The position numbers and the translations under genes are program-made. A DNA stretch of 39,928 bases from an uncultured Collinsella sp. (GTDB lineage Bacteria; Actinomycetota; Coriobacteriia; Coriobacteriales; Coriobacteriaceae). Below, piece after piece: positions 1 to 39,928 of the stretch. A model generated the notes under the pieces. It was not told where the DNA came from. It was given only the letters and a program-made list of their open reading frames with translations, and ran no database searches. The DNA lies in NCBI GenBank assembly GCA_900550735.1, contig URTD01000001.1, positions 1-39,928 of the forward strand. Reading direction: 5' to 3'. The first letter of the stretch is position 1. Every line of letters begins with the position of its first letter.

Positions 1-88
1 GGTCGCGCCCTTGAAGTTGAACGTCAGATTGTCCAAATGCGGCCCGCGCAGCGTCAAGCGGTTACGCGGTTTGGTAAAACCGCGTAAC
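1..88. repeat. Partial copy (cut by the window edge) of a dispersed structured repeat; ends in a 12-bp hairpin abutting the LCP stop codon
   Basis: Gap-free match to the 15559-15697 copy at offset 15609: TTGAACGTCAGATTG (17-31), GCAGCGTCnAGCnGTTAC (48-65) and hairpin GTTACGCGGTTT-ggta-AAACCGCGTAAC (61-88). Confidence 0.8.
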
Positions 89-1324
89 TTAGTAGTTGGC
101 TTCGTAGCCGTTGCCGTCGCCGGTGGGCTCTTCGTAGTAGTCCGAATCGCTCGAATCGCTTGAGTCATCGGAATCGTCAGAGCTGACCGATGAGGTTGCG
201 GTACCGTTTGCGTAGTCGTCAGACGTGTTGTTGTTCAGGTCGCCGATCGTAGAGCTGGAACCGTCGGAAAGACCCATGGTGTTGGGACCCTTGGGATCCT
301 TGCCGGCATCGACGCGCTCCATCATTTCCTTGAGCTCGTCCTCGTAGACAAAGACGTAGCTCACACCGTCGATCATGGTGCTGTCGTCGGCGTACGAGGG
401 CAGGTTGGCCGAGTAGATACCGTCGACATCCATACCGCGCATGGCGTTGACCGTAGCCACGATATCCTGAACGCTCATATCGGTTACAAGCATATCGGAC
501 AGCGAATTAACCAGGCCAAAGATCTTCGTGGCATCGAAGTTATTGAGAATCTGGTTGGCAAGGGCGCCAAGCACCTGACGCTGGTGGCGCATGCGCGTGT
601 AATCGCCGTCGGCATAGGTGTAGCGGCAGCGGGCATAGGTAAGGGCGGTGGCACCGTCCATATGCTGCTGGCCAGCGGTAATCTTAATATCCAGGTGCTC
701 GGGGTCGTCAACATCATCGGTTGCGTTAATGTCGATACCGCCAACCGAATCAATCAGCGCCTGCATACCGTCGAAGCTGACCTCGGCATAGTGGGAAATC
801 TGAACACCGCACAGCTCGTTGACCGCCTCGACCATGGCCTCGGCGCCGCCAACGGTATGGCAGGCGTTGATCTTCATGGTCTCGCCCTTGTACTCGACCT
901 TGGTGTCGCGCGGAACGGAAATGAGCGTCGCCTGCTTTTGCGTGGGGTCGATTCGTGCCAGGATAATCGAGTCGGCGCGATACGTATCCTCGCCCGGACG
1001 GCCGTCGGTGCCAAGAAGCAGCACGTAGAACGGATCCTTTGCCTCATCGGTGTCAACCAGAACCCGACGCAGATTGTCGGTAATGACATTAGAATCGCCG
1101 AGCTTGCCCATAATGGTGGCAAACCACAGGCCGGCAGCGGTAGTGGCACTCAGCAGCACGCCAAGCACGACAATGAGCGCGACGTGACGAATCGTGTGGC
1201 TACGACGGCGTTGGCGAGCGCGCTCGGAATAGCGAGCCACGTTATCGCGACTGTAGATCTTGGCCTGCGCACCAGTTGAGGGTCTTCGGGCGGTGGTATC
1301 CGCGAGGGGCTTTTTATTAAACAT
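89..1324 (-). CDS. LCP (LytR-CpsA-Psr) family cell-wall glycopolymer transferase
   Basis: Basic N-terminus, one TM helix, motifs LLLGTD, RADSI, SVPRD, KINA, YARCR, RMRHQ; Ser/Asp-rich tail. ATG at 1324 preferred over TTG at 1330. Confidence 0.92.
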   Translation of the reverse strand: MFNKKPLADTTARRPSTGAQAKIYSRDNVARYSERARQRRRSHTIRHVALIVVLGVLLSATTAAGLWFATIMGKLGDSNVITDNLRRVLVDTDEAKDPFYVLLLGTDGRPGEDTYRADSIILARIDPTQKQATLISVPRDTKVEYKGETMKINACHTVGGAEAMVEAVNELCGVQISHYAEVSFDGMQALIDSVGGIDINATDDVDDPEHLDIKITAGQQHMDGATALTYARCRYTYADGDYTRMRHQRQVLGALANQILNNFDATKIFGLVNSLSDMLVTDMSVQDIVATVNAMRGMDVDGIYSANLPSYADDSTMIDGVSYVFVYEDELKEMMERVDAGKDPKGPNTMGLSDGSSSTIGDLNNNTSDDYANGTATSSVSSDDSDDSSDSSDSDYYEEPTGDGNGYEANY

Positions 1325-1336
1325 AGGCAACCTGTA

Positions 1337-2620
1337 TTAGTAGATGACGGGATCGGGGACGGTAGCATGCTCGACATGCGCGCCGAGCGCCTGCAGCTTT
1401 TCGACAAACTGCTCGTAGCCGCGCTTGATGTGATGAATGGCCGAAACCTCGGTCGTCCCGTCGGCGATCAAGCCCGCTACGACGAGGGCCGCTCCGCCAC
1501 GCAGATCGGGCGAGGTAACCTGTGCACCCGAGAAGCCCTTGACGCCATGAATCATGGCATGATGACTCTCGATACGAATGTCGGCACCCATGCGCACCAG
1601 CTCAGAGGCAAACATAAAGCGATTCTCGAAGATGTTCTCGGTAATAACGGAACTGCCGTCGGCAAGGGCGGAGAGTACCATAATCTGTGCCTGCATGTCC
1701 GTCGGGAAGCCGGGGAACGGAAGCGTCTGGATGTCGACCGGCTTGATACGCTCGGCACGGTTCACATGGACGCCATCCTCGACGCGCTCGCAGTCGATAC
1801 CCATGAGCTCCATCTTCTTGAGCACCATGCCCAAGTGAATGGGGCAAAAGCCCGTGACATCGATACCGCGATCGTCGGCCATCAACGCACCGGCAACGAT
1901 AAAGGTACCGGCCTCGATTCGGTCGCCCACCACGCGATGGGTAACAGGATGCAACTCTTCCACGCCCTCGATGGTCACGACAGGCGTGCCGGCGCCGACA
2001 ATCTTAGCGCCCATCTCGTTGAGCATGTTGGCGAGATCGACGATCTCGGGCTCGCGGGCGGCATTGTCGATAACCGTGGTGCCCTGCGCGCGCACGGATG
2101 CCATGATGAGGTTCTCGGTCGCACCGACGCTGGCGAACTCGAGCGTGACGGTGGTACCGCGCAGACCTTGGGGCGCATTAGCGTTGATGTAACCGTGGGC
2201 GGTATCGAACTCAACGCCCAGGGCCTCAAGACCAAGAATGTGCATATCGATCTTGCGAGCACCCAGGTTGCAGCCGCCCGGCATGGCAATCTTGGCGCGA
2301 TGGAAGCGGCCCAGCAGGGGTCCCATGACGGCGGTGGAAGCACGCATCTTGGCAACGAGCTCGTAGGGGGCCTCCCAAGAATCGACCTGAGAGGTATCAA
2401 TCTCGAGCGTGCGCTCGTCGAGAACATCGATCGTAGCGCCCATGCCCTTGAGCACCTTGCCCATCACATGGACATCGGAAATATCGGGCACGTTCTGCAG
2501 CGTCGTCTTGCCCGGCGCCAGAAGCGTTGCCGCCATGAGTTTGAGCGCGGAGTTCTTGGCGCCCGAAACGGGCACGGAGCCTCCGATGGCGTGGCCACCC
2601 TCAACGCGGATAATATCCAA
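1337..2620 (-). CDS. murA: UDP-N-acetylglucosamine 1-carboxyvinyltransferase
   Basis: SGAKNS, KMRAS, PGGCNLGAR (catalytic Cys), ASVGATEN, PFPGFPTDMQ, DLRGG; TTG start with GAAAGGG RBS. Confidence 0.97.
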   Translation of the reverse strand: MDIIRVEGGHAIGGSVPVSGAKNSALKLMAATLLAPGKTTLQNVPDISDVHVMGKVLKGMGATIDVLDERTLEIDTSQVDSWEAPYELVAKMRASTAVMGPLLGRFHRAKIAMPGGCNLGARKIDMHILGLEALGVEFDTAHGYINANAPQGLRGTTVTLEFASVGATENLIMASVRAQGTTVIDNAAREPEIVDLANMLNEMGAKIVGAGTPVVTIEGVEELHPVTHRVVGDRIEAGTFIVAGALMADDRGIDVTGFCPIHLGMVLKKMELMGIDCERVEDGVHVNRAERIKPVDIQTLPFPGFPTDMQAQIMVLSALADGSSVITENIFENRFMFASELVRMGADIRIESHHAMIHGVKGFSGAQVTSPDLRGGAALVVAGLIADGTTEVSAIHHIKRGYEQFVEKLQALGAHVEHATVPDPVIY

Positions 2621-2633
2621 GGTCTACCCTTTC

Positions 2634-2672
2634 AAAAAGCATGCCCGGGGTGGCTGGGCCATCCCGGGCATG
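2634..2672 (-). terminator. Intrinsic terminator-like hairpin after atpC
   Basis: Minus strand CATGCCCGGGATGGC-cca-GCCACCCCGGGCATG (15-bp stem, 1 mismatch) followed by CTTTTT. Confidence 0.7.
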
Positions 2673-2708
2673 ATGTGTTCGCAAATGGTCGAACGCTAAA
2701 TCGTTTGA

Positions 2709-3101
2709 CTATTGGGCAAGCTTGAGCTTACACCATGCGATTTCATTATAGAGGTAGGCGCGGCGTGCATCATCCTCCGACAAATTACCCAGCTTCTCTT
2801 CAAAACCTTGAATATCAGCTTTAAGCTTGTCGGCATCGACGGTCGCCAAATCGCAAGCGCGCTCGGCGAGAACGGTCACGACATCGTCCGCAACCTGGGC
2901 ATAGCCGCCGGCCACGGCAAACGTGTGGTCGACAGTGCCCATGGCCTTATCGGAAACGCGAACGTAACCGCGGTCGATCGTGCAGATCTCGCTGGAGTGA
3001 GCAGGCAGAACGCCAAACTCGCCATCCGTGGACGGAATCGACACAAACGCAGCGTCGCCCTCATAGGCGCAGCTCACGGGGCACACGATGCGGATACGCA
3101 T
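2709..3101 (-). CDS. atpC: F0F1 ATP synthase subunit epsilon
   Basis: GEFGVLPAH and VAGGYAQV motifs; last gene of the atp operon. Confidence 0.93.
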   Translation of the reverse strand: MRIRIVCPVSCAYEGDAAFVSIPSTDGEFGVLPAHSSEICTIDRGYVRVSDKAMGTVDHTFAVAGGYAQVADDVVTVLAERACDLATVDADKLKADIQGFEEKLGNLSEDDARRAYLYNEIAWCKLKLAQ

Positions 3102-3104
3102 AAC

Positions 3105-5467
<2,363 letters not shown>

Positions 5468-5472
5468 GGGGC

Positions 5473-7071
5473 TTAGTTCTCCTCTGATCCAGAAACATCC
5501 GAATGGTGCTTGGCCATGAACTGCTGCTTGAAGTCGCCGATGACGCGCAAGAGCTCAGCCTTGGTGTCATCATCGATCTTCTTGGCGCGAACCTTGTCGA
5601 GCAGCGAGCCAAAGCCATTGTCCATGTACTCGATGAGCTCGGCACGGAAGGGCAGCACGTCGGCGATCTCCAGGTCATCCAGGAAACCCTCGTTGCCAGC
5701 GAACAGCGTAACGATCTGCTCGCCAACCTCAAACGGCTTGTAACGCGGCTGCTTCAGGAGCTCGGTCATGCGAGCACCGTGGGTCAGCTGCTTCTGAGTA
5801 GCCTCGTCGAGGTCGGAGCCGAACTGCGTAAAGCCAGCGAGCTCCTGATAGGAAGCGAGGTCCAGACGGAGGTTGCCGGCGACCTGCTTCATGGCCTTGG
5901 TCTGCGCATCGCCACCGACGCGGGACACGGAAATGCCCACGTCAACTGCCGGGCGCTGGCCCTGGAAGAAGAGCTCGGACTGCAGGTAGATCTGACCATC
6001 GGTAATGGAAATGACGTTGGTCGGAATGTAGGCCGAGACGTCGCCGTCCTGGGTCTCGATGATCGGCAGTGCCGTCATGGAGCCGTAACCGTTCTTCTTG
6101 GACATCTTGACGGCACGCTCGAGCAGACGAGAGTGCAGGTAGAAGATGTCGCCAGGATAGGCCTCGCGTCCGGGCGGACGATGCAGCGTCAGCGACATCT
6201 GACGGTAGGCCACAGCCTGCTTGGACAGGTCGTCGTAGATGACGAGCACGTGGCCGCCGGGGTTGGTCTCGCTGGCGGGCTTGCCGTCCTCGCCGTTGTA
6301 CATGAAGAACTCGCCAATAGCGGCACCGGCCATAGGCGCGATGTACTGCATAGGGGCGGAATCGGCAGCAGTGGCCGAAACGATGATGGTGTAGTCGAGC
6401 GCACCGTGCTGAGCGAGGGTCTCACGGATGTTGGCAACCGTGGAGGCCTTCTGGCCGATGGCGACATAGATGCAGACCATGCCCTTGCCGCGCTGGTTGA
6501 GGATAGCGTCGATGGCGATGGCGGTCTTACCGGTCTTACGGTCGCCGATGATGAGCTCACGCTGACCGCGGCCAATAGGCACCATGGAGTCGATAGCGAG
6601 CAGACCGGTCTGAACCGGCTCGCACACCGGGGTACGATCGATGACGCCGGGAGCCTTGAACTCGATGGGGCGACGGTGCGTGGCGACGATGTCGCCCAGG
6701 CCGTCGATGGGCTGGCCGAGCGGATTGACGACGCGGCCGAGCATGGCACGGCTCACGGGGATATCCATAATGCGGCCAGTGGTGCGGCACTCGTCGCCTT
6801 CCTTGATGGAGTCGACGGCACCAAACAGAACGGCGCCGACCTCGTCACGGTCAAGGTTCTGGGCAAGGCCGAAGACGGTCTCACCGGTATCGGAGCTCTT
6901 GAACTCCAGAAGCTCGCCTGCCATGGCGCTCTTGAGGCCGGAGACGCGCGCGATGCCGTCGCCTACCTCGTCGACCGTTGAAACCTCATGCGTATCGACC
7001 GTCGCGGAGAGGCTCGTGAGCTGCTCCTGCAGTTTCTTGGCGATATCCTGGGCATTGAGGGTTTCGGACAT
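5473..7071 (-). CDS. atpA: F0F1 ATP synthase subunit alpha
   Basis: [37 protein letters not shown]. Confidence 0.99.
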
Positions 7072-7547
7072 TAGGCTTCACCTCCGTACGAATTAGCAGA
7101 GTTTGCGAGGGTCTCCTGCGCGATGCGCAGCTGCGTCTTGACGGAAATGTCACGACGCTCGCCGCGGGCCTCGAGCACCAGGCCGCCCACGATAGACGGG
7201 TCGACCTGCTCGATAAGGAATACCTTGCGGCCGAAGTCCTGCTCGCATTTCTTAGTGATGGTTTGACGCAGCTCGTCGTCGAGCGGGATCGCCGTGGTGA
7301 CGGTCACGCCCACTACATCCTCGTCTTCCTCGGCAACATACTTAAAGGCAGCTGCCACCTTGGGAAGAAGGTCGAGCTGGTCGCGCTTGGACATGGTGTC
7401 GAGCACGGCGATGATCTCGGGGCTGGCAGAAGCCAAGCGCTCGACCATCTCGAGGTCCTCGAACACATGGTTCTCGGCCTTGGCGGCTTCCAAAAGGGAA
7501 CGCGCGTAGGTCTCGAGCACCTTGTCCTGATAGCGGCTAGTCGGCAT
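7071..7547 (-). CDS. atpH: F0F1 ATP synthase subunit delta (short form)
   Basis: YARSL near the N-terminus, VTTAIPL and [11 protein letters not shown]-terminal motifs; lies between atpF and atpA. Confidence 0.9.
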
Positions 7548-8139
7548 TCAGGCTACCTGCTTCCTGGATGTAGCGCTCGATGAGCTTCTTCTGCTCGGCA
7601 TCGTCCTCGAGTGCCTCGCCCACGATCTTGGTGGCAACGGCAACGGACAGGTCGGCGATGGAGCTCGCGGCACCGGCGTAGATGGTCTTGCGCTCGTCCT
7701 CGACGGTCGTATGGGCCTTGGCGATGATCTCCTCGGCCTCCTTGTGAGCAGCCTCGATGATACGGGCACGCTCGGACTCGGCGTCCTTACGGGCCTCGAG
7801 AACGATGTCGGCAGCCTGACGACGGGCGTCGGTGACGATCGAGTCGGACTCAGCGCGCTTGGCGATAGCCTCCTGCTTGGTCTTCTCGGCCTCGTCGAGG
7901 CTCTCCTCGATCTTCTTGCCGCGCTCCTCCATGGTTTTCATGATGCCCGGCAGGGCGACCTTGGCCAGCACGATCCAGATAATCAGGAAGGCGATAAGCG
8001 CCGGGATGAACTCCGCCATCTTAGGGATGAGGATGTCCGCACCGGCAGCGCCGTCCTCGGCGAACGCGGAAACCGGCATGAGCAGCGCGGCCGCGGACGC
8101 GGAGAGTGCGATCGCGCTCTTCTGGGATGAAAGATTCAT
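7537..8139 (-). CDS. atpF: F0F1 ATP synthase subunit b with N-terminal extension
   Basis: TM helix (FIPALIAFLIIWIVLAKVALP) then a long Ala/Glu/Lys coiled coil; operon position. Confidence 0.93.
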   Translation of the reverse strand: MNLSSQKSAIALSASAAALLMPVSAFAEDGAAGADILIPKMAEFIPALIAFLIIWIVLAKVALPGIMKTMEERGKKIEESLDEAEKTKQEAIAKRAESDSIVTDARRQAADIVLEARKDAESERARIIEAAHKEAEEIIAKAHTTVEDERKTIYAGAASSIADLSVAVATKIVGEALEDDAEQKKLIERYIQEAGSLNAD

Positions 8140-8154
8140 ACTTGACGCTCCGTG

Positions 8155-8349
8155 CTATTTAACGATCAGCGCGACAACGAAGCCGATCAGAGCCAGAGCC
8201 TCGCCGAAAGCGGAGCCCATGATGAAGACGGTGAACACGCGGCCCTGGACCTCAGGCTGACGGGCCATAGCACCCGTAGCACCCAGAGCAGACAGGCCGA
8301 TAGCAAGACCAGCGCCGATAACACCGAGACCGTAACCGATAACTCCCAC
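8155..8349 (-). CDS. atpE: F0F1 ATP synthase subunit c
   Basis: Gly-repeat helix, ARQPE loop, essential Glu (GEAL); GTG start with AAGGAGG RBS. Confidence 0.96.
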   Translation of the reverse strand: MGVIGYGLGVIGAGLAIGLSALGATGAMARQPEVQGRVFTVFIMGSAFGEALALIGFVVALIVK

Positions 8350-8473
8350 GATTCCTCCTTTGTCGTGCGTGTCTTATTTCACGCAGGATAACCTTTTTAT
8401 AACTGCCGGGCTCCATGGGTACGGGCACCGGCGGTTTAACGAATTGCCTTACCTTTAAGGCACGAACGGAAGA

Positions 8474-9277
8474 CTACTCCTCCTCCGCGACCTCCTCTGC
8501 CTCGGAGACATACACGGCGGTAAGGACCGTGAAGACGTAAGCCTGGATGGCGCCGACCACAAGCTCGATCGCATAGATCAGGATGAGGATGGCAAGCCAG
8601 GCCAGCGAAGGCAGGGCGCCGACGGCGTGGGCCGCGGAAACCTGCTGAAGCAGCGGCTGCATGAACATGCTCGCCATGATGGCGAACGAGCCCATGACCA
8701 CGTGTCCTGCGAACATGTTGCAGAACAGACGGACGGCAAGCGTGATGAGGCGCAGGAAGGTCGAGAAAAGCTCGACGACCCACACGAGCACGTTCATCGG
8801 GAAGCTCACGCCCTGCGGGGCGAGGCTCTTGATGTAGCCGATCACGCCGTGAGCCTTGCATCCGTAGTAGATGAAGTACACGAAGGCGAAAATGGCGAGT
8901 GCGGCGGTGGAGCCGATTGCGCCGGTGCCGGGCTTCATTCCCGGGATCAGGCCGATCATGTTATTGATCAGGATGAACAGGAAAAGCGAGCACAGGAACG
9001 GGAAGTGCTTCTTCCAGTTCTCACCCACGACACCCTTGCCGATATCGTTCTCGACGTACTCGATGATGTACTCGAAACCGTTGACGAAGAAGCCCTTGGG
9101 AACCAGGGTCTGCTTCTTCTTGAACACGGCCAGGACGATCAGGAGCACGATCGTGGAGACGATCAGCCAAAACGAGTACTGCGTGATGCCGCAGCTCAGA
9201 TCGCCCACGACAGGGGTGGAGCTGAACTCGCTGACCAGATGATTAATCTCATCAGGCAGCTTTTCAAAAATTTCCAC
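8474..9277 (-). CDS. atpB: F0F1 ATP synthase subunit a
   Basis: NNMIGLIP, LAVRLFCNMFAGH (essential Arg), IQAYVF. Confidence 0.97.
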   Translation of the reverse strand: MEIFEKLPDEINHLVSEFSSTPVVGDLSCGITQYSFWLIVSTIVLLIVLAVFKKKQTLVPKGFFVNGFEYIIEYVENDIGKGVVGENWKKHFPFLCSLFLFILINNMIGLIPGMKPGTGAIGSTAALAIFAFVYFIYYGCKAHGVIGYIKSLAPQGVSFPMNVLVWVVELFSTFLRLITLAVRLFCNMFAGHVVMGSFAIMASMFMQPLLQQVSAAHAVGALPSLAWLAILILIYAIELVVGAIQAYVFTVLTAVYVSEAEEVAEEE

Positions 9278-9280
9278 GAC

Positions 9281-9604
9281 TTACCTTTCGACCTCATGAG
9301 GATCTCGCAGCGCCTTGGCGACGCGAACCGCGCAGGCGGCCATAAAGGCCACGAAGCCGATCGCCTCGCCCAGGAGGAACATGCGAAATGCCTCTCCGAA
9401 CAACACAAACACAACCAAGGTAAAGACAAGCAACGCGATTGCCGAGACCGCGAGACTCACCATACCCTTGAGCATGTCCGCATTCTGCTTATCGTCAAGA
9501 ACCGGCTTGAGCGTAAAGACAAAGGGAAGGAAGGCAATCGCGCCCGCGATGGCACCTGCAACGATAGCGAGCAGATCGGCTATCTGAAACACTGGCGTCC
9601 TCAC
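9281..9604 (-). CDS. Small membrane protein, AtpI-like position (start uncertain)
   Basis: About three hydrophobic helices; first ORF of the atp operon, 3 nt from atpB. Confidence 0.65.
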   Translation of the reverse strand: MRTPVFQIADLLAIVAGAIAGAIAFLPFVFTLKPVLDDKQNADMLKGMVSLAVSAIALLVFTLVVFVLFGEAFRMFLLGEAIGFVAFMAACAVRVAKALRDPHEVER

Positions 9605-9654
9605 TTTCCTTTTTTATCGCCTCACAGGACAGTTCCCGCCAAACATTGGTGACT

Positions 9655-9682
9655 ATTGTACGAGCCAATCGCTAAAGTACAA
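9655..9682 (-). promoter_or_regulatory. Candidate sigma70-type promoter of the atp operon
   Basis: Minus strand TTGTAC-16 nt-TACAAT in an AT-rich intergenic region. Confidence 0.4.
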
Positions 9683-9797
9683 CCGTAAAACAAACGGTTA
9701 ATACGCACCTGTACGTTTTCTTAAGGCCTTCTTTATGCCGCAGGTACGGTAATACGTTTTTCTCGAACCCTGCAGGGCAAAACGTCCGTTAACAGGA

Positions 9798-9832
9798 GTG
9801 CGCGCGGTCGCCTTTTGTTCGACCGCGCGCAC
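9798..9832 (-). terminator. Hairpin downstream of upp (possible terminator)
   Basis: Perfect 13-bp inverted repeat GTGCGCGCGGTCG / CGACCGCGCGCAC; weak U-tract. Confidence 0.5.
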
Positions 9833-9874
9833 CGTTTCTTCGTATTTGCAGCCGCGGCCGTCTTAGCCCAGCGA

Positions 9875-10522
9875 CTAGAGCGTGCCGAAGATGCGGTCGC
9901 CGGCGTCGCCGAGGCCGGGAACGATGTAGGCGGCCTCGTTGAGATGGTCGTCGATGGCGCACGTATAAATATGTACGTCGGGGTCCTTTTCGGTCAGTGA
10001 CTTGAGGCCCTCGGGCGCGGCGACGATGCACAGCATGCGGATATCCTTGACACCGCGCTCGCGCAGGTAGCTGATGGCCATCTCGGCCGAACCGCCCGTG
10101 GCGAGCATGGGGTCGACGACCAGGCAGATGCGCTGGTCGATATCCTTGGGCATCTTGCAGTAATACTCGTGCGGCTCGTGGGTGACCTCGTCGCGCTCCA
10201 TGCCGATGTGGCCCACGCGAGCGGAGGGCACCAGGTCGAGGATACCGTCGACCATGCCAAGGCCCGCACGCAGGATGGGCACGATGGCGAGTTTCTTGCC
10301 GGCAAGCTGTTTGAACGTGGCGGTAGTGATGGGGGTCTCGACCTCGACGTCTTCCATAGGCAGGTCGCGCATGGCCTCGTAGCCGTCAAAAAGCGCGAGT
10401 TCGCGCACGAGCTGACGGAACTGGTTGGTGCCGGTGTTTTTGTCGCGCAGGATCGACAGCTTGTGCTGGACGAGCGGATGATCGACAAGCGTCACACGGG
10501 ACGCATCGTAGGTGACGGTCAT
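9875..10522 (-). CDS. upp: Uracil phosphoribosyltransferase
   Basis: [40 protein letters not shown] at 10522 with AAGGGG RBS. Confidence 0.98.
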
Positions 10523-10645
10523 GGGTTGATTGCCCCTTTCGTTGCAGCCGCAAAACGGCCTTGCTGACAAGGCGCGCAGCAATGTTGCCGCCGCACGCCA
10601 TGCATAAGTTTAGCGGTTTGTTGTATCGAACAGCCCATCGCAGCC

Positions 10646-12187
10646 CTACTGTGCGGTACTGAGCGAGCGCTTGACTGCATCACGCCAGCCCGCAAGGTTT
10701 TGCTCGCGACGCTCGGCGGGCATATGGGGAAGGAAGGTCCTAACGATCTGGGCATTTTGCTCCAGCTCTTCAAGGTCTTCCCAATAGCCGACGGCAAGAC
10801 CCGCCAAGTACGCGGCACCGATTGCCGTGGTCTCCACCGTCTCGCATTGCAGCACGGGGATATCCAGCAGGTCGGCCTGGAATTGCATGATGAACTCGTT
10901 GCGTGAGGCGCCGCCATCGACGGACAGGCGCTCAATCGAAAGTCCCACGTCCTGCTCCATGGCGCGCAGCACGTCATAACTCTGGTAGGCCATGGACTCG
11001 CAGGCCGCACGCACAATGGTCGCGCGACTCGAGGCACCGGTCAGGCCGCACACGATACCGCGGGCACGCGGGTCCCACCAAGGAGCGCCCAGGCCAGCGA
11101 AGGCGGGGACGAAGTAGCAGCCCTCGTTGTCGTTGATCGAAGCGGCGAGTTGCGCGGACTCGCTCACACTCGAGATGATGCCCATGTTGTTGCGCAGCCA
11201 GTTCATGGTTGAGCCGGCGGCAAAGATAGAACCCTCGAGCGCATAGCTGATCTTGCCGTCCGCGGCGATACCGATCGTGGAGACCAGACCGTTCTTGGAT
11301 TCGACGACCTCGTCGCCGGTGTTCATGAGCATAAAGCAACCCGTGCCATAGGTGTTTTTGGTCTGGCCGGGATAGAAGCAGCAGTGGCCGAACAGCGATG
11401 CCTGCTGGTCGCCCGCCACGCCCATGATGGGCGGCATGTTGGTCATGATGTCGCTCGCGACGCGGCCGTAGTCGCCCGAGCTCCAGCGAACCTCGGGCAT
11501 CATGGAACGTGGAACGTCAAAGAGCGCCAGCAGGTCGTCGTCCCAATCGAGCGTATGGATATTAAAGAGTGCCGTGCGGCTGGCATTGGTGTAGTCGGTG
11601 GCAAAGACCTGGCCGCCGGTGAGGTTGTAGATGAGCCAGGTGTCGATGGTGCCAAACATGAGGTCGCCCGCCGCCGCGCTCTCGCGTGCGCCGTCGACGT
11701 TGTCGAGAATCCACTGCACCTTGGAGGCCGAGAAATACGGGTCAAGCGTAAGTCCCGTGCGGGAGCGCACCAGCTCCTCGCAACCCTGTTCAACCAACGC
11801 GTCGATCGCCGGCGCGGTACGACGGCACTGCCATACGATGGCGTTATAGATGGGCTGGCCGCTCACGCGGTCCCAGACCACCGTGGTCTCGCGCTGGTTG
11901 GAGATGCCGATGGCGGCGATGCGATCGGAATGGATGCCGCTCTTAAACTGAACCTCCATCATCACGCCGATCTGGCTGGCAAGCACCTCCGTGGGATCCT
12001 GCTCCACCCAGCCGGGGCGCGGGAAGCTGGTTTTGACGCTACGACGCGCCTGGGCAACGATGCAGCCGTATTCGTCGACAATGGCCGCGAGTACCGAGGT
12101 AGTGCCGCAGTCGAGCGCCATGATGTAGGAACCGCCAAAGTTAAACGAGGCATCTTCCATGCCCAGGCTGCCCAGATTCAACGACAT
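10646..12187 (-). CDS. glpK: Glycerol kinase (FGGY family)
   Basis: GWVEQDP, NQRET, IVWQCRR, YFSASK, TDYTNASRT, GDQQA, KNTYGTGCF, ALEG. Confidence 0.9.
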   Translation of the reverse strand: MSLNLGSLGMEDASFNFGGSYIMALDCGTTSVLAAIVDEYGCIVAQARRSVKTSFPRPGWVEQDPTEVLASQIGVMMEVQFKSGIHSDRIAAIGISNQRETTVVWDRVSGQPIYNAIVWQCRRTAPAIDALVEQGCEELVRSRTGLTLDPYFSASKVQWILDNVDGARESAAAGDLMFGTIDTWLIYNLTGGQVFATDYTNASRTALFNIHTLDWDDDLLALFDVPRSMMPEVRWSSGDYGRVASDIMTNMPPIMGVAGDQQASLFGHCCFYPGQTKNTYGTGCFMLMNTGDEVVESKNGLVSTIGIAADGKISYALEGSIFAAGSTMNWLRNNMGIISSVSESAQLAASINDNEGCYFVPAFAGLGAPWWDPRARGIVCGLTGASSRATIVRAACESMAYQSYDVLRAMEQDVGLSIERLSVDGGASRNEFIMQFQADLLDIPVLQCETVETTAIGAAYLAGLAVGYWEDLEELEQNAQIVRTFLPHMPAERREQNLAGWRDAVKRSLSTAQ

Positions 12188-12200
12188 CGCTTACACCCTT

Positions 12201-12944
12201 CTATTGCATCGGGTCGGACAGGACCCGCTCGATCTCTGATGCGGGAAGTGCGCCTTGGCGCAGGATCTGGAGCCCGCCGTGCTGGAACGACACGATGGTC
12301 GAGGCGTCGCGACACGGGGTCTCACCGGCGTCGACGGCAACATCGACCCCCTCCAGGATGCGACCCTCGACGGCGGCAAAGCTTGCCGGCGAAGGCGCGC
12401 CGTGCGTGTTGGCGCTCGTGCAGGCAAGGGGACTGCCGCAGGCGCGGATGAGCGCTTGGACCACGGGAGAGGCCGAAGCGCGCAGGGCCACGGTGTCGTC
12501 GGCAGCGCGCATAAAGGTCGGCACGCAGGGGGCTGCCTTGACCACGATAGTCAGGGCTCCCGGCCAGCATCGTCGCGCGAGTACGCGGGCATCTTCCGGG
12601 ATATCCACGCCATAGCGGTCGAGTGCTTCGACGCCATCGACCAGCCAAGCGACGGTTTGCGTGAGCTCACGTTGCTTGAGAGTGAAGATACGGCGATAGC
12701 CGGTGCCGAGCGCAGGAACTGCGGCGCCATTGACGGCAGCCTGCGGATCGCGCGGCCACGATGGGAATTCGCTTGTATCTTGGGGCACGGCGCCCGAGAA
12801 GGCGTTGACTGCCACGGCGACACCGTAGACGGTCTCGGTCGGAATCAAGGCCAGGCCGCCGCGGCCGAGCACCTCGGCCGTGCGCTCGACGGCAAGCCGA
12901 TGCGGCTCGCGCGTTCCCTCGTATACCCGATAGACCGTCTGCAT
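12201..12944 (-). CDS. tsaC: L-threonylcarbamoyladenylate synthase (TsaC/Sua5/YrdC)
   Basis: PTETVYG, KQR, WPGALT, TSAN, STIV, ILRQG motifs; synteny with prmC. Confidence 0.92.
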   Translation of the reverse strand: MQTVYRVYEGTREPHRLAVERTAEVLGRGGLALIPTETVYGVAVAVNAFSGAVPQDTSEFPSWPRDPQAAVNGAAVPALGTGYRRIFTLKQRELTQTVAWLVDGVEALDRYGVDIPEDARVLARRCWPGALTIVVKAAPCVPTFMRAADDTVALRASASPVVQALIRACGSPLACTSANTHGAPSPASFAAVEGRILEGVDVAVDAGETPCRDASTIVSFQHGGLQILRQGALPASEIERVLSDPMQ

Positions 12945-13092
12945 GTGTATGCCAGCCCCTTACGCTCCGGTGCAAGTTTGTTTACTGTGGGGCATTCTCG
13001 CACGAAACATTCAACCTATTTGCCCAGAGCGCATGTTGGTTTGGTGAGCGGCTCTAGTAGTCGGTGAAAGTGAGGGGGTTAATTGAAGATTT

Positions 13093-13395
13093 TTAGCGCG
13101 CAAGCGTAACGGTACGATCGGGAAACTCGATGCTTGCAACCAGTTTTCCGCCGAGGCTCTCTGCGTACCTGCTCAGCGTGTCGAGCCTCATCGAACCCAA
13201 CTCCCCACGCTCGAGCTCGGATACACGTTTTTGAGAAACGCCCATCGACTGGGCGACCGACGCCTGTGTTAGATCTTTTAACCTGCGAATCTGAGCAAGC
13301 TTATAGGCTTCGATACGATCGCGAGTCCTCTCCTGCTCGGCGGTAATGGAGTCGCGTGTTATCCCGCGAGATTCCATATACTCATGCAGTTCCAT
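13093..13395 (-). CDS. XRE/HTH antitoxin (HigA-like)
   Basis: LAQIRRLKDLTQASVAQSMGVSQKRVSELERG helix-turn-helix; overlaps the end of the toxin ORF; AAGGAGG RBS. Confidence 0.88.
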   Translation of the reverse strand: MELHEYMESRGITRDSITAEQERTRDRIEAYKLAQIRRLKDLTQASVAQSMGVSQKRVSELERGELGSMRLDTLSRYAESLGGKLVASIEFPDRTVTLAR

Positions 13396-13776
13396 CTCGA
13401 TCGAGCCTCCTTACGTGGCGACGGTATATTTGCTCGGCCCTTGGAATGTTGATCGCATACCAACCGTTCCATTTTGCCCTTGACGATCCCGCTCGCGACT
13501 TATCACCCGCCAATAGCAATACCGCCTGGCGCTTGGGGTCAAAGGCGAAGAGGATGCGAATCACCTGCCCACCACACGACGTCACTCTCAGCTCCTTAAA
13601 TGATGAAGCTTCGAGCCCTTTACGCGGTCAACCAGCGGACGACCAAGGCTGGGACCTTCCTTCTCGAGCACCAAAAGGTCTGCATAAATCTGCTTCAGCG
13701 TAGCTTCATCCTGCTCATCAAGCCAAGGTTCAATGTAATCAAGCACGATACGGTACCGATGCAGCTGATTTGACAT
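13382..13776 (-). pseudogene. RelE/HigB (Gp49-like) toxin, frameshifted
   Basis: Fragment 1 ends EGPSLGRPLVDRVKGSKLHHL; fragment 2 has IRILFAFDPKRQAVLLLAGDK. One extra A at 13596-13600 joins them as LKELRVTS. Confidence 0.85.
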
Positions 13777-13785
13777 ACCTTTCTC

Positions 13786-13818
13786 CTTCTATAGTAGAAG
13801 TTTTACGGTATATTGCAA
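13786..13818 (-). promoter_or_regulatory. Candidate TA promoter with a palindrome over the -10 (possible operator)
   Basis: TTGCAA-16 nt-TACTAT on the minus strand; inverted repeat CTTCTA-tag-TAGAAG at 13786-13800 overlaps the -10. Confidence 0.45.
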
Positions 13819-13851
13819 GGACAAACTTGCGCAAATGTCTATTTATTCAGC

Positions 13852-15102
13852 TTAAATACGCTGTTTGGGCTCGGTGACGATGGCTCGAACGATGCGGGGA
13901 CGATCGGTGAGGTCGTGGACGATACGCACGTCCGAAAGGCCTGCCTGGCGACAGAGCTCGGCCGCGGCATCGAGGGCGCCCTCGTAGAGCTCGCAGGCAA
14001 ACAGGCCGCCGGCGCGCAGCATGTAAGGCGCCGCATTGAGCAGGCGGCGGAAGATGTCCAGGCCGTCGGCACCGCCCTCGAGCGCCAAGTCGGGCTCAAA
14101 GTCCTTGACCTCGTGCGGCAGCGAGCGCATGACGCCGGTCGGGATGTAGGGCGGGTTGGAAACGAGCACGTCGAAGGTGCCCCACTCTTCGCGGGGAATG
14201 GAGCTCACCAGGTTGGTGAGACTAAAGGCAACCTCATCTGCCGTGAGGCCGAGCGCGTCGCGGTTTTTGGTGGCCAGATCGATGGCGCGCGGCTCGATAT
14301 CGGTGGCGGTGCAGGTAACGTGGCCGCGGCGCTCCCAGGCAAGGGAGAGCGAGATGCAACCCGTGCCGCAGCCGACCTCGAGAACGCGGGCGATACGGGG
14401 CTCGGCTGGGGCAGGCGCAGCGGCATCCTGAGCCGAAGCCGTCTCCTGGCCGGCACCCTCGATGGCGATGCCGTATTCGTCGAGCTCGGGCTCGGCGTCT
14501 TCCGCGGCTTCGTCTTCTGCTGCCTGCGCGGCGGCTTCCTCGGCCTCGCGGTCGGCCAGCTCCTCGGCATAGGCGCGGCTGCCCAATACGTCGCCGCCTA
14601 GCGCCGCCTCATCGGCAGCCGTCAGGTTAGCGGCACGGCGCTCGGCGGCCGCGCGTTCGTCTGCCAGCGCGGCCTCGGCCTTGCGTGCCTCCTCGACCTC
14701 ATCGTTCCAAGGCAGCTCCACGCGCTGACGGGCAGCAGCCTCGGGGCTCAGCACCTCGGCATCCAGATAATTGAGGACTTCCTCGACGAGCATCTCGGTC
14801 TCGGGGCGCGGAATGAGCACACCGGGGGCGCACGCGACGTCGATCATGCGAAACTGCGTGCTGCCCGTGATGTATTGCAGCGGCTCGCCCTTAGCGCGGC
14901 GGACAACGGCCGCATGCATGGTCTCGAGCTGGGACGCGTTAAGCGTCTCGTCCATACGCATATATAGGTCAATACGCGCCAGGCCCGTGGCGGCGCACAG
15001 CAGCCACTCGGCAGAAAGACGGGGGTGCTCCTCGCCGCGCTCGGCCAGGTACTCCTTGGTCCACTCGAGACAACGCTTGATGGTCCAAATCTCGTTTGCC
15101 AT
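13852..15102 (-). CDS. prmC: Release factor glutamine methyltransferase with a long acidic insertion
   Basis: RRAKGEPLQYITG, VLIPRPETE, EVGCGTG, SNPPY, ALEGGADGL; ATG at 15102 with GAGGGG RBS; next to prfA. Confidence 0.93.
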   Translation of the reverse strand: MANEIWTIKRCLEWTKEYLAERGEEHPRLSAEWLLCAATGLARIDLYMRMDETLNASQLETMHAAVVRRAKGEPLQYITGSTQFRMIDVACAPGVLIPRPETEMLVEEVLNYLDAEVLSPEAAARQRVELPWNDEVEEARKAEAALADERAAAERRAANLTAADEAALGGDVLGSRAYAEELADREAEEAAAQAAEDEAAEDAEPELDEYGIAIEGAGQETASAQDAAAPAPAEPRIARVLEVGCGTGCISLSLAWERRGHVTCTATDIEPRAIDLATKNRDALGLTADEVAFSLTNLVSSIPREEWGTFDVLVSNPPYIPTGVMRSLPHEVKDFEPDLALEGGADGLDIFRRLLNAAPYMLRAGGLFACELYEGALDAAAELCRQAGLSDVRIVHDLTDRPRIVRAIVTEPKQRI

Positions 15103-15493
15103 GGGGCCCTCCCCTCTTAAGCGCCGGACGGCGCGCGAATGTCGGAGCAGATTGTAAGCGAGGCTAGCGCTTGGCAAGGGACGATTGAAGGCGATTATCG
15201 AGAATCAGCCCAGAATTTTGTTTGGATCGCAATCGAAGTGTTCATTCGTCGACGTCTAAATCTGCATCCGTCAAGCTTTTGGCAAGGTTGCCCCAAAACC
15301 GACCAATATCTGACCAAACGCTTGCCACATCGCTTGACGCGCGACGCATCAAAAATCGCCCCGCGACTTCTTGAACGATTTTTCGAGCAATATTTTCAAT
15401 AGCAGATGAAAGCTGTTAATTACTTTGAGCAGGTAGACAGCTTAATTTCTAACAAAACAGATTAAATAAACTCGAAAAGTAATTTACCCAACC

Positions 15494-15525
15494 TAGTCAT
15501 TTAAGAACGTCCCCAATGACTACCT
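15494..15525. repeat. REP-like palindromic repeat, family A (copy 1)
   Basis: TAGTCATT-taagaacgtcccc-AATGACTA-cct; 31/32 identical to 30550-30581. Confidence 0.8.
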
Positions 15526-15558
15526 TGGAAACCCCACAGGTTGAGCATAAGTCAGCGA

Positions 15559-15697
15559 AAACGCCCCTAAGCGAGCAAGGTGACGTGAAAGAGGAGGGAA
15601 GCGTACTTCGGTACGCGACCGACGATTGAACGTCAGATTGCCGCTTAGGGGCGTTTGCAGCGTCGAGCAGTTACGGCGTTTGGTAAAACGCCGTAAC
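15559..15697. repeat. Dispersed structured element (candidate ncRNA or MITE-like repeat)
   Basis: 15-bp stem 15559-15573/15642-15656, inner stems GCAA/TTGC and TGACGT/ACGTCA, apical GCGTAC-TTCG-GTACGC, then a 12-bp hairpin 15670-15697; homologous to 1-88. Confidence 0.8.
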
Positions 15698-16765
15698 TTA
15701 AACAGCCTGCGCCAGCTTCTCGGCTCGCTCGGCGGCGGCGAGCGCCTCGATGACGGTACCGAGCTGATCGCCCAGAAGGACGCCGTTGTAGGTAGAGTTG
15801 AAGCCGATACGGTGATCGGTCACGCGGTCCTGGGGCTGGTTGTAAGTACGGATCTTCTCGGAACGGTTGCCGTGGCCGATCTGGCTCTGGCGCTCGGCAC
15901 CGAGCTCGGCCTGCTGCTTCTCGAGTTCCATCTCGTACAGACGGGCGCGCAGCATCTGCATGCAGACCTCGCGGTTCTGGATCTGGGAACGCTGCTCCTG
16001 CGACTGCACCACGGTGTTGGTGGGCAGGTGGGTGATGCGCACGGCGGAGTAGGTGGTGTTAACGCACTGACCGCCAGGGCCGGAGGCGCAGTAGGTGTCG
16101 ATGCGCAGGTCGGACTGGTTGATCTGGACGTCGATTTCCTCGGCCTCGGGAAGCACGGCTACGGTAGCCGTGGAGGTCTGAATGCGGCCCTGGGACTCGG
16201 TCTTGGGGACGCGCTGGACGCGGTGCACGCCGGACTCGAACTTCATGACGGAGTAAACGCGGTCGCCCTCGACCTTGAACTCAATGGACTTAAAGCCGCC
16301 GGCCTCGCTGGGGCTGGAATCGAGCACGGTGGTCTTCCAGCCGCGCGACTCGCAAAAGCGCTGATACATCTTGTACAGGTCGCCGGCGAAGATGGCCGCC
16401 TCGTCGCCACCGGCGGCGGAGCGAATCTCGACGATGGTGTTCTTGTCGTCGTTGGGGTCGCTCGGAATGAGCATGTACTTGATGTCTTCCTCGAGCTGGG
16501 GGAGCTTGGCCTCGTTTTCGGAGATGTCCATCTGGAGCATCTCCTTCTCATCGGCATCGGTGGTATCGTGCAGCATTTCCTTGGCAGCCTCGATGTCATC
16601 GAGCGCGCCGATGTACTCGCGCGAGGCGGCAATGAGGTCGGACTGGTGCGCGTACTCCTTGTTGAGACGCGTGAACTCCTTGATATCGGAGGCGACGGCC
16701 GGGTCAGAAAGCTTCTTCTCGAGCTCCTCGTAGGCCTTGATAATCTTTTCGAGCTTGTCGCGCAT
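15698..16765 (-). CDS. prfA: Peptide chain release factor 1
   Basis: GGQ motif, PKT (PxT) RF1 specificity motif, ESGVHRVQR, EKIRTYN; AAGGAG RBS. Confidence 0.98.
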   Translation of the reverse strand: MRDKLEKIIKAYEELEKKLSDPAVASDIKEFTRLNKEYAHQSDLIAASREYIGALDDIEAAKEMLHDTTDADEKEMLQMDISENEAKLPQLEEDIKYMLIPSDPNDDKNTIVEIRSAAGGDEAAIFAGDLYKMYQRFCESRGWKTTVLDSSPSEAGGFKSIEFKVEGDRVYSVMKFESGVHRVQRVPKTESQGRIQTSTATVAVLPEAEEIDVQINQSDLRIDTYCASGPGGQCVNTTYSAVRITHLPTNTVVQSQEQRSQIQNREVCMQMLRARLYEMELEKQQAELGAERQSQIGHGNRSEKIRTYNQPQDRVTDHRIGFNSTYNGVLLGDQLGTVIEALAAAERAEKLAQAV

Positions 16766-17049
16766 GGCGGGACTCCTTTATGTGCGTGAAGGCGAAAATC
16801 GGCAGAGTTGATGGGGCGCGCGGCGCCACTGCGGGGGTAAGCCCAGCTAGAACATGTCGATCTTCAGATACATGCGCATCCCTTCGCGTATGAGGTACAT
16901 AGTTGCGGTCTAACCCATACATGATAGCGTGCGCAGGCATACCTGCATATAACCCGCACGGAATGCGACAAAGGGTCAGTCTCTTTCCTTGAATACAACT
17001 TCATCCGAACGCCTCCCGCATTCATCCGCACATATACGGATAAATTTGG

Positions 17050-17439
17050 GAATCCGATACCCTGAGGGCCGGATCGGCCGGCCCCGGGAGATCGGAGGAC
17101 GCCATGTCCGGAAAGGGCGGGAAGGACGCCGCGAGGGCGGTCCCGAGGACCCACGGCAGGCTCACCGGGTACGAGCGGGACACGGTCCAGAGGATGCTGA
17201 AGCGCAGGGTTCGCTCGGCCACTTCCTCGAGAGGTTCAAGGGCGTATCGACCCGCAGGCTCCACAGCTGCCTGATGTGGTTCAGATGGCTGCGCGAGGCC
17301 GCACGCGTCGGGGACAGGACGTCGCTCATGCGCGAGCAGCTCGACGACGGGCGCTACGAAAAGATCCGGAAGAAGATGATGGAGCCGGAGTACGAGTTCC
17401 ATCTGGAGCCGGACGTGCAAACGGCGGGTTAACATAGCC
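17050..17439 (+). mobile_element. Degenerate IS1595-family-like transposase remnant (left boundary approximate)
   Basis: FLERFKGVSTRRLHSCLMWFRW resembles the IS1595 C-terminal F..F.GVSTK.L..YL.WF.W pattern; followed by AACATAGCC (reverse complement GGCTATGTT, like IS1595-family ends); no intact N-terminus. Confidence 0.6.
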
Positions 17440-17446
17440 TTTCACC

Positions 17447-17486
17447 AAAAAGGGCGAGCGGCCGCGCCCTGCGACCACCCGCCCTC
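17447..17486 (-). terminator. Intrinsic terminator of the adhesin gene
   Basis: Minus strand AGGGCGGGTGGTCGC-agggc-GCGGCCGCTCGCCCT followed by TTTT; G-U pairs work on the minus strand. Confidence 0.8.
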
Positions 17487-17513
17487 AATCAAAGCCCTTC
17501 TCGGCCGCCGTAG

Positions 17514-20500
17514 CTACCGGTTCCGGCGCCGCAGGATAACGCCTGCGGCGATCAGCACCACCGCGCCGCCCGCAATGCCACCCAGGGCCATCGGCGACAA
17601 GCTGGTATCGCCCGTATACGGCAGACCCGGCTTCTCCTCCTTCGGCACCGGTGACTTGCTCGGCGGATTGGTGGGCGGCTCCGTCGGCGGGATGGTCGGC
17701 GGCGTGTACGTGTTCTTGAACACCGGCGCCACGGCGCCGTCATAGGTTACCGTCGCCACCAGATGGCCCGCACCGTCGTCCGTCACCGTCACCGTTACCC
17801 GGTGCTCGGCCGCGTCGTACGTCACGTTCTTCTGACCGTCGTCCACCTCGGAGATGCTGTAGGCGTACGTTCCGGGCTTGTCGTACGAGATCGCCTCGAA
17901 GCCCACCGTGCCGTCCGCCGCGTTCTTTGCGGTCTGCAGCACCTTGCCGTCGGCATCCTTCAGCTGGAAGGAGAACTGCCCTTCCTTCAGGTCCTCGCCG
18001 CTCAGCACCTTGGAGGCCCCCAGCTTCACCTCAGTCGCGGCCGGCGCGTAACTGTTGCTGAACGCCACCGCATCCGCAGCCTTGCCGCCCTTGCTGTAGG
18101 CAACCTGCGCCTCCAGCGCGTGCGTCTCCGCATTCTCCGTCACCGTCACCGTCGCGGTAAAGACCGTCGTGTCGTAGGTGACGCCGTTCGCCGTCGCCCC
18201 TGCCCGCTCGGACACGGTGTAGACGTACGTCCCCACCTTGTCCAGCTGCAGCGGCGCGAAGCCGAACGTGCCGTCGGCGCCGTTCTGCACCGTCTGCACC
18301 ACGTTACCGTCGGCGTCCTTCAGGTCGAAGAAGAACTCACCCTCGGCCAGGTCGCGGCCGGTCAGAGCCTTCGTTCCGGTAATCGTCGCCGTCGTTGCCG
18401 TCGGCGTGTAGGTGTTGGTGAAGGTCAGATCCGCAGCCGTCTTGTTCGCCGTCGCGGTCAGCTGGCCGCTGCCGTCATCGGTCACGTTCACCGTTACGTC
18501 CAGCACCGCATCGCTGTAAGTGATGGTGCCATCTTGGCCCGCAACCTCCTTCACCTGGTACGCATGCGAACCAGTTGCGGTGTACGAGATGGCCTTGAAG
18601 GTAAACGCTTTACCCACGTTCGTGGTCCGGTCGATCTCCTGCCCGGTGGCCACGTCAATCAGCGCGAATGTGAACTCGCCATCGGCGGGCGTCCGCGTGG
18701 TGGCCGGGTCGGCATTCTCAAGCACCTTGGTGCCAGAGATCTGGTAGGAGGTCTGACCCGGCTGGTAGCTGTTCGCAAACGTCATGGTATTGGGGGTGAC
18801 GCCGTTCTCGGTGCCCTCGCTCGGTTTCACCGTAGAGCTCTCTACCACCAGCTTGCCGTCGTTGTTGTCCTTCACCACGTAGGTCAGGGTGTACGTCTTG
18901 CCGGTGTAGGTCACGCCCGGCACGCCCGGCGCGTCGTCCGTCGGCTGCACCTCGCGGACCGTGTAGGTAAAGGTGCCCGCATGGTCGAAGGTCAGCTTGT
19001 CGAAGGCAACCTTACCGTCGGCATCGTTCTTCTGGGTCTGGATCACCGAGCCGTCAGACCCCATCAGCTCGAAGGCGAAATCTCCCGCCTTTAGCTGATA
19101 GCTGCCGTCGTGCACGTTAACGCTCTTGGTGAGGGCGATCGCACCGGAGTCCGTCGCCTGTGCCTCGTAGGTGTTGGTGAAGGTGGGCTTCGTGGCGTCC
19201 GTACCGTCGTAGGCGACGCTCGCCTGCAGCGTGCCGGCATTGTCCGCAACCGTCACCACGGCATGGTGCACCGCGGCGTCGTAGGTCACGTAGGCCAGAT
19301 CGCCCTTCCGCTCAACGATGGTGTACTCGTGCGTGCCCGGCTTCGCGTAGGAGAAGGCGTCGAAGCCGACGCTTCCGTTCGTGTCGTTGGTCGCGGTCCG
19401 GACGGGATTGGCCTCGGCAAGCTGCTCAGCCGTCAGGTTGCCCTCGTACACATCGAAGGTGAACTCGCCGCCCTTGAGTACGATCGGCGTGTTGTCGTCC
19501 TTCTTCACGTAGCTCTTCTGCGCACCGAGGGCCAGGCCGGTCGCGGCCGGCTGGTAGGTGTTGGTGAAGGTCTCCGGGCCGGATGTGCTCGTCACGATCG
19601 CCTTCGCATTCAGTGCTCCGTTCCCGCCGTCTGTGACCTTCACCGTGTAGGTGAGCGCATGGGTGTCGTAGACCATGCCCGGCTCCGCGCCCGGCTGCTC
19701 CACGATGGTGTAGGTGAAGTCCTTGCTCGCGGCGCCGTCCAAGTCGGAGAGCTGGAACTCGCGCGTGAAGCTGACCTTGCCGTTTGCATCGTTCTTCGCG
19801 GTGTCGAGCACGTTGCCGGCAGCGTCCTTCAAGTCGAAGGTGAACTCGCCGTCCGTGGGCTTCGTCGTGTGGTCGAAGCCGTCCGCAACCTTGATGGTCT
19901 TAGTCGCCGTCAGGGTTACGGAACCCTTTGCGTCGTAGGTGTTATTGAAGGTGGGAGCCGTAGCGGTACCGTCATAGGTGACGGTCACCTTCGTCTTGTT
20001 GTTATCGTCCTGGTTCTGCTCTACCTTGACGTGGACCTTGACTTCCTTGGCGTCGTAGACCACGCCGTCAACGGTCTGGCCGGCTTTCTCCTCCTTGAGC
20101 GTGTAGTCGTACTCGCCCAGGTTCAGGTTCTCGACGGCCAGCTTGACGTTGCCGCCCCGGTCGTTGGTGCCCTTGGCGACCTCGTTGCCGGCCTGGTCGT
20201 ACAGGCCGAAGGCGAACGCGCCGCCCGTCAGCGCCTTGCCCGTGAGGGTCTTCGTCGCCTCGACGGTTGCACCGGCCGTCGGCTTCGCGTTGGTGAAGGT
20301 CGGCACGGCCCTATCGCCGCCGTAGGTGGCGACCGCCTTTAGCGTGCCGTTCTTGTTATCAGTGACCCTAACGTGCACGTTCACCGTCTTGCCGTCGTAC
20401 ACGACGGTCGAGTCGTTGCCGGCAACCTCCTTGATGGTGTAGTCGTGATCGCCCGGAGTGTCGTAGCCGATTGCCTGGAAGGTAATGTTGCCGTCCTTGT

Positions 20501-23500
20501 CATTCGCGACGGTCTCAATGGGCGTGCCTTCCGCCTTGTCACCCTTGTACAGAGCGAACGAGAAGTCGCCCCCTGCGAGCTCACCGCCCGTGAAGTGCTT
20601 CTTCGCCTTGAGCGTTACCGAGGTCCCCTTCGGGTGGTACGTGTTCGTGAAGGTCTTCGAGTTGTCTTCACTCGTTACCTGCGGCGTGGCCGTCAGCGTG
20701 CCGGTGCCATCGTCCGCGACCGTCACCTTGTAGGTGAGGGCATGGTTGTCATAGACCATGCCGGCCTCCGCGCCCGGCTTCTCCGCGATGGTGTAGGTGA
20801 AGTCCTTGCTCGCGGCGCCGCCCAGGTCGGCGAGCTCGAAGTGGCGCGTAAAGCTGATCTTGCCATCGGCCTTATTCGTCGTGGTGGCGAGCACCTTGCC
20901 GTCGGCGTCCTTCAGCTCGAACGTGTACTCGCCGCCCTTCAGCTTGGTGTCGTGCGTGAAGCCCGGCGCGACCGCAACGACCTTGGTCGCCGTCAGCTCC
21001 ACGGATCCCTTTGCGGTGTAGGTGTTCGTGAAGGTGGGGGCATCGGCCTTGTCACCATCGTAGGCAACGGCGGCGTCCAGCTTACCAGCTTTGTCCACGA
21101 CCTTCACCACGGCGTGGTGCACCGCGTCGTCGAAGGTCACGTGGGACAGGTCGCCCTTCTTCTCCACGATGGTGTACTTGTACTCGCCGGCCTTGGTGTA
21201 GTTGATGGCCGGGAAGGTGACGGTACCGTCCTCGCCGTTCTCGGCGCTCCGGATGGGTTGCTTGCCCTTCAGCTGCTCAGCCGTCAGATCGCCCTCGTAC
21301 AGGTCGAAGGCGAACTCGCCGCCCTTGAGCGCAGCCGGCGTGCTGTCGGACTTCACGTAGGCCTTCTTCGCCGCGAGCGCCACCGAGGTCCCGGCGGGCT
21401 GGTACTTGTTGGTGAAGGTCGGGATATCGTTCTTGCCGTCGTAAGTGACGGTCGCCTTCGCCTTGTCGCCCTCCGCCTTCACCGAGACGTGAACCCTCAC
21501 CTCCGTGGAATCGTAGGTGATGGTCGAGTCGCTGCCAGCGACCTCCTTGAGCGTGTAGTCGTACTCGCCCAGGTTCAGGTTCTCGACGGCCAGCTTGACG
21601 TTGCCGCCCCGGTCGTTGGTGCCCTTGGCGACCTCGTTGCCGGCCTGGTCGTACAGGCCGAAGGCGAACGCGCCGCCCGTCAGCGCCTTGCCCGTGAGGG
21701 TCTTCGTCGCCTCGACGGTTGCACCGGCCGTCGGCTTCGCGTTGGTGAAGGTCGGCACGGCCCTATCGCCGCCGTAGGTGGCGACCGCCTTTAGCGTGCC
21801 GTTCTTGTTATCAGTGACCCTAACGTGCACGTTCACCGTCTTGCCGTCGTACACGACGGTCGAGTCGTTGCCGGCAACCTCCTTGATGGTGTAGTCGTGA
21901 TCGCCCGGAGTGTCGTAGCCGATTGCCTGGAAGGTAATGTTGCCGTCCTTGTCATTCGCGACGGTCTCAATGGGCGTGCCTTCCGCCTTGTCACCCTTGT
22001 ACAGAGCGAACGAGAAGTCGCCCCCTGCGAGCTCACCGCCCGTGAAGTGCTTCTTCGCCGCCAGGGTCACGGAACCCTTCGCAGCATAGCTGTTGATAAA
22101 GGTGGCGAGGTTCACCTTGCCATCCTTGACCTCAGCCTTGATGGGCTTGGCCTCAGCGTCACCATCCTTCTTCACCGTCACGCCCGTGACGGTCAGCTTG
22201 GCGTCCACGTCCTCCACCGTCACCGTGGCGGTGTAAGCGGAGGCGTCCATCGTCCAGCCGGCGTTCTGCACGCCGTCCACCACCGCGTCGTCATCGGCGT
22301 CGTGCGCCTCGGAAAGCGTGAACGTGTATGTACCGGCCTTGTTGAACTTCATGCCGGAGAAGTCGACCGTCTGGCCGTCCTTACCTGTGATCGCGCCCTT
22401 CGTGGCCCGGGACTCCGCATGCGCGTCGCCCGCCAGGTCATCCGACACCGTCAGGTCGCCGGCAGCGATCTTCGCCTGCATGTCCGACGTGGCAGCCAGC
22501 GTGAACGAGAACTCCTTGTCCGTGCTCTCGGTGCCGGAAACCTTCTTCGTTACCTGTGGGGTCAGTTTGTCGCTGGCTTCCGCCGTGTAAGTGTTGGTAA
22601 ACACCAGCTTGTTGGCTTCGGCCAACGTGCCGTCGGTATTTTGCTTCGCGATCTTACCGGTGACGCTATCGCCTGCGTCCTTCAGATCCGTGGCACCCTG
22701 CTTGCGGCCGGTCAGCTTATAGCCCGCGGGCATCTGTTCTGCGCCGGTCAGCTCCTGCACCGTGTACTCGTCGCCCTCGCTAAGACCGTACACGCGAATC
22801 GTCTCGTCGGCCTTGATGGTTTGTGAATAGCCGTTCGTCAGGTTGAACACGTTGCCGACCCGCCGCTCGCCCGCAGTCCCCGCCTTCTCGAACACTGCAG
22901 CCTTGTAGGTCTTCCCCTCGGGCACGGTGAACTTGAAGGTGAACTTCGCGTCCTTATTGCCCGTCAGTCCCTTCGGCACCACGACATGCTTGGTCACTTC
23001 GAGGCTCGCCTCGCGCTTGTTAGCCACGCGCACACAGGTGGCACCCGTGAACAGGGCATTCAGGTTCATGTCGCCCAGATTGGCACGGGCACCTTTCGAC
23101 GTGGTCCCCTTGGGCCGCTCGTCCTGGGTGATACCCATACGTATCCAGCCCGTCTCGGTCTCCAGGCGGTAGGGTTTGCCCTCCTCGGTGGGCCCATACT
23201 GGTACATGCGTCCGTTAGCGCCGTACTTGAGGCGCACTGTGTCGTCTGCACCCACGGGTTCGACATCGGTCCACGTCAGGTTGCCGTTATCATTGGTCTC
23301 GCCATTCGAGGTCTGCCGCGTACCTTTGATCCACGTAAGCGTGTTGTCGATGTCGCCCTCTGCGCCAAACTGGCCCAGACTCTTCATGAGCGCGCCCGGG
23401 CCCACGAACGTCGAAACGCCGTCATCGTCCGTACCAGCATCGGCATGGACGCCGTAATCGTCCACAATCACCTTGGTGAGCGTGTCGTTAAGCAGGAAGC

Positions 23501-25874
23501 CCTTGGGAGCCGAGACCTCCTTTAGGAAGTAAGTTCCATTCACGAGCGGCATGTTACCGGCGCTTGTATTCGGGAATATGCCCGCACCTTCGAGCGGGAC
23601 CGGGTTGCCGACCGACCCCGTCGTCAGGGTGTCGTAGGGGGTCTGCTCGCCCTTGAGCACGACCTTGCCGTTCGCGTCTGTTGTCACCTGATCGGCCGTG
23701 TACAGGCCGAACTTCGCGCCGTCTACGGGGTTGCCCTCGGTATCGGTCTTCTGCACGAACAGGCGATTCTGGATGTTCGTGACGAGCAAGCGCGTGGCGA
23801 ACTGTCGCTTGAAGTTCGTGCCGTCTGCGATGTCGTCGCTGTACACGTGGACGGTGTTCTCGGGCGTCGCGTCGCCGATCGAGCTCGCCGTTGTGTGGTA
23901 GATGGCCACCGTGTACTCGGCATCCTTGCGGGCATCACCGCTCAGCAGGTAGTAGTACTTGGAGATGTCACCGGGCAGATTTTGAATCTCTACCTGGTAC
24001 TGGCCGCTTGTGTTGAGCGTGAAGGCGTGCAGGTCCTTCTTCGCCGCCTCGATAGCACCGGTCATGCCCGGCTCCTTGGCGAGGGTGTATCCCGCTCCCG
24101 TCGATGGGTCGCCCGACACGGCGTACCAATTGCTCGGATCTTTGATACCTGCGTCTGGGCTTTTGTCGCGCTTGAGCACCACAGCGAACAGTATGCCGGA
24201 GTCCAGATTGACGGTCTTGTCGGACTTCGTCAGGTCATTATTTGCCTTGTACACGGTCAACGGCGCGGTGATGGTCTCCTTCGCGGCGGCGAACGCACCG
24301 GTCTTCCACACGACGCTGCCCGCATCCATACCGCCGCGGTTGATGATGACGCCGCCCGCGCCGTTCTCAGCGCTCGCGGGCACGTACTCGAGCTGCATGC
24401 TGCCGCCCGTCGCCGTGAGACTCGAGCGGTATCCCTCGGGCATGTGCGTCTCCTTCAGGAGGTAGTACTTGTTGTCGTGATTCTTGTTGTAGAGATCGTC
24501 GAAGTTGATGACGCCGTTGTCATCGTCGTTCGTGAGCGTTAGGTGGCCGGCCTCGTCCGTGGTGCCAGAGCCGAGAAGCGCGTTCTCGTTATTGGTCGTA
24601 TCTGTAAATTTCCCGTCTGTTTTGTACAGCGCGAACTCGGCACCCTGTACGAACTTGCCGTCCTGGTCGAACTTGATGATGTCGGACTCGGGCACCGTCA
24701 CGAGGTTGAACTTGAGCTCCATGTTGGAGTCGGTAGCGCCGCGCTCCAGGTAGAAGAACTTGAGGGTGTGGTTGGTGTCGTCGGCGAAGGTGTTGTCGGC
24801 AAATCCCGAAATGTCCTTATTCGCCTCTTGGTACTTGCTCTTCAGCGTGCCGTTGTATTTGTCGTTTACCTTAATGTCGCCCGTATGAAAGTTGATGCTC
24901 AGACTCGCGCGGTTGTGAATACCGCCGATATCACCCACGAGGACATCATCGATGAACACCCAGACGTCATCATCGCCGGCGAACTCGAAGGTCATGTCAT
25001 TATTATTGTTCGTCAGGCCGCCCTTGGGCTGCACGAATCGCGTGGACATTGAGAGACCGAAGTGGTGGTTGACGGGTTTGCCGCCGTTGTAGCGCGAATC
25101 ACCGGTGTTGTCTGCCTTGATGCCGGTTTGGACGAGCTGGCCGTTTTCCTCTTTGAACACCTTGTCTGCCGCGTCGAACGGGAAGAACTGACCCTGGTGG
25201 GACGAATCGCCCACTTTGTCAATGCCCCAGGTGTTATAGATGTCGAAGGCATTCTTGTCAGCGTTGTAGGCTGCGTAGTTTTCGGAGCTGTCATAGACGT
25301 AGTAGCCGCCCTGAACCTTGAGGAGGCCCGTCACGCCAAAATGGGACGTCTTGCCGGTCTGGGCAGAGGAATCGAACAGGTAGCGGAGGGACTCGTCGCC
25401 CAAGGCTTCGGAAAGCTTCGGGTAGCCGTCTGAAAGCGTGTTGTTGACGATGTCGGGCCGCGGGCTCGTGCCGCCCGTCCATTGGTTGAGCGCCCCATCA
25501 CCCTTGCCGTCGTTAAACTGGAACTTGTGGCCTGCGTTGACGCCGCCGCTGCCGGAAACCGACAGATGGTCATCGGGATTCACCCAGTAATCAAACAGGT
25601 TGATCGTCGTCCCCGAGGGCGAGGTCGTCGGAACCGTGTGGTCGGAGATCGCCGCCTCGGCACGAAGCGGCAGGAAGAAGCTCGCCGTCAGCGCGACGGC
25701 GAGGGCCAGAACAATCGCATATGGCGAGGCCGGGCGCAGCCCACGACGACGGCCATAAGACATGACGGACCACCGCTCGCGCGGCCGGTGTTCACCAGGA
25801 AGTTCCCTGCTTAGACACCCCCCCCCGGTAGCAATATTCACGAGTCGAGACGTCGTCTCTCTGAGCTCCTGCAT
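17514..25874 (-). CDS. Giant sortase-anchored surface adhesin (2786 aa): fibro-slime/PA14-like head, SpaA/CnaB-like and FctA/Spy0128-like repeats, LPXTG anchor
   Basis: ATG 25874 after GGGGAGG; signal peptide ending AEA; FEFAGDDDVWVFID...DIGGIH...FFYLERG; many K...YTIxE...FTNTY repeats; Pro-rich linker, LPYTG, TM helix, RRRNR. Confidence 0.92.
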   Translation of the reverse strand: MQELRETTSRLVNIATGGGCLSRELPGEHRPRERWSVMSYGRRRGLRPASPYAIVLALAVALTASFFLPLRAEAAISDHTVPTTSPSGTTINLFDYWVNPDDHLSVSGSGGVNAGHKFQFNDGKGDGALNQWTGGTSPRPDIVNNTLSDGYPKLSEALGDESLRYLFDSSAQTGKTSHFGVTGLLKVQGGYYVYDSSENYAAYNADKNAFDIYNTWGIDKVGDSSHQGQFFPFDAADKVFKEENGQLVQTGIKADNTGDSRYNGGKPVNHHFGLSMSTRFVQPKGGLTNNNNDMTFEFAGDDDVWVFIDDVLVGDIGGIHNRASLSINFHTGDIKVNDKYNGTLKSKYQEANKDISGFADNTFADDTNHTLKFFYLERGATDSNMELKFNLVTVPESDIIKFDQDGKFVQGAEFALYKTDGKFTDTTNNENALLGSGTTDEAGHLTLTNDDDNGVINFDDLYNKNHDNKYYLLKETHMPEGYRSSLTATGGSMQLEYVPASAENGAGGVIINRGGMDAGSVVWKTGAFAAAKETITAPLTVYKANNDLTKSDKTVNLDSGILFAVVLKRDKSPDAGIKDPSNWYAVSGDPSTGAGYTLAKEPGMTGAIEAAKKDLHAFTLNTSGQYQVEIQNLPGDISKYYYLLSGDARKDAEYTVAIYHTTASSIGDATPENTVHVYSDDIADGTNFKRQFATRLLVTNIQNRLFVQKTDTEGNPVDGAKFGLYTADQVTTDANGKVVLKGEQTPYDTLTTGSVGNPVPLEGAGIFPNTSAGNMPLVNGTYFLKEVSAPKGFLLNDTLTKVIVDDYGVHADAGTDDDGVSTFVGPGALMKSLGQFGAEGDIDNTLTWIKGTRQTSNGETNDNGNLTWTDVEPVGADDTVRLKYGANGRMYQYGPTEEGKPYRLETETGWIRMGITQDERPKGTTSKGARANLGDMNLNALFTGATCVRVANKREASLEVTKHVVVPKGLTGNKDAKFTFKFTVPEGKTYKAAVFEKAGTAGERRVGNVFNLTNGYSQTIKADETIRVYGLSEGDEYTVQELTGAEQMPAGYKLTGRKQGATDLKDAGDSVTGKIAKQNTDGTLAEANKLVFTNTYTAEASDKLTPQVTKKVSGTESTDKEFSFTLAATSDMQAKIAAGDLTVSDDLAGDAHAESRATKGAITGKDGQTVDFSGMKFNKAGTYTFTLSEAHDADDDAVVDGVQNAGWTMDASAYTATVTVEDVDAKLTVTGVTVKKDGDAEAKPIKAEVKDGKVNLATFINSYAAKGSVTLAAKKHFTGGELAGGDFSFALYKGDKAEGTPIETVANDKDGNITFQAIGYDTPGDHDYTIKEVAGNDSTVVYDGKTVNVHVRVTDNKNGTLKAVATYGGDRAVPTFTNAKPTAGATVEATKTLTGKALTGGAFAFGLYDQAGNEVAKGTNDRGGNVKLAVENLNLGEYDYTLKEVAGSDSTITYDSTEVRVHVSVKAEGDKAKATVTYDGKNDIPTFTNKYQPAGTSVALAAKKAYVKSDSTPAALKGGEFAFDLYEGDLTAEQLKGKQPIRSAENGEDGTVTFPAINYTKAGEYKYTIVEKKGDLSHVTFDDAVHHAVVKVVDKAGKLDAAVAYDGDKADAPTFTNTYTAKGSVELTATKVVAVAPGFTHDTKLKGGEYTFELKDADGKVLATTTNKADGKISFTRHFELADLGGAASKDFTYTIAEKPGAEAGMVYDNHALTYKVTVADDGTGTLTATPQVTSEDNSKTFTNTYHPKGTSVTLKAKKHFTGGELAGGDFSFALYKGDKAEGTPIETVANDKDGNITFQAIGYDTPGDHDYTIKEVAGNDSTVVYDGKTVNVHVRVTDNKNGTLKAVATYGGDRAVPTFTNAKPTAGATVEATKTLTGKALTGGAFAFGLYDQAGNEVAKGTNDRGGNVKLAVENLNLGEYDYTLKEEKAGQTVDGVVYDAKEVKVHVKVEQNQDDNNKTKVTVTYDGTATAPTFNNTYDAKGSVTLTATKTIKVADGFDHTTKPTDGEFTFDLKDAAGNVLDTAKNDANGKVSFTREFQLSDLDGAASKDFTYTIVEQPGAEPGMVYDTHALTYTVKVTDGGNGALNAKAIVTSTSGPETFTNTYQPAATGLALGAQKSYVKKDDNTPIVLKGGEFTFDVYEGNLTAEQLAEANPVRTATNDTNGSVGFDAFSYAKPGTHEYTIVERKGDLAYVTYDAAVHHAVVTVADNAGTLQASVAYDGTDATKPTFTNTYEAQATDSGAIALTKSVNVHDGSYQLKAGDFAFELMGSDGSVIQTQKNDADGKVAFDKLTFDHAGTFTYTVREVQPTDDAPGVPGVTYTGKTYTLTYVVKDNNDGKLVVESSTVKPSEGTENGVTPNTMTFANSYQPGQTSYQISGTKVLENADPATTRTPADGEFTFALIDVATGQEIDRTTNVGKAFTFKAISYTATGSHAYQVKEVAGQDGTITYSDAVLDVTVNVTDDGSGQLTATANKTAADLTFTNTYTPTATTATITGTKALTGRDLAEGEFFFDLKDADGNVVQTVQNGADGTFGFAPLQLDKVGTYVYTVSERAGATANGVTYDTTVFTATVTVTENAETHALEAQVAYSKGGKAADAVAFSNSYAPAATEVKLGASKVLSGEDLKEGQFSFQLKDADGKVLQTAKNAADGTVGFEAISYDKPGTYAYSISEVDDGQKNVTYDAAEHRVTVTVTDDGAGHLVATVTYDGAVAPVFKNTYTPPTIPPTEPPTNPPSKSPVPKEEKPGLPYTGDTSLSPMALGGIAGGAVVLIAAGVILRRRNR
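20090..20607. repeat. 518-bp intragenic direct repeat, copy 1
   Basis: Matches 21542-22059 (offset 1452); main-frame and alternative-frame translations are identical. Confidence 0.9.
21542..22059. repeat. 518-bp intragenic direct repeat, copy 2
   Basis: Matches 20090-20607. Confidence 0.9.
25818..25826 (-). repeat. G9 homopolymer in the adhesin leader
   Basis: Nine C on the plus strand, read as GGG GGG GGG (Gly-Gly-Gly) at codons 17-19. Confidence 0.9.
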
Positions 25875-26059
25875 AATTTCCTCCCCAGTCACACGACGAC
25901 CCGCCCGGGCGCTCCCCGGGGGCCGAAACAGTCTGGCACATGCCCGCAGTCGTTCAAGGAATACCAACCCCAGCATATGTCTCTCAAGATATTTTAGCTT
26001 TTTATATAACAGTTTTCGTCTCATTACCGATGAAATCGGCTCAGCCCCTTTGTCGCATT

Positions 26060-27487
26060 CTAGAGCGTGTGGAGCAGGGCGATGAGAAAGCGGATGCCTT
26101 GGAGGTAGGCGCGACGGGTGACGCGCTCGTTGGTGCCGTGGACGCCGCGGTCGCATTCGTCATCGTCGACCACAAAGGCGGAGAAGCGGATGCACTCGTG
26201 GCAAATGCGCTGGTAGTTGGCGGCATCGGTTGCGCCAATCACGGTCGAGGGCACGATGCTCATCGGCTCTTGGCCCACCGCAGACGATCCGTTTTCCTCC
26301 GTCGGCTTGGGATCACGGAAATAGCGGGCGGCGATGGCGCGGACGGCCTCGAGCCCCGGACCGCCCACGCGCGGGGACGGCGAGGGCTCGGAGCTGCCGA
26401 GGCCCAGCTCGACCTCGACTCGGCCGGCGAGCCCAGCGGTGGCAACGGCCTCGCGGCAGCAGGCCACGACATCGGCCACGCTCGTACCCTCGAGCATGCG
26501 GAAGTTGATATTGACCCACATATCTTGCGGCATTACGTTGGCACCGGTACTGCCGCCCTCGATTTGCGTGGGCGCACAGGTGGTGGTCACAAGCGGGTAC
26601 AGCTTTTTGCTGGCAAGGCAGTCGCGCACGATGGCATCCTTGCTGGCAGCAATCTCGTCTGCGGTATAAAGCCCCAGCTCGACGAGCTGCGCGGCAAGCA
26701 GATCGGTCACACGCGCCGGCCACTCGATATCGCAAATCGCGGCAATAGCGCGGCTGAGCACTTCGAGCGACGTGCCACCGTAAGGGTTGGAAGAATGCCC
26801 GCCCTCGCTCTTCGTCCTGAGCACGATATCGGCATAGCCCTTCTCGGCAAGATCGGCATGCATAAGCCAACCCTCGCCTGCGCCGTACTCGGCAGCCTCA
26901 ACGATACGATAGTCACCCTCGTCAATCAGGTACTCAAGCTCAACGCCGCGCTCCTCGAGCACGCGGCCAATGGCACCCGCGCCGCACTGCGTGGTCTCCT
27001 CATCCTGGCCAAAGGCGAGGAGCAGCGTGCGCTCGTGCTGCCAACCGTGCGCCAGCGCATACTCAACCGCCTCGAGAATGCCTGCGACTTGGTCTTTCAT
27101 GTCGATGGCGCCGCGGCCCCAAATGTAGGCATCGTCCACATGTCCGCTAAAGGGGGCGTGCGTCCAATCGTCCTCGGTGCCCGGCACCACGGGAACCACG
27201 TCCATGTGGCCCATGAGCATAATGGGCTTGAGGGCAGGGTCGGAACCGCTAAGCGTCACCAATAGCGAATGATCGATAAGCTCGACCTCGCCCGCCGCGA
27301 ACACGTGCGGCCAAGCCTGCTGCATATACGCGCGCAGGTCGTCGAACGGCTGCCAGTCCACCGCCTCGGCATCCATGCTCGAAATGGTCGGAAACGACAG
27401 CACACGGCCCAGGCGCTCGCATGCGCCGGCCTTGTCCAAATCGGCAAAATCGTCCTCATGCGCAAAGAAGCGCCAAACCTCGGCCAT
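26060..27487 (-). CDS. M20 family metallopeptidase/amidohydrolase
   Basis: GHMDVVP, WGRGAIDMK, QDEE, DEG, GGHSS, ATDA, VHGTNE metal-binding motifs. Confidence 0.93.
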   Translation of the reverse strand: MAEVWRFFAHEDDFADLDKAGACERLGRVLSFPTISSMDAEAVDWQPFDDLRAYMQQAWPHVFAAGEVELIDHSLLVTLSGSDPALKPIMLMGHMDVVPVVPGTEDDWTHAPFSGHVDDAYIWGRGAIDMKDQVAGILEAVEYALAHGWQHERTLLLAFGQDEETTQCGAGAIGRVLEERGVELEYLIDEGDYRIVEAAEYGAGEGWLMHADLAEKGYADIVLRTKSEGGHSSNPYGGTSLEVLSRAIAAICDIEWPARVTDLLAAQLVELGLYTADEIAASKDAIVRDCLASKKLYPLVTTTCAPTQIEGGSTGANVMPQDMWVNINFRMLEGTSVADVVACCREAVATAGLAGRVEVELGLGSSEPSPSPRVGGPGLEAVRAIAARYFRDPKPTEENGSSAVGQEPMSIVPSTVIGATDAANYQRICHECIRFSAFVVDDDECDRGVHGTNERVTRRAYLQGIRFLIALLHTL

Positions 27488-27559
27488 GACATCCTTTCGA
27501 TTGTGACGACAAAGGCCGCCCCACGGGAGCGGCCCTGCAACGCAAGCGTTTGCGGTCGG

Positions 27560-28345
27560 TTATTTGTCCTCGAGATAGCGAGAGAGGAACTCGCGAGTGC
27601 GCTGGTGTTTGGGGTTGCCGAAGAGCTCGGCCGGCGCGGCATCCTCGAGCACCACGCCCTTGTCCATAAAGACCACGCGGTCGGACACCGTGCGGGCAAA
27701 AGCCATCTCGTGCGTGACGACGACCATGGTCATGCCGTCGGCCGCAAGCTTGCGCATGACCTCGAGCACCTCGCCCACGATCTCGGGGTCGAGTGCGGAG
27801 GTCGGCTCGTCGAACAGCATGATCTGCGGATTCATGCACAGGGCGCGCGCGATGGCCACGCGCTGCTTTTGGCCACCGGACAGGCGACCCACGGCGGCAT
27901 GCGCGAACTTTTCGAGCCCCACGCTCGTCAAATGCTCCATCGCGACCTTCTCGGCCTCGGCCTTGCTCATCTTTTTGAGCGTGACGGGCGCAAGCGTGCA
28001 GTTGTCGAGCACGTCCATGTTGTTGAACAGGTTAAAGCCCTGGAACACCATGCCGATGTCCTCGCGGAGTTTATTGATATTGCAGCGCTCGGCCGTGAGG
28101 TCCTGGCCGTGGAACCAGATGTGGCCCGCGTCCGGGGTCTCGAGCAGGTTGAGGCAGCGCAGGAAGGTCGACTTGCCCGAGCCCGAGGCGCCGATAATGG
28201 TAACGACCTCGCCGGGGTTAACGGACAGGTCGATGCCCTTGAGCACCTCGAGCGAGCCGAAGCTCTTGCGCAGGCCCTCGACGCGGATGAGCGGCTCATT
28301 GGTCTGTGCGGCGGCCGCGGTGCCGGTAGTGGCGATATCTGCCAT
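27560..28345 (-). CDS. Polar amino-acid ABC transporter ATP-binding protein
   Basis: [37 protein letters not shown] 28345 with GGAG RBS. Confidence 0.96.
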
Positions 28346-28367
28346 GATGATTCTCCTCGTCTTGAGC

Positions 28368-29516
28368 CTAGTTGGAGCTGGGCAGCGTTGCCGGGGCCTC
28401 GGCGCCGAGCTTTTTGCCAAAGGCCTCGAGCAGGCGGCTCGCCACGAGCGTCAGGATCAGGTAAACCACGAGCGCCACGCAGTAGACCTCCATCTGGCGG
28501 TAGTACACGCCGGCGACGGTGGTGGTGGCGTACATGAGGTCGAACACGCCGATGACCGAGAGCACCGACGAATCCTTGATGTTGATGATGAGCTCGTTGG
28601 TGAGTGCGGGAATCGCGTTTTTAATACCCTGGGGGAACACGACCTTGCGCATAGCCTGCCACTGCGACAGGCCCAGCGAGCGCGCCGCCTCGGCCTGGCC
28701 GGGATCGATGGACTCGATGCCGCCGCGCAGGACCTCCATCATGTAGGCGGTGGAGTTGAGCGAGATGGTGACGAGGCCGGCGGTGAAGGTACTCCAAATC
28801 TGGTTGGCCTGGGCGGTCTCGAAGCCCATGCCGCGCAAAACGGTGAAGCCCGCGTAATAGATGAGCAGGCCCTGGACCATCATGGGCGTGCCGCGCACGA
28901 TGGTAGAGTAGACGGTCGCAAAGCCGCGGCCGATGCTCTTAAAGAAGCGCGTGAGATCGTTATCCACGCGATCGAACGTCTGAATACGCAGGAACACAAA
29001 GAGCAGTGCCAGGAAAAAGGCAATGACGGTACCAAGGGTCGCAAGCGCAATGGTGATTTCGATGCCGCGAATAAAGAAGTCGCCGCTCTTATAGGTCATG
29101 TAGACCAGGCTCGGCAAAAAGTCGCTGGGATTGGAGTCCGAGACAATGCTCACCTGCACCAGGTCGATAAACGACATGACACAGCGGTCGACAAAGAAGA
29201 TCGCCGCGATGGCGACCACGACGTAGCTGCCTAAGCGCGCGCCGCGACGGAAGCGCTCGGATGCGAACGGCGACTTTTCGCGATAGTCGTTCCAGTGCAT
29301 GAGTTTGGTGACGAGCGCCGCCGCCGACACGACGAGCCAGGCCCAAAGAATCGCCCAAAGGCAATCCTGGAAAATACCGGTGGGGGCCAAGAAGCTCAGC
29401 GGCGTGGGGTTGCGCTGACTAAACGCCAGGCCGAGCGCCGCGATAACGCTCGTGCCCAGGTACACGTAACGGTGGTCGGCCTTGATAAAGGAGGCCAGGC
29501 GATTGATGGTTTTCAT
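28368..29516 (-). CDS. Polar amino-acid ABC permease with extra N-terminal membrane segment
   Basis: [26 protein letters not shown] (EAA loop), IKDSS. Confidence 0.93.
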
Positions 29517-29525
29517 GCTGCCTCC

Positions 29526-30452
29526 CTATGCCGGCTGACGGTCGAGGCACGCGTCCCACATTTGGTCGCGCTCCTCTTGGCTAATGCCCTTGAGTGTCTT
29601 GTCGATGAGCTTAAGCAGTTTGTCCGAGCCCTTGCGGCAGCCGACGTTTGACGTGACCTCCTGCTTAAAGCCCTCGCCCTCCGCAAAGCGAATGGGCACG
29701 ATGCCCGGGTTTTGGGCCATATAGCCCTTCTCGTTTTCGGTGTTGTAGGTCACGGCGTCGCAGGTGCCCTGCAGCAGGTTCGAAAACACCGTGGGCACCG
29801 AATCGACCGGATTCTTGTGAACGACGCCCGGGATCTCGTCGATGACGGTGTCGAGCATCGTGTCCTTTTGGCCGAGCACCGTGGCGCCGCTAAAGTCGCT
29901 GAGCTTGGTCGCGCTTTGGTAGGGCGAGCCCTCTTTTACGAACAGGCCAAAGTAGCCGATAAAGTACGGATCGGAAAAGCCGACGGACTCCTCGCGCTCG
30001 GGCGTGGTGCTCATGCCGGCAATAATGAGGTCGATCTGGCCGTTGTTGAGCGAATCGATAAGGCCCGAGAAGCTCTGCTTGACGGCAACGGGCTCGCCAC
30101 CGAGGGCCTTGCAGACGATCTTGGCGATCTGTACGTCGTAGCCATCGGCATAGGCGCCCTGCACGTTGTCGATGGGGATGGTGTACTCACTGGCTTCGGA
30201 AACCTGCCAGTTGTACGGGGCGTAGGCCGCCTCCATGCCAATGCGGATCTTGTCCTTGCCGATCACGGAATCGGACAGGTCGTCGCGACCGCCGCCCGTC
30301 GTGGGCTGAACCACTTTGAGCGTGGACGGGCGCTGACAGCCGGCGAGCGCACCGGCGACGACGGAAGCGCTCGCAGCGAGAGCGCTACCCAAAAAGATGC
30401 GACGGCTGCATACCGGCTGGGTCTGCATGCCGCGCTGTTGCCGAGGTTGCAT
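29526..30452 (-). CDS. Amino-acid ABC substrate-binding lipoprotein (family 3)
   Basis: SRRIFL twin-arginine-like signal, LAGC lipobox, GMEAAYAPYNW, GYDV, IAGMS-TPER. Confidence 0.92.
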   Translation of the reverse strand: MQPRQQRGMQTQPVCSRRIFLGSALAASASVVAGALAGCQRPSTLKVVQPTTGGGRDDLSDSVIGKDKIRIGMEAAYAPYNWQVSEASEYTIPIDNVQGAYADGYDVQIAKIVCKALGGEPVAVKQSFSGLIDSLNNGQIDLIIAGMSTTPEREESVGFSDPYFIGYFGLFVKEGSPYQSATKLSDFSGATVLGQKDTMLDTVIDEIPGVVHKNPVDSVPTVFSNLLQGTCDAVTYNTENEKGYMAQNPGIVPIRFAEGEGFKQEVTSNVGCRKGSDKLLKLIDKTLKGISQEERDQMWDACLDRQPA

Positions 30453-30549
30453 CTGGTGCCTTCCCTATTTTGCGTTACTGACAATAAGACAGGATATACG
30501 CCCGCAACCAGCAGCGCGGCATGTGCGCGAAAAATTAATAGACACACAG

Positions 30550-30581
30550 TAGTCGTTTAAGAACGTCCCCAATGACTACCT
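30550..30581. repeat. REP-like palindromic repeat, family A (copy 2)
   Basis: TAGTCGTTTAAGAACGTCCCCAATGACTACCT; 1 mismatch to 15494-15525. Confidence 0.8.
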
Positions 30582-30584
30582 ACC

Positions 30585-30619
30585 AAAAAGCCTCCCTGCC
30601 GGATGTGGCAGGGAGGCTT
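30585..30619 (-). terminator. Intrinsic terminator after the aldose-1-epimerase gene
   Basis: AAGCCTCCCTGCC / GGCAGGGAGGCTT perfect stem with T-run on the minus strand. Confidence 0.8.
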
Positions 30620-30630
30620 AGCGGGTGGGA

Positions 30631-30661
30631 ATGTGACAAAGGGACTGTCCCTTTGTCACAT
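30631..30661. repeat. REP-like palindrome, family B (copy 1)
   Basis: Perfect ATGTGACAAAGGGAC-T-GTCCCTTTGTCACAT abutting the TAG stop at 30662. Confidence 0.85.
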
Positions 30662-31555
30662 CTAGAGCAGCGTTACGCTAAAGCTGCGGACGTCCGTCTC
30701 GCCCGGCGCCAGCGTAATGGTGTTGACCTTGTGCTCAAAGACGTCGTCCTCGGTGTCCATGGTGGTGTGACCGGTCCAGGGCTCGAGCGCCACAAACGGG
30801 GCGTCGTTGGCGGCAGACCACACGCCGATGTACTTAAAGCCCTCAAAGTCGATCTTGACGCCATGGCCCGACTTGCGACCGCGCAGCGTGAGCGTGGAAC
30901 CCGGGGTATCGGTGAACATGATGGCATCGTTATCGAAGCTGCGGTGCGTGATGGGCAGCACGTCAGAGTTATCGGGCGCCTTGTAGCTGCCCTCGAACGT
31001 CATGAGACCATCGGGCGTAATGATGGGGGCCTCGTTGGTCCAAGCCTCGGTAAATGCCAGCTCGTAATCCTCGAACGTCTCGTCCTCGGCACCGGGAGCC
31101 GGCACGTTAAATGCAGGGTGGCCACCCACCGAGAACGGCAGGTCCACGTCGCCGGTGTTGGTGACGGCAAAGGTCTGGGTAAGCGTGGCGTCGCCGGTTA
31201 GGGCATAGGTAATGTTGAGCTTAAAGTGGAAGGGGAAAGCCTTGAGCGACTCAGGCGTGTCGGTGATCTCGTAGGTGACGGACGAGCCGTCCTCGGAGAC
31301 CTCGACCAGCTTGTGCTCGACGATGCGCGCGAGGCCGTGACGCGGCATCTCGCAGGTGCCGGCCGCAGACGCCGCCGTGTTGTTGCGCAGTGAGCCCACA
31401 ATGGGGAACAGGATGGGCGCATGCTTGCCCCAAAAGGCCGGGTCGCCCTGCCACAGATACTCATTGCCGTTGAGGGCAAGGCTCGTGAGCTGGGCACCCA
31501 TGGAATCGATGGCCGCGGTAAGGCCGCCGCGCTTGATGGTAGTGACGGTAGACAT
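30662..31555 (-). CDS. Aldose 1-epimerase family protein (LacX-like)
   Basis: EYLWQGDP, APILFPIVG, RHGLAR, GGHPAF, FVALEPW; ATG 31555 with GGAGG RBS. Confidence 0.92.
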   Translation of the reverse strand: MSTVTTIKRGGLTAAIDSMGAQLTSLALNGNEYLWQGDPAFWGKHAPILFPIVGSLRNNTAASAAGTCEMPRHGLARIVEHKLVEVSEDGSSVTYEITDTPESLKAFPFHFKLNITYALTGDATLTQTFAVTNTGDVDLPFSVGGHPAFNVPAPGAEDETFEDYELAFTEAWTNEAPIITPDGLMTFEGSYKAPDNSDVLPITHRSFDNDAIMFTDTPGSTLTLRGRKSGHGVKIDFEGFKYIGVWSAANDAPFVALEPWTGHTTMDTEDDVFEHKVNTITLAPGETDVRSFSVTLL

Positions 31556-31634
31556 GCTACTTCCTCCAAAAGTAAACAATAGTGTCGAGGGCTATTGTCC
31601 CACTCTTGGCGGCAAGGAGAAGCGGCAGGCGCAG

Positions 31635-32504
31635 CTATTGAGCGATTGCGTAAAGGTCGAATCCGCCCTGCGGCGTGCTGTCGACCGTATCGGGCGCCTG
31701 CGAGTTAAAGCTCACGGGAACCATGCGCTTTGAGGCGCGGAAGCGCGTGCCATCGGTGGCGACGGGCGGTTCATCGACGGTGAGCTCGTAGTCGCCGGGC
31801 TTAAGCTCGATGCCGTCACCAGCGGAATTGACGTATTGATACTCGTCAATCGTCTGCCCTTTGAGCGTGCGGCCCACGATGTGGATGAGCATCTGACTAT
31901 CGCCGCGGGCGGTGTCCCATGTCGCACCGTCCTTGACCTCGACCGACACATGCACCGAGCGCGTGCGGCTGAGCGATTGCTCGACAGACATCTCGACCTT
32001 GGCGGCATCTTTGCGCTGTTGCTCCACATGGCTCCAGACATTTCCGATCGCCGAGCAAGCGATGACGCCGGCCATGAAGGCGATGAGGATGGGACCGAGC
32101 GGAGAGCGGCGGCCCGCGTCTTCCTCGCGAGCCAGGTCGGGGCGATGCGTGGGCGCAGGCGCCTGAGCACCCTGCGCGGGCACGTCGAGTATGCTGAAGG
32201 ATGCCGTGCTGCCGGGGTCGATGTTATGGCGCGGCTGCGGGGTCTTGGCCGGCGAGATGGACATGTCCGCCGGCTCACCGAGTGTGGCCGTGGCATCGGC
32301 CTTAGCCTCGTCGGCCTCGGCTTGGGCCCAAGCCCGCTCAAAGGTCAGGGGCTCGGCGGCATCGGAGGCGGCATCAGGCTCGACAGCGGCATCGTTGCCG
32401 GTCTCGTCCTCGTCGCTCGACACGTCACGCGGCGCGGGCTCGTCCCACTCCTCGTCCGGAGCCTCGCCCTCGCTATACCACCATTCAAAGTTATCGATAT
32501 CCAT
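31635..32504 (-). CDS. Hypothetical single-pass membrane protein
   Basis: Acidic low-complexity N-terminus, TM segment (PILIAFMAGVIACSAIG), beta-rich C-terminal domain; AAGGGG RBS. Confidence 0.7.
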   Translation of the reverse strand: MDIDNFEWWYSEGEAPDEEWDEPAPRDVSSDEDETGNDAAVEPDAASDAAEPLTFERAWAQAEADEAKADATATLGEPADMSISPAKTPQPRHNIDPGSTASFSILDVPAQGAQAPAPTHRPDLAREEDAGRRSPLGPILIAFMAGVIACSAIGNVWSHVEQQRKDAAKVEMSVEQSLSRTRSVHVSVEVKDGATWDTARGDSQMLIHIVGRTLKGQTIDEYQYVNSAGDGIELKPGDYELTVDEPPVATDGTRFRASKRMVPVSFNSQAPDTVDSTPQGGFDLYAIAQ

Positions 32505-32674
32505 ACGGGGCGCCCCTTAGGCCTCGCAAATAAACACTTGCTAGCCTTATACCCCCAGACGGCGCTGGAGCTCGTCGGCACAGACAGGAAAACCGTCACA
32601 ACATTCGACGCTTTTCCTCGATTTCGAGATTTTTGCCGAATGTTGTGATGGTTTGGGCGACTGGCTGGCAGCGC

Positions 32675-32707
32675 AATGTGACAAAGGGACTGTCTCTTTG
32701 TCACATT
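32675..32707. repeat. REP-like palindrome, family B (copy 2)
   Basis: AATGTGACAAAGGGACTGTCTCTTTGTCACATT; 1 mismatch to copy 1. Confidence 0.85.
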
Positions 32708-32764
32708 CTGTTAGAGTTGCAGGGATTGAATCCCGCTTATTCATGCGACATTGGAGTGACAACC

Positions 32765-34018
32765 TTGACCGCCGCAACCACGCCTAAAAGCAAGTCAACC
32801 GCCGCCGCGCTCTCCCCCGCGCGCACCAATCTTTGCCTGGCGCTGCTCATGCTGTTGGGATTCTCGCTCGGCTGCTCCGAGTTCGTGGTCATCGGCATCG
32901 AAAGCGACTTGGCGACGGAACTCGGCATATCGCTTGCCACTGCGGGCCAACTTATTAGCGTGTTTGCGCTCGTCTACGCTATCGCCACACCGGTGCTTGC
33001 GCTCAGCACGGGACGCTTCCGCCGCTACCAGCTGCTCGTGTGCTACAGCATCGTCTTTGTGCTGGGCAATCTTGTCATGGCGTTGGCGCCCAACTTCCAG
33101 GTGTTGTTCGCCTCGCGCATCATCTTGGGCTCCGTCTCGGGCGCACTGCTCGCCGTGGGTGTGACGTACATCCCCGAGCTGCTGTCCCCGCAGCAAACTT
33201 CGCTTGCCATCTCGGTGGTATATGGTGCGTTTTCCGTGGCAATGGTCTTTGTCACTTCGATCGGCAAGTTTGTGGCCGACACGCTCGATTGGCACGTGGC
33301 CATGTACGGCACGCTGACCTTTGCCGTTTTGATCTGCGGAGCGCTCGTGGCGTTTATGCCGCGCGCTGGGCAAACCGACGAGCCTGCCACCTTTCGCGAG
33401 CAGGCGGGGCTACTGCGCGAGCCGAGCATCATCACCGGCATGCTCATCTTTTTGTTTGGCGTGGGGTCGGTCTATGTGTTCTACGGCTACGTGACGCCTT
33501 ATCTTGAGCAAGTGCTGGGCATGGGCACGGTCGAAGCCAGCACCACGCTCATGGCCTATGGCGTGTTCTGCCTGATTTCGAACATCCTGGGCGGATGGAT
33601 CGATGCGCGCTTTGGCATGAAGGCGCTGCTCGTGACGTTTGTGCTGCAGGCTGCGGCGTTACTCGGGTTGTTTGCTGTGGGCGGCGCCATGCCGCTCGCG
33701 CTGGTCTTTGTCTTTAGCTTGGCGCTGCTCATGTACCTGTTCTCGGTGTCGTGCATCACGCACTTTATGGACGTGGCACGCAGCCGCCATCCCAAGTCGA
33801 TGGTACTCGCAAGTTCGGTTGAGCCCATGGCGTTTAACGTCGGCATTTCGTTTGGCACCGCAGTGGGCGGCGCCGTGGTAAGCAGCATTGGCATTGCGTA
33901 CGTGGGCGCAGTGGGCGCCGCGTTCTCGCTTGTGGCTTGGGCGCTCACGCTGGTGACGATTAAGTTGGCTCGCTGGGAGCGCCGCCGTCAATCAGCACAG
34001 CCCTCGATGCGGGCATAG
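32765..34018 (+). CDS. MFS transporter (DHA1, PbuE/AraJ-like efflux)
   Basis: About 12 TM helices, SEFVVIG, AGQLISVFAL, AFNVGIS; likely TTG start 8 nt after GGAG (start uncertain). Confidence 0.9.
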   Translation: MTAATTPKSKSTAAALSPARTNLCLALLMLLGFSLGCSEFVVIGIESDLATELGISLATAGQLISVFALVYAIATPVLALSTGRFRRYQLLVCYSIVFVLGNLVMALAPNFQVLFASRIILGSVSGALLAVGVTYIPELLSPQQTSLAISVVYGAFSVAMVFVTSIGKFVADTLDWHVAMYGTLTFAVLICGALVAFMPRAGQTDEPATFREQAGLLREPSIITGMLIFLFGVGSVYVFYGYVTPYLEQVLGMGTVEASTTLMAYGVFCLISNILGGWIDARFGMKALLVTFVLQAAALLGLFAVGGAMPLALVFVFSLALLMYLFSVSCITHFMDVARSRHPKSMVLASSVEPMAFNVGISFGTAVGGAVVSSIGIAYVGAVGAAFSLVAWALTLVTIKLARWERRRQSAQPSMRA

Positions 34019-34104
34019 GGGCGAACACAGCCCAGGGTGGCGAGCAACCGGTGAAAGCCGTCCAATATGAGTATGTTTATCCGCCTGGAAGCTTCAGCAG
34101 TGCA

Positions 34105-34164
34105 ATTTCGTGTACTTCAGATACACGCTTTTCTACGATTTCGTGTATCCGAAGTACACGAAAT
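34105..34164. repeat. Nested inverted repeat (23-bp arms, each itself palindromic)
   Basis: ATTTCGTGTACTTCAGATACACG / CGTGTATCCGAAGTACACGAAAT, 1 mismatch, 14-nt spacer. Confidence 0.8.
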
Positions 34165-34177
34165 GCGCGTGGGGTAA

Positions 34178-34216
34178 CTCAAAGGCGGCGACAGACGCAT
34201 TGTCTGCCGCCGCCTT
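34178..34216 (-). terminator. Terminator-like hairpin downstream of the PTS gene
   Basis: Minus strand AAGGCGGCGGCAGAC-aatgc-GTCTGTCGCCGCCTT then TGAGTT. Confidence 0.6.
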
Positions 34217-34247
34217 CTACACCGGATTTTATAGATATGTGGGGCGT

Positions 34248-35810
34248 TTATTCCATACCCAGCAGCTCGCGCATTTGGGTTGCGTAGTTAGATGCCATGT
34301 TGCCGTAGACAATCTGCACGCCGCCGTTAACATGCACGATGCCACGCGCTTCGAGCTTTTCGGTAAACTCGGCGTCATCAACCACCTTGTCGCAGTCATT
34401 GAGCTGGATGCGCAGACGGGTGAAACAGGCCTCGACAGACTTAATATTGTTGTCGCCGCCCACTGCCTCAACGATGGCGGGAATGAGATCGCTGATCACG
34501 GTCTTGGGAGCCTTTTCGGCCTCATCGTCGGACTCTTCCTCGCGGCCGGGGGTCTTAAGGCCCTTCTTAAGAATGATGAACTTGAAGACGAAGTAGTACA
34601 CCACGAAGTAGATGGGGCCGAGGAACAGGATAACCTGCCAGTTGGAACCCTTTGCGGCGCCCATGATACCATTAAAGATAAGCGACAGGAGCGGGCCGCC
34701 GAAGGACGCGGAACCGGCCACGTTGAACTGCAGGATATAGGTCAGTGCATAGGCAAGACCAGCCATGAGAGCGTGGAACACGTAGAGGATGGGCGCGATA
34801 AACAGGAAGGAGTACTCGAGCGGCTCGGTAATGCCGGAGAGGATGCAAGGCACCACGATGGCGATCATGAGCGCTGCGGTCTTCTTCTTGTTCTTGGGAA
34901 GCGCCGTCTTGTAGAAGGCGAGTGCAGCGCCGGGCAAGCCGAACATGGCGAAGATAACCTTACCGTTCATGACAAAACGGCTGACCTCGATGTTAAACGG
35001 CGTGCTGGGAGAGCCCAGGATCGCGTTGTAGATATTGATAGCGCCCTGAACAGTCTGGCCGTCGATGGTCTCGACGCCACCGAGCGACGTGAAGAAGAAC
35101 GGCAAATAGACAAAGTGATGCAGGCCAAAGGGCAGGAGCATGCGCTCGCCGGCGCCGTAGACAAATGCACCAAAGGCACCCGTAGTCTTGATGAACTCGG
35201 ACAGTGCGCCGAGAGCGTTCTGAATAAACGGGAAAACAAAGGACATGACCAATGCGAGGATGCTGCATGAGAGCAGCGTCACCGCCGGGATAAAGCGCGT
35301 GCCGTTGAAGATGGAGAACACGGCAGGCAGCTCAATTTTGTAGTAGCGGTTATGCAGCCACGCGACGATTGCACCCACCAGAAGACCGCCGATAACGCCA
35401 GTGTCGAGCGTGGTGATACCGAGGATCGTGCTCTGGCCCGTCGTAAGATTCGCGGGATCGATAACGCCAGTCGCCGTAAGGAACGTGCCCATCACGGAGT
35501 TCATGCACATGTAGCCCAAAAAGCCACAAAGCGCCGCGGTAGCCTTCTCGGACTTGGCGAAGCCATAGGCGAGACAAATCGAGAAGATAACCGGGATGTT
35601 GTTCATAACGATGCCGGCTGCAGCCTTAAGAATCGAAAAGAAAATCGCAAAGCCCGGAGCAGCAAGCCAGGGAACAGCTGCCGTAAGGGTGGGGCTGGTA
35701 AAGGCATTACCAAAGCCCTGAAGGATGCCGGCGATTGGCAGGATCAGGACAGGCGTCATGAGGACTTTGCCCAGGCGCTGGAACTTTGCCAGCAGCTCAT
35801 CTTTGTTCAT
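34248..35810 (-). CDS. PTS transporter EIICB (glucose/maltose/alpha-glucoside family)
   Basis: QRLGKVLM-PV, GTRFIP, PFGLHH, GITEPLEYSF, KTPGRE linker, EIIB ACFTRLR. Confidence 0.95.
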   Translation of the reverse strand: MNKDELLAKFQRLGKVLMTPVLILPIAGILQGFGNAFTSPTLTAAVPWLAAPGFAIFFSILKAAAGIVMNNIPVIFSICLAYGFAKSEKATAALCGFLGYMCMNSVMGTFLTATGVIDPANLTTGQSTILGITTLDTGVIGGLLVGAIVAWLHNRYYKIELPAVFSIFNGTRFIPAVTLLSCSILALVMSFVFPFIQNALGALSEFIKTTGAFGAFVYGAGERMLLPFGLHHFVYLPFFFTSLGGVETIDGQTVQGAINIYNAILGSPSTPFNIEVSRFVMNGKVIFAMFGLPGAALAFYKTALPKNKKKTAALMIAIVVPCILSGITEPLEYSFLFIAPILYVFHALMAGLAYALTYILQFNVAGSASFGGPLLSLIFNGIMGAAKGSNWQVILFLGPIYFVVYYFVFKFIILKKGLKTPGREEESDDEAEKAPKTVISDLIPAIVEAVGGDNNIKSVEACFTRLRIQLNDCDKVVDDAEFTEKLEARGIVHVNGGVQIVYGNMASNYATQMRELLGME

Positions 35811-35824
35811 GGGATACCCCTCTT

Positions 35825-35862
35825 AAAGAAACGGGGCGTGCAGTTCTACAACCCACACGCCC
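35825..35862 (-). terminator. Intra-operon hairpin between the GH4 and PTS genes
   Basis: Minus strand GGGGCGTGTGGTT-gtag-AACTGCACGCCCC followed by GTTTCTTT. Confidence 0.6.
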
Positions 35863-35892
35863 CATAACAGTTGTCAAGCGCTATGGAACTAG

Positions 35893-37218
35893 TTACTTAA
35901 GCTCCGGCCAGTAATCCTTATTGGCCTCAATGAGCTTATCGAGCACCTTACGCGCCTTCTTTGCGTCACCGACCAGACGATTAAGCGTGAGTGCCTGCAG
36001 GGCCTTCTCGTAGGAACCCTCCATCCAAGCCTCAACAGTCAGGCGCTCATAGGCGTACTGGTTCTCCATAAGACCGCGATAGAAGGTACCAATCTTGCCA
36101 ACGGCATAGGGCTGCGGGCCATTGGCGCCCACGCTTGCTGCGACCTCGACCATGGCGTCATCGGGCATACCCTCGATAATGCCGTTGTTGGGCACGATGA
36201 CAATGAAGGTCTTGTTGGTGTTGCGATAAATGGCCGAGGTGATTTCCACGATCATATCGCCATGAGCATCGTTCTGCACAACCGAGGAGTTCTTTGCGGT
36301 GCCGACTTTGGCAACACGCTCGCACTCGGCGAACACGCGCTTCTCACGACCGTTGATGACCTCGTCGGAACGAGTGTAGTCGGGGTCGAGGTGAGCGACC
36401 TTGTACTCGGGATACAGATAGTACTGCAGATAAGTGTTGGGCAGATAGTCGGGGAAGTCCTCGAGCATGTCCTTGACCATGGCGTAGGTGTCGAGCCAGG
36501 ACTGGTCACGCTGCTCGGCATCGGCAGGAAGGAAGCCGTTCTTCTCCGTGTACTCCTTAATCTGCGGGACGAGGTCATGGCCCTCTTCATCGTAGATGTG
36601 CTTGAACCAACCGAAGTGATTGAGGCCAAAGTACACGGGCTCCGTCTTGCTCATATCGCGACCGAGCAGGCGACCGTAAGAGCGCATGAGGTTGACGGGC
36701 TGATCGCAGATGTTGAGGACGCGATGCTCATCGGGCAGGACGCGCTCGAGACCATATGCCACAATAGCAGCCGGGTTGGTGTAGTTGATAATCCACGCCT
36801 CCGGGCTATGAGCGCGAACGTCGTTGACGATCTCAACCATGTCATGCATGGAGCGCATACCGTAAGCCATGCCGCCAGGGCCCACCGTTTCCTGGCCGAT
36901 GATTCCCATATGCAGCGGAATCTTCTCGTCCTTGCTACGCATCTCGTAGCCGCCGGTACGAATCTGGCAGAGCACAAAGTCGACGTCGGTGTAAGCCTCG
37001 TCCTTATCGGTGGTGTAACCAAACTCCACACCGGGCTCCTCCTCAGCGAAGAGGATCTTGCCAAACTCGCCGATCGGACGCTGACGCTCGGCATCGATGT
37101 CATAGAGCATCACGCGGTTCAGCGGCAGAATGTCCATGTGCTTGGTCAGGGCTTTAAGAATGCCAGGGCACCACGTGGAGCCGCCGCCAACGATCACAAT
37201 ATTGAGCTTATCCTTCAT
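35893..37218 (-). CDS. Glycoside hydrolase family 4, likely 6-phospho-alpha-glucosidase
   Basis: IVGGGS NAD-binding motif, DEKIPL, GQETVGPGG, NYTNP, ICDQP, GLNH; GGAGG RBS; adjacent PTS EIICB. Confidence 0.93.
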   Translation of the reverse strand: MKDKLNIVIVGGGSTWCPGILKALTKHMDILPLNRVMLYDIDAERQRPIGEFGKILFAEEEPGVEFGYTTDKDEAYTDVDFVLCQIRTGGYEMRSKDEKIPLHMGIIGQETVGPGGMAYGMRSMHDMVEIVNDVRAHSPEAWIINYTNPAAIVAYGLERVLPDEHRVLNICDQPVNLMRSYGRLLGRDMSKTEPVYFGLNHFGWFKHIYDEEGHDLVPQIKEYTEKNGFLPADAEQRDQSWLDTYAMVKDMLEDFPDYLPNTYLQYYLYPEYKVAHLDPDYTRSDEVINGREKRVFAECERVAKVGTAKNSSVVQNDAHGDMIVEITSAIYRNTNKTFIVIVPNNGIIEGMPDDAMVEVAASVGANGPQPYAVGKIGTFYRGLMENQYAYERLTVEAWMEGSYEKALQALTLNRLVGDAKKARKVLDKLIEANKDYWPELK

Positions 37219-37516
37219 GTTCCGTCCCTCCAGGGTTGGCTGATCGGTGTTCTCGAAGACCTTGGGCTCCGCGGTTGTCCTCGGCTTGCTTCGTTTCGAT
37301 TGATATTTTGCGACATAAGGTCATTTGAGAGTCCCCGTGTGGGCCAATGCGAAACGGGGACACATGATTTCGCTCACGACACAGATATGTGTAGGCAGAC
37401 ACGCGCGTTTGCCCAGTTCATGGGCAATAGGCAATCTTGACCGATTACCGATTTCTCACCTGGCAACACAAAGCGGTACCATATATACGACGAGGTGCGA
37501 GGGGCTGAAACATCTT

Positions 37517-38266
37517 ATGAAAGATCAAGAATCTTTTTATGATCATGTGCGAGCTGGCGAGAGCAAGCTCAACGATCTCGAAAGCGAGATCATGCGCTAC
37601 ATCATCGAGCTGCGTGATGATATTGACGATGTCACGCTTAAGAGCGTTGCTGAACGGTTCTTCGTCGCTCCCAATACAATCGTCAGGCTTGCTCACAAGC
37701 TTGGCTTCTCGGGGTTTACAGAGCTCAAACAATCGTATTCCGCCTCGCTCGACCGCAATCGATTCACTATCGAGGCGCTTCCTCTTGATACCCAGCTCGT
37801 ACAGACCAAAGATCTGCTTAACGACCGGGTCATCGATTCGGTCGTGAGTCTTATCCAGGACGCCTCGCATATCGTGTTCTTCTGCTCGGGCTTTTCGAAG
37901 TACCCGTGCCTCGAAATGGCTGAAAAGCTCAAAATAATGGGCAAGAACACCGATACGCTCAGTGAACGCCATGTCATGAGGCATTACGCAGAACTCCTCG
38001 GCAAAAACGACCTGGTCTTCAGCGTTTCCGTAAGCGGCGAGACGCAGGTGTCTATTGACGCCACATCGATAGCCAAAACGCGCGGATGCAAGGTCGTCAC
38101 GCTCACCGGCTTTTCTCGAAATTCTCTCTCGAAACTAGCCGACTACCCCATCTACACCGTGCAAAAAGAAATCCGCTTGGGCAGCATGGACCTCGACAGT
38201 CGATTGATGTTCTATTACGTTTTCGAATTGATATTTGAGCGCTACTTCAAACTGGCCAAGAAATAA
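37517..38266 (+). CDS. MurR/RpiR family transcriptional regulator
   Basis: HTH with TIVRLAHKLGFSGFTELK, SIS domain SVSGET and VTLTG...NSLSKLAD; divergent from GH4/PTS. Confidence 0.93.
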   Translation: MKDQESFYDHVRAGESKLNDLESEIMRYIIELRDDIDDVTLKSVAERFFVAPNTIVRLAHKLGFSGFTELKQSYSASLDRNRFTIEALPLDTQLVQTKDLLNDRVIDSVVSLIQDASHIVFFCSGFSKYPCLEMAEKLKIMGKNTDTLSERHVMRHYAELLGKNDLVFSVSVSGETQVSIDATSIAKTRGCKVVTLTGFSRNSLSKLADYPIYTVQKEIRLGSMDLDSRLMFYYVFELIFERYFKLAKK

Positions 38267-38326
38267 AACTTGGCATGCGCCCGGCTTCGACTCTTTAGCA
38301 GCCTTCTATATGAAAGGTATCGCCCT

Positions 38327-38791
38327 ATGCAACGCGTACTGTTTATCTGTCATGGGAACATCTGTCGCTCGACGATGGCTGAGTCGGTGTTTACCGAGCT
38401 GGTGCGGCGCGCCGGGCGCGCGGGCGAATTTGTCATCGATTCCGCGGCGACTTCAACTGAGGAGATTGGCAACCCGCCGCATCATGGCACGGTCGCCAAG
38501 CTGCGCGAAGTCGGGATTCCCGTCGTTGCGCACCGTGCCCGCCAGGTGCGTCGCGCGGAGTATGGCGACTGGGATCACATTGTCTATATGGATGCTGAGA
38601 ACGCGCGGGGCCTGCGTCGCATCTTTGGCGACGCAGGCCCCGACGGAAAGATTACGCGCTTGCTCGATTGGACCGAGTGTCCCGGCGACGTGGCCGATCC
38701 CTGGTACACCCGGGATTTCCAGAAGACCTGGGATGACGTCGATCATGGCTGTCGGGCCTTTTTGGAATTTTTGAAGAAGCGTCATTTTTAA
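38327..38791 (+). CDS. Low molecular weight protein-tyrosine phosphatase
   Basis: FICHGNICRS P-loop, DSAAT, DPWY; ATG 38327 with GAAAGG RBS. Confidence 0.95.
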   Translation: MQRVLFICHGNICRSTMAESVFTELVRRAGRAGEFVIDSAATSTEEIGNPPHHGTVAKLREVGIPVVAHRARQVRRAEYGDWDHIVYMDAENARGLRRIFGDAGPDGKITRLLDWTECPGDVADPWYTRDFQKTWDDVDHGCRAFLEFLKKRHF

Positions 38792-38829
38792 GAGACCTGT
38801 GAGTCTCAAGGGGTACACTTTGTTAGGAG

Positions 38830-39420
38830 ATGAGGAATATGGCCATTGATGTCGATTCTCTTTTGGCCGTATTGGAAGACCCGGCGCCGGAAGAATGCTG
38901 GGTCAAAGCCGAGCCTAAAAAGGGCGATCATATCCGCGTGCGGCGCATCGGCGGCTTATATTACCATCACGGTATCTATGTCAGTGACGACGAGGTCATT
39001 TCTTTTGCCGGCGACGACGATTATAATCCCGTCGACTGGTGGGATACGGAGATACAGGCCACGTCGTTTGAGCAGTTTCGCCAGGGTGGTGAAATCGAAG
39101 TTCGTCAGTATACGGAAAAGGAACGGGAAAGCCTCTGTGACGTCGACGATACGATCGCCTTTGCCCGGGCTTGTTTGGGCAACAAGGACTATGACTTGTT
39201 GTTCCATAATTGTGAACACTTTGCTAATGCTTGTAAGCTCGGCGTCTACCGCAGCCAGCAGACGGAGAACCTCCTCTTGGGCGATGCCTTGACCAAAGCA
39301 ATCCAGTGCCTGTGGGATGAAGAGGCCCGCCGGCAGTGGTTTACGGAGGCCTGGCAGGATCTGAAGGCTCAGGTAGAGGATAAATTGCGCCGGGACAAGG
39401 AAGAGGAAGAAAATCAATAG
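38830..39420 (+). CDS. LRAT (lecithin-retinol acyltransferase)-like permuted NlpC/P60 protein
   Basis: GDHI...YYHHGIYV and YDLLFHNCEHFA...SQQ motifs; start 38830 or 38839. Confidence 0.85.
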   Translation: MRNMAIDVDSLLAVLEDPAPEECWVKAEPKKGDHIRVRRIGGLYYHHGIYVSDDEVISFAGDDDYNPVDWWDTEIQATSFEQFRQGGEIEVRQYTEKERESLCDVDDTIAFARACLGNKDYDLLFHNCEHFANACKLGVYRSQQTENLLLGDALTKAIQCLWDEEARRQWFTEAWQDLKAQVEDKLRRDKEEEENQ

Positions 39421-39928
39421 ATCGTCTGCTCGTCGATTTGGCGGAATAAGGGTTCGTAACGCTTGGCATCCCTTTTCAGGCAGACCAGGTAATAGTCGGT
39501 TTGGCATTCTTCGTCGACGATGGGCACATTGATGCGCCCCGGCATGTCCTCGCCGCGGTGCATGAAGTAGCTCGAGGAAAAGCAGGGATAGTCGGAATTT
39601 TGGGCCAGCTCCAGGAAGGACTCGCGCTGGACCTGCAGGAGGTAACGGGTGTTCGGCGTCTTGTCTTTGGTCATCTGCATCCAAAAGCCGATGTGCGATA
39701 AGAGCAGGATGGGCCGGCCGTCCAGATCTTTGAGGTGGATTTCCGGGTAAAAGGCCAGGGAATCGGATGGCGGGATGGAGAGAAACAGTTTTTCACTGCC
39801 GCATTTTTTGACGAATAAATCGTCGCCGTCGGGAATCGTATGGGTGACGGCCAGTTGGTAGATGTTGTTTCTCAGGCCTTCGGTAAAGGAGGCGTCGTCT
39901 TTCATGTCGGCCGAGATCGTCTTGCCTT
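39414..39928 (-). CDS. Probable LysR-type regulator, C-terminal part (5' end outside the window)
   Basis: Frame stays open to the window edge; EKLFLSIP...IHLKDLDG resembles the LysR substrate-binding domain; no HTH visible. Confidence 0.6.
   Translation of the reverse strand, partial: GKTISADMKDDASFTEGLRNNIYQLAVTHTIPDGDDLFVKKCGSEKLFLSIPPSDSLAFYPEIHLKDLDGRPILLLSHIGFWMQMTKDKTPNTRYLLQVQRESFLELAQNSDYPCFSSSYFMHRGEDMPGRINVPIVDEECQTDYYLVCLKRDAKRYEPLFRQIDEQTIY

Follow-up and report, generated by a model that had tools for sequence, protein, structure and literature searches.

Why does a long, strongly folded stretch of DNA stand directly at the end of prfA in an uncultured Collinsella sp., and what might it do there? 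We addressed this question in a window of 39,928 nucleotides, the whole stretch of DNA analysed (contig URTD01000001.1, forward strand), which holds one full and one partial copy of the structure. Because prmC is the next gene downstream of prfA and lies on the same strand, the full copy sits within the prfA-prmC gene pair. We consider it probable, if only just, that the element is a REP/BIME-like composite palindromic repeat located in 3'-UTR or intercistronic RNA, that it is transcribed with the gene at whose end it is docked, and that its hairpins act on this transcript.

The full copy is built from the parts listed in Table 1. The left motif exists in a few kinds, ..CGCAGGTTGAGNNNNNN and ..CGATGTTTTGGCAACGN among them, and likeness among copies stops approximately 20-25 nt to the left of CAGCGA, the GC of which pairs with the GC of the linker. 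Within the long hairpin, a variable 15-bp outer stem is followed by a purine-purine mismatch block (CAAGGTG/CAGATTG), a middle stem and a tandem G.A block (GUGAAA/UUGAAC); the core reads GAAAGAGGAG...GACGATTGAA, and C(UUCG)G forms the apex. Unit length is about 145-170 nt, and the element ends, CGCAGGTTGAG.. and ..CGTAAC, are not inverted repeats. Folding of the + strand of 15550-15705 gave −84.8 kcal/mol (z −10.4), with none of 200 shuffles as good, and the predicted structure reproduces the multi-stem fold proposed in the preliminary description of this DNA: the outer stem, of 15 bp, leads through purine-rich internal loops to a C(UUCG)G apex, and a 13-bp hairpin stands apart. The − strand of the same region gave −74.8 kcal/mol (z −10.5).

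Table 1. Positions in the window of the two element copies, their parts and the neighbouring features.
Feature	Position	Strand	Basis or remark
Full composite repeat copy	15535-15697		left motif + CAGCGA + long hairpin + linker + small hairpin
Left motif CACAGGTTGAGCATAAGT	15535..15552	+	comparison of copies
CAGCGA, conserved 5' flank of long hairpin	15553..15558	+	near-invariant in 18 own copies, kept in G026
Long hairpin, 98 nt	15559..15656	+	fold, covariation
Linker GCAGCGTCGAGCA (= GCAGCGTCGAGC in overview)	15657..15669	+	kept in all full copies
Small hairpin GTTACGGCGTTTGGTAAAACGCCGTAAC, 28 nt, 12-13 bp	15670..15697	+	covariation; 7/12 pairs changed on both sides
prfA (RF-1)	15698..16765	-	Pfam PCRF + RF-1; TAA stop 15698-15700 touches small hairpin
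prmC-like methyltransferase	13852..15177	-	Pfam PrmC_N + MTS; next gene downstream of prfA
Copy of other repeat family, TAGTCATTTAAGAACGTCCCCAATGACTA	15494..15522	.	beside element, not part of it
Second copy, right half of long hairpin, other subfamily	1..47	+	cut by contig start
Second copy, outer arm GTCCAAATGCGGCCCGC	31-47	+	comparison with full copies
Second copy, linker (48-60) and small hairpin (61-88)	48..88	+	
LCP gene (LytR_cpsA_psr)	89..1336	-	domain match; TAA stop 89-91 touches small hairpin

The second copy is cut at the start of the window, position 1 of which is also position 1 of the contig, and its upstream arm lies beyond the assembled contig. Window positions 1-91 align without gaps to 15610-15700 with 62 of 91 identical, and identity differed by part, from 11/13 in the linker and 24/28 in the small hairpin to only 6/17 in the outer arm. 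These values bear out the initial claim of a gapless second copy with a diverged outer arm and a kept linker, and the two compensated pair swaps said to separate the small hairpins of the two copies are present as described. A complementary arm had also been predicted about 35-50 nt upstream of position 1. This prediction holds because the arm, with one bulged base, is carried both by the orthologous locus of genome G046, which has the same right half and a left arm GCGGGTTGCATTTGAGAC 35-52 nt upstream of the base matching window position 1, and by a contig end of the source genome (C58:10630-10742), where a left half of this subfamily occurs with GCGGGCCGCATTTGAGAC. The left flank of the C58 locus is not conserved among genomes.

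A covariance model, used to search for copies in the source genome (G000, a 1.85-Mb draft), returned 43 matches (best E 6e-33), four of which were the other strand of the same hairpin, leaving about 39 places. All callable copies were intergenic, some stood in tandem (e.g. at C88 and C49), and no split or gene-bearing copies occurred among the matches in this genome. Matches were present in 23 of 24 genus-mates, with at least 20-52 each; the covariance-model scan gave no match in genus-mates G015, G118 and G148, and only one to four matches each in G014, G090, G108, G113 and G190. Across the order, 54 of 149 high-quality Coriobacteriales genomes matched (27/31 in family f1, 23/32 in f3 and 3/31 in f6), so that the family extends to at least two further families. 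In one of these, genome G026 carries 54 copies of the same build, including CAGCGAGCG, GAAAGAGG..GATTGAA and CGCGCAGCGTC, with the linker in the form CGCGCAGCGTCAT. Thus the element is dispersed and multicopy, as had been suspected from two copies. Collinsella and other Coriobacteriales are common human gut bacteria.

The Rfam search called for at the outset found no family that matches the element: Rfam 15 gave no match to the whole window at gathering score and none to region 15400-15800 at E up to 10, and eight copy-bearing loci gave just mir-789, MIR1883 and YrlA, all far below gathering. Phage records held no match, and among plasmid records the only match lay in one 900-kb Collinsella record, which bears core genes. 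Full-text literature searches on Collinsella, Eggerthella and Coriobacteriia yielded no account of an intergenic repeat family, although the candidate lists of PMC8040213 may hold the element. The family is therefore absent from any database or literature searched, and it resembles the REP/BIME kind, which is itself already known.

Comparison of copies revealed compensated pair changes in the stems and conservation of loops and linkers, in agreement with the preliminary description. In a plain MAFFT alignment of 18 copies from the source genome, RNAalifold recovered 37 pairs, 23 of them with compensatory changes. In a set of 64 distinct copies, drawn from 58 Collinsella loci, pairing was kept in 97.3% of cells, a level that none of 500 shuffles reached, compared to 78.1% in shuffles and 29-42% in slid controls, and 28 of 43 pairs had changed on both sides. 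The modules (outer, middle, apical and small hairpin) occur in free combination from copy to copy, and 17 copies of the source genome display 16 different outer arms. The family provides a natural collection of hairpins in which stems are free and mismatches fixed, useful for probing repeat function. Such covariation could also arise without an RNA role, through mutual conversion of the arms of a DNA palindrome.

Both copies in the window abut a minus-strand TAA (TTA on the + strand), confirming the LCP gene and prfA as docking sites, and this placement is general. Of 27 copies examined in the source genome, 19 were callable, and in 18 of these an ORF on the opposite strand has its stop −1 to +7 nt from the small-hairpin end, the nineteenth copy lying at +18. 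Relatives gave 51 of 53 callable copies docked at −1 to +7 nt (65 examined), and in the independently annotated C. aerofaciens sequence NZ_OY725717.1 all ten full copies lie at −1 to +4 nt. Docking occurs at core genes whose order is conserved (including prfA, lysS, tyrS, rpoC and queA), and the family marks dozens of them at a fixed distance from their ends.

A target preference for TA or TAA, which had been suggested for a possible mobile element, did not survive this comparison. Docked stops comprised 12 TAG and 7 TAA in the source genome and 35 TAG and 18 TAA in relatives, a mix that mirrors genome stop usage (TAG 0.48, TAA 0.44, TGA 0.08). Moreover, the left flanks of copies have no constant TA, no clean target duplication was seen at the two loci compared, and one copy is docked 5 nt from a tRNA-Gly gene. 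Since translation plays no part at a tRNA gene, this copy also counts against a translation-based role.

Stranded RNA-seq data were available as two runs from another strain, whose prfA is followed by a different variant; since reads align to many copies, depth over the element sums over loci. With this multi-copy mapping, the element had 553-665 gene-sense and 136-179 antisense reads, a ratio of about 3.7 to 1, compared to about 650 gene-sense and 9-80 antisense for prfA. RNA depth dropped about 8-fold across the region (multi-copy reads, other strain), reaching about 73 at 15369-15435, and then climbed over prmC. A promoter-like site lies on the − strand at 15419-15392, and element-bearing RNA contigs exist in runs X1 and X2. 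The only signal of the terminator scan lay on the gene-sense strand at the foot of the long hairpin, where GGGGCG is followed by TTTTCGCTGA; it is limited to variants whose stem base is AAA/TTT. A U-tract is lacking at the small hairpin on both strands, which counts against the reading favoured here. A canonical terminator, where present, lies beyond the element.

We propose that the two very stable hairpins would act on the transcript as a barrier to 3' exonucleases, as a partial terminator or cistron insulator, or as both. Since the first hairpin starts inside the ribosome footprint at the stop codon, the hairpins may also slow termination, as reported for REPs of E. coli (PMC12306157). Many REPs of that species are described as standing no more than 15 nt from a stop codon (PMC12306157), and REPs in this position are reported to stall ribosomes and reduce translation (Liang et al. 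2015, via PMC12306157).

Comparison of the element with known repeat families revealed both resemblance and difference. As with REP and BIME sequences, which are multicopy extragenic mosaics of palindromes and short linkers found in 3' or intercistronic RNA and variable among strains at fixed loci, the 39 places of the source genome hold a modular and sometimes tandem element that is transcribed with its neighbouring gene (gene-sense depth 553-665, from multi-copy reads of another strain). In contrast, a REP unit measures 20-40 nt, whereas the element has hairpins of 98 and 28 nt; only a fraction of REP copies dock at gene ends, whereas nearly all copies of the element dock in a single orientation, −1 to +7 nt from the gene end; and the element stems differ from copy to copy, with no RAYT gene flanked by the family. 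A strict RAYT-associated REP would be a 20-40 nt hairpin with a conserved 5' tetranucleotide, whereas the unit of the element measures about 145-170 nt. REPIN-RAYT systems share with the element a long hairpin of two inverted arms, persistence in a lineage and single-copy Y1-type genes in the same genomes, but the arms of the element are not REP hairpins, the RAYT-like genes adjoin another repeat, and G026 has no PF01797 match. ERIC/IRU and Correia (NEMIS) elements fold in RNA and are described as having orientation-dependent effects on mRNA. These MITEs are, like the element, imperfect palindromes of 100-170 nt in transcribed intergenic DNA, but they have conserved terminal inverted repeats and TA duplications, whereas the element has no inverted repeats at its ends, showed no duplication at the two loci compared and has hypervariable stems.

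Copies turn over at orthologous sites. At the prfA site, the element is present in 24 of 27 readable genus-mates, with three long-hairpin types in six, nine and eight genomes, and is absent from three distant species; sites without the element, which the preliminary description had recommended seeking, thus exist. The LCP site is filled in all 27 alignable loci, again with three types (14, 9 and 4 genomes), and two other loci (C8 and C93) have filled, hairpin-less and element-free alleles. Such alleles, together with different variants at orthologous sites, remnants nested beside new copies in the prfA site comparison and the many copies at contig ends, by which the family breaks assemblies, are all as expected if the element were purely selfish DNA, either a non-autonomous hairpin transposon or an enzyme-recognised DNA palindrome, with no RNA role. 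Arm-to-arm conversion or the needs of an enzyme would keep the arms complementary, consistent with near-unique outer stems that are nevertheless perfectly paired (16 arms in 17 copies), and the purine-purine mismatches are kept on one strand, as if one DNA strand were read as a fold. We regard this explanation as doubtful, while giving it serious weight. Mere tolerance of insertions would not place copies as tightly as within 7 nt of gene ends. Orientation tracks the adjoining gene, not the replichore: two copies in the complete genome G021 depart from the replichore-like strand pattern, and both still accord with their neighbouring gene, unlike what replication-coupled single-strand transposition would produce. 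The element-free alleles at C8 and C93 differ across the whole spacer, with no clean target-site duplication.

A search for a partner gene also argues against selfish DNA. For the element itself, the search turned up no transposase, no terminal inverted repeats and no target duplication. The source genome contains three RAYT-like ORFs, two of which (C135 and C120) are flanked by the other, GGGGAC-type repeat family, and no repeat was seen beside the third (C125). Four loci with Y1 genes gave no match to the element model at E below 0.09, and the 54-copy genome G026 gave no match to PF01797. On these grounds we rejected Y1/RAYT genes as the partner. Under the favoured reading of a repeat acting on the transcript, copies may still spread and replace one another through non-autonomous transposition or inter-copy gene conversion, with crossovers that would fall in the conserved loops and linkers.

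The data show that the family is dispersed in many copies, is built from modules whose pairing is conserved, keeps one position and orientation at gene ends, is transcribed mainly in gene sense and turns over at orthologous sites. The strand that folds better is the gene-antisense one, in 17 of 17 copies of the source genome (by a mean of 12 kcal/mol) and in 61 of 62 copies of relatives, and mismatches favour the same strand (G.U 43 vs A.C 24; G.A/A.G 25 vs C.U 6). This counts against the 3'-UTR reading, and the conflict with the transcribed strand is a puzzle, both concrete and testable. One broader proposal, which we hold to be unlikely, is that the element is a lineage-wide 3'-end module read as a fold. 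Either a hairpin in the stop-codon ribosome footprint of dozens of core genes would couple termination to mRNA fate across Coriobacteriales, or the antisense-strand fold with its conserved tandem G.A pairs would be recognised by a structure-specific enzyme. Its substrate would be cDNA, antisense RNA or single-stranded DNA, and it would install and exchange modules at gene ends.

The same strand asymmetry speaks for the view that each copy is a + strand small RNA gene that ends at the small hairpin and converges on the neighbouring gene, since that strand is the better folding one in nearly every copy (17/17 and 61/62); the UUCG apex and the tandem G.A motifs are on it as well. The element also has a greater antisense depth (136-179, rising to 420 over 15503-15569) than prfA (9-80), but these counts can be inflated by the palindromic arms and the adjoining multicopy repeat, and gene-sense reads still exceed antisense reads by about 3.7 to 1. 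No conserved −10/−35 pair occurs in any of the several variants of the left motif, the promoter scan detected no site directly before the element on the + strand, where its only hit (15171-15198) falls within prmC at a distance of 355 nt upstream, and the stranded RNA-seq table lists no discrete starts or ends inside the element. We therefore consider such a gene very improbable, and the earlier notion of a stand-alone + strand ncRNA is not supported, on two of these points, the lack of a conserved promoter in the left motif and the predominance of − strand reads.

Integron attC sites have a core motif GTTRRRY, which the GTTACGC of the small hairpin does not fit. The least probable alternative, and a very remote one, is a structure-read, attC-like recombination site or a retro-mobile cassette copied from mRNA 3' ends into cDNA. 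Such copying would account both for the tie to the direction of transcription and for the better antisense (cDNA-sense) fold. This alternative agrees with free stem sequences, kept structure and unpaired bases, a fixed position directly after ORFs in a single orientation and different variants at one site, but the docked genes are core genes in conserved order rather than cassettes, with no cassette array or integron context.

Several narrower assignments were rejected. Inspection by eye for a group II intron remnant or an IS200/IS605 end showed no GUGYG-type start, domain V-like hairpin or Y1 link. Core-only copies occur in both orientations, which counts against the favoured reading. A riboswitch or 5'-leader reading of them was dismissed because, while some precede a start codon, most follow an opposite-strand stop, and because the orientation of the core-only copy at the cysS site differs between species. 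The small hairpin is not an independent dispersed terminator, since it occurs without the linker and long hairpin at only about 3 of 25 small-hairpin loci.

Two other features deserve mention. Collinsella-1 RNA (RF01700) is likewise structured and non-coding and belongs to the same genus; it gave no match at the element, scoring above cut-off in G000, G021 and G003 as a single copy away from it (at G000:C94:1795-1989, 203 bits, in the source genome). The TAGTCATTTAAGAACGTCCCCAATGACTA repeat family, which also flanks RAYT-like genes in the source genome, lies beside or inside many element copies.

At 15535-15697 the window contains a complete composite repeat, built of a left motif, CAGCGA, a long hairpin, a linker and a small hairpin, and the last base of the small hairpin directly precedes the TTA that is the minus-strand TAA stop of prfA. 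Predicted folding energies for the region were -84.8 (+ strand) and -74.8 kcal/mol (- strand), both about 10 SD beyond dinucleotide shuffles. Positions 1-88 contain the right half of another copy, belonging to a different subfamily, which terminates at the TAA of the LCP gene and aligns without gaps to 15610-15697, with identity of 11/13 in the linker and 24/28 in the small hairpin and a mostly different outer arm (6/17). The preliminary description of both copies was accurate. On the predicted + strand structure, the conserved "loops" can be read as helical, with purine-purine mismatches holding them together: GUGAAA/UUGAAC would form a tandem G.A pair in the long hairpin, and in the commonest core GA/AG steps would recur between Watson-Crick pairs. 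A very long ORF (2880 aa; 17514-26156, minus strand) adjoins prfA.

Features of the composite repeat, genes docked by full copies and positions of core-only copies
Feature	Position or members	Strand
Left motif	15535-15552	+
CAGCGA	15553-15558	+
Long hairpin, 98 nt	15559-15656	+
Linker GCAGCGTCGAGCA	15657-15669	+
Small hairpin, 28 nt	15670-15697	+
Docked genes, NZ_OY725717.1	M20 peptidase, SDR oxidoreductase, queA, hexose kinase, lacB	
Docked genes, NZ_OY725717.1	lysS, D-2-hydroxyacid dehydrogenase, tyrS, DAHP synthase, rpoC	
Core-only copies, own genome (G000)	G000:C74:2404-2503, C46:7191-7288, C90:6880-6980, C69:595-695, others	
Core-only copies, NZ_OY725717.1	580479, 664907, 408975, 471510	

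Comparison of copies revealed that structure is conserved and sequence is not. RNAalifold applied to a plain MAFFT alignment of 18 copies from the same genome predicted 37 pairs, of which 23 showed compensatory changes. Across 64 distinct copies taken from 58 Collinsella loci, a set biased in that the loci came from a motif scan and the alignment was fitted to the model, standard pairs filled 97.3% of cells versus 78.1% in shuffles (0/500 reaching it), both partners had changed in 28 of 43 pairs (491 cells), and pairing in slid controls was 29-42%. Among 17 own copies there were 16 different outer arms, each with a matching partner arm. The many combinations of outer stem, middle stem, apex and small hairpin point to exchange of modules, with crossovers probably falling within conserved loops and linkers.

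The source genome is a draft (218 contigs, 1.85 Mb, 81.5% complete) in which the window forms the start of its contig. It yielded 31 nhmmer matches, 42 after two rounds, and a covariance model built from 17 full own copies (R1) found 43 matches representing 39 places, because four matched the opposite strand of a hairpin already counted. Many copies were situated at contig ends, as expected since a repeat breaks assemblies. With the best 76 candidates scored per genome, 23 of 24 genus-mates gave at least 20-52 matches each; one genome had no match and one had three. When 185,579 species genomes were scanned with a motif, at least 119 stretches were returned; among the matches listed, nearly all were titled Collinsella. 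Across the order, matches with E no higher than 1e-6 occurred in 54 of 149 high-quality genomes, distributed over the own family (27/31), a second (23/32), a third (3/31) and a fourth (1/9), with no match in the other families of the order sampled. In G026, a genome of the second family, the 54 matches shared this build and its conserved single-stranded motifs, with an extra spacer preceding the small hairpin.

The element is docked at the ends of opposite-strand genes. ORFs were called by third-position GC, a crude method. Of 27 own copies examined, 19 were callable, and in 18 of these the small-hairpin end lay -1 to +7 nt from an opposite-strand stop, the other lying at +18; the same held for 51 of 53 callable copies from relatives (65 examined). 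Independent annotation of C. aerofaciens NZ_OY725717.1 placed all ten full copies examined, a count that leaves out two partial matches, -1 to +4 nt from an opposite-strand CDS stop. The proposed preference for TAA was not borne out, since the docked stops (12 TAG and 7 TAA in the own genome, 35 TAG and 18 TAA in relatives) compare with genome usage of 0.48 TAG, 0.44 TAA and 0.08 TGA. The absence of TGA is a weak signal because the copies are not independent. The same crude caller counted 455 TAG, 419 TAA and a rare TGA (77/951) among own-genome ORFs of at least 150 aa. A tRNA-Gly(GCC) gene is followed at 5 nt by one full copy (G000:C212:241-316 and 322-468), so docking is at gene ends and not at stop codons alone. 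Alleles that carry the element and alleles that lack it have the native stop at the identical codon, so the protein is untouched. In G021, a complete genome, the strands of 28 strong copies formed two replichore-like blocks, and both exceptions still followed the neighbouring gene; orientation is therefore tied to that gene.

Full copies contain all five parts. Core-only copies number about ten in the own genome and consist of the long hairpin alone, which has a conserved outer stem of its own and the purine block on the opposite arm (5' side AGATTG, 3' side AAGGTG). In the divergent genus-mate G014, all matches covered the long hairpin only (model positions 7-107). Core-only docking was less strict: three of four copies in NZ_OY725717.1 docked like full copies and one lay in the gene's sense. 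Spacers within the gene pairs cysS-rlmB, amtB-P-II, map-infA and copper ATPase/HMA protein are occupied by core-only hairpins, and the copy in the cysS-rlmB spacer differs in orientation between NZ_OY725717.1 and the own genome.

Orthologous sites demonstrate gain, loss and replacement of the element. At prfA it was present in 24 of 27 readable genus-mates, with three long-hairpin types (6, 9 and 8 genomes, plus one too short for typing), small-hairpin variant and junction length shuffled independently of that type, and a remnant of an older left motif persisting in some alleles; the three species lacking it have a prfA 89-92% identical. The LCP site was occupied in 27/27 alignable loci by three types (14, 9 and 4), including two alleles without the left half and one tandem. 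At the locus on contig C8, ten genomes matched straight through the element, six had an element-free spacer of 68-111 nt and 11 had an unrelated stretch of ~1.85 kb in its place. At the locus on contig C93, nine genomes matched through the element and 27 gave two flank pieces just tens of bases apart; some aligned alleles lacked the small hairpin, one the long hairpin and some both. Element-free alleles at C8 and C93 differed across the whole spacer, and comparing alleles with and without the element at these two loci we saw no target duplication. Solo left motifs (..CTTATGCTCAACCTG..) where hairpins are absent (L272 and L311 of genome G003, at the C8 and C93 loci, respectively) and CAGCGA joined directly to the small hairpin at C8:27012 look like footprints of hairpin loss.

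Two stranded RNA-seq runs from a different strain under the same species label, which carries a different variant after prfA, were mapped onto 14900-16900. Depth over prfA was ~650 gene-sense and 10-80 antisense; over the element, where reads pool many copies, it was 553-665 versus 136-179. The element is chiefly transcribed as a continuation of the upstream gene. Gene-sense depth dropped to ~73 at 15369-15435 and recovered over prmC, which is preceded by a promoter-like site (15419-15392); judged from depth, most prfA transcripts seem to stop within the element or just beyond. The antisense-to-gene strand nevertheless folds better in 17/17 own copies (mean 12 kcal/mol) and 61/62 copies from relatives, and mismatch classes also favour it (G.U 43 versus A.C 24; G.A 25 versus C.U 6). 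No explanation offered covers both the better antisense fold and the direction of transcription.

A role at the RNA 3' end is most likely. The element is closest in kind to the transcribed extragenic palindromes of the REP/BIME class, whose E. coli copies within 15 nt of a stop are reported to stall ribosomes (as described in PMC12306157). The element differs from these in its size, nested modular helices, near-universal docking in one orientation and hypervariable stems, and in having no RAYT partner. A Y1/RAYT partner was rejected: of the three RAYT-like genes in the own genome, those on contigs C135 and C120 have a second, GGGGAC-type repeat family on their flanks, and no repeat was visible next to the remaining one. 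Collinsella-1 RNA was rejected as single-copy and located elsewhere (RF01700; one strong copy, G000:C94:1795-1989, 203 bits). A lone terminator hairpin was rejected too. Searches of the window and of loci holding copies matched no Rfam family, and the phage collection searched gave no match.

The second repeat family (TAGTCATT..GGGGACG..AATGACTA), often in inverted doublets and with one copy at 15494-15522, adjoins or sits inside many copies of the element. Because it flanks two of the three RAYT-like ORFs (PF01797, HUH plus C-terminal HTH; G000:C135, C120), it looks like a classic REP/REPIN-RAYT system. NZ_OY725717.1 (899,693 bp), titled "plasmid 6", carries rpoC, lysS, tyrS, ribosomal protein genes and infA and looks like a chromosome piece labelled plasmid. 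On it, 97 nt separate the left end of the copy at 459329 from the end of an IS110-family transposase gene, and a further two copies have IS21 genes between them.
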